DNA from: Erythrobacter sp. | GTDB taxonomy: Bacteria > Pseudomonadota > Alphaproteobacteria > Sphingomonadales > Sphingomonadaceae | DNA length: 64,000 nucleotides | NCBI GenBank assembly: GCA_044348875.1 | Contig: JBIKSA010000005.1 | Location: 112 to 64,111, forward strand | Reading direction: 5' to 3' | Shown: one piece after another, positions 1 through 64,000 of the stretch | Layout: each line of letters starts with the position of its first letter | How positions within the stretch are numbered: position 1 is the first letter of the stretch | Program-made: the position numbers and the translations under genes | Notes under the pieces: generated by a model | Database searches by the model: none | What the model saw: only the letters and a program-made list of their open reading frames with translations | Told to the model about the DNA's origin: nothing

Positions 1-1
1 A

Positions 2-46
2 GTGGGCGATTACGAGGCTTGGACCCCCGGCGGCACAGACGGCTGA
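2..46 (+). CDS. C-terminal fragment of NDUFA12-family (NADH:ubiquinone oxidoreductase accessory) protein, partial
   Basis: Frame reads VGDYEAWTPGGTDG-stop; DYEAWxP ending and position upstream of a DUF2155 gene fit this family from memory. Confidence 0.55.
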   Translation: MGDYEAWTPGGTDG

Positions 47-54
47 GACACGGG

Positions 55-657
55 GTGCGGCCTTTTCCTCTCGCCGTCACGCTGGTTAGTGCGCTGACGC
101 TGGCCGCGTGCGATTACTTCGCCGCGCCTGAGGCCGAAACGGTCGAAGTTCCGCTTGGCGAAGCGACGCCGGTTGCCGCTGCGTCGGCTGCGGCTGCACC
201 GGTCAACGATTACGGCGCGACCCCGATGAACGAGCGGGTCGCCGTGCTGGGCCTGCTGAACAAGCGCAACAATGTCTCCGAAGAGATCAAGCTGAAGCCT
301 GGCGAATCGCGTGAGATCGGCCCGGTGATCATCCGTGTCTCCGCTTGCGAGCGCACGGCGCCATGGGAATTGCCGCAGCAGACCGGCGCTTTCGTGCAGG
401 TCGATATTCGCGGCCGCGGCGCGACCCAGCATTCGCGCGTGTTTTCCGGCTGGATGTTCCTCGAATCGCCCAGCCTCAACGTCGTCGAACACCCGGTTTA
501 TGATGTTTGGGTCAAGGACTGCACGATGGCCTTCCCGGGCGAGGAAGGCCCGGCCGCCCCGACCGCCGATTCTTCGGGCAAGCCTGCCCGGCCTGTGGCC
601 TCGCCCTCGGCTCCGGCCTCACCGGCACCTGCGCCAACCCCCGCACCAGCGGTGTAA
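55..657 (+). CDS. DUF2155 domain lipoprotein
   Basis: GTG start at 55 gives lipobox LTLAAC; motifs VLGLLNKRN, ACERTAPWE, FSGWMF-ESPSLNVVEHPVYDVWVKDC; Pro/Ala tail. Confidence 0.8.
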   Translation: MRPFPLAVTLVSALTLAACDYFAAPEAETVEVPLGEATPVAAASAAAAPVNDYGATPMNERVAVLGLLNKRNNVSEEIKLKPGESREIGPVIIRVSACERTAPWELPQQTGAFVQVDIRGRGATQHSRVFSGWMFLESPSLNVVEHPVYDVWVKDCTMAFPGEEGPAAPTADSSGKPARPVASPSAPASPAPAPTPAPAV

Positions 658-1319
658 TCCGGGCCTGATACCGCCGAAAACCGGCGCCACGCTGTCCCCA
701 GGCTCGCCTGCGGATGGCCATGTGCGCGTTCGACCAGACGCCGGTAATCGCCCTGCGCCAGTTCATGCGCGCCCATCGAACGCAGATGCTCGGTCATGAA
801 CTGGCAATCCAGCAAGGCAAAACCGGCGTTCCGCATCAGCGCTACCAGCCATGCCAGCGCGACCTTGCTGGCGTCCGGAACACGGCTGAACATCGATTCG
901 CCGCAGAACACCCGGTCAAAACTCACCCCGTAAAGTCCGCCGACCAGTTCCGGAGTGCCGTCCGCCCCGGGCTGCCAGCATTCGACCGAGTGGGCGTGGC
1001 CTGCGCAGTGCAGGCTGACATAGGACTGGACGATCCGTTCGCTGATCCATGTATCGGGGTGGTCGGGGCGCGGTTCGGCACACGCGCGCACGACATGTTC
1101 GAACGCCCGGTCGAGCGTGACGGTAAAGCGATCGGCGCGGATCACCTTCTTCAGCGACTTGGACAGATGCAGCCCTTCGAGTGGGATGATAGCCCGGTCA
1201 TGCGGTTCCACCCAGAACACTTCCGGGTCATCGCGACGGTCCGCCATTGGGAAAATCCCGCTGCGATAGGCAAGAAGCAGAGTCTCGATCGGGATCGGAG
1301 GGCGTTGCGGCGTATGCAT
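498..1319 (-). CDS. aat: Leucyl/phenylalanyl-tRNA--protein transferase
   Basis: LLLAYRSGIFPMA, LVGGLYGV, FCGESMFSR, DASKVAL, LLDCQF motifs; start trimmed to MHTP at 1319. Confidence 0.93.
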   Translation of the reverse strand: MHTPQRPPIPIETLLLAYRSGIFPMADRRDDPEVFWVEPHDRAIIPLEGLHLSKSLKKVIRADRFTVTLDRAFEHVVRACAEPRPDHPDTWISERIVQSYVSLHCAGHAHSVECWQPGADGTPELVGGLYGVSFDRVFCGESMFSRVPDASKVALAWLVALMRNAGFALLDCQFMTEHLRSMGAHELAQGDYRRLVERAHGHPQASLGTAWRRFSAVSGPDYTAGAGVGAGAGEAGAEGEATGRAGLPEESAVGAAGPSSPGKAIVQSLTQTS

Positions 1320-1364
1320 GGTTGCAGCGCACAATACAGGCGCGCGGGCGTGTGGCAAAGAGGA

Positions 1365-1393
1365 TTGCCTAACGCGGGCTCCTTCGTTAAAGC
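1365..1393 (+). promoter_or_regulatory. Putative sigma70 promoter of tRNA-Trp
   Basis: TTGCCT-N17-TAAAGC followed by a GC-rich stretch, 18 nt before the tRNA. Confidence 0.5.
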
Positions 1394-1411
1394 CCGCGAC
1401 CTCAGCGCTGC

Positions 1412-1487
1412 AGGGGTGTAGCTCAGCTGGTAGAGCATCGGTCTCCAAAACCGAGGGCCACGGGTTCGAATCCTGTCACCCCTGCCA
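1412..1487 (+). tRNA. tRNA-Trp (CCA)
   Basis: 76 nt; acceptor AGGGGTG/CACCCCT, anticodon arm TCGGT-CTCCAAA-ACCGA, T-loop GGTTCGAATCC, encoded CCA; upstream of secE as usual. Confidence 0.98.
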
Positions 1488-1534
1488 ATTCTGTTTTTCA
1501 AACCGGCCTCCGCCGGCTGCCTCTCCAAGCGTTC

Positions 1535-1563
1535 TTGCATTTGCGCTGTTGCGCGCGTAAGGC
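1535..1563 (+). promoter_or_regulatory. Putative sigma70 promoter of secE-nusG
   Basis: TTGCAT-N17-TAAGGC. Confidence 0.45.
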
Positions 1564-1692
1564 GCTCAACGTCTCACCGACATCGGCAGAATATCCAGCC
1601 CCTCCGGCGACCTTGTCCCGGGCGGCGCGGAGCCCTACCTGAAAGCCGGCCGGACGAGACGTGAAGGCATTACGCGAAGGAACAAGGCTGGC

Positions 1693-1935
1693 ATGGCCGA
1701 CAAGCTGATCGCTCCCAAAGACGGGGCCGAAGAAAAGAAGCGCAAGACCTCGCCCGGCGAGTTCTTCAATCAGGTCAAGGCTGAGACGAACAAAATCGTC
1801 TGGCCGACCCGCGACGAAACCGTGCGCACGGCAATCTTCGTGTTCATCTTCATGTTGATCCTGTCGGTGTTCTTCCTCGGGATCGACAGCGCGTTCGGCG
1901 CGATCGTGCGGGCCGCTATCGGCCTTCTGCAATAG
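1693..1935 (+). CDS. secE: Preprotein translocase subunit SecE
   Basis: FFNQVKAETNKIVWPTRDET plus one TM helix; between tRNA-Trp and nusG. Confidence 0.96.
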   Translation: MADKLIAPKDGAEEKKRKTSPGEFFNQVKAETNKIVWPTRDETVRTAIFVFIFMLILSVFFLGIDSAFGAIVRAAIGLLQ

Positions 1936-1991
1936 GCCACCCCGCCTTTCGCATCCCTCTGCCCGTCAGACCCCATTTCCAAGGACTCCTC

Positions 1992-2528
1992 ATGGCTCGC
2001 TGGTATATCATCCACGCTTACTCCGGTTTCGAGAACAAGGTGCGCGATGCAATTATCTCGGAGGCCGATCGCCTCGGCCTTTCCGAAGGTGTCGAAGAAG
2101 TGCAGGTTCCGACCGAGACCGTGACGGAAGTGAAGCGCGGTAAAAAGGTGCAGGTCGAACGCAAGTTCATGCCCGGCTATGTCCTCGCCAAGCTGAACAT
2201 GACCGATGATATCTATCACCTCGTCAAGAACACCCCGAAAGTGACCGGCTTCTTGGGTTCGGGCAATAAGCCGCAAGCGATTTCGGAACGCGAAGCCTCG
2301 CGTTACTTCGGCGGCGTGGCTCAGGCCCAGGCAACCCCGAAGCGCGAAATCAGCGTGGATTACGAAATCGGGGATTCGGTCAAGGTGCTGGATGGCCCGT
2401 TCGCCAGCTTCAACGGGATCGTCGAAGAACTCGATTTCGACAAGGCCAAGGTCAAGGTTTCGGTGTCGATCTTCGGCCGCGCAACGCCCGTGGAGCTCGA
2501 TTTCGAACACGTGGAACTGTCGAAGTAA
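1992..2528 (+). CDS. nusG: Transcription termination/antitermination factor NusG
   Basis: RWYIIHAYSGFENKV, FMPGYVL, KOW VKVLDGPFASFNG, VSIFGRATPVEL. Confidence 0.99.
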   Translation: MARWYIIHAYSGFENKVRDAIISEADRLGLSEGVEEVQVPTETVTEVKRGKKVQVERKFMPGYVLAKLNMTDDIYHLVKNTPKVTGFLGSGNKPQAISEREASRYFGGVAQAQATPKREISVDYEIGDSVKVLDGPFASFNGIVEELDFDKAKVKVSVSIFGRATPVELDFEHVELSK

Positions 2529-2701
2529 GAACCCGTCTCGGCATCTGCCAGCGCAAGCGCCGCTTCGCTTCCCGCGAGGAAGCTGATGCGGTCGCCTTGC
2601 GGGCCGATGTGACCCTTCGCACTTACAAGTGCGCGCTGTGCGGCCAGTTTCATCTTACCAGCCGCACCAAGGGGCTTCGCCAGCCGCGCAGTTTCGGTTG
2701 A
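2525..2701 (+). pseudogene. Small C3H zinc-finger-like ORF (58 codons) lacking a canonical start; pseudogene or non-canonically initiated
   Basis: Manual translation VRTRLGICQRKRRFASREEADAVALRADVTLRTYKCALCGQFHLTSRTKGLRQPRSFG-stop; first codon GTA overlaps the nusG stop; not in ORF track. Confidence 0.65.
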
Positions 2702-2760
2702 TTTCGGACACGCCTGCGCCTATGCGCCCCCCTTCGCTGGCCCCCGGCCAGTGATTCCGT

Positions 2761-2802
2761 GCGGGAGCCTCTGCAATGCACGAAGCAGAGGCGTTTGACC
2801 GC
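2761..2802 (+). promoter_or_regulatory. rplK 5' leader hairpin (candidate L1 autoregulatory element)
   Basis: GCGG/CCGC and CCTCTGC/GCAGAGG stems flanking an internal loop; GGAGCCTCT...AGAGGCGTT resembles the enterobacterial rplK leader as recalled; TTGATT-N17-TATGCG at 2698-2726 upstream. Confidence 0.5.
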
Positions 2803-2859
2803 TCAACATGAGCCTGCGCTGGAAACAGCCGGGCAACAGTGCGACAGGAGTAAGGCCAC

Positions 2860-3291
2860 ATGGCCAAGAAAATCGAAGGCTATATCAAGCTGCAGGTGCC
2901 CGCCGGCTCTGCAACGCCCTCGCCGCCGATCGGCCCGGCGCTGGGTCAGCGCGGCGTGAACATCATGGAATTCTGCAAGGCGTTCAATGCCGCCACGCAG
3001 GAAATGGAAAAGGGCACGCCGATCCCGACCGTGATCACGGTTTACGGCGACCGTTCCTTCACCTTCATCACCAAGACCCCGCCCGCGTCGTTCTTCCTGA
3101 AGAAGGCGGCTGGCCTGAAGTCGGGCTCGAAGGAGCCCAGCAAGATTTCGGCTGGAACCATCAAGCAGTCGCAGATCCGTGAGATCGCGGAAGCCAAGAT
3201 GGCCGATCTGAACGCGAACGACATTGATCAGGCGATGAAGATCATCGCCGGTAGCGCCCGCTCGATGGGCCTCGAAGTGGTGGAGGGCTAA
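2860..3291 (+). CDS. rplK: 50S ribosomal protein L11
   Basis: [42 protein letters not shown]. Confidence 0.99.
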
Positions 3292-3295
3292 TCCG

Positions 3296-3988
3296 ATGAC
3301 CAAGATCACCAAGAAGGCCAAGGTTCTGGCCGCGCTCGACCGCGAAAAGCTCTACACCGTTGACGAAGCACTCAACGTGCTGCGTCAGTACAAGACCAAG
3401 TTCGACGAAACCGTTGAAGTAGCCATGAACCTCGGCGTCGATCCGCGTCACGCCGACCAGATGGTCCGCGGCATGGTGTCGCTGCCCTCGGGTACCGGCA
3501 AGGATGTTCGCGTGGCCGTGTTCGCCCGTGGCGACAACGCCGAAAAGGCGCTGGCTGCCGGTGCTGACAAGGTTGGCGCGGAAGATCTGCTGGAAGACAT
3601 GCAGAACGGCAACCTCGACTATGACCGCGTGATCGCTTCGCCTGACATGATGGGCGTCGTCGGCCGTCTCGGCAAGGTGCTCGGCCCTAAGGGCCTGATG
3701 CCGAACCCGAAGCTCGGCACGGTTACCCCGAACGTCGCGCAAGCGGTCAAGGACGCCAAAAGCGGCCAGGTCGAATACCGCGTCGAAAAGCAGGGCATCA
3801 TCCACTCCGGCATCGGCAAGCTCAGCTTCTCGGATGACGCGCTGAAGGCGAACTTCAAGGCGCTGACCGAAGCTGTCGTGAAGTCCAAGCCCGCAGGCGC
3901 CAAGGGCAAGTACGTCCGCAAGGTCACCATGACCTCGTCGATGGGCCCGGGTTTGAAGGTTGACCTGAGCGAAGTCGAAGGCGCGTGA
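3296..3988 (+). CDS. rplA: 50S ribosomal protein L1
   Basis: [47 protein letters not shown]. Confidence 0.99.
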
Positions 3989-3994
3989 TTTGTG

Positions 3995-4095
3995 GGGGGC
4001 GAGCGCATCTGCCCTCGCCTTTCCCTGCTTATGCGACCTGAAGCTGGCATCGCTGCGAGCGGCCCGTCGTCCTTGCGATCCCTGCGGGGGCGCGG
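3995..4095. repeat. Degenerate REP-like intergenic element
   Basis: GCATCTG...GCATCGC...CGTCCTTGCGATCCCTGCGG; shares motifs with elements at ~11968 and ~21065. Confidence 0.35.
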
Positions 4096-4115
4096 CACGA
4101 CAATAAGCCAGTATT

Positions 4116-4155
4116 AAGGGGTCGGGAGCCGCGTGCTTCCGGCCCCTTTGCTTTT
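4116..4155 (+). terminator. Rho-independent terminator after rplA
   Basis: AAGGGGTCGGGAGC-CGCGT-GCTTCCGGCCCCTT stem followed by T-rich tail. Confidence 0.75.
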
Positions 4156-4277
4156 CGGAATTCCGGCAGGCCGCATCGACAGGTGGCCAATCACCCCCTT
4201 GATTTCGTATTCTACCTATCCAATTTGTTAAGACTGGTGCAGGCCCGCTACCGGGTGCTGCCCGTCATGCGCGAAGG

Positions 4278-4592
4278 ATGGAAACTACTATGCCCCGGGC
4301 ATCTGATGAACCTTTCTGGCTCAGCCCAAAGTGGTTGGTGCTGGGGGTTGCCCTCGCTGCTGAAGCATTGATGCTGAGCTACGATCTGCGGCTCGGGTTG
4401 GCGGCGGGCACGCTGTTCGGCGTAACCATAGCGGCATGGCTCTATATCGCGCTGCGCTATGGTTCGCTCAGCGGCGCGCCGTCCGTGCGCACCTCGTTGG
4501 TGGAACGGTCCCGCCAGCAGGAGCTCAATCGCCGCCGCGCAGCCCTGGAATCAGGCGCGCAGCAGGGCTCTGATCCGGCCGAGCGCCCCTGA
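4278..4592 (+). CDS. Small two-TM membrane protein, unknown function
   Basis: GAAGG RBS; two hydrophobic segments then charged tail. Confidence 0.65.
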   Translation: METTMPRASDEPFWLSPKWLVLGVALAAEALMLSYDLRLGLAAGTLFGVTIAAWLYIALRYGSLSGAPSVRTSLVERSRQQELNRRRAALESGAQQGSDPAERP

Positions 4593-5450
4593 GCGCTGGG
4601 CCAGCGCCTTCGCCTGGCTCACCCCGCTATCGAACCCGGCACGCGCGCCCAACAGCGTGCGATTGGTGAGCGTCGGTTCAAGCAGCACCAGACTGGAACA
4701 GGCCGCGCTGTGCGTCCCGAACAGCGCCTTGTGCGCGCCGTCGCCTTCGGTGAAATCGAACCAGCGATAATGCTCTTCGGCAAACAGCCGTTCCAGCGCG
4801 TCCATCTGCAACACCGTTCCGGGCGACAGCCGAGCGAACGCGGGATCATAGCCGAGATGGGCATAGACCAGCGTCTGCCCGCTGACCGGTAGCGACAGAT
4901 AGGCAATCGCTGCGCCACCCGCGTGCAGCAGGAAAGCGCGCATCTGCCCGTCCTCGGCCGCTTCCAGGATCGCGCGGCGCGATGCGGCATCCTCCGGCAG
5001 TCCGGCATCGAGCAGCCGCGCCTGATAGGTGCGCGCCGAAAGGGGCAGGGCAGCGGCCAGAAACGCCTCAATCTCGGCAGGGGTGCGATGTTCGGTCAGG
5101 CTATAGCCGCCGGTAACGTCCTTCAGCTTCCTCGCCTTACGCCGCAGGGTCGACCGCGTCTTGCCCGAGAATTGCTCCACATATGCGGCGTAGCTCTGCG
5201 CCATGTCGATATAGTGGCGGTGGTAATCCTGCCGACCGCCCGCGATGAAGCCGGGGTAATGCGTCATCACCGCGGCGATGCTGCCGGTGGGTGCGGATAG
5301 CACCCTTACTCCGTCCCGCCCGCTTGCCGGAGCATCGGGCAGCACGCCTGCCAGCACGTCTTCAAGGCTGAAGCCCCACGTCGACAGATTGCGCGGCACG
5401 CTCAGCAGGCGGCGCGACCCCAGCGTGAAATCGATAGCGAGGCCTGCCAT
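4551..5450 (-). CDS. GNAT family acetyltransferase (BioF2/CelD-like)
   Basis: FSGKTRSTLRRKARKL, YAHLGYDPAFARLSPGTVL, FDFTEGDGAHKALF. Confidence 0.85.
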   Translation of the reverse strand: MAGLAIDFTLGSRRLLSVPRNLSTWGFSLEDVLAGVLPDAPASGRDGVRVLSAPTGSIAAVMTHYPGFIAGGRQDYHRHYIDMAQSYAAYVEQFSGKTRSTLRRKARKLKDVTGGYSLTEHRTPAEIEAFLAAALPLSARTYQARLLDAGLPEDAASRRAILEAAEDGQMRAFLLHAGGAAIAYLSLPVSGQTLVYAHLGYDPAFARLSPGTVLQMDALERLFAEEHYRWFDFTEGDGAHKALFGTHSAACSSLVLLEPTLTNRTLLGARAGFDSGVSQAKALAQRSGALGRIRALLRA

Positions 5451-5462
5451 AATGCGCCGCGC

Positions 5463-6443
5463 CTAAAGCGCGCCGTACAGTGCGTTGGAGACGAATTGTT
5501 CGGCGAGCCGGTGCCCGGTGCGTATCGCGCTGGCCGGCAGCAATTCGTTCGGCCCGGTGGTCAGGCGCGGGGAGGGCGGGGAGCCAGCATAGTTGCCGGT
5601 GGTGACCCCGCGCATCTGCGCCAGCCCCTCGACCAGTCCGGCAAAGCGCCGCTGCACAATCCGGTTCACGGCCAGTTTGCGGCGATTGATCAGTTCAAAA
5701 GAGTGGCTGACCAGCGTGAAGCTTTGGCGCCCGCTATCGCGCGCATGGCGGATCGCGCAGAGCATCTCGACCAGCGTCAGGGCAGTGATTTGGGCATGGC
5801 GCTGCCCGCCGCCGATCGTGCTGATCGTGCCGACCGGGACTTCGATCACGCCCATGTAGCCGATCGGATCGCGGCATTCCTGACTGAGACTGATACGGTT
5901 CGCGCCGGCTGGCAGGGCCGGGCAATGGCTCGTGTCGTAATGGATGCCGATTGCCGCGAGCGCGCGCAGCGTGTCGTCGTTTGCACCGTAATTGCCCGCC
6001 CGGAACGCCACCGGCGCAGGCGCACCCGCTGCCATCAGGACGGAGCGGGCGTAGTCGAGGATCACGCACTGATCGTCGAACGAGAAATCGGCGATGTCAT
6101 GACCCATCCGCTTCGAAACCAGCGGATTGGCGCTGCCGGCGATCCCCAGCCATTCGGTATGGCAATGCAATTGGACATCCTGCCCCGCTTCCATGATCGG
6201 GGCGACGATGTCCTCGATGGCGGCAACTCCCCACACCAGCGCGGGCATTGGGTCGACGAAGAACACCGCTTTCTGGCCGTGTTCCTTCAGCAGTTCCAAT
6301 TTATGGCTGACGCCTGCAGGCCCATCGGGGGTCAGGCAGGCAATCGAACGGGCATAGTTTTCCGTGCGGTCGGTTGCCCCAGGCCCGGTGTAAAGGCCCG
6401 AGGAATACTCGGTATCGATGGTTATGAAGGCCTGCGTCGCCAT
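5463..6443 (-). CDS. Polysaccharide deacetylase-like protein
   Basis: AFITIDTE, QDVQLHCHTEW, FRAGNYG, YDTS: CE4/NodB-like metal-binding motifs. Confidence 0.85.
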   Translation of the reverse strand: MATQAFITIDTEYSSGLYTGPGATDRTENYARSIACLTPDGPAGVSHKLELLKEHGQKAVFFVDPMPALVWGVAAIEDIVAPIMEAGQDVQLHCHTEWLGIAGSANPLVSKRMGHDIADFSFDDQCVILDYARSVLMAAGAPAPVAFRAGNYGANDDTLRALAAIGIHYDTSHCPALPAGANRISLSQECRDPIGYMGVIEVPVGTISTIGGGQRHAQITALTLVEMLCAIRHARDSGRQSFTLVSHSFELINRRKLAVNRIVQRRFAGLVEGLAQMRGVTTGNYAGSPPSPRLTTGPNELLPASAIRTGHRLAEQFVSNALYGAL

Positions 6444-6510
6444 ACTTTAGGGCATAGCAAAACCGGGTTAAAACTGTGTGATGACGTCTCACGGCGTCTG
6501 CCGGACTGGG

Positions 6511-7272
6511 TCAGATCCCGCCGGGTGTGACCGGGTAACCTTGCGCGGCAAGATTATCGGTGAGGCTGGCGCTGCAGGCCTTCAGATCCTCTGCCCGGGT
6601 TGACCGGATCACGAAATTCGCACCGACGCGGCCTTCGCGGAAGAACGGATAGGAGCCGATCTGGCAGCTTTCGAACGCGGCCTCGGTCTGGCGCAGCACA
6701 TCGGCGACTTCGCTTTCGGGGATCCAGCCGCCCAGCGTTTCCGACAGGAGCGGCGCCCCGCCTTCCAACTGGCCGGTGAGCGCGTCAAGCATCCCGGCGG
6801 TGATATGCGGCACCCCTGCCATCAGGAAGAGATTGCCGCGCCGGATGCCGGGCGCGCCGGACATGCGGTTGGGGATCAGTTCCGATCCTTCGGGCACCCG
6901 CGCCATCCGTAGGCGACCTTCGTTCAGGCCGCCGCGCGTTTCGTAATACCGTTCCAGCAGCGCGCGCGCTTCGGGGTGGATGACCACCGGCACGCCGAGC
7001 GCTGCGGCGACCGCGTCCACGGTGATGTCGTCATGGGTCGGTCCGATCCCGCCAGTCGTGAACAGGTAATCGTAGGCGACGGACAGCGCGGTCACCGCCT
7101 CGATGATCCGGCTTTCCACGTCCGGCACCACCCGCACTTCGGACAGGCGGATGCCCTGCACCTGAAGCCAGGTTGCGACCTGCGCAATATTTTTGTCCTG
7201 CGTGCGGCCGGAGAGGATTTCGTCGCCGATGACGATCAGCGCGGCGGTCCAGATTTTTTCGGGAGAGGTCAT
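6511..7272 (-). CDS. CinA-like molybdopterin-binding domain protein
   Basis: IVIGDEILSGRTQDKN, TTGGIGPTHDDIT. Confidence 0.9.
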   Translation of the reverse strand: MTSPEKIWTAALIVIGDEILSGRTQDKNIAQVATWLQVQGIRLSEVRVVPDVESRIIEAVTALSVAYDYLFTTGGIGPTHDDITVDAVAAALGVPVVIHPEARALLERYYETRGGLNEGRLRMARVPEGSELIPNRMSGAPGIRRGNLFLMAGVPHITAGMLDALTGQLEGGAPLLSETLGGWIPESEVADVLRQTEAAFESCQIGSYPFFREGRVGANFVIRSTRAEDLKACSASLTDNLAAQGYPVTPGGI

Positions 7273-7331
7273 AGGGGATGGTTAGGGCAAGGCGCGCACA
7301 ATCAAAAGAGATTCGTCGTCTTGCCCTGCCC

Positions 7332-8840
7332 TTATTCAGCCGCTTCCAGCTGCTCCTCGCCCCGCTGCGCGTTTGCCCCTGCGCGGGTAAAGGTCAGGAG
7401 GCCGTCGGTCAGCGGATCGTCCTTCATCCGCTTGCGATCCAGCACATATTCCTGATTGAGCCGCCACGGATAGCTGACCGAATTGCGCGGCATGATGTGC
7501 TTGCCCCGCTGAATGTAACCGGACGAGAAATCGAACACATCGTCTTCAACGATCGCAGCCTCGCCCGCCGGGGTCAGCACCGGGGTGGCGATGGTCGCGC
7601 CGGTCTTGCGCATATGTTCGAGCACGCGGCAGACGTAATCCGAATTGATGTCCGCGCGCAAAGTCCAACTGGCGTTCAGATACCCGAACACCACCGCAAG
7701 GTTGGGCAGGTTCGAGAACATGCAGCCCTTGTAATAGAACCGCTGGTTGAACGCTACCGGCTCCCCATCGACGCGCACGTCGATCTTGCCTGCCACGGCC
7801 AGCTTCAGCCCGGTCGCGGTCACGACCACATCGGCGGGCAGGAATTGCCCGTCGGTCAGCAGCACGCCGCCTTTTTCAAACTTGGCGATATGGCCGGTGA
7901 CCACGTCCGCCTTGCCCGCCTTCATCGCGAGGAACAGATCCTGATCCGGCACAAGGCACAGCCGCTGTTCCCACGGATTGTAAGGCGGGGTGAAGGCCGC
8001 CTTGTCGTAATCCGGGCCGAGCGATTGCTCGATCTTCTTGTAAAGCGCGTCCTTCACCCTCTGCGGATTGTCGCGCGCCAGCTTGAAGCTGAAGTCCTGC
8101 ATCTTGATATTCTTGAACCGGGTCAGCCTGTAAGCCAGCTTTTCCGGCAGGATCTTGCGCAGGAAATTGGCGATCGCGTCCTTGGCAGGGCGGGTGAACA
8201 TCCAGGTAGGCGTGCGTTGGAGCATGGTGACGTGCGCGGCCTCGCGCGCCATCGACGGGACGATGGTCACTGCGGTTGCGCCCGATCCGATCACCACCAC
8301 CCGCTTGCCTGCATAATCGGGGTTTTCGGGCCAGAATTGCGGGTGCAACACTTCGCCCTCGAACGCGCCCAAGTCGAAGCCTGGATCATAGGCTTCGTCG
8401 TAATCGTAATAGCCGGAGCCGAGGTAGATGAAGTTCGCGGTCAGCTTGGCGCGCGATCCGTCGGCCTTTTCCATCTCCACGTGCCAGCGCGCGTCTTCAT
8501 GGTGGAAATCGGCGCTGATGACTTTCTGGCCAAAGCGAATGTGCTGGCGGATGCCGCGTTCATCGACGATCCGGTCGAGGTAATCGAGGATCGCGGGTGC
8601 ATCGGCGATGCTCTTTTCATGGCGCCACGGTTCGAAATCGAAGCCCAGCGTGTGCATATCGCTGTCCGAGCGAATGCCGGGATAGCGGAACAGATCCCAC
8701 GTCCCCCCCAGATTGTCGCGCCGTTCCACGATGCAGTAGGAATGGTGCGGGGCCTTCATCCCCATGTGCGCAGCCATTCCGATGCCGGAAATCCCGGCAC
8801 CGACGATCAGCACGTCGAAATCTGGCGGTGTTGCGGACAT
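7332..8840 (-). CDS. Flavin-containing (Baeyer-Villiger, EthA-like) monooxygenase
   Basis: GAGISG, GGTWDLFRYPGIRSDSD, LHPQFWP, GSGATA; start MSATP at 8840 with purine-rich RBS. Confidence 0.9.
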   Translation of the reverse strand: MSATPPDFDVLIVGAGISGIGMAAHMGMKAPHHSYCIVERRDNLGGTWDLFRYPGIRSDSDMHTLGFDFEPWRHEKSIADAPAILDYLDRIVDERGIRQHIRFGQKVISADFHHEDARWHVEMEKADGSRAKLTANFIYLGSGYYDYDEAYDPGFDLGAFEGEVLHPQFWPENPDYAGKRVVVIGSGATAVTIVPSMAREAAHVTMLQRTPTWMFTRPAKDAIANFLRKILPEKLAYRLTRFKNIKMQDFSFKLARDNPQRVKDALYKKIEQSLGPDYDKAAFTPPYNPWEQRLCLVPDQDLFLAMKAGKADVVTGHIAKFEKGGVLLTDGQFLPADVVVTATGLKLAVAGKIDVRVDGEPVAFNQRFYYKGCMFSNLPNLAVVFGYLNASWTLRADINSDYVCRVLEHMRKTGATIATPVLTPAGEAAIVEDDVFDFSSGYIQRGKHIMPRNSVSYPWRLNQEYVLDRKRMKDDPLTDGLLTFTRAGANAQRGEEQLEAAE

Positions 8841-8980
8841 GGCGGGCCCTCTCTCTCCCTTTGTTGACACGGATGTAACCACAGCCGCCCTCCAAAAGCG
8901 AGTCTTGAATAGCAAAGTGCAACTGAGTTTGGAGGCAGTGCTTTATGCCCCCGGCAGAGTGACTCGCGTGCAATTACGGG

Positions 8981-9092
8981 GTGCGGCGGCTGTAAAGCGC
9001 CTAATGACGATGATGCGCGCCCCGGCGGTGCTGACGCATTATTGATCATCCGCCGCCCGGTGTTCCGTCACCACCAAGGCGTTTTACCGCAC
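8981..9092 (+). ncRNA. Candidate structured RNA with possible pseudoknot
   Basis: Stems 8992-9002/9077-9087, 9005-9009/9066-9070, 9010-9017/9035-9042; loop 9023-9028 complementary to 9050-9055. Confidence 0.35.
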
Positions 9093-9315
9093 CTGACGTT
9101 ACGGTTTCCGATGCGCGCGATGGTTGAACAATAATGTTGCGGCCTTGGCTGCCATCTGGCCTTCATGCTGCACTGCAGCAGTAGTTGTGACATTTTTGCT
9201 ACATCTTTCCAGAACTTGCCTATGACTCTTGTTAGGCCGCGCGACACTGATAGGTTTCTGTCCGCTAACCCAAGTCCGGCATAAAGACCGGCTGGTATGT
9301 GGAGAGAGGGAACCC

Positions 9316-11889
9316 ATGACGCGCAAGTTCGCACAATTCGCCTGCGGCCTGATGGCCTGTAGCGCACTGACCACCCCCGCCTTTGCTCAGGACGCCGAGT
9401 CCGAGGCGCAGGCCGACCGCAACGACAACGTCATTATCGTGACCGCGACCCGCCGGGCGCAGGACGTGCAGGACATTCCGCTGGCGGTGACCGCGATTTC
9501 GCCGCAGCAGCTCGAAGCGCAGCGCGTGGTCAACATCCAGCAGATCGCCGCGCTCGCCCCCAGTTTCACCGCCAGTCAGGCGCAGCTTGCCTCCGGTTCG
9601 GTGGTGCTGCGTGTTCGCGGTGTCGGGACGACGTCGAACAATATCGGCTTTGAAAGCGCCGTCGGCATCTTCATCGACGGCGCCTATCAGGCCCGCCCGG
9701 GCGTGGCATTGAGCGAATTCGTCGATGTCGAACGCGTCGAAGTGCTGCGCGGCCCGCAGGGCACGCTGTTTGGTCGCAACACATCGGCTGGTGCGCTCAA
9801 CATCACCAACGTGCGTCCGGACGTCACGGAATTCAGCGGCTTCGTGAATGCGGAATACGGCAATTTCGATGAAAAAAGCCTGCAAGGCGCGGTCAACGTG
9901 CCGATCGTGCAGGATACGCTGGCGCTGCGCGTCACCGGTGCCCTGCGCCAGCGTGACGGTTTCCTGACCGTGGTGGACCGCACGGGCCGCGAAGTGGGCG
10001 ACACCAATGATGTCGACCAGTGGCTGGTGCGCGGCCAGCTTGGCTGGGACACCGACAGCGGTCTGCGCGGCCGCATCATCGCCGATTATTCGAAGAGCCA
10101 GTCGAGCTGCTGCGGCGCGATTGAGCTTTACCAGTCGCCGCTGGTAACCGGCGGGGCGTACGCCGCAGTCGGTCTGGGTCTCAACGGCGGCAACGGCCAG
10201 CCTTCGGTCAGCACCAGCGAGCGCGACCAGGGCGCGTTCGAGCGGGCGATGGACAACCGCGTCGTCTCGGCCAATTTCGCTCCTATCGCCGATATTGAAA
10301 ACTACGGCGTCACCGGTGAGCTTGAGTTCCCGATTTCGGAAAATGCCGACGTCATCTTCATCGGGTCGTACCGGAAGTATGACAGCTTTGAAAATTACGA
10401 TTCCGATTTCACCGGGCTCGACATTTTCAACGTTCCGGCTCTCAACCTCGAAATCGACAACTGGACCGCGGAACTGCGCTTCCAGGGCGAAGGGATGGGC
10501 GGCAAGCTCAACTACATGATCGGCGGCTTCTATTCCGACGAGACGATTGACCAGTCGGCGACCTTCGCTCTGGGACAGGATTTCGGCGAGAATGTCGGCG
10601 CGCTGCTGTTCCCGGCCACGGCCGGGGCGCTTGGGCCCAACCCGCTGACGGTGTTCACCGGGGTCGATCCGGCAGGCACCCGCACCACCAACCGCTTCCA
10701 GCAGGATGCCAAGAGCTACGCGCTCTTCACCCACAACTCCTTCGAAATCACTGATGGGCTCGAACTGACAGTCGGCGCGCGTTATTCGTGGGAAGACAAG
10801 TCGGGTGGCTTCACCCAGACGGCAACCAACAACCGGATCTGCCCGGCCACGCTCACTGCGGTTGGTGCCGGTGGGGTCGCACCTGTGGTGCCCGCTGCCC
10901 TGCGGCCTTCGTTCATCGGTCTGGGCTGCTTCGGTTTCACCGCGCCGGCGAACTTGCCGCAGTCGGCTGCCCTGCCGCTGGTCCGCACCTTCCAGTCGGA
11001 CTTTAACGACGAAGAACTGATCTATACCGTCAAGCTCGGCTATGAATTCAGCCCGTTCGTCAGCAGCTATGCAAGCTTCACCCACGGTTACAAGGCGGGC
11101 GGGATCAACCTTGATACCACCGCTGCAGTGGGCGGGGCGGAACCGACCTTCTTGTCGGAAGAGGTCGACGCCTTCGAACTCGGTGTGAAGGGCCAGACTC
11201 CGGATGGCGCGCTGACGGTCAACGTCGCGGCGTTCTACGAGGAGTTCACCAACTTCCAGGTGCTCGAATTCACCGGGACCGCCTTTGCCACCTTCAACGT
11301 GCCGGTTGCCGAGACAAAGGGCATCGAAATCGAAAGCCTTCTGCGCCCGGCTGATGGCCTGACGCTGAACCTGGCGGCAACCTTCCTTGAAGCCAGCTAC
11401 CCGGATGATTGCGCGGGCAATCAGACTGCGGTGCAGGTGGTGGCGCTGTGCGGCAATGATCTGACCAACGCGCCGCAAGTCGTCGCGCTGGCCGGGGCGA
11501 TGTGGGAAAAGCCGATCAACGATTCGACCGAGTTCTTCATCTCGGGTCAGGTCCGGCTTGAAAGCGATCAGCGCACGTCGACGCAGGCGATCGCCCTGCC
11601 GACCGTGGCGGCTGGCGCGACCCAGGCACAGGTGCAGACCGCAGTGAATGCTGCGCCCGACATCATTGCCGACATTCAGGACGGCAAGGCCTTCGTAAAC
11701 ATGCGCGCCGGCCTGCGTTTTGCCGGCGGTGCCTATGCGATCGAGGGCTGGGTGAACAACCTGACCGACGAAGTGGTACGCGGGGTGACCTTCAACACCA
11801 CGCTGCGGGGTTCGGGTGCGGCCAACTCGCGGTCGGCCTTCACCCTGCCGCCGCGCCAGTACGGCATCACGTTGCGCGCCAAGTTCTGA
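9316..11889 (+). CDS. TonB-dependent receptor
   Basis: Signal peptide, IIVTATRR TonB-box region, plug ERVEVLRGPQGTLFGRNTSAGALNI, C-terminal PRQYGITLRAKF; start MTRKF at 9316. Confidence 0.96.
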   Translation: MTRKFAQFACGLMACSALTTPAFAQDAESEAQADRNDNVIIVTATRRAQDVQDIPLAVTAISPQQLEAQRVVNIQQIAALAPSFTASQAQLASGSVVLRVRGVGTTSNNIGFESAVGIFIDGAYQARPGVALSEFVDVERVEVLRGPQGTLFGRNTSAGALNITNVRPDVTEFSGFVNAEYGNFDEKSLQGAVNVPIVQDTLALRVTGALRQRDGFLTVVDRTGREVGDTNDVDQWLVRGQLGWDTDSGLRGRIIADYSKSQSSCCGAIELYQSPLVTGGAYAAVGLGLNGGNGQPSVSTSERDQGAFERAMDNRVVSANFAPIADIENYGVTGELEFPISENADVIFIGSYRKYDSFENYDSDFTGLDIFNVPALNLEIDNWTAELRFQGEGMGGKLNYMIGGFYSDETIDQSATFALGQDFGENVGALLFPATAGALGPNPLTVFTGVDPAGTRTTNRFQQDAKSYALFTHNSFEITDGLELTVGARYSWEDKSGGFTQTATNNRICPATLTAVGAGGVAPVVPAALRPSFIGLGCFGFTAPANLPQSAALPLVRTFQSDFNDEELIYTVKLGYEFSPFVSSYASFTHGYKAGGINLDTTAAVGGAEPTFLSEEVDAFELGVKGQTPDGALTVNVAAFYEEFTNFQVLEFTGTAFATFNVPVAETKGIEIESLLRPADGLTLNLAATFLEASYPDDCAGNQTAVQVVALCGNDLTNAPQVVALAGAMWEKPINDSTEFFISGQVRLESDQRTSTQAIALPTVAAGATQAQVQTAVNAAPDIIADIQDGKAFVNMRAGLRFAGGAYAIEGWVNNLTDEVVRGVTFNTTLRGSGAANSRSAFTLPPRQYGITLRAKF

Positions 11890-11930
11890 GGCGCGTCATA
11901 AGCTAGCTCCGAAAAGGAGCGGGAGAGGGG

Positions 11931-11960
11931 AGGCGGTTCGCTACGGCGAGCCGCCTTTTC
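11931..11960 (+). terminator. Terminator after TonB receptor
   Basis: GGCGGTTCGC-TACG-GCGAGCCGCC then TTTT. Confidence 0.75.
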
Positions 11961-11967
11961 CTTTTGT

Positions 11968-12050
11968 GCGAGGGCACCTGCGCGCCCCCGTCCTCGGTGC
12001 GGCTCCCTTCGCTTCGCTACGGGCGCACCTGCGGCGTCGTTCCAGCGTTA
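11968..12050. repeat. REP-like palindromic intergenic element
   Basis: GCACCTGCG occurs twice; CGTCCTCGGTGCG...CTTCGCTTCGCT...GGGCGCACCTGCGG hairpin between two facing terminators. Confidence 0.45.
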
Positions 12051-12073
12051 CTTCGCGGGGTTCGGGGGCCACG

Positions 12074-12106
12074 AAAAAGGCGGCCCGGTTGCCCGAGCCG
12101 CCCTTT
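12074..12106 (-). terminator. Terminator after acyl-CoA dehydrogenase
   Basis: GGCGGC...GCCGCC stem with A-run on + strand (U-run on -). Confidence 0.65.
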
Positions 12107-12160
12107 AATTGCAATAATCGCGCCGGAACGGTCGCGTTAGCGACCGCAAGGCTACCCCGC

Positions 12161-13324
12161 TTACATAGATCTTGCGATCAGCATCTTCATGATTTCGTTC
12201 GATCCACCGTAGATGCGGGCGATGCGGGTATCGCGATACATGCGGGCGATGGCGTAATCATTGATGTAGCCTGCGCCGCCATGGAATTGGAGGCACTTGT
12301 CGACCACTTCGCTTTGCAGCTCGGTCACCCAGTACTTCGCCATGCTCGCGGTCGACACGTCGAGCTTGCCTTCCAGCAGCTTTGCGATGCAGTCGTTCAC
12401 GAACACGCGGGCCGCCGTGCCGCGCGCTTTCAAGTCCGCCAGCACAAACTGGGTGTTCTGGAAATCCCAGATGGTCTTGCCGAAAGCCTTGCGGTTCTTG
12501 ACGTATTCGACCGTCACATCGAGTGCCTTTTCGATCCCGGCAATCGCATTCATCGCAATCACCAAGCGTTCCTGCGGCAGCTCGCCCATCAGCTGGTAGA
12601 ACCCGCGCCCCTCGACACCGCCCAGCAGATTGTCGGCCGGAATGAAGACATTGTCGAAGAACAGTTCCGAGGTGTCCTGCGCATCCAGCCCGATCTTGTC
12701 GAGCTTCTTGCCGCGCGCAAACCCTTCCGCGCCGTCGGTTTCCAGCAGCAGCAGCGAGATGCCCTTGGCGCCTTCGGCCGGATCGGTCTTGGCGACGACG
12801 ATGATGAAATCGGCGAGCTGTCCGTTCGAAATCCAGGTTTTCGACCCGTTCAGCCGGTAGCCGTTACCATCCTTCAGCGCGGTCGTCTTGATCGACTGTA
12901 GGTCAGAGCCCGCATCCGGCTCGCTCATCGCGATCGCGCTGACCAGGTCGCCAGCCACCAAACGCGGCAGGTACTTCTGCTTCTGCTCCTCGGTGCCGTG
13001 GCGCACGAGGTACGGCAGGATGATGGTGTTGTGGAGCGACGCGCCGAAGCCGTCGACGCCGTGTTCGCCCTGCTTGGAGATCACCACCATGTCATGCCGG
13101 AAGTCGCCGCCGTGGCCGCCATATTCGGTCGGCACCGACACGCCGAGCAAGCCCGCTGCGCCCGCTTCGCGCCAGAATTCGCGTTCGACCATGCCGTCCT
13201 CGCGCCATTTCTCGACCCGCTTTTGCGGCGCATGCTGGGCATAGAATTTGCCAACCGCGTCGGCGAAAATGGCAATTTCTTCTTCTTCCATGAAGGCCGG
13301 CTGCGGCACATCGATGACAGGCAT
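12161..13324 (-). CDS. Acyl-CoA dehydrogenase (long-chain-like)
   Basis: AIAMSEPDAGSDLQ, LNGSKTWISNG, RKAFGK, IYGGSNEIMK. Confidence 0.95.
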   Translation of the reverse strand: MPVIDVPQPAFMEEEEIAIFADAVGKFYAQHAPQKRVEKWREDGMVEREFWREAGAAGLLGVSVPTEYGGHGGDFRHDMVVISKQGEHGVDGFGASLHNTIILPYLVRHGTEEQKQKYLPRLVAGDLVSAIAMSEPDAGSDLQSIKTTALKDGNGYRLNGSKTWISNGQLADFIIVVAKTDPAEGAKGISLLLLETDGAEGFARGKKLDKIGLDAQDTSELFFDNVFIPADNLLGGVEGRGFYQLMGELPQERLVIAMNAIAGIEKALDVTVEYVKNRKAFGKTIWDFQNTQFVLADLKARGTAARVFVNDCIAKLLEGKLDVSTASMAKYWVTELQSEVVDKCLQFHGGAGYINDYAIARMYRDTRIARIYGGSNEIMKMLIARSM

Positions 13325-13386
13325 TTTTCTCTCCTCGTGATCCCAAAAACGGCGCCGCGCGTTGATCGCGCGCCGCCGCTAAACCT

Positions 13387-14160
13387 TTACTTGCCGGTCC
13401 AGTTCGGCTTGCGCTTTTCGGCAAAGGCGGCTGCGCCTTCGCGCGCATCGTGGCTGACGAACACCGGGCCGATCAGCTTGCCCTGATTGGCGTAGCGATC
13501 TTCCATCGCCCAGCCGCGCGATTGCTTCATCACCGCCTTGGACACCTTCACCGCGAGCGGGCCGTTGGCCGCGATCTTCGCCGCAAGCGCCTTTGCGCCT
13601 TCAAGCGCCGGGCCTTGGGTCACTTCGTTGATCATGCCCAGCTGGTAGGCCCGCTCTGCCCCGATGAAATCGCCGGTCAGCGCCAGTTCCAACGCGATGC
13701 GCTCAGGGATCTGGTCAGGCAGCATCATCACGCCGCCAGCGGCTGCGACAAGACCGCGCTTCACTTCGGGGATGCCGAACTTGGCGTTGGTATTGGCGAC
13801 GACGAGATCGCAGGCGATCATCAGTTCCAGCCCGCCCGCCAGCGCATAGCCTTCGACCGCCGCGATCAGCGGCTTGGCCGGAGGGGCCTGCACCACGCCG
13901 CCGAAGCCCTTGCCTTCGACGCTGGGGGTTTCGCCGCGCAGGAAGCCCTTCAGATCCATGCCCGAACAGAAGGTGCCGCCTGCACCAGTGATGATGCCGA
14001 CGCGCAAGCTGTCGTCGCTATCCAGCCGCTCCATCGCTGCTGCGATTCCCTCGGCCGCAGCGCGGGTCATGGCGTTCTTGGCTTCGGGGCGGTTGATGGT
14101 GACAATGAGGACGCCGTCCTCGACTTCGGTCAGCACTTCGGGGGCAGCGGTCTCGCTCAC
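13387..14160 (-). CDS. Enoyl-CoA hydratase/crotonase family protein
   Basis: FCSGMDLK, AAVEGYALAGGLEL, FGIPEVKRGL, EKRKPNWTGK. Confidence 0.94.
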   Translation of the reverse strand: MSETAAPEVLTEVEDGVLIVTINRPEAKNAMTRAAAEGIAAAMERLDSDDSLRVGIITGAGGTFCSGMDLKGFLRGETPSVEGKGFGGVVQAPPAKPLIAAVEGYALAGGLELMIACDLVVANTNAKFGIPEVKRGLVAAAGGVMMLPDQIPERIALELALTGDFIGAERAYQLGMINEVTQGPALEGAKALAAKIAANGPLAVKVSKAVMKQSRGWAMEDRYANQGKLIGPVFVSHDAREGAAAFAEKRKPNWTGK

Positions 14161-14227
14161 GGTTCTCTCTCCTATCGAATTTGTGATTGCGATTTGAAAC
14201 GCAAATCTTGTGCGAGTGGTGAAGCGG

Positions 14228-14245
14228 GTTTACGTGACCGTCAAC
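14228..14245. promoter_or_regulatory. LiuR-like (MerR family) operator
   Basis: GTTTACGTGACCGTCAAC versus recalled consensus TTTACGT-NN-ACGTAAA, between divergent beta-oxidation genes. Confidence 0.5.
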
Positions 14246-14275
14246 TGCAATTTCGCTCAATCGGAGAGGATCACC

Positions 14276-15544
14276 ATGGCCGAGGCTTACATCATCGACG
14301 CAGTGCGCACCCCGCGTGGAATCGGCAAGGTGGGCAAAGGCGCGTTAGCGCATATGCACCCGCAGCATCTGGCGGCGGCGTGTCTGAAGGCGATCGCCGA
14401 ACGCAATGATCTGGACACCGCCACTGTGGGTGATGTGGTTTGGTCGACATCCAGCCAGGAAGGCAAGCAGAGCGGTGATTTGGGCCGGATGGCAGCGCTT
14501 GATGCGGGTTATGACATCAGGTCGAGCGGTATGACCCTGGACCGGTTTTGTGGGGGTGGGATCACCGCTGTCAATCTGGCTGCGGCGCTCGTCATGAGCG
14601 GGATGGAGGATTGCATCGTCGCCGGCGGAACCGAGATGATGAGCTTGACCAGCGAAATGGCGAAAGAGCGTATGCACCTGGGTCTGGCACCGCGCATCAT
14701 GGGCAGCCACAACGAACGGTTGGCGAAAGTGCACCCGCAATCCCAGCAAGGCATTTGCGGGGATGCGATTGCGACGATTGAAGGGTTCACTCGTGAAGAC
14801 CTCGATATGGTTGCCCTCAAGAGCCAAGAAAACGCAGCCAGAGCCATTGCCGAAGGTCGGTTCGACAAATCGATCATCCCGGTTCTGGATGATGATGGCA
14901 ATGTGGTGCTGGATAAGGAAGAGTTCCCGCGCCCCGGAACCACCATGGAAGCGCTTGCCGCACTGCCTGCTTCGTTTGAGAAAATGGCCGACATGTCGAT
15001 GGGCGAAGGGCAGCCGACCTTCCGCGAAATGGTCAATCAGAAGTATCCCGATGTCGATATTCAGCATTTCCACGGGCCGGGCAATTCCTCGGGCGTGGTT
15101 GATGGCGCAGCAGCCGTGCTGGTCTGCTCGAGGGAATATGCCGAGAAAAACGGCCTGAAACCACGCGCACGGATTGTGGCGACCGCCAATATGGGCGATT
15201 GCCCGACATTGATGCTCAACGCACCGGTGCCTGCCGCAAAAAAGGTTCTGAGCAAGGCTGGGCTGACGGTCGATGATATTGACCTGTTCGAAATCAACGA
15301 AGCCTTCGCCGTGGTCGCCGCCAAGTTCGTGCGCGACCTTGATCTCAGCTGGGACAAGGTCAACGTCAATGGCGGTTCGATTGCGCTGGGCCACCCGATC
15401 GGCGCGACCGGATCGATCCTGATCGGCACGGTGGTTGACGAGCTGGAGCGTCGCGGAGGCCGCTATGGTCTCGTCACCATGTGCGCGGCGGGCGGTATGG
15501 CACCTGCGATCATCGTCGAGCGGGTCGACGGCTTCGTCGACTAA
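14276..15544 (+). CDS. Acetyl-CoA C-acyltransferase (thiolase)
   Basis: DRFCGGG, NEAF, GHPIGATG, MCAAGG catalytic motifs; start MAEAY at 14276 after GGAGAGG. Confidence 0.95.
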   Translation: MAEAYIIDAVRTPRGIGKVGKGALAHMHPQHLAAACLKAIAERNDLDTATVGDVVWSTSSQEGKQSGDLGRMAALDAGYDIRSSGMTLDRFCGGGITAVNLAAALVMSGMEDCIVAGGTEMMSLTSEMAKERMHLGLAPRIMGSHNERLAKVHPQSQQGICGDAIATIEGFTREDLDMVALKSQENAARAIAEGRFDKSIIPVLDDDGNVVLDKEEFPRPGTTMEALAALPASFEKMADMSMGEGQPTFREMVNQKYPDVDIQHFHGPGNSSGVVDGAAAVLVCSREYAEKNGLKPRARIVATANMGDCPTLMLNAPVPAAKKVLSKAGLTVDDIDLFEINEAFAVVAAKFVRDLDLSWDKVNVNGGSIALGHPIGATGSILIGTVVDELERRGGRYGLVTMCAAGGMAPAIIVERVDGFVD

Positions 15545-15566
15545 GCTGACGAGTGGGGCTGCAGAC

Positions 15567-17093
15567 ATGATCGCTGACAACACGCCCGTCATTATCGGGG
15601 TCGGGCAGTATTCGGAACGGGTCGGAGAGCCCGGTTACGAGGCGCTGTCCTATATGGACCTTGCTGGACGGGCGCTGGGGTCAGCGATTGCGGATTCGGG
15701 AGCGAGCGGCGAGGTGGCTTCGGCTATCGACACCCTCGCGGCGATCCGCGCCTTTGAAATGTCGCGGCCTGACAGGAAGCCGCCGTTCGGTGCGGCGGAC
15801 AATGTCCCGCGTGCGATTGCCAAGCGGGTTGGTGCGAACCCGGCGCGGGCGATCCTGACGACGACCGGAGGGCAGACCAACCAGCAATTGGTGGGCGAAT
15901 TTGCCAGCGCCATCGCGGCGGGGGCAAGCCAGTGCGCGGTGATCGTCGGCGCCGAAGCGATCTCGACCGTGCTGGCGCTGTCGGCCAAGGGCGAAATGCC
16001 CGATTGGTCGGAAGCCATCGGCGGGGCCCTTGAAGATCAGGGCTTCGGGATGGATGATCTGATGGAGCCCGCGCTGTTCGCCCATGGAGCGAGCGGGGCG
16101 ATCCCGCTTTATGCGCTGGCGGAAAATGCCCGGCGCGCGAAGCTGGGGATGGGACTGGAGGAATACCGGCTCGAAATCGGCAAGCTGTTCGCGCCCTTCA
16201 CGCGGGTCGCGGCGGCCAATCCGCATTCCGCCGCGCCTGTGGAGCGCACGGCGGAAGAACTCGCCGCCGTCACCGACCGCAACCGGATTGTGGCCGAGCC
16301 CTATCCGCGCATGACCGTGGCGCGCGATCAGGTGAATCAGGCAGCGGCGGTGATTGTCGCCAGCGCGGGCCTCGCGCGTGCGCTGGGCGTGCCGGAGGAC
16401 AAGTGGGTGCACATCCACGCCGTCACCGCCGCGACCGAACTGAAGCTGTCGCAGCGGCCCGACCTTGCGGGCAACCCCGCCTCGCTCGCCAGCGTCGATG
16501 CGGCGCTTTCCCGCGCGGGCAAGGGCATCGACGCGATGCGCTACATCGACTTCTATTCCTGCTTCGCGATCCCGGTGTTCAACCAATGTGACCACTTTGG
16601 GCTGGCGGTGGACGACCCGCGCGGATTGACGCTGACCGGCGGCCTGCCGTTCTTCGGCGGGGCGGGGAACAACTACTCTGCCCATGCCATCGCCGAAGCG
16701 GTGCAGCGGGTGCGCGGGGATCGGGGTGCCTATGCTTTGGTCGGCGCGAACGGCGGCTGGATGAGCAAATATGCGACCGGCATCTATTCGACCGACCCTG
16801 CGGACTGGAGCGGTAATGACCGCTTCGCCGTGCTGCCCAAAGCGACTGACAAGGTGCCTGTGGCGCGCGAACCAGTGAATGCGGCGGTGGTCGAAACCTA
16901 CACCATCAACCGCGGGCCCAAGGGCGCCGAAGCGATCTTCATCGGGCGCAGCGACGCGGGCGAGCGGGTGGTGGGCAATGCCGATCTGACCGATGCGGCC
17001 ACGGCTGAGGCCTTCGAAAGCGGCGAGCCTTTCGGCAAGCGCCTCGCGCTGGTGCAGGACGAACGCGGGCGGGTGGTGGGCCGCATCGCCTGA
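15567..17093 (+). CDS. Thiolase-like protein (TLP1-type, extra C-terminal domain)
   Basis: PVIIGVGQ, ARDQVNQAAA, YSCF, TGGLPFFGGAGNNY; lacks CxS and GHPxGATG; start MIAD at 15567. Confidence 0.8.
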   Translation: MIADNTPVIIGVGQYSERVGEPGYEALSYMDLAGRALGSAIADSGASGEVASAIDTLAAIRAFEMSRPDRKPPFGAADNVPRAIAKRVGANPARAILTTTGGQTNQQLVGEFASAIAAGASQCAVIVGAEAISTVLALSAKGEMPDWSEAIGGALEDQGFGMDDLMEPALFAHGASGAIPLYALAENARRAKLGMGLEEYRLEIGKLFAPFTRVAAANPHSAAPVERTAEELAAVTDRNRIVAEPYPRMTVARDQVNQAAAVIVASAGLARALGVPEDKWVHIHAVTAATELKLSQRPDLAGNPASLASVDAALSRAGKGIDAMRYIDFYSCFAIPVFNQCDHFGLAVDDPRGLTLTGGLPFFGGAGNNYSAHAIAEAVQRVRGDRGAYALVGANGGWMSKYATGIYSTDPADWSGNDRFAVLPKATDKVPVAREPVNAAVVETYTINRGPKGAEAIFIGRSDAGERVVGNADLTDAATAEAFESGEPFGKRLALVQDERGRVVGRIA

Positions 17094-17124
17094 ACTTGCG
17101 CGAATCGTCGGTCTGCGGTAATTG

Positions 17125-17138
17125 GTTTCAATTGAAAC
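17125..17138. promoter_or_regulatory. Perfect palindromic operator upstream of hppD
   Basis: GTTTCAATTGAAAC, 25 nt before the hppD ATG. Confidence 0.55.
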
Positions 17139-17163
17139 TATATCCACAAACCGGGGAATCGCC

Positions 17164-18279
17164 ATGAACGCGCCGACAAAGGATCTTTTCGACAACCCCG
17201 CCGGGCTCGACGGGTTCGAGTTCGTCGAGTTCTGCGCGCCGGAAAAGGGCATGCTGGAGCCTGTGTTCGAAGCGATGGGCTTCACCCGCGTGGCCCAGCA
17301 CCGCTCCAAGGACGTGCACCTGTGGCGGCAGGGCGGCATCAACCTGATTGCCAATTACGAACCCAAAAGCGCCGCATGGTATTTCGCGCGCGAACATGGC
17401 GCGTCGGCCTGCGGGATGGCGTTCCGGGTGCGCGACGCGGCGGCGGCCTATGACCACCTGATCACCAAGGGCGCAGAGCCGGTGGCGGTGCAGACCGGCG
17501 TGATGGAACTGCGCATCCCGGCAATCCGCGGCATCGGCGGGGCGATCCTTTATCTGGTCGACCGCTATGACGGGTCGGCCAAGGGCAACGGCTTGACCAT
17601 TTACGACATCGATTTTGAATACCTCCCCGGTGTCGACCCGCACCCTGTCGGCGCGGGCTTCCACACCATCGATCACCTCACCCACAACGTCTATGGCGGG
17701 CGGATGAAGTTCTGGGCGGACTATTACGAGACGCTGTTCAACTTCCGCGAAATCCGCTTCTTCGACATCAAGGGCGAATATACCGGCCTTACTTCAAAGG
17801 CGCTGACCGCGCCTGACGGCAAGATCCGCATCCCGCTCAATGAAGAGGGCGAGGGCGGCAAGGGCCAGATCGAGGAGTTCCTGCGCGCCTTCAACGGCGA
17901 AGGCATCCAGCACATCGCGCTGATCTGTGACGATCTCCCAGCCTGCTGGGATCGGCTCCAGAAGCTTGGCGTGCCGTTCATGACCGCGCCGCCTGCGACC
18001 TACTACGCCATGCTTGACGAGCGCCTACCCGGCCACGGCGAAGATGTGGGCGCACTCCAGATGCGCGGCATCCTGATGGATGGGACGACGGAAGGCGGGC
18101 AGCCCCGCCTGCTGCTGCAAATCTTCGCGCAGGCGCAGGTCGGCCCGGTGTTCTTCGAATTCATCCAGCGCAAAGGCGACGAAGGCTTTGGCGAAGGCAA
18201 CTTCAAGGCCCTGTTCGAAAGCATGGAGCGCGACCAGATCGAGCGCGGCGTGCTGACGGTTGAGGAACCGGCGGAATGA
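17164..18279 (+). CDS. hppD: 4-hydroxyphenylpyruvate dioxygenase
   Basis: [55 protein letters not shown]. Confidence 0.97.
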
Positions 18280-18836
18280 CCCATCCCGTCAGCCTGTCCG
18301 GCATCCACCACGCCGCCTATCGCTGCAAGGACGCCAAGGAAACGGTGGAGTGGTACGCCCGCGTGCTGGGCATGACCTACACCACAGCCTTTGCCGAGGA
18401 TCACGTGCCGTCGACTGGCGAGTACGACCCGTACATGCACATCTTCCTCGACGCGGGGAACGGCAACATCCTCGCCTTCTTCGAACTGCCCAACCAGCCG
18501 GAGATGGGGCGCGATCCCAACACCCCGCAATGGGTGCAGCATCTGGCGCTGAAGGTGCCCGATGAAGCCGCGCTGCTGGCGGCGAAGGCGCATATCGAAG
18601 CGCAGGGCATCGACGTGCTAGGCCCGACGCATCACGGCATCTTCAAGTCGATCTACTTCTTCGACCCCAACGGCCACCGCGTGGAACTGGCCGCCGATAT
18701 CGGCACGGCGGAGCAATATGAAGAACTCGCCCGCGTTGCTCCGGTGATGCTGGAGGAATGGTCTCAGACCAAAAAAGCCCCCCGCCACGCGGATTGGCTG
18801 CATGAACTGGCGCGCAAGGAGTATGCGGCAAAATAA
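18276..18836 (+). CDS. VOC/glyoxalase family protein
   Basis: [30 protein letters not shown]; ATGA overlap with hppD. Confidence 0.9.
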
Positions 18837-18971
18837 TCCCTCTCCGCTGGGGGAGATCGATTTGCACAATTTCCACTTTCAGGGATAAACATTCGGTCTT
18901 GCCATGTCCGGGATTGGGTGGAATTCGGAATGGCGGCTCTGATTGACAGGAACTGTGCCCGATGATCCGCG

Positions 18972-19838
18972 TCAGGGCCCGCCGCGTCCCTTCATGAAAG
19001 CAGCGAGAGCCTCCCGTCCTTCCGCCGTTTCCAGAGCCCAGCCATGGCCGACCGGAACAGGCTGGAGGGTGACCTGCACACCCTTTGCCAGCAATTGTTC
19101 GGCGAACTGCTGCATCCGCTTGGGCCGGACCACCTTTTCCTTGGTCCCCGACAACAGAAGCACCGGCGCGCGGGCCGCCACGACGTAACCGAAGTAATCG
19201 AATTGCTGCAATTCCTCACCCGTGCGCACCTTCACGAAGGGTCTCGCAATACCGGGGACGAAGTCGCGGCCGATCGCCTGATAATCGGCGGCACTCCCTT
19301 CGATGATCAGGCCTGCAAAGCCGCCGGAGCGGACCATCGCTGCGGCCATGCCGCCGCCGAAGGAAAAGCCATAGGCATAGACGGGGCCGCGACCGACCCA
19401 GCCGGCTGCCTTCATCTGCGCCGCCATGGCCGGGCCAAGCGCCGTGACCGCTGAAATCGTCGCCGGAACGGTGGTGCCGCCGCGCCCCGGATAATCATAC
19501 AGGATGACATCGGCCCCCGTGGCGGTGGCGATGCTGGCCGCCGTGCGGCTGATACCAATGGAGTCCACGAAGCTCGCGTTGCCGGCATGATAGATGATCG
19601 CCGTCTCGCTATCCGGGTTGTCGAGCCGCACCGCCCGGACTTTGCCCAGCTCACCCAGATCGAAAAACTGATTGGTTGCGGTATATCCCGGCGGCGCCTC
19701 CAGAACTGCGTCGGGTGGGGCAAGCGCGGCATCGGGAAAGAAACTCGCCTGAGTGATGGTGGCCGTACATCCACCAAGGCCGAGGCCAAGCGCGGCCACG
19801 AGCGTCATCGACTTCAAAGGAACCAAGTGCGCCTCCAT
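18972..19838 (-). CDS. Alpha/beta hydrolase lipoprotein
   Basis: Lipobox LGLGGC, YDYPGRG, nucleophile GFSFG, C-terminal VGHG; start uncertain (19838 or 19808). Confidence 0.75.
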   Translation of the reverse strand: MEAHLVPLKSMTLVAALGLGLGGCTATITQASFFPDAALAPPDAVLEAPPGYTATNQFFDLGELGKVRAVRLDNPDSETAIIYHAGNASFVDSIGISRTAASIATATGADVILYDYPGRGGTTVPATISAVTALGPAMAAQMKAAGWVGRGPVYAYGFSFGGGMAAAMVRSGGFAGLIIEGSAADYQAIGRDFVPGIARPFVKVRTGEELQQFDYFGYVVAARAPVLLLSGTKEKVVRPKRMQQFAEQLLAKGVQVTLQPVPVGHGWALETAEGREALAAFMKGRGGP

Positions 19839-20093
19839 CGGACGAAGATAGAATAGAATCAACGACGTAATGGATAACTATGCAACCCTGTCCTGCTGAT
19901 GAACCATGATTATGAGCGGTGAGGGCTGATCGCGGGCGTAATGGCCTTCGCCAGTGGTGCCGTTCTTCTCGTGTCAAGCACGGCGCGGCGGAGTTGGGAA
20001 TGCCTGCAACGGGGTCGATAGTTGAATGGCAGCTTTTCTTTTCAACCGCGTGATAGCTGCCATGCCGCTTCCTGCCGCAGCGCGCCTTCGCCA

Positions 20094-21044
20094 TCAGTGG
20101 GGCGCGGCGCCGCAGGTGAGGCGGATTTCCTCCAGCTCGAAATCATAGGTCAGCGCCGAACAATGCGCGATCAGGTCACGCCCGAGGCGGGTCAGGTAAT
20201 CGACCCTGCCCTTCGGCTTTCGCCGGGAAACGATGATCTCGTTCGCCTTGAAGCGGGGATCATCGGGCGCAATTTCTCCGACCCGTTTGGCGCTGCCGTA
20301 GTCGCTGTAACGCACTGCGAAGTGATCGATCATCAGGTCGCCCAGTTGCAGCGGTCGGGCCAGGCGCATGGTGCGGGTTTTGCGCTGCACGCCGTAATCC
20401 AGCTCCACCACGCCGTCGCTCCCCGGAAGAAAGCCGCCGTCGAAGCGCGTGGCGATAAATTCTGCCGTGGGCGCGGTGAGGACATTGACGCCCCGTTCGA
20501 AGGTGAAAAAGGCGCTGAGGGGGCGCTGGCCCGTCTCCACTCGTGTGCCAATCGTTGTGTTGTTTCTGCCGCCGATCCTGATCAGCGGGAGGCGCTGAAC
20601 GGTCTGTTCGCCTTGCACGGCGTTGATGGGGAAGGTGACGCGCTCGTAGGGAAGCTGGTGGACGCCGATGACGCCGTCCGCATGCTTTGACGCCCAGCCA
20701 GTGCCCCACACCACCTGCGCGTAAAGGGTTGTGTCGCCCAGCCGCATCGTCCGCAACAGTCCGACGGTCTTGAACGGCTCACCCTCGCCAAAATCCCAGT
20801 ACCGTTTGAAGGTCGCCTGCCAGCCCATCCGCTCGGCGATCTGCGGATTGACGGCCAGCGGGCCGGACGCTTCGGCGGTGACCTCGAGGCGCAGGGGAAC
20901 GCCATCGATGGTGACGGTGATGATGTGATCCGGCGGGAGGACCAGCTCCTCCGTCGAAACCTCATCTGGGATCAAGGCATCCTGCGCCGCAGCCACAGTT
21001 GGCGAAAAAACCAGAAGCGCGGCAATTGCAAAGCGAATTGGCAT
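20094..21044 (-). CDS. Secreted hypothetical protein with two retropepsin-like repeats lacking catalytic DTG
   Basis: Signal peptide ending AAAQD; ITVTIDGVPLRLEV, GVIGVHQL, RLGRDLIAHCSALTYDF patterns. Confidence 0.7.
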   Translation of the reverse strand: MPIRFAIAALLVFSPTVAAAQDALIPDEVSTEELVLPPDHIITVTIDGVPLRLEVTAEASGPLAVNPQIAERMGWQATFKRYWDFGEGEPFKTVGLLRTMRLGDTTLYAQVVWGTGWASKHADGVIGVHQLPYERVTFPINAVQGEQTVQRLPLIRIGGRNNTTIGTRVETGQRPLSAFFTFERGVNVLTAPTAEFIATRFDGGFLPGSDGVVELDYGVQRKTRTMRLARPLQLGDLMIDHFAVRYSDYGSAKRVGEIAPDDPRFKANEIIVSRRKPKGRVDYLTRLGRDLIAHCSALTYDFELEEIRLTCGAAPH

Positions 21045-21064
21045 GGGATTACAACGTTGTTTGC

Positions 21065-21185
21065 CGCGCATCTGTTCCCGCTGTTTGGGCTATCGTTTGC
21101 TTGCGGACTTGCGCTCACGCATCGCTTTCTCCTTGGGTTGCGATGCCCGGCGGGCGCCCGCGCTTGGGCGCTTCGCTGGGCGCCA
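21065..21185. repeat. Degenerate REP-like element
   Basis: GCATCTG; GCATCGC/GCGATGC and GGCGCCC/GGGCGCC hairpins with GCTTCGCT in the loop. Confidence 0.35.
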
Positions 21186-21297
21186 ACCTTTCGGGCATTC
21201 GCTATTTCGGCGATTTCGAGCGGTTCGATGCAATCTCGCGCGTGGCGGCGGAAAAGCTGCGCGAGATAGAGGAGCGCTTCGGTCTCCTGCTGCCGGC

Positions 21298-23133
21298 CTA
21301 ATACCCGCTCGCCTGCCCGTCCTTCCGCATCTCGGTTGCGCCGGTATAGACGCCGGTCACCGGATCGCGCGCTATCGCCTGATAGCCGCCGAACGGGATG
21401 CCAGTGCGTTCCACTTCGACCTTGTGACCCATCGCCTGCAACGCCTCGACTGTCGCTGCCGGGATGCCGGGTTCGACTTGCAGCACGCCCAGCGTGTCAA
21501 TTGGCACGGTGTCTGCCGGACTGCCGGCCAGCGCATCGGTCGGCTGGCGGCCTCCATCATGGTGAAGCCGCGCGGCATCGCCGGCTTCCTGCAGGTTCAT
21601 CCCGTAATCGACGAGGTTGACGAGCACCTGCACATGCCCCTGCGGCTGCATCCCGCCGCCCATCAGGCCAAAGCTCATCCACGGCTTGCCATCTTTCCGG
21701 ATGAACGCCGGAATGATCGTCTGGAACGGGCGTTTGGCGGGCGCATAGGCATTGGGATGTTCGGGATCGAGGCTGTAAAGCTCACCCCGGTCCTGCAGCA
21801 TGAAGCCGAGGCCATCGGCCACCAGTCCGCCGCCCATGCCGCGGTAATTCGACTGGATCAGGCTCACCATCATCCCGTCTTTATCGGCGACGGTGAGGTA
21901 GGTGGTGTCCCCAGGCCCCTCCAGCTTGGGCGCAACCAGCGCTCCGGGGGTGAAAGCAGGGTTCGCCCGCGCCGGATCGATCAGAGCGAAACGCTGGCGG
22001 CCATATTCCTCGCTCAGCAATTCCTGCGGTGTGCGGGCGAAGGCCGGATCAGCATAGAACCGTGCAGCATCTTCGAACGCGAGCCGCTTGGCCTCGGTGA
22101 TATAATGGATGACCTGCGGGCTGCCGCGTTCCCATTGGGAGAGGTCCACATTTTTCAGGATGTTGACCATCTGGAGGGCCGCGAAGCCTTGTGAATTGGG
22201 CGGCAGTTCGCACAATTCGTAACCCTTGCGATATTCCACACAGGCGACATCCACCCACTCGCTGTCATGCGCGGCGAAATCGGCGAGGGCGAAGGCGCTG
22301 CCCTGCCGCTGGAGGTAATCCACCAGCGTCCGCGCGGTTTGCCCGGCGTAGAATTCGTCGCGGCCACCCGCAGCAATCCGTTCAAGCGTATTCGCCAGAT
22401 CGGGATTGCGGAACATCTCACCCGCACGCGGGGCGCGGCCTTCCTTGAAATAGGTCGCCTTCGCATTGTCGAATTCGAACGGGTTGCCCGCGCGCTGGCG
22501 TTCATAATTCTTCAGCCCGCGGTCCAGATACATTGCGATCACCGGAGCGACGGGGTGGCCTTCGCGGGCGTAGCGGATGGTGGGGGCGAGAACCTGCGCC
22601 ATCGGCAGCTTGCCGAAGCGGGCGTGCAGATCGAACCATGCATCGACCGTGCCGGGAATGGTGACGGGCAGCGGGCCGACCGGCGGCAGACTGATCGCGC
22701 CGGGGGCGAGCTTTGCCTTCAATTGCTCCAGCGTCTGCCCGGCCGGCGAACGCCCCGATCCGTTGATGCCGATGAGCTTTCCGGTCTTGGGATCATGGAC
22801 AATCGCGAACAGGTCGCCGCCGATGCCGTTGCCGGTCGGCTCCATCAAGCCCAGCGCGGCGTTTGCCGCGATGGCCGCGTCGACCGCCGATCCGCCGGCC
22901 TTGAGGATATCAAGCGCGACTTGCGTTGCCAGAGGATGGGCGGTCGCGGCCATGCCATGCGGGGCGATGACCGGGCTGCGGCTCCATTGTGCGCCAACGG
23001 GCCGCGCGCCGGGGCCAATGCCTTGCGTGGCCGCAGGGCTGGTTTGCGCGGGGTTGGCGGGCGCGTCTTCGGCCAAAGCAGGGGCGGCGCACAAGGCGGC
23101 GCCGGCGAGAAGCAACGGAGCAAGCTTGATCAT
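21298..23133 (-). CDS. ggt: Gamma-glutamyltransferase
   Basis: GGSAVDAAIAANAALGLMEP-GNGIGGDLF, GDTTYL (Thr nucleophile), FGLMGGGMQPQGH; signal peptide from MIKL. Confidence 0.95.
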   Translation of the reverse strand: MIKLAPLLLAGAALCAAPALAEDAPANPAQTSPAATQGIGPGARPVGAQWSRSPVIAPHGMAATAHPLATQVALDILKAGGSAVDAAIAANAALGLMEPTGNGIGGDLFAIVHDPKTGKLIGINGSGRSPAGQTLEQLKAKLAPGAISLPPVGPLPVTIPGTVDAWFDLHARFGKLPMAQVLAPTIRYAREGHPVAPVIAMYLDRGLKNYERQRAGNPFEFDNAKATYFKEGRAPRAGEMFRNPDLANTLERIAAGGRDEFYAGQTARTLVDYLQRQGSAFALADFAAHDSEWVDVACVEYRKGYELCELPPNSQGFAALQMVNILKNVDLSQWERGSPQVIHYITEAKRLAFEDAARFYADPAFARTPQELLSEEYGRQRFALIDPARANPAFTPGALVAPKLEGPGDTTYLTVADKDGMMVSLIQSNYRGMGGGLVADGLGFMLQDRGELYSLDPEHPNAYAPAKRPFQTIIPAFIRKDGKPWMSFGLMGGGMQPQGHVQVLVNLVDYGMNLQEAGDAARLHHDGGRQPTDALAGSPADTVPIDTLGVLQVEPGIPAATVEALQAMGHKVEVERTGIPFGGYQAIARDPVTGVYTGATEMRKDGQASGY

Positions 23134-23200
23134 GGTGCCGCACCCTAATCGCCAATCCGCCCTGCGCAAGTCGAAGCGAGCACGTGCATGACGCGCAACG

Positions 23201-23231
23201 AAAAGGCCCCCGCCGTTGCCACCGGAGGCCT
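23201..23231 (-). terminator. katG terminator
   Basis: AGGCCCCCG/CGGAGGCCT stem with AAAA on + strand. Confidence 0.6.
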
Positions 23232-23273
23232 CTTCCCGATCATTGCCGAAGCCGCAGCTCAGGCGCGATCATT

Positions 23274-25490
23274 TCAGTGATATTTCGCCCAGCTCACATC
23301 GAAGCGATCCGCGTTCATTACCTTGTTCCAGGCCGAAATGAAGTCGCACACGAACATGCCCTCGTTTCCGCTTTCGGCATAGACCTCGGCCTGGGCGCGC
23401 AGGATCGAATTCGATCCGAAGACCAGATCGGTGCGGGTCGCGCGCCATTTTTCGGTGCCGGTTGCGCGGTCGACGCCGACATATTCTTCGTCCCCGCTGT
23501 CATCCACGGGTGCCCAGCGGGTGCCCATGTCGAGGAGGTTGCGGAAGAAGTCCGGCGTCAGCTTGCCCGGCGTTTCGGAGAGGACACCGATATTGTTGCC
23601 GTGATGGGCATGCTTGCTGACCGCGCCCAGCGCGCGCAGCCCGCCGACCAGCACGGTCATTTCCGGCACCGACAGCCCGAGCAGATGCGCCCGGTCGATC
23701 AGCATTTCTTCGGTGCGGACCTGCGCCTTTGTCTTGAGGTAGTTGCGGAACCCGTCGGCAAACGGCTCCATCGGTTCAAAGCTGGCTGCGTCAGTCTGGT
23801 CCTGCGTGGCATCGCCGCGCCCGCCCATGAAGGGCACGGTCACGTCAAACCCGGCATCCTTCGCCGCCTTTTCCACCGCTGCCGAGCCTGCCAGCACGAT
23901 TGCATCGGCCATGCTGAGACCGCCGCGATGGGCTTCGATGGTGTCCAGCACGCGGCCCAGTTCCTCCGGATCATTGACCGCCCACGAACGCTGCGGTTCG
24001 AGCCGCAGTCGCGCGCCATTGGCCCCGCCGCGGTGGTCCGAATTGCGATAGGTGGAGGCCGACGCCCAGGCCGCCTTGACCAACTCGCGCACGCTGAGGC
24101 CGCTACCGAGGATCGCATCCTTGAACCGGGCAACTTCGGCATCGGACGGCATGGTGCCAGCCGGAACCGGATCCATCCAGATCAGCGTTTCGGACGGCAC
24201 TTCCGGGCCGAGGTATCGCACCTTCGGCCCCATGTCGCGGTGGCACAGCTTGAACCATGCACGGGCGAAGGCATCGTCGAGCGCGGCCTGATTATCGCGG
24301 AATTTTTCGGATATCTTGCGATATTCCGGATCGTTTTTGAGCGCCATATCGGCGGTGGTCATCATCGTTGGCACACGCTTGTTCGGATCGCGCGCGTCGG
24401 GGGCCATGTCTTCGTAATCGTGGTTGATCGGTTGCCATTGGTTCGCACCGGCGGGCGACTTCACCAGTTCGAAATCATATTTGAACAGGATACGGAAGTA
24501 GTCGCCGCCCCACTGGGTCGGGTTGTTCGACCACGCGCCTTCAATCCCTGAGGTCGTGATGTTGCCGCTGGCGATCTCGTCCGCGTCGTTCAGCCAGCCG
24601 AACCCCATCAGGTGCAGGTCTTCGCTTTCCGGAGCGCCGCCGAACGTGTCCGAGGGATGCGCGCCGTGGGCCTTGCCGAAGGCGTGACCGCCGGCGACCA
24701 GCGCCACGGTTTCCTCGTCGTTCATCGCCATCCGGCTGAAGGTTTCGCGCATATCGCGGGCCATGCCTTCGGGGTCATGGGGGTTGCCCTGCGGCCCTTC
24801 GGGGTTGACGTAGATGAGGCCCATCTGGATCGCGGCGAGCGGGTTTTCGAGCGCCTTGCCTTCCTGAGCATTGATGCGGGTGGCGACGCCTTCGTTGACC
24901 CATTGCTCCTCGGTGCCCCAGTAGACGCTTTCAGGCTCGAACACATCCGCGCGGCCACCGCCAAAGCCGAACACGGGGCCGCCCATGCTTTCGATGGCGA
25001 CATTGCCGGTCAGGATGAAAAGGTCTGCCCAGCTGATGTTCTTGCCGTATTTCTGCTTGATCGGCCACAACAGCCGCCGGGCCTTGTCGAGGTTGCCGTT
25101 ATCGGGCCACGAATTGAGCGGGGCGAAACGCTGCTGGCCGGAATTCGCGCCGCCGCGGCCATCCCCGGTGCGATAGGTCCCCGCCGCGTGCCACGCCATG
25201 CGGATGAAGAACGGGCCGTAATGCCCGTAATCCGCCGGCCACCAAGGCTGGCTGTCAGTCATCAGCGCGGTGAGATCGGCTTTCAGTGCGGCGTAATCGA
25301 GTGTGTTAAAAGCCTCGGCATAGTCGAAGTCTTCGCCGTAGGGATTGGCGCTGCGACCGCCTTCGGTCAGGATGTCGACCTGTAAGGCTTGCGGCCACCA
25401 GTCGCGGTTGGTGCGACCCAGCAGATTGCGCATGTCCATGCTGCCGTGGAACGGGCAACCGCCGCTCATTTCTCCGGTTTTGACATCCAT
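23274..25490 (-). CDS. katG: Catalase-peroxidase
   Basis: [51 protein letters not shown]. Confidence 0.98.
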
Positions 25491-25575
25491 GATCGTCTCT
25501 CCTCTCAAGTTCAGACTCACCCTGTGACGCGAAGACTACGTTGGGGAGAATGACTCGTTCGCGATGGAGCGTCCA

Positions 25576-25612
25576 ATCGATTAATGCGCGCCTTTTGATT
25601 GAGTAAAGCGAT
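25576..25612 (-). promoter_or_regulatory. OxyR-type box upstream of katG
   Basis: ATCG-N7-CGCG-N7-ATTG-N7-CGAT (+ strand), exact 37-bp ATAG-N7-CTAT-N7-ATAG-N7-CTAT spacing. Confidence 0.6.
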
Positions 25613-25613
25613 T

Positions 25614-25646
25614 AAAAAAGGCGGGCTCCCGGATGAGAGCCCGCCT
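25614..25646 (-). terminator. ahpF terminator
   Basis: GGCGGGCTC/GAGCCCGCC stem with A6 on + strand. Confidence 0.8.
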
Positions 25647-25670
25647 CTGTCTGTCAGAACCAGTTGGCGA

Positions 25671-27260
25671 TTATGCCGCTTCGGCAATCGCCTCAACCGG
25701 CTCATTGCGTATCAAGAAGTCGAACGCCCCGAGCCCCGCCTTTGCTCCTTCGCCCATCGCCACGACGATTTGCTTGTGCGGCACGGTGGTGCAATCGCCT
25801 GCGGCGTAGATGCCGGGGATGCTGGTCGCGCCGTGATCGTCGATCACGATTTCGCCGTGCTTGCTGAGTTCGAGGCCCGTTTCGCGCAGCCATTCGGTGT
25901 TGGGCACAAGGCCAATCTGCACGAACACGCCTTCCAATTCGATGCGGCGCTCCTCGCCATTGGCGCGGTCCTTAACCACCAGACCGTTCACGCGGGTGCC
26001 GTCACCCAGCACTTCGGTGGTCTGGCCGTTGGTGATGATTTCGACATTCGGCATCGAGCGCAGCTTGCGCTGGAGCACTTCATCGGCGCGCAGCTTCACA
26101 TCGAATTCGATCAGCGTCACGTGGCCGACGAGCCCGGCCAAGTCGATCGCCGCTTCGACGCCAGAGTTGCCCCCGCCGATCACCGCGATGCGCTTGCCCT
26201 TGAACAGCGGGCCATCGCAGTGCGGGCAATAGGCCACGCCCTTATTGCGATACTCCGCTTCGCCTGGCACGCCGAGATTGCGCCAGCGCGCGCCGGTGGA
26301 GAGGATCAGCGACCGCGCCCTGAGGGTCGCGCCGTTGGCCATCACCACCTCGTGATAACCGCCCACGTCCTTTGCCGCGCGCAGTTCTACCGTGCGGGCA
26401 AGGTCCATCAGGTCGATCTCGTATTCGGCGACGTGCTTCTTCAGGCCGTCGGTCAGCTTCGGGCCTTCGGTGTAAGGGGTGCCGGGAAGGTTCTCGATCC
26501 CGAGCGTGTCCATCAGCTGCCCGCCAAAGCGTTCGGCCGCGATCCCGGTGCTGAAACCCTTGCGTGCGGTGTAGACCGCAGCGGCCGCGCCCGCCGGGCC
26601 GCCGCCGACCACCAGCACCTCGAAGGGCGCTTTGGCGGCAAGCTTTTCGGCCTGCTTCGCGCCCGCGTTGACGTCGAGTTTGGCGAGAATCTCGGCGAGC
26701 TCCATCTTGCCGTTGTAGAAGCTCTCGCCGTTGAGGAACGTCGCGGGCACGGCCATGATGTCGCGCGCCTCGACTTCGCTCTGGAAAGTGCCGCCTTCGA
26801 TCAGCGTAGCGGTGATGCGCGGGTTTTCGAGTGCCATCAGCGTCAGCGCCTGCACCACGTCGGGGCAATTGTGGCACGACAGCGAGAAGAACATCTCAAA
26901 GTTGTAGTCGCCTTCAAGCGCGCGCACCTGCTCGATCAGGTCTGCATCGACCTTGGGCGGGTGGCCGCCGGCCCACAGTAGGGCAAGCACCAGCGAGGTG
27001 AATTCATGGCCCATCGGCAGGCCCGCAAAGCGCACCCACTTCTCCGCGTCGGACGCGCGGCGGATCACGAAGCTTGGTTTGCGATCATCGGTGCCGTCGA
27101 AACGCGCCGTGACGAGATCATGCTGCGCGGCGATCTGTTCGATCAGCTCACGGGTCTGGCGCGACTTCTCGCTGTCGTCGAGCGAGGCGACCAGCTCGAT
27201 GCCCTCGCGAAGATTGCCGAGATAGGTCTTGAGCTGGGCCTGCATGGCGGCGTCGAGCAT
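25671..27260 (-). CDS. ahpF: Alkyl hydroperoxide reductase subunit F
   Basis: [49 protein letters not shown]. Confidence 0.98.
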
Positions 27261-27483
27261 GGTGGGTCTCCGGGCGCGGGTAATCGCGCGAGTAATCTGG
27301 GATGATCCGTTGTCCGGTAACGCGGAACCGGGCGGCCCTGCCCGAAAGGGGGGGAGGGGCGGGCACATCCGGTCCCGGTCACGACCCGAGAGCGCTGAAA
27401 GGCTCTCGGGATTGGCGGCCAGCGCGAGGCTGTGGGGGAGGGGGGAGAAGTCCCGCGCCGGCCGTATGCTTTGCCCTAAGGCC

Positions 27484-28050
27484 TCAGATCTTGCCGACCA
27501 GGTCGAGCGAAGGGGCCAGCGTATCGCTGCCTTCTTCCCACGCCGCCGGGCAGACCTGACCGGGGTTGGCGCGCACATACTGGGCGGCCTTGATCTTGCG
27601 GGTCAGTTCGTTGGCATTGCGGCCCACGCCTTCGCAGGTGATTTCCATGATCTGGATCACGCCGTCCGGGTCGACCACGAAGGTCGCACGGTCGGCAAGG
27701 CCAACGCCTTCACGCAGCACGCCGAAGTTGTTCGACAGCACGTGGTTCTGGTCGCCCAGGAACGGGAAGGTCAGCTTGCCGATCTTGTCCGAGGTGTCAT
27801 GCCAAGCCTTGTGGCTGAAGTGCGTGTCGGTGCTGACGGCATAGACTTCCACGCCCATCCCCTGAAGCTGACCGTACTTTTCGCCCATGTCTTCCAGCTC
27901 GGTCGGGCACACGAAGGTGAAGTCGGCCGGGTAGAAGAAGAACACCGACCACTTGCCGGCGAGATCGGCGTCAGTGACGGTGAAGAAGTCCTTGCCCTTC
28001 TGGAAGGCAGTGGCGGTGAACGGCGTGATGGTCGAACCGATAATACCCAT
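27484..28050 (-). CDS. ahpC: Alkyl hydroperoxide reductase subunit C
   Basis: [25 protein letters not shown]. Confidence 0.99.
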
Positions 28051-28131
28051 GGAAATTCTCCTTGTGTTGGGCGGTTAAGAGAGGGGTCGAAACTGCTGAT
28101 GCGCAAATAGGGATTATTGCGCTGCACAAAA

Positions 28132-28168
28132 GTTGATTGTTACGATTGCGAGGATCGTTTTTTTCAAT
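28132..28168 (-). promoter_or_regulatory. OxyR-type box upstream of ahpC
   Basis: Minus strand ATTG-N7-CGAT-N7-ATCG-N7-CAAC, 37 bp. Confidence 0.7.
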
Positions 28169-28212
28169 CACCGGCGCGGGAACCGATCGGATTTGGCGTT
28201 TGTGGCTCCTCC

Positions 28213-28238
28213 GTCTCCCCGGACTTGATCCGGGGCCC
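28213..28238. repeat. REP/RPE-type palindrome
   Basis: GTCTCCCCGGACTTGATCCGGGGCCC, the CCCCGG-ACTTGAT-CCGGGG hairpin type common in alphaproteobacterial spacers. Confidence 0.7.
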
Positions 28239-28266
28239 TGCCTTCTTGCCTCAGCTGCGCTACCGC

Positions 28267-29337
28267 TTACCCCACCTGCCCCCGGTGCAGCAGTTTGTGA
28301 TCCGCCAGCACCAGCGCCATCATCGCTTCGACCACGGGGGTGCCGCGGATACCGACGCACGGATCGTGGCGGCCCTTGGTGACCACCTCCACCGCTTCGC
28401 CCGCGCTGTTGATCGATTCCACCGGCGTGAGGATTGACGAGGTCGGCTTGAAGGCGACGCGGCACACCACCGGCTGCCCGGTCGAAATGCCGCCTGCGGT
28501 GCCGCCCGCATGGTTGCTGGCGTAGACCGGCAACCCGTCTTCACCGGGCCGCATCCGGTCGGCGTTCTGTTCGCCGGTCAGGCGTGCGGCTTCAAAGCCG
28601 TCCCCGATCTCCACGCCCTTAACCGCGTTGATCGTCATCATCGCGGCGGCCAGATCGCTGTCGAGCTTGGCATAGATCGGCGCGCCCCAGCCTGCGGGAA
28701 CCCCGCTGGCGACACATTCGACAATCGCGCCGAGCGAGGAACCGGCCTTGCGCGCGGCATCGACCTTCTCTTCCCAGCGCTTGGCAGCCGCCGCGTCAGG
28801 ACAGAAGAACGGGTTGTTGCCGATTTCGGCATAGTCGACGTTGGCCGGGTCGATCCGGTCGCCGCCGAGTTCGCAGACATAGGCGGTGATGGTGACGTCC
28901 GGGATCACCAGCCGAGCAACAGCGCCCGCCGCCACCCGCGCCGCTGTCTCCCGAGCCGACGAACGACCGCCGCCGCGATAGTCGCGGATGCCGTATTTGG
29001 CGTCATAGGCATAATCGGCATGGCCGGGGCGATAGGACTGGGCGATATCGGAATAGTCCTTCGATCGCTGGTCCATGTTCTCGATCATCAGCGAAATCGG
29101 CGTGCCGGTGGTTTTGCCTTCGAACACCCCGGAGAGGATGCGCACGATGTCATCCTCGCGCCGCTGGGTGGTGAAGCGGCTGGTGCCCGGCTTCCTGGCA
29201 TCCATGAAGGGTTGGATGAACTCCTCGCTGATCGCCAGCCCCGGTGGGCAGCCGTCCACTACCGCGCCCAGCGCAGGCCCGTGACTTTCGCCCCAAGTGG
29301 TAAAGCGCAGCACGCGCCCGAAGGTATTCCAGCTCAT
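28267..29337 (-). CDS. aroC: Chorismate synthase
   Basis: [40 protein letters not shown]. Confidence 0.99.
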
Positions 29338-29416
29338 GACACTGCCATCTGGCGCAAGTGTGGGCATCTGTCCATAAAGGCTGGACGCTGGGCGGGGCTT
29401 GCGTCAGGAACAAACC

Positions 29417-30025
29417 ATGATTGCAAAGCTATCCGGCAGGCTTGACTCCACAGGTGAGGATTGGGCCATCGTTGATGTCGGCGGGGTGGGCTATCTGGTT
29501 CACTGTTCCAGCCGCACGCTCTCGGCCCTGGGCTCGGTCGGAGATTTCTGCACCGTCCACACGCAATTGCAGGTGAGCGAGACCGACATGCGCCTGCTGG
29601 GCTTTGCCGACAGTGCCGAGCGGGACTGGTTCCGACTGCTGACCGGCGTGCAGAGCGTGGGGAGCAAGGTGGCGCTGGCGATCCTCTCCGCGCTTTCGAC
29701 CGGCGAACTGCGCGATGCGTGCGGGAAGGGCGACGCGGCAATGGTGACGCGCGCGAACGGCGTCGGGCCGAAGCTGGCAGCGCGGATTGTGAACGAACTG
29801 AAGGACAAGGCAGGCGGAATGCCCGGCGGTTCTGGCGGTTTCGCTCAGAGCGCGGCGGCGGCACCTTCGGGCAGCGTCGGCGCGGATGCGGCGAGTGCGC
29901 TGGAAAACCTCGGCTTCAAGCCCGCGGTCGCGGCGCAGGCGGTGGCGCGGGCGCTGGAAGAATTGGGCGAGGGTGCGAGCGAGGGCGACCTTATTCGCGT
30001 GGCATTGAAGAAGGCGGCGGGGTGA
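29417..30025 (+). CDS. ruvA: Holliday junction branch migration protein RuvA
   Basis: MIAKLSG, DVGGVGY, LLGF, VGSKVALAILS, GVGPKLAARIVNELKDK. Confidence 0.97.
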   Translation: MIAKLSGRLDSTGEDWAIVDVGGVGYLVHCSSRTLSALGSVGDFCTVHTQLQVSETDMRLLGFADSAERDWFRLLTGVQSVGSKVALAILSALSTGELRDACGKGDAAMVTRANGVGPKLAARIVNELKDKAGGMPGGSGGFAQSAAAAPSGSVGADAASALENLGFKPAVAAQAVARALEELGEGASEGDLIRVALKKAAG

Positions 30026-30031
30026 TAGTCG

Positions 30032-31063
30032 ATGACTGACACACCCCTACACACCCCCGCCCGCCAGCCCGGCGACCCGGACGCCGCGCTTCGCCCGCGC
30101 CGCTTGGCCGAATTCGTCGGGCAGGAGGCGGCCAAGGGCAACCTCGCCGTCTTCATCGCTGCCGCGCGTGCGCGCGGGGAGGCGATGGATCATACGCTGT
30201 TCTTTGGCCCCCCCGGCCTCGGTAAGACCACGCTGGCACAGATCATCGCGGGCGAACTGGGCGTTGGCTTTCGCGCTACCTCCGGCCCGGTGATAGCGAA
30301 GGCCGGCGATCTGGCCGCGCTGCTCACCAATCTTGAACCGCATGACGTGCTGTTCATCGACGAGATCCACCGCCTCTCCCCCGTCGTCGAGGAAGTGCTC
30401 TACCCGGCGATGGAGGACCGCGCGCTTGACCTCATCATCGGCGAGGGGCCGTCGGCGCGTTCTGTCCGCATCGACCTGCCGCCCTTCACGCTGATCGGGG
30501 CGACCACCCGCCAAGGCCTGCTGACCACACCGCTGCGCGACCGCTTTGGCATTCCCGTCAGGCTTAACTTCTACACGCACGAGGAACTGGAGCGCGTCGT
30601 CACCCGCGCGGCCGGACTGCTCGGCCTCGCGATCCAGCCCGATGGTGCCCATGAAATTGCCCGCCGCAGCCGCGGGACGCCGCGCGTGGCGGGGCGATTG
30701 CTTCGCCGCGTGCGAGACTTTGCCGATGTCGCGGGCGCGGCCAGCGTCACCCGCCATGTCGCCGACGAGGCGCTCACGCGGCTGGAGATCGACAGGCTAG
30801 GCCTCGATGCGATGGATCGCCGCTATCTCACCATGATTGCGACCACCTACAAAGGCGGCCCCGTGGGGATCGAGACGCTGGCGGCCGGCCTCGCCGAACC
30901 GCGCGACACGGTGGAGGAGGTGGTGGAACCCTACCTCATCCAGCTCGGCCTGATCGCTCGTACAGCGCGCGGGCGTGTGCTGAACGATGGCGGCTGGGCG
31001 CATCTGGAGATGAACCCACCCAGAGAATCACCCCCTAGCCAGTCAGGCCTGTTCGAAGACTGA
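30032..31063 (+). CDS. ruvB: Holliday junction DNA helicase RuvB
   Basis: [40 protein letters not shown]. Confidence 0.99.
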
Positions 31064-31291
31064 GTCCGCCGCTTTATTAACCATCGGGCTAACTCACACC
31101 CGATTTTCGGTACCAGTTCGGGACAGCCCGTCCGAAATCACGCGAATCTGCCGTGATTTCGGCACCTTGGGCGGAATAGACATAGTTAACCGGATTGCCC
31201 CTGTGTGCCTTCTGATTTCTAAAGAAGGCTGGATTTGGAGGAGGCGCGCCCGATGCGTTGCCGCCTCTCTACGGAAACAGGGTATTCGACC

Positions 31292-32731
31292 ATGTCGCTC
31301 AAATTGGCCATCGCAAAGCTTTCCGCTGCTGCTGCGGGCGTCGCATTGTTGCAAGGTGGCGCGGTGCGCATGGCCGAGCCGATGAACACCAACGCGCCGG
31401 ACTATTCGACCAATATCGACCGCAAGCTGGTGCAGGTCGATCCCGTCACCGGCGCACGCTATATCAAGGGCGCCGAGCGGGTGATCATTGCTCCCGAAGA
31501 GCGCCGCCGCCGGATTGTCGAACGCACGATCGAGTGTCAGCCGGTCGGCCCCGCGGGCGCTGCGGGTGCGGCCAGCTTCCCGGCGGGCACAGTCCAGACC
31601 TATTATGATGCAGCCGAATGCGCGCCGATCGCACAGGTCGCCTACATGCCCGCACCGCTACCGGCGCTTCCCCCGATTTCGGGCGGCGGTGGGCCGGGCG
31701 GCGGCTGGGGTGGCGGTTTTGGAGGCGGCGGTTTTGGCGGCGGAATGGGCTTTGGCGGCGGCGGCTTCTTTGGCGGCTTCTTTGGCGGCGGCGGTTCGTC
31801 GTCCGGCGACGTATCCGTCGTCAGCACCACCACGACAGGTGGCGGCGATGGCGGCGGGAACGGCGGCGGCAATGGTGGCAACGGCGGCAACGGCGGCACT
31901 GGCGGTAACGGCGGTAACGGCGGTAACGGCGGCAATGGCAACAATGGCACCAATGGCGGCGGCGGCAGCGGTATCGTGATTAATATCGACAATTCCACTT
32001 CTACGACGTCATCCTCCGGTCAGCTCAGTTCCACCACCACATCTTCGTCAGGCACGGTGACCTCGTCGACCGGCACGGTGTCGAGCAGCACCGGCGCAGT
32101 GTCGAGCACCAGCACATCGGGCGCGGTAACATCATCGAGCGGCGCGGTGTCGTCCTCTGGCAATGTTTCCAGCTCGACCGGGGCTGTGTCATCTTCCGGT
32201 AATGTTTCCAGCTCCAGCGGCGCGGTTTCCTCTTCGGGGAATGTGTCGTCTTCGACGGGCAGCGTTTCCAGTTCGAGCGGTGGCGTGTCGAGCTCCTCGG
32301 GCAATGTGTCGAGCAGCAGCGGCGGCGTTTCCAGTTCCTCGGGCAATGTGTCCAGCTCGTCCGGCAATGTCAGTTCCTCGACCGGTGCGGTGACAAGCTC
32401 GTCGTCGTCGTCCTCGTCTTCTTCGTCGAGCTCTTCGTCGTCATCGTCGTCGTCCTCATCGTCTTCGGGCGGGGCGACCAGCGGCGGGACGTCGGGCGAT
32501 ATGACCAGCAGCAGCAGTTCGTCGTCGTCGTCATCTTCGAGCAGCAGCGGTTCCAGCGGATCGTCTGGCAGCAGCGGGTCTTCAAGCTCGTCGAGCAGCA
32601 GCAGTTCGTCTTCGTCGAGCAGCAGTTCCTCGTCCTCTTCGGGCGGCAATGAAGTGCCCGCACCGCCTATGACGATCCTATTCGGCCTCGCCGCCGCTGC
32701 GATCCTCGGACGACGCAAGTTCCTCGGCTGA
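31292..32731 (+). CDS. Ser/Gly-rich surface protein with PEP-CTERM-like sorting signal
   Basis: N-terminal signal-like segment, Gly/Asn and Ser repeats, C-terminal EVPAPP + hydrophobic helix + RRK. Confidence 0.8.
   Translation: MSLKLAIAKLSAAAAGVALLQGGAVRMAEPMNTNAPDYSTNIDRKLVQVDPVTGARYIKGAERVIIAPEERRRRIVERTIECQPVGPAGAAGAASFPAGTVQTYYDAAECAPIAQVAYMPAPLPALPPISGGGGPGGGWGGGFGGGGFGGGMGFGGGGFFGGFFGGGGSSSGDVSVVSTTTTGGGDGGGNGGGNGGNGGNGGTGGNGGNGGNGGNGNNGTNGGGGSGIVINIDNSTSTTSSSGQLSSTTTSSSGTVTSSTGTVSSSTGAVSSTSTSGAVTSSSGAVSSSGNVSSSTGAVSSSGNVSSSSGAVSSSGNVSSSTGSVSSSSGGVSSSSGNVSSSSGGVSSSSGNVSSSSGNVSSSTGAVTSSSSSSSSSSSSSSSSSSSSSSSSGGATSGGTSGDMTSSSSSSSSSSSSSSGSSGSSGSSGSSSSSSSSSSSSSSSSSSSSSGGNEVPAPPMTILFGLAAAAILGRRKFLG
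31990..32645 (+). repeat. Low-complexity Ser-rich coding repeat (six SGNV units plus poly-Ser)
   Basis: Protein-level repeat encoded with mixed tcg/tcc/tct/agc/agt codons. Confidence 0.9.
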
Positions 32732-32753
32732 AGCGCGGCCATCATACACAACG

Positions 32754-32786
32754 AAAGAGGCGGCTCTTGCGGGCCGCGTCTTTTTG
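32754..32786. terminator. Probably bidirectional terminator
   Basis: AAAGAGGCGGCTC-TTGC-GGGCCGCGTCTTTTT between convergent genes. Confidence 0.7.
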
Positions 32787-32805
32787 TTTGGGTGGGGATG
32801 ATGTG

Positions 32806-33321
32806 TTAAGGCTGTTTGTCGACCGGCTGCCCGGCGGCTTCCCAGGCGAGCATCCCGCCCTCAAGATGCGCCACCGGTTCACCCGTCACGGCCGCCAGCT
32901 TCTCGCCTGCGATCGCCGAACGGCGGCCCGAGCGGCAATAAAGCACCACCTCGCGCCCGTCCGACAGATCAAGCTTGGCGGGATCGAAGCGGTCTAGCGG
33001 AATGTGCTCCGCGCCGGAGATCACGCCATCGGTCACTTCGGCATCGGTGCGCACATCGATCAGACGAACATTGCCATCCTTGATTCGCGCGGCGAGATCT
33101 TCTGGAGAAAGAGTGACCAGCGGCGCCGGTGCAGGGGCGGGCGCGGCGGTATCGTCACTGCCGCCTGGCTCTGTACCCAAGCCTGCAAATGCCAGCTCGA
33201 AGCCGGCTGGAGCAGACGGCGACTCGCGCTTGCTACCCGCCCCGCCCTGCCCGTCCCCGCAGGCCACCAGCAAGAGCGGCAGGGTGGGGACGACAATCAG
33301 GGCGAGGCGGCGTGGCGTCAT
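32806..33321 (-). CDS. Rhodanese-domain lipoprotein
   Basis: Lipobox LLVAC, LIDVRT, active site YCRSGRRS, LEGGMLAW. Confidence 0.88.
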   Translation of the reverse strand: MTPRRLALIVVPTLPLLLVACGDGQGGAGSKRESPSAPAGFELAFAGLGTEPGGSDDTAAPAPAPAPLVTLSPEDLAARIKDGNVRLIDVRTDAEVTDGVISGAEHIPLDRFDPAKLDLSDGREVVLYCRSGRRSAIAGEKLAAVTGEPVAHLEGGMLAWEAAGQPVDKQP

Positions 33322-33329
33322 GCGTGCCT

Positions 33330-36002
<2,673 letters not shown>

Positions 36003-36131
36003 GGGGGGGTTCCATCCTTATGATTTAGACCCGCCCCCGATCCACCAAGGGCGCGGTTTTCGAAGGCCTCCTGCGCTGCCTCGTGCGTGAGGTCAAGTGG
36101 GGCAAGGGACATTCGCCTTCGGGAATTGGCC

Positions 36132-37019
36132 TTAGGCAGCGGCCGGTGCAGGGCGAGCGGGCCGGGTGGCGATCCAGCAGCCGGTGACGATCAGGGCGGT
36201 GCCCGCCAGTGTCGGCAGCGTGACCGGCTCGCGGAAGAACAGCCAGCCGAACAATGCCGCCCAGACGAAGCCTGAATACTCGGTCGGCACCAGGACATTT
36301 GCCTCGGCCCGGGCATAGGCCCATGCGATCGACAGCGAGCCCGCCACCGTCAGCGCCCCAGCCGCCAGCAGCGGCACCCACGCCCCGCCCGCAGGCGGTG
36401 TCCAGAACAACGGTGCGAGCGTCAGCAGCACCAGCCCGCCGATGCCGCTGTGAAAGGTCGCGATCTCCAGCGGACCGGCCACTTGCGCCTGCCGCCGGAT
36501 GACGATGAAATTATAGGCATAAAGCAGCGCCGAGATGAACAGTGAGGCAATCCCCAGCGCCGCGTCCTCGTCAAACTGTCCTTGCCCGATCCGCCCGCCA
36601 ACAATCACCAGGGTTCCCGCAAACCCCAGTACGCTTGCGCCAATGGCGGCGCGGCTGATTGTCTCGCCCAACAGCACGCGGGCGAGGTACAGCGCGATCA
36701 GCGGGGCAATGAAGCTAAGCGCAATCGCTTCGGCCAGCGGCAGCAGGGTCAGCGAATAGAAGAAGGTCAGCGCCATGAACGCCGACACCACACCGCGCGT
36801 GAGGTGCAGTTTCCAGACCGCCGCGCTGGGCATCGCCGGCCCGCGCGCCAGCCATATCGGCGCTATCAAGGCCGCACCGATGAACGCCCGCAGCACGGTG
36901 GCGGTATAGGCTCCCGTCGCCAGCGCGGCTTCTTTCATGAAGGCATCCATCAGCGACAGGAAGCCCACTCCGGCCAGCGCGGCGGCGAAAGGCAGCAGGG
37001 CGTGGTGGCGGCCGGGCAT
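36132..37019 (-). CDS. DMT (EamA/RhaT) family transporter
   Basis: About ten TM segments in two EamA repeats (LPLAEAIALSFIAPL; EYSGFVWAALFGWLFF-E); start 37019 or 37031. Confidence 0.9.
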   Translation of the reverse strand: MPGRHHALLPFAAALAGVGFLSLMDAFMKEAALATGAYTATVLRAFIGAALIAPIWLARGPAMPSAAVWKLHLTRGVVSAFMALTFFYSLTLLPLAEAIALSFIAPLIALYLARVLLGETISRAAIGASVLGFAGTLVIVGGRIGQGQFDEDAALGIASLFISALLYAYNFIVIRRQAQVAGPLEIATFHSGIGGLVLLTLAPLFWTPPAGGAWVPLLAAGALTVAGSLSIAWAYARAEANVLVPTEYSGFVWAALFGWLFFREPVTLPTLAGTALIVTGCWIATRPARPAPAAA

Positions 37020-37202
37020 GGGCAGAGCCATAGCCGCGGCAATGCGCAAGGTCACGTGATGGTAGCGACAAGGCCACAGGGTAAAGAACATTAATGCAGG
37101 TGAAAGCCAAGATGGTTGATAGGGGCATGGCGCTGCGGATAAAGTCACAGTGACAATGGTGCTGGGCAGACGCGGCGGCACGGGGCGAAAAAGGCGATAG
37201 GG

Positions 37203-38633
37203 ATGACGAGGTTTTCGGGCAGGTTGGCTGGCGGCGCGGCCATTGCTGCAATAGTGACGAGCGCGGCGCTGGCGCAGGACGGCAGGCTTAACGGTCCGGG
37301 CGTGATCCCCGGCGGCGAGCAGACGGGCGGTCCCGTGATCGTGCAAGTGCCTGCACCTGCTCGGACGCCGACTCCCGCTCCCGCACCGACAGCTACGCCT
37401 AAAGCGTCAGACGCTTTTGCGCAGGCCTTCCCGGTGGTGCAGCCGGCCGAAGCGCCGCTGGTGCAGGCATGGACCGTGGGTCAGGCGGCACGGCTGGTCG
37501 CGGTAATCGAGGCGATCGGTGCCGAAGGGCTGGACCCCAAGGATTACGACCTCGCCCCGCTGAAGGTGGCTCTGGCGTCGGGCCCCTCGGCCGAACTGAA
37601 CCAGATCGCGTCGCAAAGCTTCGTCTGGCTGGTCGAGGATCTGCGCGACGGGCGCACGCCGATGGACGCGCGTGAACAGTGGTTCGTGGTCGATCGCGAT
37701 CGCGACACCTTCCGCACCGGCGATGTGCTGGCAGAGGCGCTGAAGACCGGCGACATCGCCGGCGTGCTTGCGAAGCTTGCGCCGACCCATCCCGATTATG
37801 CCAAGCTGAAGGCCGAACTGGCGATCACCCCCGCCAGCGCGGCAGGCAAGCGGAAGCTGATCCGTGCCAACATGGATCGCTGGCGGTGGTTGCAGCGCGA
37901 TCTGGGTTCGCAATACCTGATCACCAACGTGCCCGAATTCCAGCTCCGCCTGACAGTGCGTAACAGGATCATCAGCACCTATCGCACCATCGTCGGCAAG
38001 CCGGGGCGCACCGCCACCCCGCAACTGGCCGAGGTGGTCGAAGGCGTGGTGTTCAACCCGACGTGGACTGTGCCGCAGTCAATCGTCAAGGGTGAGGGGC
38101 TGGGCGCAAAAGTGCTGGGCAACCCCGCTTGGGGCAAGCGTAACGGCTATGTCGCGACCAAGGGTGCCAATGGTTACATCACCGTGGTGCAGCAGCCGGG
38201 GCCGGGCAATTCGCTGGGTATGATGAAACTGGAAATGCCTAACGAACACGCGATTTTCTTCCACGACACCCCGTCGCGCCACCTGTTCGCCAATGACAGC
38301 CGCGCGCTCAGCCACGGCTGTGTGCGCACCGAACGCGCGCTGGAACTGGCGATGACGATGGCGATTCTCGGCAAGGGTGCCACCAAGGATGAAGCGGTCG
38401 CGATTTCCACCTCGGGCAAATATACCAAGGTTATGCTGGAAAAGCAGTGGCCCGCCTATATCACCTATTTCACGATGGCGTCCGACATCAACGGCCAGAT
38501 GGCGACCTTCAAGGACATCTATGGCCGCGATACAAAGGTGCTTGCCAGCCTCGACAAGCCGCGCGTGCGCAATCGTAGCAATGTGGTGGATGACGAGGTG
38601 ATCGTGATCGAGGACAATCTGCGCGACAGCTAA
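37203..38633 (+). CDS. L,D-transpeptidase (YcbB/LdtD-like with scaffold domain)
   Basis: NMDRWRWL, NVPEFQL, FNPTWTVP, FFHDTP...ALSHGCVR. Confidence 0.92.
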   Translation: MTRFSGRLAGGAAIAAIVTSAALAQDGRLNGPGVIPGGEQTGGPVIVQVPAPARTPTPAPAPTATPKASDAFAQAFPVVQPAEAPLVQAWTVGQAARLVAVIEAIGAEGLDPKDYDLAPLKVALASGPSAELNQIASQSFVWLVEDLRDGRTPMDAREQWFVVDRDRDTFRTGDVLAEALKTGDIAGVLAKLAPTHPDYAKLKAELAITPASAAGKRKLIRANMDRWRWLQRDLGSQYLITNVPEFQLRLTVRNRIISTYRTIVGKPGRTATPQLAEVVEGVVFNPTWTVPQSIVKGEGLGAKVLGNPAWGKRNGYVATKGANGYITVVQQPGPGNSLGMMKLEMPNEHAIFFHDTPSRHLFANDSRALSHGCVRTERALELAMTMAILGKGATKDEAVAISTSGKYTKVMLEKQWPAYITYFTMASDINGQMATFKDIYGRDTKVLASLDKPRVRNRSNVVDDEVIVIEDNLRDS

Positions 38634-38664
38634 GGCGCAGGCTTCGCGTCCGGATCGCCAGCGT

Positions 38665-39366
38665 TCAGAAGGCGCTGGCGCCCGGGCGGGAGCCGAGGTC
38701 GAGCGGCGCGCGTTCGATCATGGCGAGTTCCGGCACAGGCTGTATGCTGCCGTCTGCTTCCAGACCCAGGCTGTCCGCGAACAGCAGGCGGCCCCCGGAC
38801 AGATGCACCAGCGCCTCACGGAACTGATCGGTGCCCATCGCGAAACACCCGTTGGAGCGGCCCAGACGGCCCCACTTTTCGATGTGGTAGTCTTCGGCAT
38901 AATCGGCGTGGTGCATCACGATGTAGCGGCGCAGCGCTGCGTCGTTGCTGTGGTCCAGCCCGCCTAACCGCACGGATGTGCCGTAACGGCCCGTGTACCA
39001 TTCCCACGTGACATAAGCCCCGCGGCTGGTCGCGTTGGAGCCTTCGGTGTTGGAAAACTGCTTCAGCCAGCCATCATGCTGCGGGTCCGAACCCATGCCG
39101 TGGCTGACGCGGTGCGAGACAATTTCGCCGCGATCAAGATTGACGAAGTGAAACCGGGGTTTTGCCGAATGCAGTCCGAAATCGGCGATGCCGACGATGT
39201 CATGCTTCCAGATCGCGTTGCCCGCGCGCAGCAGTTCGCGCTTGGCGATGTTGAAGAGAATACGGTCGCGCGGGGTGCCGGCAGCGACAGACGCAAACAG
39301 GCGGGTCGGCAGCGCCAACGCTGCTCCAGCGGCTAGAGTGCCTTTCAAAATATCGCGGCGCTTCAT
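38665..39366 (-). CDS. Murein L,D-transpeptidase catalytic domain protein (YkuD_2), Tat-exported
   Basis: KRRDILK Tat motif, VSHGMGSD, IVMHHADY...LGRSNGCF. Confidence 0.9.
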   Translation of the reverse strand: MKRRDILKGTLAAGAALALPTRLFASVAAGTPRDRILFNIAKRELLRAGNAIWKHDIVGIADFGLHSAKPRFHFVNLDRGEIVSHRVSHGMGSDPQHDGWLKQFSNTEGSNATSRGAYVTWEWYTGRYGTSVRLGGLDHSNDAALRRYIVMHHADYAEDYHIEKWGRLGRSNGCFAMGTDQFREALVHLSGGRLLFADSLGLEADGSIQPVPELAMIERAPLDLGSRPGASAF

Positions 39367-39435
39367 TGTTCAACAACGTAACCGGCAGAGCTCAGGTTCC
39401 CAATGGGGTTGGCAACGGTTCATCGCAGCTATGCC

Positions 39436-40359
39436 TCAACTCGTGCCTGAAGGTGCCGGAAATGCGCTGTTTGCCTCAGCCATGGCCAGCATTGAAGCGG
39501 CGTGGCGGGCGGCCACTTCGCGCGGATCATCGCCATATCCGCCGCCCAAAGCGCTTGCCACTGGCAGGCGGCGGTGGCGGCTTTCGCCGATGACAAAGCG
39601 GTCGCGCAGGGCCAGCCCCGCATCGCTCAGTCCCAGCCGGCCCAGCTTGTCATCGCGGTGCGGATCGACGCCGGCCTGATAGAGCACGAAGTCGGGCGCA
39701 AATGCGGAGAAGACTTCAGGCAGGTGGCGGGTCAGGGCTTCCATATAGCCGTCATCGTCCAACCCGTCGGGCAAAGCGACATCGCGGCTGGACCGGGCTT
39801 TCCTGACCGGGAAGTTCTTTTCGGCATGGAGCGAGAGAGTGAAGATATCCTCGCGCCCTGCAGTGAGGCTGGCGGTGCCGTCACCCTGATGGACGTCCAG
39901 ATCGACGATCAGCACGCGCGCGGCGTGGCGCTCTGCGACCAGCCGGTTGGCGGTAATGGCCAGATCGTTGAACACGCAATAGCCCGCGCCAGTGTCGTGC
40001 AGCGCGTGATGGCTGCCAGCGGCGGAATTGGCGGCATAGCCGTGGCTCCGGGCAAGCTGCGCGGCGAGCCATGTGCCGCCGTTGGTGTGGCGCACGCGGC
40101 TAGTGATGGCGGGCGTGACGGGAAATCCGATGCGACGCTCCTTGTCCTGCGGCACTTCGGCGCGGAACACCTCGTCAACATAGGTCGGGCAGTGCACCGC
40201 CTCCAGCCATTCCCGCGGCATCGGCTGCGGCGCGTGTTCGGTGATCGGCGCGCCGCTGGCCCGCAGTTCTTCCATGACGAGGTAATATTTGTCGAAGCGG
40301 AAAGTGCCGCGCTCCGGGCGCGGGGCCATATAGTCGGCATGGTGGACGACATGGAGCAT
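39436..40359 (-). CDS. Histone deacetylase family protein
   Basis: [36 protein letters not shown]. Confidence 0.93.
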
Positions 40360-40364
40360 CGCGC

Positions 40365-40910
40365 TCAGAGATACCCGCTATGTTCGGCGAGTATTTTTGC
40401 GCCTAGCCCGATCAGGATCAGACCCCCGGCCCGTTCCGCCCATTCACCCCAGCGGTCACCCGCGCGGTGGCCCAGCAGCACGCCCGCTCCGCTCATGGCG
40501 AAGGTGACCAGTCCGATCAGCGCAACGGCGGACAGCGGCTCGATTGCCAGCGTGGGCAGTGTAATCCCTGCGGCCAGCGCGTCGACGCTTGTCGCCACCC
40601 CCGCGACCAGCAGCGACTTGCCAGTCAATGCCCGTGCGGTTTCGCCCTCGCCAACATGGCCGCCCAGCATCCTGACGCCGAGGTAAGTCAGCAGACCGAA
40701 GGCGATCCAGTGGTCGATCACTTCGACATAGGCCAGCGCAATCGCCCCGATCCCCAGCCCGGCGAGCGGCATCAGCGCCTGAAGCACGCCGAACGTCAGC
40801 GCAATGGCCAGCCCCTGGCGGGGCGAAGGCCGGAACCGCGCCCCTTGCGTCAACGCGACCGCAAAGGCGTCCATCGCCAGCGCGAAGGCGAGCAGGAGGG
40901 CTTCGATCAT
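40365..40910 (-). CDS. mntP: Manganese efflux pump MntP family
   Basis: [11 protein letters not shown] and [10 protein letters not shown] repeats, six TM segments. Confidence 0.88.
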
Positions 40911-41428
40911 GGCCGGGGCAGGGCCCGATTTTCGGCCAGCGCGGTGAGTTCGGCAAGAATAGCGTCTTCGCTGCGGCTGGCAGCGTTGCGCCAGCTCGCG
41001 GCGGTATCGAGGTTTACCGCGCGGCCTTCCGGCGTCAGCACCAGCAGGGCAGGCGTGCCGGGGACGTCCGCGAGCCCGAAACGCCGGGCCACATCGAGGT
41101 TATGCCCGTCGCCGGTTTGCGGCATGCCGACATTGACGAATAGCAACTCGTAACGCTCTGCCACAAGCGCGGCGAAGCGCGGGGCTTCGAGCCAACCGGC
41201 CAGCGCGCGGCTATCGTGGCACCAGTTGGCGCCCATCACCAGCAGCACGTGCTTGCCCGAGGCGGCGGCGAGGGTGAGCGCGGCATCGACTTCGGCCATC
41301 GCGTCTGCGGCGGCGGTGTAGGGACGCGCTTCGGGGTGCGGGGCGACGGCGGCCGTCATGGGCGCAGGCCCGATGGCGCAGGCGGAAAGCGCCAGCGCCA
41401 GACTTGCGGCAATCGCGGGCCGGATCAC
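40907..41428 (-). CDS. Thioredoxin-like lipoprotein with CxxS motif
   Basis: Lipobox LALSAC; [12 protein letters not shown]; GTPALLVL. Confidence 0.85.
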
Positions 41429-42582
41429 TCTGCGGCTACGGTGGCTTGTGCAGGGGCCGTGTGCGGATCGAAGGCGGTGGCTTCACCCGCCTCGATGGCA
41501 GCGGCCTTTTCTTCGACCAGCCGGACGATATGATCGAGCATCGCCTCGTCATCGATCGCGTGGGCCTTCATGCCCGACAGGTAGACCATGTGCTTGCCGT
41601 TGCCGCCGCCGGTCAGGCCGATATCGGTCTCGCGCGCTTCGCCGGGGCCGTTGACGACGCAGCCGAGCACCGACAGGCTCATCGGGGTCTTGATGTGTTC
41701 GAGCCGCTTTTCGAGCGTTTCCACCGTGCGGATCACATCGAAGCCCTGCCGCGAGCACGACGGGCATGACACCACCCGCACGCCGCGCGTGCGCAGGCCC
41801 AGGGCCTTGAGCATGTGGTAGCCGACCTTAATCTCTTCTTCGGGCTCAGCCGACAGGCTGACGCGGATTGTGTCACCGATCCCGGCCCACAGCAGGCTGC
41901 CCATGCCGATGCTCGATTTGACCGTACCGCCGATCAAGCCGCCTGCTTCCGTAATGCCCAAGTGCAGCGGGCAATCGACCGTTTCGGCAAGACCATGATA
42001 GGCCGCGACCGCGAGGAACACGTCGCTGGCCTTCACCGCCACCTTATATTCGTGGAAATCATGGTCCTGCAGCAGCTTGATGTGATCCAGCGCGCTTTCG
42101 ATCAGCGCTTCAGGGCAGGGCTCACCATACTTCTCCAGCAGATCTTTTTCCAACGACCCTGCGTTCACGCCGATACGGATTGCGCAGCCATTGGCCTTGG
42201 CGGCGCGCACCACTTCGGCGACGCGCTGCGCCGATCCGATATTGCCGGGGTTGATGCGCAGGCACGCGGCGCCAGCATCTGCCGCTTCCAGCGCGCGCTT
42301 GTAGTGGAAATGGATGTCGGCCACGATCGGAATACGGGCGTTGCGGGTGATTGTCTTGAAATCGCGGGTCGATTCCTCGGTCGGGCAGGACACGCGGATG
42401 ATGTCCGCGCCCACTTCCTCGCACCGCCGGATCTGGTCGAGCGTGGCGCGCACGTCTTCTGTCGGGGTGTTGGTCATGGTTTGCACGGTGATGGGAGCAT
42501 CACCGCCAACGGGGACATTCCCCACCATGATCTGGCGCGATTTGCGCCGTTCGATCGTGCGCCACGGACGAATGGAAGACAT
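41425..42582 (-). CDS. ispG: (E)-4-hydroxy-3-methylbut-2-enyl-diphosphate synthase
   Basis: [59 protein letters not shown]; true start 42582. Confidence 0.98.
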
Positions 42583-42678
42583 AGGCCCGCCTATAGTCGG
42601 CAAAGCGTTTCGGGGCAATGACCAGTCGTCGCGCTTGACTTGCCTTTGCTGCGCGGCACTCTGCGACCCTGAAGGGGA

Positions 42679-43623
42679 ATGACCATGTTGAACCAAACCG
42701 CCATCGAACTGCGCAGCCCTGCGCCGAGCCTGTTGATGCGGGCAATCAAGTTCATGATCGCGCGGGGGAAGCCGGTCTTTCCCCATGACGAAGCAGGCTT
42801 CCACAAGGCAATGGCGGGGCGCCATCTGCCTTCCGATGCGCCAATGCCGGACAGCTTCCGCAAGCGTTTCAACGTCGAGGAGCGCGAAGTGCTGGGTTCG
42901 CGGGTGGTGACGTTGCACCCCAAGGCCGGGCCGGGGGTGTGGCATATGCTCTACTTCCACGGCGGCGGCTTTGTGCAACCGATGTTCAAGGTGCACTGGC
43001 CACTGGTTGCCGAGATGGTGAAAAAGTGCGGGATCAGCGTGACCGTGCCGCTTTACCCCGTCGTGCCGGAGACGCCTTGCTCCGCGCAGGATGCGCTGGC
43101 CGATGCGGTCTATGCCAGTCTTGCTGCGAGCCATGATCCGGCGCGGATCATCCTTAACGGCGACAGCGCGGGCGCGCATATGGCGCTGGCGCTGGCGCTG
43201 CGACAGGTGCGGGACGGCGGTCCGCTGCCGGGCAAGCTCGCGTTGTTTGCGCCGTGGCTGGATCTGGGGCTGGCCGATCCGGCAATTGCCGTGGTCGAAC
43301 CGCATGACGTGATGCTCAAGATCGGCACGCTGCGCGCCTGCGGCGGCATGGTTGCGGCGGGGCGCGCGCTGGATGATCCCGCCGTGAGCCCGCTTTACGC
43401 CTCACCCGAAGCGCTGGCCCAGCTGCCGCCGACCCGCATCTGGACGGGACGGCACGACCTGTTCATCGTTGATTCGCGGACCTTCGTCGGCAGGCTTCGC
43501 GCTGCCGGGGTGGACGCCAAGCTTTACGAATACGAAGCCGCGCCGCACGTCTTCATGGCGATTACGCCCACGCGCGAGGCGAAGGACGTGACCGGGTTGC
43601 TGCGCGATTTCCTTGCCAGTTAG
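42679..43623 (+). CDS. Alpha/beta hydrolase (HSL-family esterase)
   Basis: YFHGGGF, GDSAG, APHVF. Confidence 0.92.
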
Positions 43624-44570
43624 GTCGGGAACTTCGCCCCGGTCAGCTCCTCGCTCAGTTTCCACAGCTGGTCAGCATAGCTGGAATTGAGCGCGTAGGA
43701 ACGAACGCCGGCGGAGGTGGACTGGTCGTCCACCTCCGCCACGTGGCAGTCCTCGCAATAGACCCCGCCCCTGCCTTCCAGATCCTCGGCGGTTGCTGCC
43801 CAGCAGCTGGTCGCAGCGCCTTGCGGGATGGTTTTCCAGGCAAAGTTCGTGTGGCGCGCGCTGAGCTGCGCCATCAACGCATCGCGCATGTCCTGCGTCA
43901 TGTGGCGGCCGAGATTCGTCTCGATTCCGCCCGGATGCACCGCGTAGGCGTGGATGCCAAGCACCGCGAAGCGCTGCTCCAGCCCGATCGTGAACAGCAC
44001 ATTCGCGGTCTTCGACTGGCCGTAGCTGACCCAGGGCTCATAGGTGCGCTGCTGGAAATGGGGGTCGTCGAAATCCACGGGCGCGAAGTGGTGTCCGCGG
44101 CTGGACAGGTTGACGATCCGCTTGGCGCTGCCACGCTCAATCAGGGGCATCAGTTCGGCGGTCAGCGCGAAGTGACCGAGGTGATTGGTGCCGAATTGCA
44201 TTTCGAACCCGTCATTCGTGTGGGTGAACGGGCAGGCCATCACCCCTGCATTGTTGATCAGCAGATCGATCTTCTCGAACCGCTGGCGCGCGCGCGATGT
44301 TGCGGCGCGGATGCTTTCAAGCGAGCCGAGATCGAGCGTGATGGTATCGAGCTGCGCGTCAGCTACGCTGGCCCGGATTGCCGCGGCCGCTTCGTCCAGC
44401 TTGCCCTGATCGCGCCCCGCCATCACGATATGTGCGCCCCGCGCCGCCATGGCACGGGCGGTTTCCTGCCCCAGCCCCGAATTCGCGCCGGTGATGAACG
44501 CGGTCTTGCCCGAAAGGCTGATGCCGTCCAGCACCTCGTCCGTGGTGCTTGCCCAGCCGAATGCGCTCAT
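43620..44570 (-). CDS. SDR family oxidoreductase (retinol dehydrogenase-like)
   Basis: TGANSGLG, LINNAGVM, GTNHLGHF, YGQSKTAN. Confidence 0.93.
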   Translation of the reverse strand: MSAFGWASTTDEVLDGISLSGKTAFITGANSGLGQETARAMAARGAHIVMAGRDQGKLDEAAAAIRASVADAQLDTITLDLGSLESIRAATSRARQRFEKIDLLINNAGVMACPFTHTNDGFEMQFGTNHLGHFALTAELMPLIERGSAKRIVNLSSRGHHFAPVDFDDPHFQQRTYEPWVSYGQSKTANVLFTIGLEQRFAVLGIHAYAVHPGGIETNLGRHMTQDMRDALMAQLSARHTNFAWKTIPQGAATSCWAATAEDLEGRGGVYCEDCHVAEVDDQSTSAGVRSYALNSSYADQLWKLSEELTGAKFPT

Positions 44571-44586
44571 TATCGTTCTCCCGTGC

Positions 44587-45099
44587 CTATAGCTTCAGCT
44601 CATATAGGAATTCCGGATCGAGATGTTCCCCAACCCGAAAGGTGATGTCGGCGATTTTGCCAAAGCCATGCCGCTGGTAGAAACGCTGCGCTCCGAAGTT
44701 TTCGGCATAGACCGATAGCAGGATGGCATCATGCCCCCCGTCGCGCGCGGTGCCCAGCGCCCAATTCATCAGTATCGCGCCGACGCCTGCGCCGGTGTAA
44801 CCAGGCAGCGCATATAGCTGGCCAAGCTCGATCGGATTGCGCGCGTCGGAATGCTCCACGAACTTGGTCGGGTAACGCAGTTTGCAAAAGGCGACCAGCG
44901 CGCCGTCCTTCTCGACAAGGCGGTGAGTGCATTCGTCACCGGCGATTTCCGCAGCGACGGCGGTTACGTTGTGTACCTCGGCAAGGAAGGCGGCGAGGTC
45001 TTCGGGCGTGTAAAGATGTCCGAAGGCGGCGACGAAGGTGTCCGCGCCAAGCTTCGCAAGCGTGGGGGCATCGGCGGGGGTCGCAGGGCGGTAGATCAT
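44587..45099 (-). CDS. GNAT family N-acetyltransferase
   Basis: ELGQLYALPGYTGAGVG, LSVYAENFGAQRFYQRHGF. Confidence 0.9.
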   Translation of the reverse strand: MIYRPATPADAPTLAKLGADTFVAAFGHLYTPEDLAAFLAEVHNVTAVAAEIAGDECTHRLVEKDGALVAFCKLRYPTKFVEHSDARNPIELGQLYALPGYTGAGVGAILMNWALGTARDGGHDAILLSVYAENFGAQRFYQRHGFGKIADITFRVGEHLDPEFLYELKL

Positions 45100-45174
45100 G
45101 TTGGACGCCCTAACGCGCGCAGGCCGTGCTGTTAAGCTGGTGAAACACGCAGGGCCGCGTTACACCCTGCGCCC

Positions 45175-46245
45175 ATGAAGAAAATCGTCACGCTGATCGC
45201 GCTCGCCCTCATGTCCCAGCCTGCCATCGCGCAGGACGCCGCAGCGCCCAAGTGGTCGCTGGCGATTCACGGCGGGGCAGGGACGCTCAGCCGCAAGGCA
45301 ATGACACCGGAAAAAGAGGCTGAATACGAGGCGGCGCTGCAAACCGCTCTCGATGCGGGGTCGAAAATCCTGTCCGAGGGCGGGAGCGCGATGGAGGCGA
45401 TCAAGGCGGCGATCATCATCATGGAGGATTCGCCCCTGTTCAACGCTGGCAAGGGCGCGGTGTTCACGTGGGACGGGACGAATGAACTCGACGCTTCGAT
45501 CATGGACGGGCGCGATCGCAGCGCAGGCGCGATTGCGGGGGTGAAGACGGTCAAAAACCCGATCCTGCTGGCCGACACGGTGCGCACCGATAGCGAGCAC
45601 GTGATGCTGATGGGGGCGGGCGCGGAGGCCTTCGCGGTGGAAAAGGGCTTTGCCGTCACCCCGCCCGAATATTTCGCCACACCCGCGCGGCGCGAGGCGC
45701 TGGAGCGGATGAAGGCCAAGCAGCTTTCGGCGCTGGATGTCGATCACAAGTTCGGCACGGTGGGCGCGGTGGCGCTGGACCAGAGCGGGAATGTGGCGGC
45801 GGGCACCTCCACCGGCGGGATGACCGGCAAGCGCTGGGGCCGCGTGGGCGATGCGCCGCTAATTGGTGCGGGGACTTACGCGGATAATCGCGCGTGTGCT
45901 GTCTCGGCGACAGGGTGGGGCGAGTATTTCATCCGCGTCGGCGTGGCGCACGAGATTTGCGCAAGACTGCGCGCGACTGCCGAGGTGAAAGTCGCCATGG
46001 CGGACGACAAGGCCGCTGATCCCGGCGTGCGTACCGAGGAAGCGCAGTATATTGCCGACGCTGTCATGGCCGACGTCAAGTTACTCGGCGGGGATGGCGG
46101 GATTATCCTTGTCACGCCGCAAGGCGATGCGATTTTCAGCTTCAACACCACCGGCATGTATCGTGGACGGGCAAGCAGCGAAGGCACGCGCGAGGTCGCG
46201 ATTTTCGGGGGCGAGGAGAAGGCGTCAGCGACGCCGGATCATTGA
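45175..46245 (+). CDS. iaaA: Isoaspartyl peptidase/L-asparaginase
   Basis: LAIHGGAG, EDSPLFNAGKG, FGTVGAVALD (Thr nucleophile), GRVGDAPLIGAGTYA; signal peptide. Confidence 0.92.
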   Translation: MKKIVTLIALALMSQPAIAQDAAAPKWSLAIHGGAGTLSRKAMTPEKEAEYEAALQTALDAGSKILSEGGSAMEAIKAAIIIMEDSPLFNAGKGAVFTWDGTNELDASIMDGRDRSAGAIAGVKTVKNPILLADTVRTDSEHVMLMGAGAEAFAVEKGFAVTPPEYFATPARREALERMKAKQLSALDVDHKFGTVGAVALDQSGNVAAGTSTGGMTGKRWGRVGDAPLIGAGTYADNRACAVSATGWGEYFIRVGVAHEICARLRATAEVKVAMADDKAADPGVRTEEAQYIADAVMADVKLLGGDGGIILVTPQGDAIFSFNTTGMYRGRASSEGTREVAIFGGEEKASATPDH

Positions 46246-46277
46246 CACACGCCGAGCGATCCCATGCTCCGTCCCGT

Positions 46278-46312
46278 TGGGTGGCTGCGGCCAAACCTGA
46301 CCGCAGCCAGTC
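46278..46312. terminator. Hairpin between convergent genes
   Basis: TGGCTGCGG...CCGCAGCCA 9-bp stem; no clear U-tail; boundaries approximate. Confidence 0.4.
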
Positions 46313-46317
46313 CTTCG

Positions 46318-46551
46318 TCAGTTCACTTCTTTCCAGCCGCCGGGAAAATCTGGCGGTCCCTTGATCTCTTTCGACGGGGGCAGGCGCCGCTCGCGCTCCC
46401 ATGCGTCGCAAAAGGCGATGATCTGCGCATCGGTCATGCCGCTGTCACCCAGATAGAAAGGACACACCGGGGGGGCGGACGCGCTCACGGAAGGGGCGAT
46501 TGCCGCGGCACCGAGCGGTACCAAGCCCAGTATCAAGATTTTACGAAGCAT
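46318..46551 (-). CDS. Small secreted protein (77 aa) with two Cys
   Basis: AGAGGAG RBS, signal peptide MLRKILILGLVPLGAAAIAPSVSA, mature part with C-x17-C. Confidence 0.65.
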   Translation of the reverse strand: MLRKILILGLVPLGAAAIAPSVSASAPPVCPFYLGDSGMTDAQIIAFCDAWERERRLPPSKEIKGPPDFPGGWKEVN

Positions 46552-46658
46552 CTGAGTCTCCTCTTTTTCCCATCCTCGGCAATGCTATGGATGGCGGCAA
46601 GAAGCGTCAAGGAAATAACGATATCAAGTATTTGAATATTAGACACTTTATGGGAAAA

Positions 46659-47591
46659 TCAGTAGATTTTCCCCACCAGCGGTAGCCCGCGCTCGGGCTC
46701 GGCGAATTCCTTGATGATCCGACCAACCCTTGAAAGCGCCAACTCGGCGCGGGCCTGCATGGTATCGACGGGGCCGCGGGCGCGGAAATAGCAGGCGAAG
46801 GTGATCGGCGGCTGGCCCTTCGGCCCTTCGGTAAAGCCGATGTCGATGAAGTTGCTTTCGCTGCCAACCAGCCCACTGGTGCCGGTCTTGTCGCCCGCCA
46901 CCCAACCTTCAGGCAGACCCGCCCGCACCCGGCGCAGGCCCGTTTCGGTGGCGATCATCCAGCTTTTTAGCTCGGCCCGCTCGGCCTCCGGCAGCACATC
47001 GCCATAGACAATCTTGGCCACAGTGCGTGCCATCGCTGCCGGCGTGCTCGTGTCGCGGAATTCGGTCGGCGGGACGATGTTCATTTCCGGCTCGTAACGA
47101 TCAACCCGGCTGACCGGATCGCCGATGGAGCGCCAGAAGGCGGTCAGCCCGGCCGGTCCGCCCAGCGCCCGCAGCAGGATATTGGCCGCCGGATTGTCGG
47201 ACGTCACCTGCGTCGCCCGCGCCAGTTCGCGCAAGGTCGCGCCGCTCGCCAGCCGTTCCCGCGTGAAGGGGGCGTATTCGAGCATATCGGCCTCGGTCCA
47301 CGTCACCCGCCGGTCGGCATCGATCAGGCCCGCCGCATGGCGTTGCAGCAGCAGCGCCGCGAGCGAGAATTTGAACGACGACGCATGGCCGAAGCGCCGG
47401 TCACGGTTGATCCCCACGGCCATGCCGGTGGCCGTGTTGTAGAGCTCAACGCCCAGCGTTCCGTCACCCACCGCTTCGATAATGCGCAGCTCTGCCGCCA
47501 GCCTTCCGATCGGGCTCTGGTCAGGCGGGATGCAGGCAGAAGCTCCCAAGGCCAGCGAGCCACCGATGAAAAACCGCCGATCAATGTTCAT
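46659..47591 (-). CDS. bla: Class A beta-lactamase-family serine hydrolase, Tat lipoprotein
   Basis: SSFK (SxxK), SDN, RYEPEMN (E166/N170), DKTG; RRFF and LGASAC. Confidence 0.9.
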   Translation of the reverse strand: MNIDRRFFIGGSLALGASACIPPDQSPIGRLAAELRIIEAVGDGTLGVELYNTATGMAVGINRDRRFGHASSFKFSLAALLLQRHAAGLIDADRRVTWTEADMLEYAPFTRERLASGATLRELARATQVTSDNPAANILLRALGGPAGLTAFWRSIGDPVSRVDRYEPEMNIVPPTEFRDTSTPAAMARTVAKIVYGDVLPEAERAELKSWMIATETGLRRVRAGLPEGWVAGDKTGTSGLVGSESNFIDIGFTEGPKGQPPITFACYFRARGPVDTMQARAELALSRVGRIIKEFAEPERGLPLVGKIY

Positions 47592-48523
47592 GAAAACTTG
47601 TCCGCCTTGCGTTTGCCGAACCGCATGTCGGCCTCTAGTCTGGCCCGCAATTGCGCATAGAATGCTTCGAGAAAAGCCCTTTCGTCGCCCGCGCCCGGCT
47701 CCCAGCCGATCTTGCGGCAGATCGCCTTATGCGTGGCGGCGAGAGCTTCCGCGGGGGAATCCCGCAGCACCCGCTCCAGCGTCTGCAATTCCTTCTCGCC
47801 ATAGACCGAAAGTTCCGCCTCACCAAAGGCATAGCGCACGCCGGTCACATTGCTCGCCCCAGCAGCGGCGCCTTGCACGGACAAGACGGAGGCAAGCTGT
47901 GCTTTGGGCCGTTCGACCACCCAGGTTCCGGCGACAATGTCGCCAGCACGCAAGGCATCGCGGTTGAAGAAGGGGAACAGCAGGAACAGCGCGAACCAAA
48001 TGGTCAAAATCGCGCTGAGAATGCCAATCTCCTGCCCCTGCTGCGCCATGATTGTTAGCGTAATCAGAGCCACAATCGGATAGAAAATTTCGATATCCCG
48101 GAGCAGGTTGCGGGCGATCACCGCTTCGGGGGTGAGCCGCGCGCCGCGCCGTGCGGCGATGCGGATGCCGACCATCCGCTTGCCCAGCGTCGCACCGCGC
48201 GGCCCCAGTTCCTGCACCAGAAAATACCCGTACCAGGTGCAAAACACGAACAGGGCCATGACAATGCCGAGGAATTCGAGCGCACCGCCCGACATTCCGG
48301 CAGGATCCAGCGCGGTGCCGTCCAGCAATCCGCCCGCCACCCACACCACCAGCAGTTGAAATATGACGAGGCTGAAGACGACAATCATCACGTCGATCAT
48401 CAGCGCGGCCGCGCGGGGTGCGCGCGCGGCAAGGACAAGCGGCAAGACCAGACCTTCGGGCGTGACTAGCGTCCGCGCGCGCTTGTCGGCGGGACGTGCA
48501 AGAGTGGTTTTGCGCGCGTTCAT
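47588..48523 (-). CDS. RDD family protein
   Basis: LVTPEG, RAAALMID, GATLGKRMVGIRI, RAGDIVAGTWVV. Confidence 0.92.
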   Translation of the reverse strand: MNARKTTLARPADKRARTLVTPEGLVLPLVLAARAPRAAALMIDVMIVVFSLVIFQLLVVWVAGGLLDGTALDPAGMSGGALEFLGIVMALFVFCTWYGYFLVQELGPRGATLGKRMVGIRIAARRGARLTPEAVIARNLLRDIEIFYPIVALITLTIMAQQGQEIGILSAILTIWFALFLLFPFFNRDALRAGDIVAGTWVVERPKAQLASVLSVQGAAAGASNVTGVRYAFGEAELSVYGEKELQTLERVLRDSPAEALAATHKAICRKIGWEPGAGDERAFLEAFYAQLRARLEADMRFGKRKADKFS

Positions 48524-49590
48524 CCCCCGTCCTCCAGCCCTTGCGGGGCAGGGCGATAGAGGCAGAAATAGGCGAGCCAGAAGGTCAGCATTGTCCCGCC
48601 GATCACAAAGCGGCTGCCCGTATCCTCAACCAATTGGCGCGGAAACGCTTCGAGCAGGGCTGCGACCACCATCATGATGACCACGCCAACCATCACCACT
48701 GCCGCGCGCCGTCCGGCAGCCGCGGCGGCATCCAGCACCGCTGCCGGTCCGGGAAAGGCCATCGCCCTCCCGATATGCAGGCCCGCCGCGCCCGACAGCA
48801 GAATGCCGAATAATTCGGTGGTGCCGTGAACGCTCAACCACGCGGCCAGCTCCACCACCAGACCCTGCCCGTCAAACAGCCACAGCATCGCGCCGAGCAA
48901 AGCCATGTTGTGCACCAGCAGCAACAGCGACGGGATGCCGAACGCAAAGCCTAGCGCGAAGGCAAGGATGCACACCGCGGAGTTGTTGCTGAACAGCTGC
49001 GCGGCAAACCCGGCAAGACCCGCCGCGCCTTCATCATGGGCGAGGCTTCGCAGCAATTGTTCGCGGCTGGCCCCCGGCACGCGCGCTTCGCCGATGCCCG
49101 CCGGGAACAGCCTGTAATACCACGCCTCGTCCTCAGCAACGAGCAGCCAGCCAACGATCGTCCCGGCCACCATCACAAACAGCGCGATGCATATATCCAG
49201 CCACAAGGCCCGCACAGCCCGGCTCCACCCGCCGAGGAAAAACCCGCGTAGCCAGCGCACAAACCCGTAGCGCGGGCCATAGACCTGAAACCACGCGCGC
49301 TGCACCAGCGCTTCAAGATAGGCGAGGGTGGCCGCGTCCAGCGACGTTTCCCTCGCCACCGACAGGCTGGATGCAGCGGTGCGATACAGCGCGGGGAGCG
49401 CGATCAGATCGTCATCAGCAATCCGCCGCAGGCCGCCGCGCTCCATGCGGGCGACAATCGCCTCAAGTCGGCGCCAATCGCCTTCCCGCTCAAGCCGGAA
49501 GCGGTCGGACCGCAGTGCTGCGCTTTCGATATCGGGCGGCGCGGCCACGGCCCCGCGCCCGAACCATGAGGAGATGACCGGCGCCTTCAC
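48520..49590 (-). CDS. Stage II sporulation protein M family membrane protein
   Basis: LYRTAASSLSVAR, FSNNSAV, HGTTEL, VAALLEAF; GTG start at 49590 overlapping the DUF58 stop (GTGA). Confidence 0.88.
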   Translation of the reverse strand: MKAPVISSWFGRGAVAAPPDIESAALRSDRFRLEREGDWRRLEAIVARMERGGLRRIADDDLIALPALYRTAASSLSVARETSLDAATLAYLEALVQRAWFQVYGPRYGFVRWLRGFFLGGWSRAVRALWLDICIALFVMVAGTIVGWLLVAEDEAWYYRLFPAGIGEARVPGASREQLLRSLAHDEGAAGLAGFAAQLFSNNSAVCILAFALGFAFGIPSLLLLVHNMALLGAMLWLFDGQGLVVELAAWLSVHGTTELFGILLSGAAGLHIGRAMAFPGPAAVLDAAAAAGRRAAVVMVGVVIMMVVAALLEAFPRQLVEDTGSRFVIGGTMLTFWLAYFCLYRPAPQGLEDGG

Positions 49591-50963
49591 CCTATCGCCT
49601 CGCTGCTTCGGATCGCCAGATAGCGGTCGATCAGGCGCGGGCCGATCATGTCCCACGGCGCTTCGACCACATCGATCCCCAGACGTCGCAGGCGGGTCAG
49701 CACCAGTTTGCGCTGCTGGGCGAGGCTGTCGGCCGTGACGGCGCGGGCAAGGGCCGCCATGTCGCCCGGCCGGACGGCGATCAGGTCTTCCACCTCGCTG
49801 TCGGCCATGGTGACAAACAGCACCAGATGCTTGCTCACCAGTCGGCCGAGGCTTTCGACCATCAGTTCTGCCGCTGTGGGATCGGTGAAATCGGAGAACA
49901 CCACCACCAGTGAACGGCGTTTCAGCTTTGCTGCCAGGGTGGCGAGCGCGAGGGTAAAGTTCGGTTCCACCGGCTCGTAATCCAGGCCTGCGGCGGCGCT
50001 TTGCAGGCGGTGGAAGGCGCGGGCATCGCCGATGAAAGGGGTCATGATCTGCGGCCGCCGGGCAAAGCCGAACAGCGCGACCTTGTCCCCGCCCTTTAGC
50101 GCGACATAGCCACAGGTCAGCGCGGCGGAGACCGCGCGGTCGATGCGCGGCAGGCCATCCACCGGCTCGCACATCGCCTGCCCGCAATCCAGGGCGAAGA
50201 CGATCTGGTTGTTGCGCTCGCTTTCGTTTTCGCGGGCGAACAGGCGGGTGTGGCGCGCGCTGGCCTTCCAGTCGATGCGGCGGCGGTCCATGCCGGGTTC
50301 GTATTCCGACAGAGCCTCGAACTGCGTGCCCTCGCCCCGGATGCGGCGGGCGATGAGGCCCAATTGCGCATTGCGCAGGAAGGTCTGCAAATCGGGAGAA
50401 CGCACGGGCGACAGATCGGGCCAGATGCGCACAGGCTTATTGAGCGGATAGTCGACCTGCCGCGCGCCAAGGCCCAGCGGCCCTACCCAGCGCATCCACG
50501 CACGCTCGACCGTGGCGGTGCCGCGCCGCGAGGGGGTGAGCGTCGTCTCGCCCTGCCAGTCTGGGCCATGCGGATCGGGGGCGAGCGCAAAGGTCACGCG
50601 GCCCTCTGGCGCAAGGCGCGAATCGCAGGCGAGCGCAGCCTCGACCTGCGAAGGCACCCGGCCCGCAAAACGCGCGGTGATCGCGAGCATGCTCGGCTGG
50701 CCGACCTCGATATCCTCGCTGGTGCGGATTTCCCAAGCCGCCAGCTTGCCCGTCGTGACCGCATCCAGCGCGATCAGCAGCAGCAGCGCCGCCCCCATCA
50801 GCGGCGCGGCAACCCATGCGCCGGGCGCTGCGGCGGCGATCACCACCGCGACCGGGGCAAGCGCCGCCGCGATCCATGCCGCACGCTCCGTCGGCGCGAC
50901 GATCAGCAGCGGCCGCAGTGGTCGCAGCAGCGTCTCGAGGACAAGGCGCAGGACGCGGATCAC
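49587..50963 (-). CDS. DUF58 domain protein (vWA-like)
   Basis: GEGTQFEALSEYEPGMDRRRIDWKASAR, ALDCGQAM, VVFSDF; GTG start at 50963 likely. Confidence 0.9.
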   Translation of the reverse strand: MIRVLRLVLETLLRPLRPLLIVAPTERAAWIAAALAPVAVVIAAAAPGAWVAAPLMGAALLLLIALDAVTTGKLAAWEIRTSEDIEVGQPSMLAITARFAGRVPSQVEAALACDSRLAPEGRVTFALAPDPHGPDWQGETTLTPSRRGTATVERAWMRWVGPLGLGARQVDYPLNKPVRIWPDLSPVRSPDLQTFLRNAQLGLIARRIRGEGTQFEALSEYEPGMDRRRIDWKASARHTRLFARENESERNNQIVFALDCGQAMCEPVDGLPRIDRAVSAALTCGYVALKGGDKVALFGFARRPQIMTPFIGDARAFHRLQSAAAGLDYEPVEPNFTLALATLAAKLKRRSLVVVFSDFTDPTAAELMVESLGRLVSKHLVLFVTMADSEVEDLIAVRPGDMAALARAVTADSLAQQRKLVLTRLRRLGIDVVEAPWDMIGPRLIDRYLAIRSSEAIG

Positions 50964-50964
50964 C

Positions 50965-51927
50965 TTATCGGGGTGCCGCGGTCGCTTCGACCAGTTCGGC
51001 CACCAGCGCTTCCATATCGCGCCCCTCGATCTCGGCAGCGGGCGACAGGGTGAGGCGGTGGCGCAGCACCGGGACGGCCAGCGCCTTGACGTCATCGGGG
51101 ATCACATAGTCGCGGCCTTCCAAAGCGGCGCGGGCGCGGGCGGCCCCAGCCAGCAGCACGGCGGCGCGCGGCGATGCGCCGACGGTCAGTTCGGGGTGGT
51201 CCCGCGTCGCACGGATCAGGCGCACGACATAGTGGGTGATCTCGTCCGCTACGGTGACCTGCGCCAGCGCGCTGGTGGCAGCGCTGATCCCGGCAGCGTT
51301 GGTAACCGCCAGCACGCCCAGATCGACCGGGCGCTGCGGCCCCGAACGCTGGCCGAAGGTGGCAACGATCCGCGCCTCTTCGTCCTCAGCCGGGTAAGGC
51401 ACCAGCAGCTTGAACAGGAAGCGGTCAAGCTGCGCTTCGGGCAGCGGATAGACGCCCTGATTTTCGATCGGATTCTGGGTGGCGACGACCATGAAGCGTT
51501 CCGGCAGCTGGTGCGTCTCCCCGTCCAGCGTGACGCGGCGTTCCTGCATCGCTTCGAGCAGCGCGGCCTGCGTCTTGGGCGGGGTGCGGTTGATTTCGTC
51601 CGCCAGCAGCAGGTCGCAGAAGATCGGCCCGCGCGTGAGCGTGAACTGGCTGGTCTGGAAGTTGAACAGGTTCGATCCCAGAATGTCGCCCGGCAGCAGA
51701 TCGGGGGTGAACTGGATGCGCCCGAAATCGAGGCCCAGCGCGGTGGCAAAGCTTTGCGCGAGGAAGGTCTTGGCTGTACCCGGCGGGCCTTCCAGCAGCA
51801 CGTGGCCTTCTGACAGCATTGCCACCAGCAGCATATCGACCATCGCCTCCTGCCCGACAATCGCCTTGGCGATTTCGGCGCGGATGGCGTCAGCCAGACT
51901 GCGGACGTCGTCGAGTGTCATGGTCAT
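50965..51927 (-). CDS. MoxR family AAA+ ATPase
   Basis: [53 protein letters not shown]. Confidence 0.96.
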
Positions 51928-51931
51928 CGGG

Positions 51932-53209
51932 TCATTGTCCCTGTTGCAATTTGGCGTTGAGATCATCGAGGCTTTGCGCCGCGGCGAGGATGTCGGCCGG
52001 GGTCCGGGCCGCGTCCATCCGCGCGGCGCGGTGGGTGAAGGGTTCTTCCATCGGCAGGCGGCGGGAAAGCGCAGCGTCGATGGCGGCCCAGTCAGGCCGG
52101 GTAAGGCCGAGCCGTTCGGCCAATCGGCGTGCCGACAGCGCGGTGTAGGGCACGCCGAGCAAGCCAAAGCGCTGGGCCCGCAGGATCAGTCCCGCGCCAT
52201 TGAGGATCAGCTGGTGCTTGCCAAACGCGATGTCCGGGCCGCTGGCAGCCGCAGGCGGGCCGAAACGCATGAACGCCCGCCAGCCGACGATCAGCAGCGC
52301 CGCCAGCAAGCTTAAAGTCGCGGCGAGGAACGGCGGGCGGAAGGCCAGCGTCAGCAGATTCTCCGACGCGCCAAAGCCATTGAGCGTCATGTCGAAGGTG
52401 ACCTCCCCGATATCGCCGCCGTAGGTCAGTTCGTCCACCAGCGCGACAGCCACCGCCGCGCGCGCGGGATCGGCAAGACCGAAATTATTGGCAAGGTCAG
52501 GCTCTGCCAGGAAGGCCACGGGATAGGCTTCCTCGTCCGGTTCCCCGTTGAGTTCCGGCGTTACAACAAAAGCGAGCACCCGCGCCGCGCCATCGGTGAC
52601 GAACGTGTCATGCGCCGACATCGGTGTTGCAAACAGCGTTGTGGGGGTCGGCAGACTGCCCTCCTTGCCCATGCCTTGCCAGACGCCGGGCACCCGTGCC
52701 TTGCCTATGTCGGGATCGGCAGATGCGTGAGCAAAGCCGAAGGGCGACGGCAACCTCTCTGCCCAATCGCTCGTCGTGACATTGGCCAGCGTAACCCAGC
52801 CACGTTTGAACTTCTCGCGCGCCTTGGGCGGCAGCGTGGGCGAAGGTGGGGTGGCTTGCCATTTGGGCATGATAACCAAGGTGGGCCCGCGATAACGACG
52901 CTCGGCCAGTATCGTGCCGATCTCTTCCGCGTCGCCAACGGCTGGCGGGGTCAGCACCAGCAGCCCCTCCGTCTCCAACCCCTTGCGGTTGCGCGAACGA
53001 TCCACGGTGTATCCCTGCGCTTCGACCAGCCGCACCAGCCCTGCATAGCCGTTGAGCCCGCGGCTGGACGCATGGGCCTGAACGCTGCCCTGTTCGCCGC
53101 CGACGTCCTCACCCGCGCCGATGAGGTAGAGGATCGTAAGAAACAGCGCGAAGCCGCCCGCGACCAGCGCGAAGGCACCGCGCCGCGAGAATGCTGCGCC
53201 GCCGCTCAT
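51932..53209 (-). CDS. DUF4350 domain membrane protein
   Basis: N-terminal [36 protein letters not shown] + [11 protein letters not shown]. Confidence 0.8.
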
Positions 53210-53904
53210 GCCGTCCCTCTCCGCCCATCGATTCGGGCCAGCGCGAATTCGGCATAGGCGGCGCGCGCTGCTTCCCAATCCGCGCGGTCGAGTGCGCGCA
53301 GCGCGAATAGCGATCGCTCCACCCGTTCGGCGATCACGCCAAATGCGCCGCGCGCTGCATCGGGCAGGGCAGGCAGCGCGGCAAGTTCACGCGCGGTGCT
53401 GGAAGGCTCCACCCAATCGGGCCGCGCGGCGGCGATCTGGCCGACGCTGCGCTGGAGGAGAAGGCGCGTTGCCTCGTCAAAGCGGCCCTCTGCCGCCAAC
53501 CGGTCGGCATCGTCCAGCAGCGCAAGGGTTGATGCTGCATCAGGGCGCCACGTCCCTGCCTCCCCATCGCCTGCCGTGTCGCTCCGGCGCCCCAGCACCG
53601 GCGCGATCAGGCGCACCAGCAGCAGGCCCGCAAACAGCACCGCCGCGCCCAGCAAGACCCATTGCAGCCACCACCATGACGCCCCCAGCGCCTTGCCCAG
53701 CGGGGCGAGCCATTCGGCAAGGACTACGAAGAGATCGTTGAGCAATCGTTCGAACCAGCCGGGGACGCGCGGCGTCATCTCCGGAACGGCAACGGGGGCG
53801 AACTGAATGTCGCCATCGGCCCGCAGGCTTTCCCATCCGGCGGGAGCCGCTCCGCCTGAGTCATTTGATGGACTGGAAGGGGGTGTTGCGGCCGCTGCGG
53901 TCAT
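53206..53904 (-). CDS. DUF4129-like membrane protein
   Basis: DGDIQF, TM helix, ADRLAAEGRFDEATRLLL, PSSTARE, VERSLFA. Confidence 0.75.
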   Translation of the reverse strand: MTAAAATPPSSPSNDSGGAAPAGWESLRADGDIQFAPVAVPEMTPRVPGWFERLLNDLFVVLAEWLAPLGKALGASWWWLQWVLLGAAVLFAGLLLVRLIAPVLGRRSDTAGDGEAGTWRPDAASTLALLDDADRLAAEGRFDEATRLLLQRSVGQIAAARPDWVEPSSTARELAALPALPDAARGAFGVIAERVERSLFALRALDRADWEAARAAYAEFALARIDGRRGTA

Positions 53905-53966
53905 CCCGTCAGCGGTGGTGGCACGGCGATAGGCGCCGTGCAACGGGAAACCGAGCTATCCGCGCC

Positions 53967-54860
53967 TTACCCGCGGGCGCGGGCCTGTTCATAGCTGCCC
54001 AGGATGCGCAATTCCTTGGAATGGAACGCACATTCCTCCAGCGCGCGGTCGACTGCCGGATCGCCTGGCGCACCGATGATGTCGGCGTAGAATGTCGTCG
54101 CGGCAAAGCTGGTGCCCTGCTGGTAGCTTTCCAGCTTGGTCATGTTGACACCGTTGGTGGCAAACCCGCCCAGCGATTTGTAAAGTGCGGCCGGGATGTT
54201 CTTCACCTCGAAAACAAAGGTGGTCATCACCGGCTTGCCTTCGAGCGTTTGGGCGGCGAGCGGATCGCGGGCGAGAATCACAAAGCGCGTCATGTTGTCC
54301 GCGCTGTCCTCGACATTATGCTCGATGATGGTGAGGCCATAAAGCTCGGCGGCCAGCGCCGGGGCGATGGCGGCCACGGAAAGATCGCCGCGTTCGGCCA
54401 CGTAGGCTGCCGCGCCGGCGGTATCGGCATGGCTCAATGGCACGATTCCGCGCGCGCGCAGGTAACGGCGCGACTGGCCGAGCGCCTGCGGGTGCGAATA
54501 GGCTGCCTCGAACGGCCCTGAACCCAGCGCCATCAGCGCGTGGTGGATCGGCATGAAATATTCACCGACGATATGCAGCCCGCTTTCAGGAAGCAGGAAA
54601 TGGATGTCCGCGACCCGCCCGTGCTGCGAATTTTCAATCGGGATGATCGCGCGGCCTGCACGGCCATCTTTCACCGCTTCCAGCGCATCTTCGAAGCTGA
54701 AGCAGGGCAGCGGCTGCAAATCGGGGCAAGCCTCGGTCGCAGCGCGGTGCGAATTGGCGCCGGGCGATCCTTGAAAGGCAATTGCGCAGCCCGGATCGGC
54801 AGCAGCGGCGGCGCGCATCCGGTCAACAATCTTTAGGGCAGGGCCGGGAAAGGATCGCAT
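53967..54860 (-). CDS. pheA: Prephenate dehydratase
   Basis: AFQGSPGANS, IPIENSQHGRV, YSHPQALGQ, NMTRF, NMTKLES; no chorismate mutase domain. Confidence 0.93.
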   Translation of the reverse strand: MRSFPGPALKIVDRMRAAAAADPGCAIAFQGSPGANSHRAATEACPDLQPLPCFSFEDALEAVKDGRAGRAIIPIENSQHGRVADIHFLLPESGLHIVGEYFMPIHHALMALGSGPFEAAYSHPQALGQSRRYLRARGIVPLSHADTAGAAAYVAERGDLSVAAIAPALAAELYGLTIIEHNVEDSADNMTRFVILARDPLAAQTLEGKPVMTTFVFEVKNIPAALYKSLGGFATNGVNMTKLESYQQGTSFAATTFYADIIGAPGDPAVDRALEECAFHSKELRILGSYEQARARG

Positions 54861-54958
54861 GATGACAGCGCGCCTAGAGGCTCGTTGCAAAAGGCGCAAG
54901 AATTCGTGCCATGATCAGTCTTGCGCGCGTCGCTGGCCGACACTATGAGCCGCGCGGG

Positions 54959-55657
54959 ATGACACAGGACAACTCTTCGCAGGATAACGCTGCAGGCCAG
55001 AATGGTGGCGGCGATCTGTTCAACACTGCCGCTGGCTGGGTGCTGTTCGCAGCCGGTCTCGGGCTGGGTCTATCGATCCTCTCGGGCAAGTATTTCCACG
55101 GCGATAAGCCGGAACGGCCTGAAAAGCTCGGCTACGTCATTGAAGGCGCAGTCGAGGAAAGTGCTGGCCCGGCAGAAATGTCGATCGCCGAAGCGCTGAA
55201 CGCCACGCCGGCCGCCGAACTGGTGGCCGCGGGCGAGAAGGCTTTCGCCAAGTGCCAGAGCTGCCACACCGTCAATGCGGGCGGGGCGAATGGCATTGGC
55301 CCCAACCTGCACGGCACCATGGGCAAGGCTGTCGCTGGCCACGCCGGCTTCGCCTACAGCGCCGAACTGAAGGCGCTGGGCGGCACGTGGGACTGGGACA
55401 AGATGGACGCCTGGCTCAAGAACCCCAAGGGCTATGTCCCGGGCACCAAGATGAGCTTTGCCGGTCTTTCCAAGGTTGAAGACCGCGCGGCCATCGCTGC
55501 CTATCTGAACGCGCAGGGTTCAAACCTGCCGCTTCCCGCGTTTACCGCCGCTGCGCCTGCCGAAGGTGCGCCGACGGAAGGCGCAGCTGCCGAAGCTGAA
55601 GCCGAAGGCGTTGCCGCGGCCGAAGCCGGCACCGATCCGGCAGCTGCCACCCAGTAA
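54959..55657 (+). CDS. Membrane-anchored cytochrome c (CycM/cy-type)
   Basis: N-terminal TM, CQSCH heme motif, GPNLHG, PGTKMSFAG. Confidence 0.93.
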   Translation: MTQDNSSQDNAAGQNGGGDLFNTAAGWVLFAAGLGLGLSILSGKYFHGDKPERPEKLGYVIEGAVEESAGPAEMSIAEALNATPAAELVAAGEKAFAKCQSCHTVNAGGANGIGPNLHGTMGKAVAGHAGFAYSAELKALGGTWDWDKMDAWLKNPKGYVPGTKMSFAGLSKVEDRAAIAAYLNAQGSNLPLPAFTAAAPAEGAPTEGAAAEAEAEGVAAAEAGTDPAAATQ

Positions 55658-55660
55658 GCG

Positions 55661-55690
55661 AAAAGGGCGGCCACCGTGCCGCCCTCTCCT
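55661..55690. terminator. Hairpin between convergent cytochrome c and rlmE
   Basis: AAAAGGGCGG-CCACCGTG-CCGCCCT. Confidence 0.55.
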
Positions 55691-55696
55691 TTGAAC

Positions 55697-56356
55697 CTAG
55701 CCCTTGAACCCTTGGGCGATGACATACCACTCCGACGAGCCTTTGCGGCTCGCCGGGGGTTTTGCGTGTTTGACCGCAGTAAAGTGTTTCTTGAGCAGCG
55801 CGAGCAGATCGGAATCTGTACCGCCGGCCAGCACCTTGGCCACGAAGGCTCCGCCCGGCGCGAGATTTTCGGCTGCGAACCAGGCGGCGGCTTCGACCAG
55901 ACCCATGGTGCGCAGGTGATCCGTCTGCTTATGGCCAACGGTATTGGCCGCCATGTCGGACAGGACCAGATCGGGTGGCCCGCCCAGCGCCTCGGCCAGT
56001 GCGGTGGGGGCGTCATCGGCCATGAAGTCCATCTGGAAGATCGTCACGCCCTCGATCGGCTCAACCTCGAGCAGGTCGATTCCCACCACTTCCGCCTTGG
56101 GTGATTTGGCGCGCACCACCTGCGTCCAACCGCCCGGCGCAATGCCCAGATCGACGACCCGCTTTGCGCCTTTCAGCAGGCCGAATCGCTCGTCCAGTTC
56201 GATGAGCTTGTAAGCCGCGCGGCTGCGATAGCCGTCAGCCTTGGCCTGACGCACGTAAGGATCGTTGAGCTGGCGTTCCAACCAGCGCACCTGACTTGCC
56301 GTGCGGCCCTTGGCTGTCTTGACCCGCTTGCTCGGAGTTTTGGCACCGCGGGTCAT
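55697..56356 (-). CDS. rlmE: 23S rRNA 2'-O-methyltransferase RlmE
   Basis: RQLNDPYV, YRSRAAYKL, DLGIAPGGW, LSDMAAN, KPPASRKGSSE. Confidence 0.96.
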   Translation of the reverse strand: MTRGAKTPSKRVKTAKGRTASQVRWLERQLNDPYVRQAKADGYRSRAAYKLIELDERFGLLKGAKRVVDLGIAPGGWTQVVRAKSPKAEVVGIDLLEVEPIEGVTIFQMDFMADDAPTALAEALGGPPDLVLSDMAANTVGHKQTDHLRTMGLVEAAAWFAAENLAPGGAFVAKVLAGGTDSDLLALLKKHFTAVKHAKPPASRKGSSEWYVIAQGFKG

Positions 56357-57633
56357 CGCCCGCCGCGCCCTGAACCATTGCCGGAGCGTTGCTTATTGAG
56401 CGCCTTGAGGGTGCGTTCGGACTGGTGTTCAGCGGCCATGATGCTCCTGAGTATGCCTTCGCGGATGCCCCGGTCTGCCACCCCCAGCCGCCGCGCGGGC
56501 CACAGGTCGAGGATTGCCTCCAATATCGCGCAGCCCGCCACCACCAGATCTGCCCGGTCCTGCCCTATGCAGGGCAAGGTTGCGCGTTCGAAGGGGGTCA
56601 TTACGGAAAGCCGTGCGCTGATCCCGCGCATTTCGGCGGCGGGGACGATCAGGCCGTCCACGGCCTTGCGGTCATAGCTCGGCAGTTCGAGGTAGAGGCT
56701 GGCCAGCGTCGTCACCGTGCCGCTGGTTCCCAGCAGGCGGATGTCGGGATGGCGCGCTGATCCGGCCACGCGCCCGGCAAAGGGCGCGAAGCTGTCGGCG
56801 ACCAGTTTCTTCATCTGGGCGAATCGGGCGATGCGGGCTGCCTCGCTGTCCTCGGACCGGCCCACCGTGTCGGTGAGCGAGACGACGCCCCACGGCACGC
56901 TCTGCCAGTCGAGGATGCGCGGGACCCGGGCTGCGCCCTCGCTGCCCGCTTCGACCAGCACCAGTTCGGTGGAGCCGCCGCCGATGTCGAAAATGACCGC
57001 CGGACCGGTGCCGGCTTCCAACAGGATGTGGCAGCCCAGCACGGCAAGGCGCGCTTCTTCCTCGGCACTGATGATGTCGAGCGCAATGCCGGTTTCGCGG
57101 CGCACGCGTTCGATGAACTCCACGCCGTTTTCGGCGCGGCGGCAGGCCTCGGTCGCGACTGACCGCGCGAGGCGCACATTGCGGCGCTGCAGCTTGTCTG
57201 CGCAGATCGTCAGGGCGGACAACGTCCGATCCATCGCCGCTTCCGACAAGCGCCCACAAGTGGCAAGGCCTTCACCCAATTTCACCACGCGGCTGAAGGC
57301 GTCGATCACGGTGAAATCCCGGCCCGATGGGCGCGCGATCAGCAAGCGACAATTGTTGGTGCCAAGGTCCAGCGCGGCATAGGCCTCACCGCCGGCAGAA
57401 GGCTTCATCGCGCCGATATCGGCCAAATCGGGACTGGCGCGGCCTGCGCCATTCGGCGCGCGCGCGGATCGCCGTGCATCGCCGTTTGCCCCCTTGGTCC
57501 GGCCATCTCGACCGGTGCCGCGGGGTTCGGGCTGAGGGGGGCGCTTGTAGCGAAAATCGGCTACCTTGCCGGACTTGCCGCCCCGGTCTTTCCCAGCTCT
57601 GCTATTTCTGTCCGGCGGGAGTGTTTCCGCCAT
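56353..57633 (-). CDS. Ppx/GppA family phosphatase
   Basis: ALDLGTNNCRLLIA, EEEARL, DIGGGSTE, DRGIREG; 4-bp overlap with rlmE. Confidence 0.92.
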   Translation of the reverse strand: MAETLPPDRNSRAGKDRGGKSGKVADFRYKRPPQPEPRGTGRDGRTKGANGDARRSARAPNGAGRASPDLADIGAMKPSAGGEAYAALDLGTNNCRLLIARPSGRDFTVIDAFSRVVKLGEGLATCGRLSEAAMDRTLSALTICADKLQRRNVRLARSVATEACRRAENGVEFIERVRRETGIALDIISAEEEARLAVLGCHILLEAGTGPAVIFDIGGGSTELVLVEAGSEGAARVPRILDWQSVPWGVVSLTDTVGRSEDSEAARIARFAQMKKLVADSFAPFAGRVAGSARHPDIRLLGTSGTVTTLASLYLELPSYDRKAVDGLIVPAAEMRGISARLSVMTPFERATLPCIGQDRADLVVAGCAILEAILDLWPARRLGVADRGIREGILRSIMAAEHQSERTLKALNKQRSGNGSGRGGR

Positions 57634-57742
57634 GATCACTTTACTTTCACATCACCACACGCAACGCCTGCGGGCGTATGGCACTTGCCCCAAGGCTACC
57701 CCAAGCCTCCCAAGAGAGCAAGCAATCTGCCCAACGCCGCGC

Positions 57743-57771
57743 TTGACCTTGCGCGCCTGCGAAACTAGTGA
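57743..57771 (+). promoter_or_regulatory. Putative sigma70 promoter of tRNA-Gln
   Basis: TTGACC-N17-TAGTGA. Confidence 0.55.
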
Positions 57772-57814
57772 CCGCGCTTGCTGACGCCGCCGGACAAGTC
57801 TGGTGGATGGCCAA

Positions 57815-57888
57815 TGCCCCGTCCTCTAATGGTAAGAGAGCGGACTCTGACTCCGTCAATCAAGGTTCGAATCCTTGCGGGGCATCCA
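57815..57888 (+). tRNA. tRNA-Gln (CTG)
   Basis: 74 nt; acceptor TGCCCCG/CGGGGCA, anticodon arm GCGGA-CTCTGAC-TCCGT, GGTTCGAATCC, encoded CCA. Confidence 0.95.
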
Positions 57889-58033
57889 GCTTTTCGAAAC
57901 AAATCAGTTGCGTATCTGCGGGCTGCCCCCCCTGATGGGCTGGTCTGCCGCATGGGCGACCGGCTCTGGTCGGGAGCGCCCGCTGCCTGCGTGACCGGTG
58001 GTTTGTGATCGTAAACCTGCTAGGCAGCGCAGC

Positions 58034-58354
58034 ATGACCAACATCCACAAGCTTTCTGGTCTCGTCGGCGTAGGCGGGTTTCAATATGAGTGGGAGCTGC
58101 GGAGCGAGCCACAGTGGAGCGAGTCTGAAGGCTGGAAAGGCATGACAGTCGCTTTGTTGCGCAAGCATACCCAGCGAGGAGCTTTGCTGGAATTCCCCCC
58201 GCCAAAACGGTTACTGAAAGGCATGCAACGAGGCCGCCTCCAGGTCAGCGATGCCGTTGTAATCAGGGGCATTCAGGCAGCTTTAGACGCTGGTTGGGAG
58301 CCTTCCTCCCGGGGAAAGCCGATGGTTTTCCTGGTCGATGCTGACGGCAATTAG
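58034..58354 (+). CDS. Hypothetical protein (106 aa)
   Basis: Globular-looking composition, YEWELRSEPQW, AGWEPSSRGKP; host-atypical codon usage. Confidence 0.65.
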   Translation: MTNIHKLSGLVGVGGFQYEWELRSEPQWSESEGWKGMTVALLRKHTQRGALLEFPPPKRLLKGMQRGRLQVSDAVVIRGIQAALDAGWEPSSRGKPMVFLVDADGN

Positions 58355-58377
58355 CTACAGGCCGCCGCCCATTTTTT

Positions 58378-59208
58378 TCAAGAGACCAACCATTCGGTTG
58401 TGATCTGCCCCCTATGCCCTTCGGGCGCCAAAGCGGCGCGGCAGGCTTCGAGCAGAGGAAGCAGTCCTTGCGTGAAGGCGTAGGGCGGGTTGACGATAAA
58501 CAGGCCGGCGCCGTTATAGATGCCGGGCTGATCATCATCGTACAACCAGTGCTCCACGTTAAGGAATTTCGGGATGCCCAGCCTGCGCAACTGCTGCTTC
58601 CACCGCACGTGCGTGGCGCGGTCTTTCAGCGGATACCAGATCACCGTCACGCCATGCGCCCATTTGCGGTGAGCCGCAGCAAGAGTGCCTGTGATGCGCG
58701 CGCGTTCATCCGTCTGCTCGTACGGCGGGTCGACAACCACAACGCCGCGAGGCGTTCGCGTCGGCAGCATCGCCAGCCAAAGTTCGTAAGCGTCGCGTTC
58801 ATGCACGGCAGCGGGTGTGCCGCGCATCGCGCCGCGCAGGGCATAGGCGTCATCGGGATGTTTCTCGTTAAGGATCAGAAAGTCCTGCGGGCGCAGCAGC
58901 TGTGACAGAATCCGGGGCGAGCCCGGGTAGAGGTGCGGTTCCGTTCCGTCATTCACGGCCTGCACGGCGGCGCGGTATTCGTTCAGCAAGGGGTTCGGGT
59001 CGGCAAATGCCCGCAGCACGCCCTGCGTGGATTCGCCGGTCCGTCCGGCCTCCTCGCCGTTAAGGTTATACAACCCGCAGCCGCCGTGGGTATCGATCAG
59101 GGTCAACGCGCTCGGCTTGTGCTGCAAGGCCTGCACGAGGGCGATCAGCAGGCTGTGCTTCACGACATCGGCGCTATTACCGGCATGGTACGAATGGCGA
59201 TAATTCAT
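58378..59208 (-). CDS. rlmJ: 23S rRNA (adenine-2030-N6)-methyltransferase RlmJ
   Basis: MNYRHSYHAGNSADVVKH, DTHGGCG, YPGSP, DPPY, WYPLK, VNPPY. Confidence 0.93.
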   Translation of the reverse strand: MNYRHSYHAGNSADVVKHSLLIALVQALQHKPSALTLIDTHGGCGLYNLNGEEAGRTGESTQGVLRAFADPNPLLNEYRAAVQAVNDGTEPHLYPGSPRILSQLLRPQDFLILNEKHPDDAYALRGAMRGTPAAVHERDAYELWLAMLPTRTPRGVVVVDPPYEQTDERARITGTLAAAHRKWAHGVTVIWYPLKDRATHVRWKQQLRRLGIPKFLNVEHWLYDDDQPGIYNGAGLFIVNPPYAFTQGLLPLLEACRAALAPEGHRGQITTEWLVS

Positions 59209-59410
59209 TCTGGTTCAGAACCCTGACGATCTGCCTTTTTATAGCCTGCCGGGTACAGGATCACCGATTGCATTCTACGTCCTCCTGGACATGAGGCTAT
59301 ACCGCAGGCGCCGGCTTGTCCAAGGGCCTGGTTCGTGAAGAAGCGGCGAACGGCGAGGCCTGCCCCGGTCAGCCCTCGACCTGCGTGAGAGGACCGTGCG
59401 CGCGGAGCAA

Positions 59411-59426
59411 TGTTTCACGGGAAACA
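59411..59426. promoter_or_regulatory. parS centromere-like site
   Basis: TGTTTCACGGGAAACA, 15/16 match to TGTTTCACGTGAAACA, intergenic. Confidence 0.75.
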
Positions 59427-59477
59427 CCCAGCAAACCTAGGCTATTGCGGGTCAAGGGCACCCCTATTAGGGGTCTA

Positions 59478-60371
59478 ATGATGACCGACAAAGACCTGAC
59501 AGATCGCAAGTTCTACCGTGCGGGCGAAGAAACCCGCTTTGCCGAAGCCGGCCCCGAACGCACCCCGCAAACCGTGCATCCGGCATATAAGCTCGCCTTC
59601 CGCGATACCGATTTCCTGCTGCGCGACGAATTGCGTCCGGTGCGCTTCCAGCTGGAGCTGCTAAAGCCCGAAATGCTGCTGGATGAAGCCCGCGTCGGAT
59701 CGACGCTGGTGATGTACGGTTCGGCCCGCATCCCCTCTCCCGCGCAGGCCGAGGCGCTGACCGAGGCGGCGAAGAGCGGCAGCGAGTACGAACAGACAGT
59801 CGCCGCGCGGCTGGCCGAAAAAGCGAAGTATTACGATGAAGCCTACAAGCTTGCCCGGCTGGTCAGCGAAAAGGGCATCATCGAAAATGGTCTGCGCCAG
59901 TTCGTCGTCACCACTGGCGGCGGGCCGTCGATCATGGAGGCGGGTAACCGCGGCGCTTCCGATGCGGGCAGCGAATCGATCGGGCTGAACATCGTGCTGC
60001 CCCACGAACAGGCGCCCAACCCCTATGTGACGCCCTATCTCAGCTTCCAGTTCCATTACTTCGCGCTGCGCAAGATGCACTTCCTGCTGCGCGCCCGCGC
60101 CGTGGCGGTGTTCCCCGGTGGGTTTGGCACCTTCGACGAATTCTTCGAGCTGGTCACGCTGATCCAGACTGGCAAAATGAAGCCGATGCCGATCATCCTG
60201 TTCGGCCGCGACTTCTGGACGCGCGTCATCAATTTCGAAGCACTGGCCGAAGAAGGCACGATTTCGAAAAGCGATCTCGACCTGTTCACATGGGTGGAAA
60301 CGGCTGAGGAGGCATGGGCCTGCATCGCCGAATTCTACGAGATCAAGGACCACTCGGTTCAGGAAGATTGA
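59478..60371 (+). CDS. LOG family (Rossmann-fold nucleotide-binding) protein
   Basis: MYGSARI, TGGGPSIMEAGNRGA, FHYFALRKMHF, PGGFGTFDE. Confidence 0.92.
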   Translation: MMTDKDLTDRKFYRAGEETRFAEAGPERTPQTVHPAYKLAFRDTDFLLRDELRPVRFQLELLKPEMLLDEARVGSTLVMYGSARIPSPAQAEALTEAAKSGSEYEQTVAARLAEKAKYYDEAYKLARLVSEKGIIENGLRQFVVTTGGGPSIMEAGNRGASDAGSESIGLNIVLPHEQAPNPYVTPYLSFQFHYFALRKMHFLLRARAVAVFPGGFGTFDEFFELVTLIQTGKMKPMPIILFGRDFWTRVINFEALAEEGTISKSDLDLFTWVETAEEAWACIAEFYEIKDHSVQED

Positions 60372-60390
60372 TAGCGCCGGGCCGGCCCGC

Positions 60391-61197
60391 TCAATCGTTT
60401 GAACGCACCGCCTGATGTCCCAAAGGCCCGCTCCCCGCGCCAAAGCCGGGGGCGGCTTCAATCGCGCGCAGCACGAATTGGCGGGCGAGCCTGACCGCAT
60501 CTTCCAGGGGGTGGCCGCGCCCGATCAGCGTCGCAATGGCTGATGACAGGGTGCAGCCCGTGCCGTGGGTGTGACGCGTAGGGATGCGGGCGTGATCGAA
60601 GCGGACCGGTCGTGCGCCGGGACGGACCAGCACGTCGGTAATGCGGTCGCTGTCGCCATGCCCGCCTTTTGCCAGCACCGCTGCGCCGGTTGCGCTGGCC
60701 AATTCCTCGGCCGCGGCGATCATGTCCTGCGTGCTGGCGAGCGGGCGACCGGCAAGGTGCGACAGTTCCGGCAGGTTGGGCGTCAGCAACAATGCGCGCG
60801 GGAACAGCTTGGCGCGCAAGGCGGCAACCGCCTCCGCCCCAACAAGCACCGCGCCCGACGTGGCGATCATCACCGGATCGAGCACAAGGGGCGCGTCAAC
60901 GCCGTCCAGCGCGTCGGCAACGGCGGCGATCACGGCGGCATCGTGCAGCATCCCGATCTTGATCGCATCAACCCCGATATCTTCGATGCACGATGCGATC
61001 TGCTGGGCGACCATAGCCGGCTCCAGCGCGGCGATCCCTTGCACGCCGACGGTGTTCTGCGCGGTGATCGCGGTGATCGCGGTCATCGCATAACCGCCAA
61101 GCATGGCGATGGTTTTAATGTCCGCCTGAACGCCCGCCCCGCCCGAGGAATCGGAACCGGCGATGGAAAGTATGCGGGGGGGAGCGGCGTCGGTCAT
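60391..61197 (-). CDS. thiD: Hydroxymethylpyrimidine/phosphomethylpyrimidine kinase
   Basis: SIAGSDSSGGAGVQADIK, LDPVMIATSG, TPNLPE, HTHGTGCTLSSA. Confidence 0.97.
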   Translation of the reverse strand: MTDAAPPRILSIAGSDSSGGAGVQADIKTIAMLGGYAMTAITAITAQNTVGVQGIAALEPAMVAQQIASCIEDIGVDAIKIGMLHDAAVIAAVADALDGVDAPLVLDPVMIATSGAVLVGAEAVAALRAKLFPRALLLTPNLPELSHLAGRPLASTQDMIAAAEELASATGAAVLAKGGHGDSDRITDVLVRPGARPVRFDHARIPTRHTHGTGCTLSSAIATLIGRGHPLEDAVRLARQFVLRAIEAAPGFGAGSGPLGHQAVRSND

Positions 61198-61372
61198 GCT
61201 GCGCGCTTTAGCAAGTCCGCAGGGCGAGCAAGAGGGTTTTTAGCGACCGGGCGCGGGGCGGCGGCTTTCGGGGCCGAGCGGCGGTGCTTTGCATGGGGGA
61301 ATTGGTTGGGAAACGCACGCCGCATGGGCCTGGATTGCATCGGAAGAAATACAAAACCCAAATGCCATAAGC

Positions 61373-61609
61373 CTAGGCAGTGACAACAACGGCCTCATCA
61401 AAGCGGACTTCGCCAATGATATTCTGATCCGAATCCACGAACTCTATCCGGTGATTTCCGACGAAATGGCCACGCAAAACCGTCTCTGCCGCAAGTGAGC
61501 GGGCGGACTTTACTGCATGGGCCCGTGCAGCGTGGGCATTCGCTAACAACGCGCCTTCATCATCGAGGGTTATGTCGTCATTATAAATGTTGAAATAATA
61601 TCTTTTCAT
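61373..61609 (-). CDS. Small DUF6894-like protein (78 aa)
   Basis: MKRYYFNIYND...DDEG...AARAHAVKSAR...IEFVD...VRFDEAV pattern; AT-rich codons. Confidence 0.65.
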   Translation of the reverse strand: MKRYYFNIYNDDITLDDEGALLANAHAARAHAVKSARSLAAETVLRGHFVGNHRIEFVDSDQNIIGEVRFDEAVVVTA

Positions 61610-61769
61610 TTGCGGATATTGTCGCACTTTATAATAAATTTCTTTATTATAAATCAATTTCAGTAAATAAAAGTCCGCAAGGCAGCGCAGTTTTCACGTG
61701 TCTTCAATCGGATTTTACCCGGCGGCAGCTTCTTCCCAGCACCGCCGCAGCATACGCTGGCGCGCCCGC

Positions 61770-61994
61770 TTACCCCTTGTATTTACGCTCGGTGCTCGGC
61801 GGGTACTTCGCGTGGAGCGGTTTGGCGCGGGACGGGCGGTCCATCAACTCGCCGCCGCAGTTGGGGCAGCGGTCGTCCAGATCCTCTGCGCATTCCGCGC
61901 AGAAGGTGCATTCGAACGAGCAGATGAAGGCGCCCGGCGCTTCGGCGGGGAGGCCGACGCCGCAGGTTTCGCAATCGGGGCGCATTTCCAGCAT
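61770..61994 (-). CDS. DUF1272 Cys-rich protein
   Basis: MLEMRPDCETC, ICSFECTFCAEC, CPNCGGEL..RP. Confidence 0.9.
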   Translation of the reverse strand: MLEMRPDCETCGVGLPAEAPGAFICSFECTFCAECAEDLDDRCPNCGGELMDRPSRAKPLHAKYPPSTERKYKG

Positions 61995-62006
61995 CGGGGA
62001 AACCTC

Positions 62007-63344
62007 CTAAACTGCCGCGCGCACGGCTTCGCAGATGGCGTCGACCACATCTTCGACCTGCTTCTGATCATCGCCTTCGGCCATCACGCGGATCACCGGT
62101 TCGGTGCCAGAGGGGCGGATCACGAGGCGGCCCTTGCCCACCAGCGAAGCCTCGGCATCGGCGATCACGGCCTTCACCTGCGGATTGTCCAATGGCTTGC
62201 CGCCTTCATAGCGCACGTTCCTGAGCAATTGCGGCACCGGATCGAAAACGTGCAGCAGTTCGCTCGCCGGTTTGCCGGATCGCACCAGGCTGGCCAGCAC
62301 CCGCAGCGCTGCGACGGTGCCGTCACCGGTCGTTGCATGGTCGAGCAGGATCATGTGGCCCGATTGTTCGCCGCCGACATTATACCCGCCCGCCTTCATC
62401 GCTTCGAGCACATAGCGGTCCCCCACCTTGGCGCGCACCAGATCAAGCCCGCGGCCCGCCAGATAGCGTTCGAGGCCCAGGTTGCTCATCACCGTCGCCA
62501 CGATGCCGCCGCCCTTCAGCGATCCGCGTTCGTGCATCCGGCCTGCGATCAGCCCCATGATCTGGTCGCCATCGACCGCGCGGCCTTTTTCATCGACCAC
62601 GATCAGCCGATCGGCATCGCCGTCCAACGCAATGCCGATATCCGCGCCTTCCTCGACCACTTTGGCCTGAAGCGCGGCGATTGCGGTGGAACCGACGCCG
62701 TCATTGATGTTGGTGCCATTGGGGCTGACGCCGAGCGTGACGACCTCTGCTCCCAGCTCCCAGATGGCCGACGGCGCCACCTGATAGGCTGCGCCATTGG
62801 CGCAATCGACCACCACCTTAAGACCATCGAAGCGAATTTCGTTCGAAACCGATTGCTTCACCGCGTGGATATAGCGCCCGCGCGCATCCTCGATCCGGCG
62901 CGCACGGCCGATCTTTTCGGCGGACACCAGCGAAATCTCGGTTTCCATCAGCCGCTCGATCTCGATCTCGGCCTCGTCGGACAGTTTGAAGCCATCGGGG
63001 CCGAACAGTTTGATCCCGTTGTCGGCATAGGGATTGTGGCTGGCAGAAATCATCACGCCCAGATCAGCCCGCATTTCCCGCGTCAGCAGCGCGATGGCCG
63101 GGGTGGGCAGGGGACCGGTCATGATCACATCCATGCCGACACTGGTGAAACCCGCCACCAGCGCGCTTTCCATCATGTATCCCGACAAACGCGTGTCTTT
63201 TCCGATCACCACGCGGTGGCGGTGGTCGCCGCGCATGAAATGGCGTCCGGCGGCCTGCCCGACCTTCATCGCGGTGGCCGCGGTCATCGCACCTTCATTG
63301 GTGCGTCCCCTGATCCCGTCTGTTCCAAACAGCTTGCGTGTCAT
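62007..63344 (-). CDS. glmM: Phosphoglucosamine mutase
   Basis: [39 protein letters not shown]; true start 63344. Confidence 0.98.
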
Positions 63345-63442
63345 GAATTCCCCTGCTGTGCCCGTCGCACACAATTGTCTCCCGCTTCTGGCGCGGTTAT
63401 CGCGCAAAAGGAAGGGCAAGCCGCCCGCATAAGGACAGTCCA

Positions 63443-64000
63443 TTGCTGGAAAGTGAAAACACGAAGCCGGGTGCGGACGCCGCCGGTCAGGGGAAGTTCG
63501 GGCTGGTGTCGATCCGCCTGCCGGTGGCGCTGACTTTTGCCGCGCTGGTCGGCGGGTTGCTCGCCGGGATTGTTGGGGCGATGGCCGGCGCGCCGCAGGG
63601 GGTGAGCGATATTGCCGGGCTGTTCGGCGGGCTCTGGCTGCGGGCGCTGCAGATGACAATCATCCCGCTGGTGGCGGCGCTGCTGGTGCTGGGGCTGGTG
63701 CAGATGATCCTTGCCGCGCGGGTCGGCACGGTGGCGCGGCGGATGCTGGTGATTCTGGTCGCCGCGCAATTGGCCGGGGCCACCTTTGCCACCATCGCCA
63801 TGCCCGCGCTGCTGCGCGCGTTCCCGATACCCGCCGGGGCCGAGGCGTTTCTGGCGCAAACCCCGGCAAGCGTTGGCGAGGTGCCCAAGGTGCTCGATTT
63901 CCTCGCCTCGCTGGTGTCGCCCAATATTGTCGCCGCCGCTGCCGAAACCGCGATGCTGCCGCTGACGCTGTTCTTCGTGATGTTTGCTGTCGCCATCACC
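63443..64000 (+). CDS. Dicarboxylate/amino acid:cation symporter (DAACS), partial; runs off window
   Basis: Not in ORF track; TTG start after AAGGA; [40 protein letters not shown]. Confidence 0.85.

Follow-up and report, generated by a model that had tools for sequence, protein, structure and literature searches.

A conserved gene for a candidate zinc-finger microprotein lies directly behind nusG in Erythrobacteraceae, and several lineages, apparently independently, have lost its normal start codon, so that its frame now opens at a GTA overlapping the nusG stop codon. With its GUA overlap and an accompanying synonymous change in nusG, this recurrent start-less allele would represent a new form of translational coupling. 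We describe it in a 64,000-nucleotide stretch of Erythrobacter sp. DNA, hereafter the window, where a frame at positions 2525 to 2701 sits between nusG and rplK. The features of the locus, in window positions, are as follows.

1412-1487: tRNA-Trp, within the window
1693-1935: secE, from the ORF list of the window
1992-2528, + strand: nusG, 178 aa, stop TAA at 2526-2528 (ORF list and translation)
2511-2516, + strand: nusG codons Val174-Glu175, GTG GAA, in which the wobble G makes a Shine-Dalgarno (SD)-like GGAA
2523-2529, + strand: junction AAG/TAA/G, comprising the last nusG sense codon, the stop, and the GTA of the -1 frame at 2525-2527
2525-2701, + strand: microprotein ORF, 58 codons, stop TGA at 2699-2701
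2543-2548, + strand: Ile7 ATC and Cys8 TGC, a possible near-cognate start and the first candidate zinc ligand
2630-2653, + strand: C36-x2-C39-x3-H43 knuckle, with TGC at 2630-2632, TGC at 2639-2641, and CAT at 2651-2653
2702-2859, + strand: intergenic DNA from the microprotein stop to rplK, separate from the microprotein gene
2860-3291, + strand: rplK (L11), the downstream neighbor (ORF list)
3296-3988, + strand: rplA, after rplK (ORF list)

A preliminary description of this DNA had reported a 58-codon frame running from GTA that was missing from the ORF track. Re-translation of 2525-2701 returned the same peptide, VRTRLGICQRKRRFASREEADAVALRADVTLRTYKCALCGQFHLTSRTKGLRQPRSFG, followed by the stop. 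The sequence likewise bore out the overlap of this GTA with the nusG stop (AAGTAA), an upstream -1 frame that is open and devoid of ATG, GTG, and TTG back to 2270, and a basic peptide with C-x27-C-x2-C-x3-H spacing, the four candidate zinc ligands of which are invariant in the family. With GTA at 2525-2527 and TAA at 2526-2528, the microprotein ORF overlaps nusG by 4 nt and occupies its -1 frame. The peptide contains 14 K/R against 4 D/E (net charge about +10); its ligands are spaced C8-x27-C36-x2-C39-x3-H43, and the CxxC knuckle is embedded in the motif Y-K-C-A-L-C-x-x-F-H-L-T-S. The sole in-frame start listed within the ORF is a TTG at 2597, the use of which would cost the protein Cys8. Four independent metagenomes from lakes or fresh water (X1, X2, X3, and X5) have Logan contigs that all read A at 2527 and offer no other base there, and the agreement of these assemblies on the junction rules out a sequencing error as the cause of the missing start. 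No second copy of the microprotein was found within the window.

NusG of the window is 84 to 100% identical to NusG of related loci, and the homologous genes of one related locus (L089) are assigned to the Pfam families NusG, Ribosomal_L11, and L1. The intergenic DNA at 2702-2859 is 93%, 86%, and 70% identical to that of L001, L089, and L014, respectively, and presumably holds the rplKA promoter or leader; it returned no Rfam match and no match to the sigma-70 consensus. RNA runs sharing words with the region come from spacer-bearing relatives, not from this organism.

A 58-codon open frame in GC-rich DNA is weak evidence by itself, and it is homology that raises this one above chance. A protein search returned 245 clusters (E down to 4e-28), all 55 to 82 aa long and all labeled "hypothetical", the named sources being Erythrobacter, Porphyrobacter, and other Sphingomonadales; coverage was 88 to 100% among the 120 matches listed. 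Scanning one genome per species, we found homologues in at least 559 Sphingomonadales species, spread over Erythrobacter, Porphyrobacter, Novosphingobium, Sphingobium, Sphingopyxis, Sphingomonas, and other genera. The 80 loci retrieved by tblastn, one in each of 80 genomes, show 58 to 93% identity; the family is chromosomal and bears the signature MKTRPGIC...HLTSRTKG. In an alignment of 36 sequences (A1; identity 74 to 93% across the 35 relatives), 23 columns are invariant, including C8, C36, C39, and H43, and G6, I7, and C8 are all invariant there. Among 42 canonical copies, meaning those with a start codon of their own, 23 columns are conserved at 95% or more, a set that includes I7 and C8 and leaves out G6. 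The conserved core comprises residues 1 to 55, beyond which the tail is variable. The window copy carries the HLTSRTKG motif and all 23 conserved columns without a violation. Homologues do occur 3′ of nusG in relatives, and their Cys and His codons are under purifying selection, two points on which the preliminary description had let its reading depend. We conclude that 2525-2701 is almost certainly a real conserved gene.

The family is so far known only as hypothetical proteins. Searches of the microprotein against Pfam stayed short of the cut-offs (best E = 0.04-0.15), and neither NCBIfam nor a sequence profile search of the PDB (E > 0.5) gave a match; PADLOC returned no link to a defense system. 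Two database entries whose length suggested in-frame fusions to NusG (P0228 and P0254) were rejected, as both proved to be faulty gene calls that read across nusG and the spacer in the wrong frame. When 1.8 billion representatives were searched with a profile, 629 clusters at E ≤ 1e-3 emerged, which constitute a wider superfamily; the members inspected include free-standing, N-terminally extended, and tandem-repeat proteins with the pattern C-x~27-CxxC-x2-[FWY]H.

In Erythrobacteraceae loci the gene lies 3′ of nusG behind a spacer of usually 13 to 190 nt, with outliers of 446 and 789 nt, and canonical relatives have their own GTG or ATG start after this spacer. The long spacers are homologous to one another and share a conserved fold with compensatory changes; Rfam recognized no known RNA element in the spacer of the relatives or at the junction. 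Across the 80 loci, the codon at the aligned start position is GTG in 39, ATG in 33, GTA in five, and TTG and ATC in one each, while the remaining locus has a TTG three codons upstream of that position. Weak starts are thus already favored in the family, and the single ATC (L048) occupies the normal start position with a GGAGGA SD ahead of it. In the loci inspected, adjacency to nusG was almost confined to those labeled Erythrobacteraceae. All three Novosphingobium loci inspected have the gene behind another conserved gene (186 to 210 aa), and in the other genera inspected it stands beside unrelated genes. These varied neighbors indicate that the gene is an independent unit whose link to nusG is specific to Erythrobacteraceae, and we discarded gene neighborhood as a guide to function. 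The preliminary description had tied the frame to the core transcription and translation genes: in position this holds, as the gene does lie inside the secE-nusG/rplKA cluster here, whereas a functional tie is not borne out by the unrelated neighbors in other genera.

The start-less state of the window recurs elsewhere. We collected 14 GTA-type copies, in which nusG ends in AAG TAA overlapping GTA and no canonical start lies upstream; they comprise the window itself, L089, the five of the 80 loci that have GTA at the start position, and seven contigs from metagenomes recognized by their junction pattern. For L089 the NCBI annotation assumes an ATT start three codons upstream, a codon that is not conserved and is replaced by ACT in the window. 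Three junction types are present, TAA-G+AACC (codon 2 AGA, the group of the window), TAA-G+GACG (codon 2 AGG), and TAA+AAACC (codon 2 AAA), which points to different deletion events. Each deletion takes exactly the spacer and the start codon, and from codon 2 or 3 onward the reading frame is preserved. A neighbor-joining tree of nusG plus the ORF (699 nt) distributes the GTA-type loci over about six positions, at each of which the neighbors are canonical sisters with homologous spacers (L087/L006, L040/L036, and L014/L004 are examples), although this tree is short and poorly resolved and the count of independent deletions hangs on it.

The differing breakpoints and the scatter in the tree argue that the deletions were independent, and several independent origins of the GTA state are, on these sequence comparisons, the more likely account. 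Recombination could mimic such recurrence, and within group A, one of the groups that share a breakpoint, it is possible. The spread of a single GTA allele by recombination could account for the linked GTG codon of nusG described below, but it is the less likely general explanation, as every locus agrees with its local clade both in the NusG tail and in the codon preceding AAG (TCG, GCG, or GTC), and the breakpoints differ.

The homologous spacer and separate start of the relatives also indicate that the GTA state arose by deletion of both and not by a TGA-to-TAA change. The preliminary description had offered fresh pseudogenization by a swap of the stop codon, with a GTGA overlap as the ancestor. 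This proposal failed: about 50 Erythrobacteraceae loci yielded neither a GTGA nor an ATGA overlap, the relatives carry the homologous spacer in its place, and the 14 copies are undecayed. A single A-to-G step from TAA to TGA, neutral for nusG, would create a GTGA start, and no locus has taken it. This suggests either that low expression is selected or that initiation at GUA is not what matters.

The deletions are accompanied by a synonymous change in nusG itself. The codon for Val174 is GTG in all 14 GTA-type loci, whereas in 43 canonical loci it is GTC (38), GTG (three), or GTT (two), and at least four GTA lineages have sisters in which it is GTC. The wobble G turns the sequence 8 nt before GUA into GGAA or GGAG, GGAA being the form in most loci.

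Loss of the start codon has not been followed by decay. No stop or frameshift interrupts any of the 14 GTA-type copies, and the 23 columns that canonical copies conserve are preserved in them, apart from two conservative changes in L085, R10K and A20V. Inside GTA-type groups of shared breakpoint, dN/dS ranges from 0.09 to 0.37 with dS up to 1.16, and the median dN/dS over all pairs is 0.19 for GTA-type copies vs. 0.25 for canonical ones. One could still read these copies as non-functional remnants of recent deletions in which decay is pending. They lack a canonical start, and in not one of the 14 has a TAA-to-TGA change restored it; some of the events are young, given very close canonical sisters such as those in the pairs L087/L006 and L040/L036; and the family does decay on occasion, as L020 has an internal stop. 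However, the divergence inside the shared-breakpoint groups is large (within-group dS of 0.3 to 0.8 in groups A and B), and dN/dS is not raised. A comparison of the window with L001 (seven differences in 177 nt, intergenic divergence about 7%) leaves room for the remnant reading, as this pair is too similar for constraint to show from it alone. Against the ORF of L089, by contrast, the window differs at 19% of third positions and at 3.4% of first and second positions, the latter being about four times more conserved than the neighboring intergenic DNA (14.5%). Nor would neutral deletions be expected to stop, as these do, at codon 2 or 3 in one and the same frame, an outcome that is itself a sign of selection when it arises independently, and remnants would leave the association with Val174 GTG unexplained. 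The lack of decay, with dN/dS no higher than in canonical copies, makes fresh pseudogenization unlikely, and we regard the remnant reading as very unlikely. The start-less allele is probably still expressed and selected.

How such an allele could be translated is suggested by its geometry. Deletion of the ancestral structured spacer together with the GTG or ATG start codon left the ORF beginning, in the -1 frame, at the closing base of the nusG coding sequence, AAG-UAA being read as GUA. We propose re-initiation at this codon, one of the options listed in the preliminary description: a ribosome finishing NusG at UAA would remain on the mRNA and start again, at a low level and with fMet-tRNA, at the weak GUA that overlaps the stop, and the GGAR motif 8 nt upstream of GUA, made by Val174 GTG, would assist as a weak SD-like element. 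When anti-SD pairing was restricted to the region from -17 to -6, changing the Val174 G to C in silico cost about 3.4 kcal/mol, and with the Val174 association this suggests that the motif may act as an SD; unrestricted anti-SD duplex energies did not separate the GTA-type and canonical classes. On comparative sequence evidence, re-initiation at GUA has about an even chance of being the translation route. The broader proposal, that several Erythrobacteraceae lineages have, apparently independently, turned a free-standing gene into a start-less cistron strictly wired to NusG translation through a purposely weak, possibly IF3-sensitive GUA and a matching mini-SD in nusG, is plausible with a chance a little short of even.

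An overlap of -4 nt is the classic geometry of coupled gene pairs (ATGA or GTGA; Huber et al. 2019, PMC6728339; PMC12548453), and nusG and the microprotein gene resemble such pairs in the 4-nt overlap of first codon and stop, in the lack of a separate ribosome-binding region, and in an SD-like motif within the 3′ end of the upstream gene. They differ in their overlap, which reads GTAA in the window and 13 relatives, and in having GUA as first codon instead of AUG, GUG, or UUG; coupling is here a proposal, whereas those pairs are translated by termination-reinitiation. SD motifs within an upstream gene boost re-initiation, and one of 4 nt lying 9 nt upstream increased it by a factor of more than three (PMC2268962). 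It speaks against the route that GUA departs from AUG at two of its positions and is a very poor start; in E. coli, GUA, GUC, and GUU initiated TEM-1 at 7 to 14% of AUG (PMC4032126), and a systematic study in the same species put codons that are not near-cognate at 0.01 to 1% of AUG (10.1101/063800). According to the accounts given in PMC2268962 and PMC4032126, an E. coli recJ mutant with GUG changed to GUA (Haggerty & Lovett 1997) is suppressed by IF3 mutations, and the low output of such codons depends on IF3 stringency, as may hold for the microprotein; the recJ codon is a laboratory mutation, whereas the GUA described here is natural and maintained in several lineages. In Erythrobacteraceae, such a codon would stand at the junction with nusG. 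Another weak initiation codon policed by IF3 is the AUU of infC, which serves in autoregulation.

A -1 slip at the nusG stop would dispense with a start codon altogether. With UAA in the A site, peptidyl-tRNA-Lys would move back from AAG onto GAA or CAA and GUA would be decoded as Val, yielding small amounts of a fusion of NusG to the zinc finger, about 236 aa long; the preliminary description had also named a fusion of this kind. The ORF is exactly in the -1 frame and opens on the third base of the AAG that ends nusG, codons 1 to 6 would be translated, which matches their mostly synonymous variation, and the -1 frame is open for 24 to 531 nt upstream in every GTA-type locus. This openness, however, does not set them apart, the median being 315 nt for GTA-type and canonical loci alike. 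A stop codon in the A site is known to raise slippage in the P site ("shifty stops"), and AAG is shifty in E. coli, which lacks tRNA-Lys(CUU), but most alphaproteobacteria have that tRNA. The programmed -1 frameshift fusions of dnaX gamma and the phage lambda G/GT tail chaperone likewise involve a start-less -1 ORF adjoining the 3′ end of the preceding gene; unlike them, the nusG junction has no slippery X_XXY_YYZ or A_AAG site (the window reads CUG_UCG_AAG_UAA), nor was a conserved stimulatory structure found at it. Immediately 5′ of AAG stands G in nine copies, C in five, and A in none of the 14, though the synonymous TCA, GCA, and GTA were possible. Downstream, RNAalifold on 11 GTA-type junctions gave only small hairpins (covariation term -0.74), and the z-score of the single-sequence fold was -1.35. 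Slippage would also leave the association with Val174 GTG unexplained. The GGAR lies about 9 nt before AAG and could in principle act on frameshifting as well. Taken together, a slip at the stop is unlikely, and re-initiation at GUA is the better fit to these sequence comparisons. We discarded a frameshift further upstream within nusG: the open stretch of the -1 frame there does not exceed that of canonical loci and comes to only 24 nt in one GTA-type locus.

Initiation could also fall at the near-cognate AUC of Ile7 (2543-2545), which would yield a 52-aa protein with all four zinc ligands. AUC is a better documented start than GUA, at 1 to 2% of AUG (10.1101/063800), and L048 with its ATC in the start position provides a precedent inside the family. 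Groups A and B offer an SD-like UAAGAA or UAAGGA 11 nt upstream of AUC, but group C reads UAAAAA and has no such motif. The presence of Ile7 is uninformative, since it is invariant in canonical copies too. Codons 2 to 6 are in frame and free of indels in all 14 GTA-type copies, their within-group changes run at about six synonymous to one nonsynonymous, and T3 is always kept, a pattern that argues for a start at or before codon 2. We therefore consider an AUC start highly improbable and retain re-initiation at GUA as the preferred reading.

If that reading is true, GUA would be a natural, evolutionarily maintained (re)initiation codon in bacteria; a fusion of NusG to a zinc finger by stop-codon slippage, if true, would be equally novel. 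In about six lineages the start codon was lost in like manner, the gene was kept, and the same synonymous change appeared in nusG, which amounts to a replicated natural experiment on expression without AUG, GUG, or UUG. The codon stringency of post-termination re-initiation, including 30S vs. 70S scanning and the role of IF3, is testable in culturable Erythrobacter strains. There is also a consequence for annotation: without a canonical start, gene finders cannot call the gene in GTA-type genomes, which leads to systematic under-annotation of a conserved protein.

The protein itself was modeled with AF2 (pLDDT 77), which predicts two helices and a β-hairpin bearing the CxxC, with the C36-C39-H43 knuckle on the hairpin formed by strands E32-35 and E42-45. 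From the invariance of the ligands and this predicted topology, the C3H set is a probable zinc site. Foldseek against the PDB gave a best E of 0.98 and returned no Spt4 or ribosomal protein, and we rejected an Spt4-like or ribosomal-protein fold, for which neither fold nor sequence profile found a PDB match. Gene neighborhood, fold, and profile searches all leave the function without a pointer; the likeliest role would be that of a small zinc-stabilized factor binding nucleic acid or the ribosome or RNAP. The C3H superfamily is common to Sphingomonadales chromosomes and many phages and merits biochemical study. The AF2 model resembled only uncharacterized small phage proteins. Two groups of these, PHROG 3424 and 15216, matched with HMM E-values of 1e-6 to 1e-4 and share the motif C-x~27-C-x2-C-x2-[FWY]-H-L-T with the microprotein. 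Their BFVD models resemble it at TM 0.5-0.64 (Foldseek probability up to 1.0, E about 0.01). The Sphingomonadales proteins are set apart from these phage proteins by their chromosomal location and their distinctive signature.

In L002, L006, L003 and 19 other canonical loci, where the microprotein gene has its own start codon, the stretch between nusG and this gene is a conserved structured RNA of 127-190 nt, as seen in an alignment of these spacers (A3). This structured spacer is missing in the window. Its positions in the three named loci, and that of the nusG codon considered below, are as follows.

L002:1363-1500, structured spacer of a canonical locus, alignment A3
L006:1365-1500, structured spacer of a canonical locus, alignment A3
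L003:1337-1500, structured spacer of a canonical locus, alignment A3
Window 2511-2513, nusG Val174 codon, compared with the homologous codon in the relatives' loci L001-L089

In the alignment, a 9-bp hairpin with the loop CUCC lies immediately 3' of the nusG stop, and five of its pairs show compensatory changes. Distant parts of the spacer pair as GUCCUCGGCG/CGCCUGCGG in a long-range helix, and GCGGCCUC..GAGGCCG forms another hairpin. The spacer RNA of these loci had no match in Rfam. It contains anti-SD-like runs (CUCC/UCCUC) and may act as a terminator, an attenuator or a leader.

Across the window and L001-L089, Val174 is encoded by GTG in all GTA-type loci, which lack the spacer and the start codon, versus GTC in nearly all others. 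GTG is also present in L002 and L006, two canonical sisters of the GTA-type loci, and the G at Val174 is therefore possibly older than the deletion of the spacer and start. The wobble G may thus have arisen before the deletion and made it permissible. The association of GTG with the GTA-type loci may be explained by a putative mini-SD, the weak GGAR motif that the G creates 8 nt upstream of the GUA.

A second non-canonical start type in the microprotein family is the ATC at the start position of the gene in a Sphingobium MAG (L048:1501-1503), with GGAGGA 7 nt upstream. The GTA-type copy L089:1501-1686 (GCA_027533455.1) was annotated by NCBI from an ATT three codons upstream (MVQVRTRPG...), indicating that the pipeline takes the ORF on homology and must invent a rare start. 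In one canonical copy, L020:1501-1665, which starts with GTG behind a spacer of 209 nt, codon 9 is an in-frame stop; the copy is either a true pseudogene or the product of a MAG error.

At least one additional gene separates the microprotein gene from rplK in many canonical loci, with rplK 1.1-1.5 kb downstream in L004, L013, L025, L042, L045 and others; the close packing of nusG, ORF and rplK found in the window is thus only one arrangement among several. The MAGs that contain L002 (CALRJK020000014.1) and L021 (DAIRTA010000258.1) bear the labels Synechococcus sp. UW140 and Hyphomonas sp., respectively. Both have the secE-nusG-microprotein-rplK locus typical of Erythrobacteraceae, with NusG proteins 96% and 90% identical to that of the window, and their labels probably reflect bin contamination or mislabelling.

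Among distant members of the superfamily, P0266 (228 aa), P0215, P0218 and P0210 carry the C...CxxC..H module in two to four tandem copies. P0202 (852 aa, seven matched stretches), a large and apparently secreted or membrane-anchored protein, repeats a related H/C-rich unit seven times.

Follow-up and report, generated by a model that had tools for sequence, protein, structure and literature searches.

The seven closely packed genes at 46659-53904 of the window (the whole 64,000-nucleotide stretch of Erythrobacter sp. DNA analysed here), all on the minus strand in the gene models (Table 1), very probably represent, in its Erythrobacter/Porphyrobacter version, an operon of six genes that is widely conserved and vertically inherited; a class A beta-lactamase gene has here been appended to it. 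As a first, sequence-only reading of the locus had proposed, its genes form a co-conserved, translationally coupled unit centred on a MoxR ATPase, as indicated by a gene order kept across phyla and by recurrent junctions. The products of the six genes might work as one inner-membrane complex with an envelope function. We give this explanation as a whole a probability of roughly 0.4, and the detailed working set out below is slightly more tentative still. As a representative of a widespread and uncharacterised operon type the locus is ordinary, a worthwhile experimental target rather than a surprise.

Table 1. Genes of the locus, in the order of transcription, with the junction between each gene and the next
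Gene	Position	Strand	Product	Length	Start codon	Junction with next gene
A	53206..53904	-	DUF4129-like	232 aa		ATGA overlap, 4 bp
B	51932..53209	-	DUF4350	425 aa		4-bp gap
C	50965..51927	-	MoxR ATPase	320 aa		1-bp gap
D	49587..50963	-	DUF58	458 aa	GTG	GTGA overlap, 4 bp
E	48520..49590	-	DUF8413 + SpoIIM	356 aa	GTG	ATGA overlap, 4 bp
F	47588..48523	-	RDD	311 aa		ATGA overlap, 4 bp
G	46659..47591	-	class A beta-lactamase	310 aa		

Gene order and coupling

The four 4-bp start/stop overlaps and the gaps of 1 and 4 bp described initially match the gene models exactly. In a survey of about 80 related loci, the 4-bp overlap was found between A and B in 73/73 loci, between E and F in 77/80 and between D and E in 71/83, counts that are somewhat biased towards overlaps because the choice of start codons favoured those close to the upstream stop. 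The recurrent pattern of junctions in related loci is more than chance. Such overlaps indicate translational coupling, but they do not prove the stoichiometric production that had been deduced from them.

Genes A to F occur in identical order in all 56 Erythrobacteraceae loci with full flanks. The same order is present in Anaeromyxobacter, a Planctomycetota MAG, Kiloniella and further contigs, as well as on plasmids of Rhizobium leguminosarum and Paracoccus. Co-conservation, one of the points on which the sequence-only reading had staked its proposal, thus extends across several phyla. Within the Erythrobacteraceae the locus has a fixed position in the core genome, and synteny of its flanking genes (ppx, rlmE, a cytochrome c gene, pheA and an asparaginase gene) is kept in about 70 of 77 loci.

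The MoxR ATPase and its DUF58 partner

Gene C encodes a soluble MoxR protein that matches AAA_3 (209.5 bits; gathering score 27) and AAA_lid_2 (85.4 bits; 22.7) of Pfam and is 80-94% identical across Erythrobacteraceae. Among solved structures 2r44 comes closest (E 1.9e-69); the Walker A and Walker B motifs of 2r44, GVPGLAKT and ILADE, align with GPPGTAKT and LLLADE of gene C. The Walker A sequence is therefore not the variant that it was first taken for, as GxPGxAKT is the norm of the MoxR family.

Gene D, which starts 1 bp past the moxR stop, codes for a DUF58 protein (PF01882, 91.6 bits; gathering score 23.4) with weak matches to VWA_2 and VWA_CoxE. An N-terminal transmembrane hairpin is predicted at about residues 25-77, followed by a vWA-like domain; a sequence search found no solved homologue. 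The degenerate MIDAS-like DCGQA and the SDF motif pointed out at the start are present, and the degenerate MIDAS is kept in orthologues, where it reads DTGHL or DTGQL in the distant ones, together with a conserved SDF/TDF. Alignment with distant orthologues gives D-[TC]-G-[HQ]-[LA]-M, with D259, G261 and M264 invariant. Both serine positions of the canonical DxSxS are replaced in 7/7 aligned DUF58 sequences, and so binding by this domain would be independent of a metal ion. Apart from DUF58 the operon has no vWA-type partner, in line with the earlier remark that there is no separate vWA gene.

The other membrane partners

The domain calls of the sequence-only reading hold in profile searches, those for A and B being supported by way of their orthologues and, for B, also through its fold. 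Predicted transmembrane segments make membrane proteins of five products (A, B, D, E and F), one more than had been counted.

Gene A matches DUF4129 (PF13559) below the cut-off (E=0.011, 16.2 bits; cut-off 24.8), and 25/26 of its orthologues match PF13559 at E<=0.05 (best E 1.5e-7); these sequence comparisons support its identity as a divergent DUF4129 membrane protein. A single transmembrane segment is predicted at about residues 77-107, followed by a conserved C-terminal helical domain that is probably cytoplasmic and carries the motif LA..G...A..LL....T.RE....E..F. The signal-like N-terminal segment of distant orthologues suggests an N-out/C-in topology.

Similarly, gene B scores 21.9 bits against DUF4350 (PF14258; cut-off 30.4), and this family is precomputed in nearly all of its 120 closest homologues and also found in distant syntenic orthologues. 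Its AF2 model (pLDDT 77) has transmembrane segments at 9-31 and 292-322. The predicted layout is an N-terminal transmembrane segment, a periplasmic alpha/beta domain of the GIFT-like (GldG/IFT52) type at about 52-275, the second transmembrane segment and a helical tail, which the topology places in the cytoplasm. Foldseek hits of the model were 5fmr, the N-terminal domain of IFT52 (E 2e-4), and GH42-type trimerisation domains. In the model the two membrane anchors enclose a flavodoxin-like GIFT fold, and the DUF4350 call is supported by the orthologues and this modelled fold, with which the GldG similarity reported for DUF4350 (PMC5898192) agrees.

Gene E (SpoIIM, PF01944, 105 bits; gathering score 26.9) is predicted to be polytopic, with an N-terminal helical domain, to which PF28475/DUF8413 precomputed in its homologues corresponds, followed by six long helices. 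N203, H255, G256, E259 and E314 are invariant polar positions and R318 is nearly so; by the predicted topology, conserved His and Glu residues lie within the membrane. Its confident AF2 model (pLDDT 88.7) gave no significant match among PDB folds (best E 0.87), and there is therefore no structural analogue from which to borrow a transport or enzymatic mechanism. Gene F (RDD, PF06271, 54.8 bits; gathering score 24.1) has predicted transmembrane segments and ends in a conserved soluble domain of about 100 aa, whose motif YG..ELQ.LE..LR...FL..FY is kept in distant orthologues. Eight orthologues all share R37, D44 and D195, and GKR (114-116) and N187 are likewise invariant in distant ones.

MoxR, DUF58, SpoIIM and RDD also occur as a four-gene form lacking A and B, which suggests that the ATPase pair has SpoIIM-RDD as its obligate partner. 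Fusions of SpoIIM with RDD (three cases) and of DUF58 with SpoIIM (one case) fit the predicted topologies. These fusion proteins are singletons at 90% clustering and could be frameshift artefacts at the overlapping junctions.

A possible mechanism and its alternatives

It is tempting to speculate that the five membrane proteins assemble as a single inner-membrane complex, in which DUF58 would act as a membrane-anchored vWA adaptor recruiting the soluble MoxR hexamer to the cytoplasmic face. The cytoplasmic DUF4129 domain of gene A and the helical tail of gene B probably help in this recruitment. ATP hydrolysis might then remodel, assemble or gate the SpoIIM-RDD transmembrane module, in which the conserved polar residues, by prediction, point towards the periplasmic leaflet. 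DUF4350 contributes the only large extracytoplasmic element, its periplasmic GIFT domain, which would bind an envelope partner or ligand. The output would most probably be an envelope function, such as the handling of a lipid-linked or peptidoglycan-related molecule or the positioning of periplasmic enzymes; defence or the regulation of a particular enzyme seems an unlikely output. Weak, circumstantial hints at the envelope come from the co-purification of mycobacterial Rv3694c and Rv3695 with the divisome-associated Rv0954, reported in the literature, from two loci in which the cluster adjoins mraZ and the dcw genes, and from an Amidase_2 gene located upstream of it in two loci. The ATP-driven machine for inner-membrane remodelling, quality control or export that the sequence-only reading imagined is a plausible inference.

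Alternatively, the complex could be dedicated to secretion or export, with the GldG-like protein as its periplasmic component and SpoIIM-RDD as the conduit. Makarova et al. made such a prediction for the archaeal DUF4350-MoxR-vWA neighbourhood (PMC5898192), and the GldG/IFT52-type fold of gene B, the predominance of membrane proteins and the co-encoded exported enzyme of Erythrobacteraceae, a beta-lactamase with a twin-arginine signal, are in keeping with it. However, no conserved substrate for secretion and no S-layer or Ig-like protein accompanies the bacterial six-gene cluster at the loci examined, the operon has no outer-membrane component, and gene E resembles no solved transporter or secretion component. 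As for the beta-lactamase, most lineages lack it, and it has an export signal of its own. We regard this alternative as unlikely.

Slightly less likely is a transmembrane sensing or conflict system, akin to MoxR-vWA ternary systems and the actinobacterial Esr pathway, in which periplasmic DUF4350 would sense a threat or signal, MoxR-DUF58 transduce it and SpoIIM and RDD serve as membrane effectors. MoxR-vWA pairs do have a signalling role in Esr (PMC13622651), the one large periplasmic domain could be a sensor, and an FHA-cyclase gene lies divergent from the cluster in one locus. Gene C also matches PF20030 bpMoxR, but at 51.9 bits far more weakly than AAA_3. No PADLOC defence model matched any partner beyond generic AAA+, and the operon harbours no kinase, FHA, beta-propeller, toxin or nuclease effector. 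The fixed core-genome position across the family and the conservation, rather than variability, of all six partners also argue against this role.

The beta-lactamase bears on a further alternative, namely that the operon exports, regulates or assists this enzyme as part of a seven-gene resistance unit. Gene G encodes an intact class A beta-lactamase (NF033103, 234 bits; cut-off 200) with the motifs SxxK (SSFK), SDN, ExxxN (EPEMN) and KTG and a twin-arginine type signal (DRRFFIGG...ASAC). Its 4-bp overlap with the RDD gene recurs in 48 related loci. MoxR1 of Mycobacterium tuberculosis reportedly assists a Tat substrate, which could be counted in favour of such a unit. Nevertheless, among 77 Erythrobacteraceae loci the bla gene is adjacent to the RDD gene in 49, spaced from it in 13 and absent from 15. 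The gap is about 460-485 bp in 12 of the 13 spaced loci, and an inserted GNAT ORF lies within it in the three of these inspected. Outside the family, bla was found at none of the loci examined in other orders and phyla, where A to F persist. This distribution largely refutes a seven-gene resistance unit, which is very improbable, and reduces the seven-gene system first described to six genes: the beta-lactamase is a lineage-specific passenger, added to the operon's 3' end within Erythrobacteraceae, not a seventh subunit. Finally, a chance packing of unrelated genes, with an adjacency devoid of functional meaning, has practically no probability left, being refuted by a gene order kept in Alphaproteobacteria, Myxococcota, Planctomycetota and plasmids among unrelated flanks, and countered by conserved start/stop overlaps and the occurrence of neighbouring genes as fusions.

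Relation to known systems

Our literature search found no paper that assigns a function to this operon type, as the sequence-only reading had surmised. Two parts of the arrangement, however, have been described. Makarova, Galperin and Koonin (2015; PMC5898192) predicted that DUF4350, a COG0714 ATPase and a vWA protein form a secretion or membrane-remodelling complex, and noted that bacterial SpoIIM homologues adjoin a vWA protein and a COG0714 ATPase. These two neighbourhoods, the archaeal and bacterial arCOG01314 (DUF4350)-COG0714 MoxR-vWA one and the SpoIIM-vWA-COG0714 one, share the DUF4350-MoxR-vWA triad and the SpoIIM association with our operon, and the membrane/extracytoplasmic prediction and the GldG-like DUF4350 fold agree as well. 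In contrast, archaeal arCOG01314 clusters carry S-layer or Ig-like proteins, which the operon of the window and related loci lack, and that study does not describe the bacterial six-gene operon in full, with DUF4129 and RDD included.

In mycobacteria, Rv3691 (DUF4350), Rv3692 (MoxR, 'MoxR2'), Rv3693 (DUF58), Rv3694c (SpoIIM) and Rv3695 (RDD) are listed in a table of PMC8191103. Compared by annotation, the Rv3689/Rv3691-Rv3695 cluster (MAB_0386c-MAB_0392c in M. abscessus) has the families side by side as in the window; it is likewise uncharacterised and has no beta-lactamase. The 'c' suffixes of the locus tags imply that the genes are not all co-directional and do not form one collinear operon. 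Their described 'co-regulation' spans a whole block of neighbouring genes and may reflect a deletion rather than regulation.

In Bacillus, SpoIIM scaffolds peptidoglycan hydrolases (PMC5898192). The B. subtilis protein, a member of the SpoIID-SpoIIM-SpoIIP engulfment complex, has the SpoIIM domain (PF01944) in common with gene E. Neither the SpoIID nor the SpoIIP family was found at the locus of the window or at the related loci examined. Gene E differs from the Bacillus protein by its non-sporulating host, its extra N-terminal DUF8413 and its RDD and AAA+ ATPase partners.

Bat-type operons (Bacteroides aerotolerance; Rhizobium RL3499-RL3502; Borrelia BB0170-BB0176) also have DUF58 immediately after MoxR, with inner-membrane partners next in line, and envelope-integrity phenotypes have been reported for them. 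The domains of A, B, E, F and G include neither the BatA/BatB membrane vWA proteins nor the TPR proteins of those operons, whose Borrelia context is described in PMC5700661. DUF4129, DUF4350, SpoIIM and RDD stand in their place.

The MoxR and DUF58/vWA pair recurs in MoxR-DUF58-transglutaminase clusters (Pseudomonas TgpA type, bifidobacterial PFNA, actinobacterial Esr). According to its Pfam description, DUF4129 is the C-terminus of the transglutaminase membrane protein, and it therefore accompanies MoxR-DUF58 in both operon types. Unlike in those clusters, DUF4129 is here a stand-alone protein with a single transmembrane segment, and the transglutaminase core, kinase, FHA and FN3/beta-propeller sensor are missing.

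More generally, MoxR ATPases and their vWA partners mature or remodel dedicated target complexes, as described for E. coli RavA-ViaA (PMC3893208). The architecture of an AAA+ MoxR with a vWA cofactor is common to RavA-ViaA, NorQ/NorD, CbbQ/CbbO, CoxD/CoxE and our operon. Gene C, whose match to RavA is distant (E 5e-7), belongs to a different MoxR subfamily, its nearest solved structure being 2r44 rather than RavA. Compared with the RavA-ViaA type, the vWA partner is membrane-anchored with a non-canonical MIDAS, and the targets would presumably be the co-encoded membrane proteins.

Gene organisation of the locus

The array consists of seven head-to-tail minus-strand ORFs, which the sequence-only reading took to be a seven-gene coupled MoxR membrane system (window 46659-53904). 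Its junctions are as described there: four 4-bp overlaps of sequence ATGA or GTGA (DUF4129-like/DUF4350, DUF58/SpoIIM, SpoIIM/RDD and RDD/bla) and gaps of 4 bp between DUF4350 and moxR and of 1 bp between moxR and DUF58. The overlaps favour translational coupling, but the fixed stoichiometry that had been read into them is not established by overlaps of 4 bp. With counts biased towards overlaps because the start codons chosen were those near the upstream stop, a -4 junction is found in related loci between DUF4129-like and DUF4350 (73/73), DUF58 and SpoIIM (71/83), SpoIIM and RDD (77/80), and DUF4350 and MoxR (53 of about 77 relatives), the +4 gap of the window being a minority state at the latter. 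An out-of-frame ATGA at the DUF4350 stop codon (window 51928-51935) suggests that a small indel displaced the moxR start.

Scanning the operon for promoters and terminators returned sites no more numerous than in shuffled controls, and the RNA runs searched for evidence of co-transcription share at most 7% of the sampled words. Across the whole window, Rfam yielded two tRNA genes only (1412-1484 and 57815-57885), with no riboswitch or sRNA near the operon. Three plus-strand ORFs of 267-433 aa lying antisense over moxR and DUF58 (50512-51813, 50250-51053 and 51479-52315) were rejected as genes, since they have no family support and are typical of DNA with 65-68% G+C.

Coordinates of the operon genes in the window and of features in related loci (L numbers) compared with it
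Feature	Location	Strand	Remark
DUF4129-like	53904..53206	minus	ORF call
DUF4350	53209..51932	minus	ORF call
MoxR	51927..50965	minus	ORF call
DUF58	50963..49587	minus	ORF call, GTG start
SpoIIM	49590..48520	minus	ORF call, GTG start
RDD	48523..47588	minus	ORF call
Class A beta-lactamase	47591..46659	minus	ORF call
RDD-bla gap of ~460-485 bp	L041:11985-12458; L043, L050, L052-L054, L069-L072, L074, L079
GPDPase_memb/DUF7847/UPF0259 sites	L085:9893-10663; L086:9964-13472; L087:10169-10939; L091:9973-13349; L093:2820-3632
Four-gene form	L092:1246-5482		one contig
DUF805 gene	L089:2254-2700; L090:2275-2715		Rhizobium/Paracoccus plasmids
Cluster upstream of dcw start	L088:12063-13812; L093:4197-9936

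Domain identities and protein anatomy

Pfam and NCBIfam agree with the initial calls for MoxR (AAA_3, 209.5 bits), DUF58 (91.6 bits, next to weak matches to VWA_2 and VWA_CoxE), SpoIIM (105 bits), RDD (54.8 bits) and the class A beta-lactamase (NF033103, 234 bits for a cut-off of 200). The first two products score under the Pfam thresholds (DUF4129, 16.2 bits for a threshold of 24.8; DUF4350, 21.9 bits for 30.4), and their assignments are upheld by their relatives. PF13559 (DUF4129) is matched by 25 of 26 orthologues of the former (best E-value 1.5e-7). As for the latter, nearly all of its 120 closest homologues contain PF14258 (DUF4350), and its AlphaFold model (pLDDT 77) has a GIFT-type fold resembling the N-terminal GIFT domain of IFT52 and GH42-type trimerisation domains. 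The motif strings quoted earlier, including SDF, are present in the window proteins. However, the Walker A sequence presented as a variant is what MoxR proteins normally have, as in GVPGLAKT, which stands at the aligned position of the solved MoxR 2r44, and five products (DUF4129-like, DUF4350, DUF58, SpoIIM and RDD), not four, have hydrophobic membrane segments.

MoxR is soluble, with intact Walker motifs. DUF58 has a TM hairpin at its N-terminus, and the soluble domains that follow should therefore be cytoplasmic. Seven orthologues from three phyla were compared, and all have D-[TC]-G-[HQ]-[LA]-M at the MIDAS position, with D259, G261 and M264 invariant. As both MIDAS serines are lost in all seven, the degeneracy pointed out from the window sequence is a conserved trait of the subfamily, and it predicts metal-independent binding. 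A search of the DUF58 sequence against the PDB gave no match.

In the DUF4350 protein, two TMs flank a predicted periplasmic GIFT domain of ~220 residues, and a conserved helical tail of ~100 residues is predicted to be cytoplasmic. The DUF4129-like protein has a single TM followed by its namesake domain; distant orthologues open with a signal-like segment, which implies an N-out/C-in topology. The Pfam description of DUF4129 also places it at the C-terminus of transglutaminase membrane proteins whose genes accompany MoxR-DUF58, which would make it a candidate docking element for that pair.

The model of the SpoIIM protein (pLDDT 88.7) comprises an N-terminal helical DUF8413 domain and six long helices. 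N203, H255, G256, E259 and E314 are invariant polar residues and R318 is nearly invariant; going by helix order rather than coordinates, H255, E259, E314 and R318 would be periplasmic if the N-terminus is inside. A Foldseek search of this model against the PDB found no solved structure alike (best E-value 0.87). The RDD protein has R37, D44, GKR, N187 and D195 as invariants, and its C-terminal soluble domain is strongly conserved. Among the best 150 SpoIIM-family representatives, we found three SpoIIM+RDD fusions and one DUF58+SpoIIM fusion, which fit the predicted topologies and would argue for physical association. We have nevertheless downgraded them as Rosetta-stone evidence, since each is alone in its cluster at 90%, and they may be frameshift artefacts at overlapping junctions.

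Conservation and distribution of the operon

The best matches of the SpoIIM and DUF4350 proteins are Erythrobacter and Porphyrobacter proteins, and this DNA was found in lake and other freshwater and subsurface DNA metagenomes. A contig scan that returned Erythrobacteraceae only provided 80 loci, and more distant contexts were drawn from contigs encoding homologues and from a plasmid collection. Across the 80 Erythrobacteraceae loci, the first six genes are always present and in constant order wherever the contig allows (56/56 loci with full flanks). Some 70 of 77 loci also share their flanks, with ppx, rlmE, cytochrome c and prephenate dehydratase genes upstream and an asparaginase gene downstream; judged by its gene context, the operon is a core-genome locus and not an island. 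MoxR is the most conserved product in the family (80-94% identity), and the DUF4129-like (50-76%) and DUF4350 (41-77%) proteins are the least conserved. One contig attributed to a 'Synechococcus sp. UW140' MAG (L008, CALRJK020000006.1) encodes proteins 60-93% identical to those of the Erythrobacter/Porphyrobacter operon in an unchanged layout, and is probably mis-binned.

Outside the family, a SpoIIM profile search gave matches in Planctomycetota, Pelagibius, Kiloniellaceae, Anaeromyxobacter and Burkholderiales. The order conserved at this distance is DUF4129(-like), DUF4350, MoxR, DUF58, DUF8413+SpoIIM and RDD. All six genes keep it in an Anaeromyxobacter MAG, in Kiloniella laminariae and in three further contigs, as does a Planctomycetota MAG up to SpoIIM, where the contig stops. 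The same order is found on Rhizobium leguminosarum and Paracoccus aminovorans plasmids, with the first two genes annotated 'hypothetical protein'. A four-gene form, MoxR-DUF58-SpoIIM-RDD, is present on one contig with no DUF4129 or DUF4350 genes upstream, and suggests a minimal core of these four genes. Where that pair would lie, the opposite strand carries a gene for a universal stress protein.

Additional genes accompany the cluster in places. In several distant lineages, membrane proteins of the GPDPase_memb, DUF7847 and UPF0259 group are encoded directly after RDD; two long-read contigs have four or five tandem genes there, two to four of them with Pfam matches to this group, which may be a further associated family. 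On the two plasmids, the first gene is preceded at 3-4 bp by a gene for a DUF805 membrane protein, which is probably co-transcribed with the cluster. In one lineage (L088 and L093), mraZ, rsmH, ftsI and murE, the start of the division and cell-wall (dcw) genes, follow directly downstream of the cluster, and in L085 and L088 the cluster is directly preceded by an Amidase_2 gene.

The beta-lactamase gene as a passenger

In the Erythrobacteraceae, bla is adjacent to RDD in 49/77 loci, spaced from it in 13 and absent from 15, and no beta-lactamase was found in the Anaeromyxobacter, Planctomycetota, Kiloniella, further-contig or plasmid neighbourhoods examined. The spacing is ~460-485 bp in all but one of the 13 loci (120 bp in that one), and a ~160-aa GNAT acetyltransferase-like ORF lies in it in the three loci inspected (L041, L043 and L050). 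Several bla-less loci have a convergent asparaginase gene immediately after RDD. Accessory genes seem to come and go at the 3' end of the operon.

The beta-lactamase itself is intact, with SSFK, SDN, EPEMN and KTG motifs and a predicted twin-arginine-type signal. The protein starts MNIDRRFFIGGSLALGASAC; by sequence, what comes after this signal is an AxA cleavage site or, alternatively, a lipobox-like Cys. With its own predicted export signal, it would need nothing from the other six products. Its absence from 15/77 loci and from distant lineages rules it out as a seventh subunit. Thus, the gene unit originally proposed holds for six genes, which are co-conserved in order, but not for the seventh; the predicted functional unit is DUF4129-like to RDD, with bla as a passenger to be annotated apart, as a lineage-specific chromosomal resistance-type gene. 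That the locus is a copy of this six-gene operon is held with high confidence.

Discussion

In MoxR-vWA pairs generally, the ATPase acts on a dedicated target via its vWA partner. By analogy with such pairs, among them RavA-ViaA (PMC3893208), the MoxR of the operon should do so through DUF58. The co-encoded membrane proteins are the sole target candidates conserved with the MoxR-DUF58 pair, and the four-gene variant points to SpoIIM-RDD among them. Together, these arguments favour a single inner-membrane complex. DUF58 would tether MoxR to the membrane with the aid of the cytoplasmic parts of the DUF4129-like and DUF4350 proteins, ATP hydrolysis would remodel, assemble or gate SpoIIM-RDD, and the GIFT domain would supply periplasmic contact. 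We give this mechanism, a membrane-tethered MoxR-DUF58 acting on SpoIIM-RDD in one complex, a probability of roughly 35%.

Other roles were considered. Makarova, Galperin and Koonin (2015, PMC5898192) predicted that arCOG01314/DUF4350, a COG0714 AAA+ ATPase and a vWA protein form a secretion or membrane-remodelling complex; a secretion system is nevertheless disfavoured, as there is neither a conserved substrate nor an outer component. A sensing or conflict system like Esr is also disfavoured: PADLOC gave no matches, which tells against a defence system as well, the core-genome position is fixed, and no variable sensors or effectors are present. A unit dedicated to bla is refuted by the distribution of that gene across loci.

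Few AAA+ proteins are as widespread as the MoxR ATPases, most of whose targets are still to be found. SpoIIM and RDD, both large families, have to our knowledge no role assigned to them beyond sporulation. The operon joins all three with DUF4350, DUF4129 and DUF58 in a single conserved unit, also present in tractable organisms such as Rhizobium leguminosarum and, by annotation, mycobacteria including M. tuberculosis, so that a single good phenotype or structure would annotate six families together. The worth of the locus is therefore that of a well-defined experimental target tying six poorly understood families together; for this particular window the practical yield is smaller, an ordinary orthologue of a widespread operon and the re-annotation of bla. 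It is tempting to speculate, though doubtful, that SpoIIM-RDD, DUF4350 and DUF4129 form an unrecognised inner-membrane machine which transports or remodels a lipid-linked or peptidoglycan-related molecule, powered or gated by MoxR via a metal-independent vWA adaptor and conserved from Alphaproteobacteria to Myxococcota, Planctomycetota and mycobacteria. If true, such a machine would explain the job of SpoIIM homologues in non-sporulating bacteria.

The sequence-only reading knew of no function for this arrangement, and our literature search found no functional study of the six-gene operon type. Nevertheless, the arrangement is partly described, a conserved neighbourhood that groups bacterial SpoIIM homologues with a COG0714 ATPase and a vWA protein having been reported (PMC5898192), and it is widely annotated, including in reference genomes. 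The mycobacterial neighbours tabulated in PMC8191103 are Rv3691 (DUF4350), Rv3692 (MoxR), Rv3693 (DUF58), Rv3694c (SpoIIM) and Rv3695 (RDD); the mycobacterial literature on Rv3692-Rv3695 consists of lists that give no function. In the same table, the M. chelonae BB28_RS01830-RS01900 block (glpK, glpF, padR and the MoxR cluster) is down 6-9 log2 units in a double lysogen. We set this aside as proof of co-regulation, as the whole block, including glpK and glpF, falls similarly and could be deleted; loss of the region looks more likely than regulation.

A role of the operon in the envelope is weakly suggested by its adjacency to mraZ/dcw and to an upstream Amidase_2 gene, in two loci each, and by bla having been recruited repeatedly within one family. 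Two further hints come from elsewhere: SpoIIM is a scaffold for peptidoglycan hydrolases in Bacillus (PMC5898192), and Rv3694c and Rv3695 co-purify with the divisome-associated membrane protein Rv0954 (PMC8093794).
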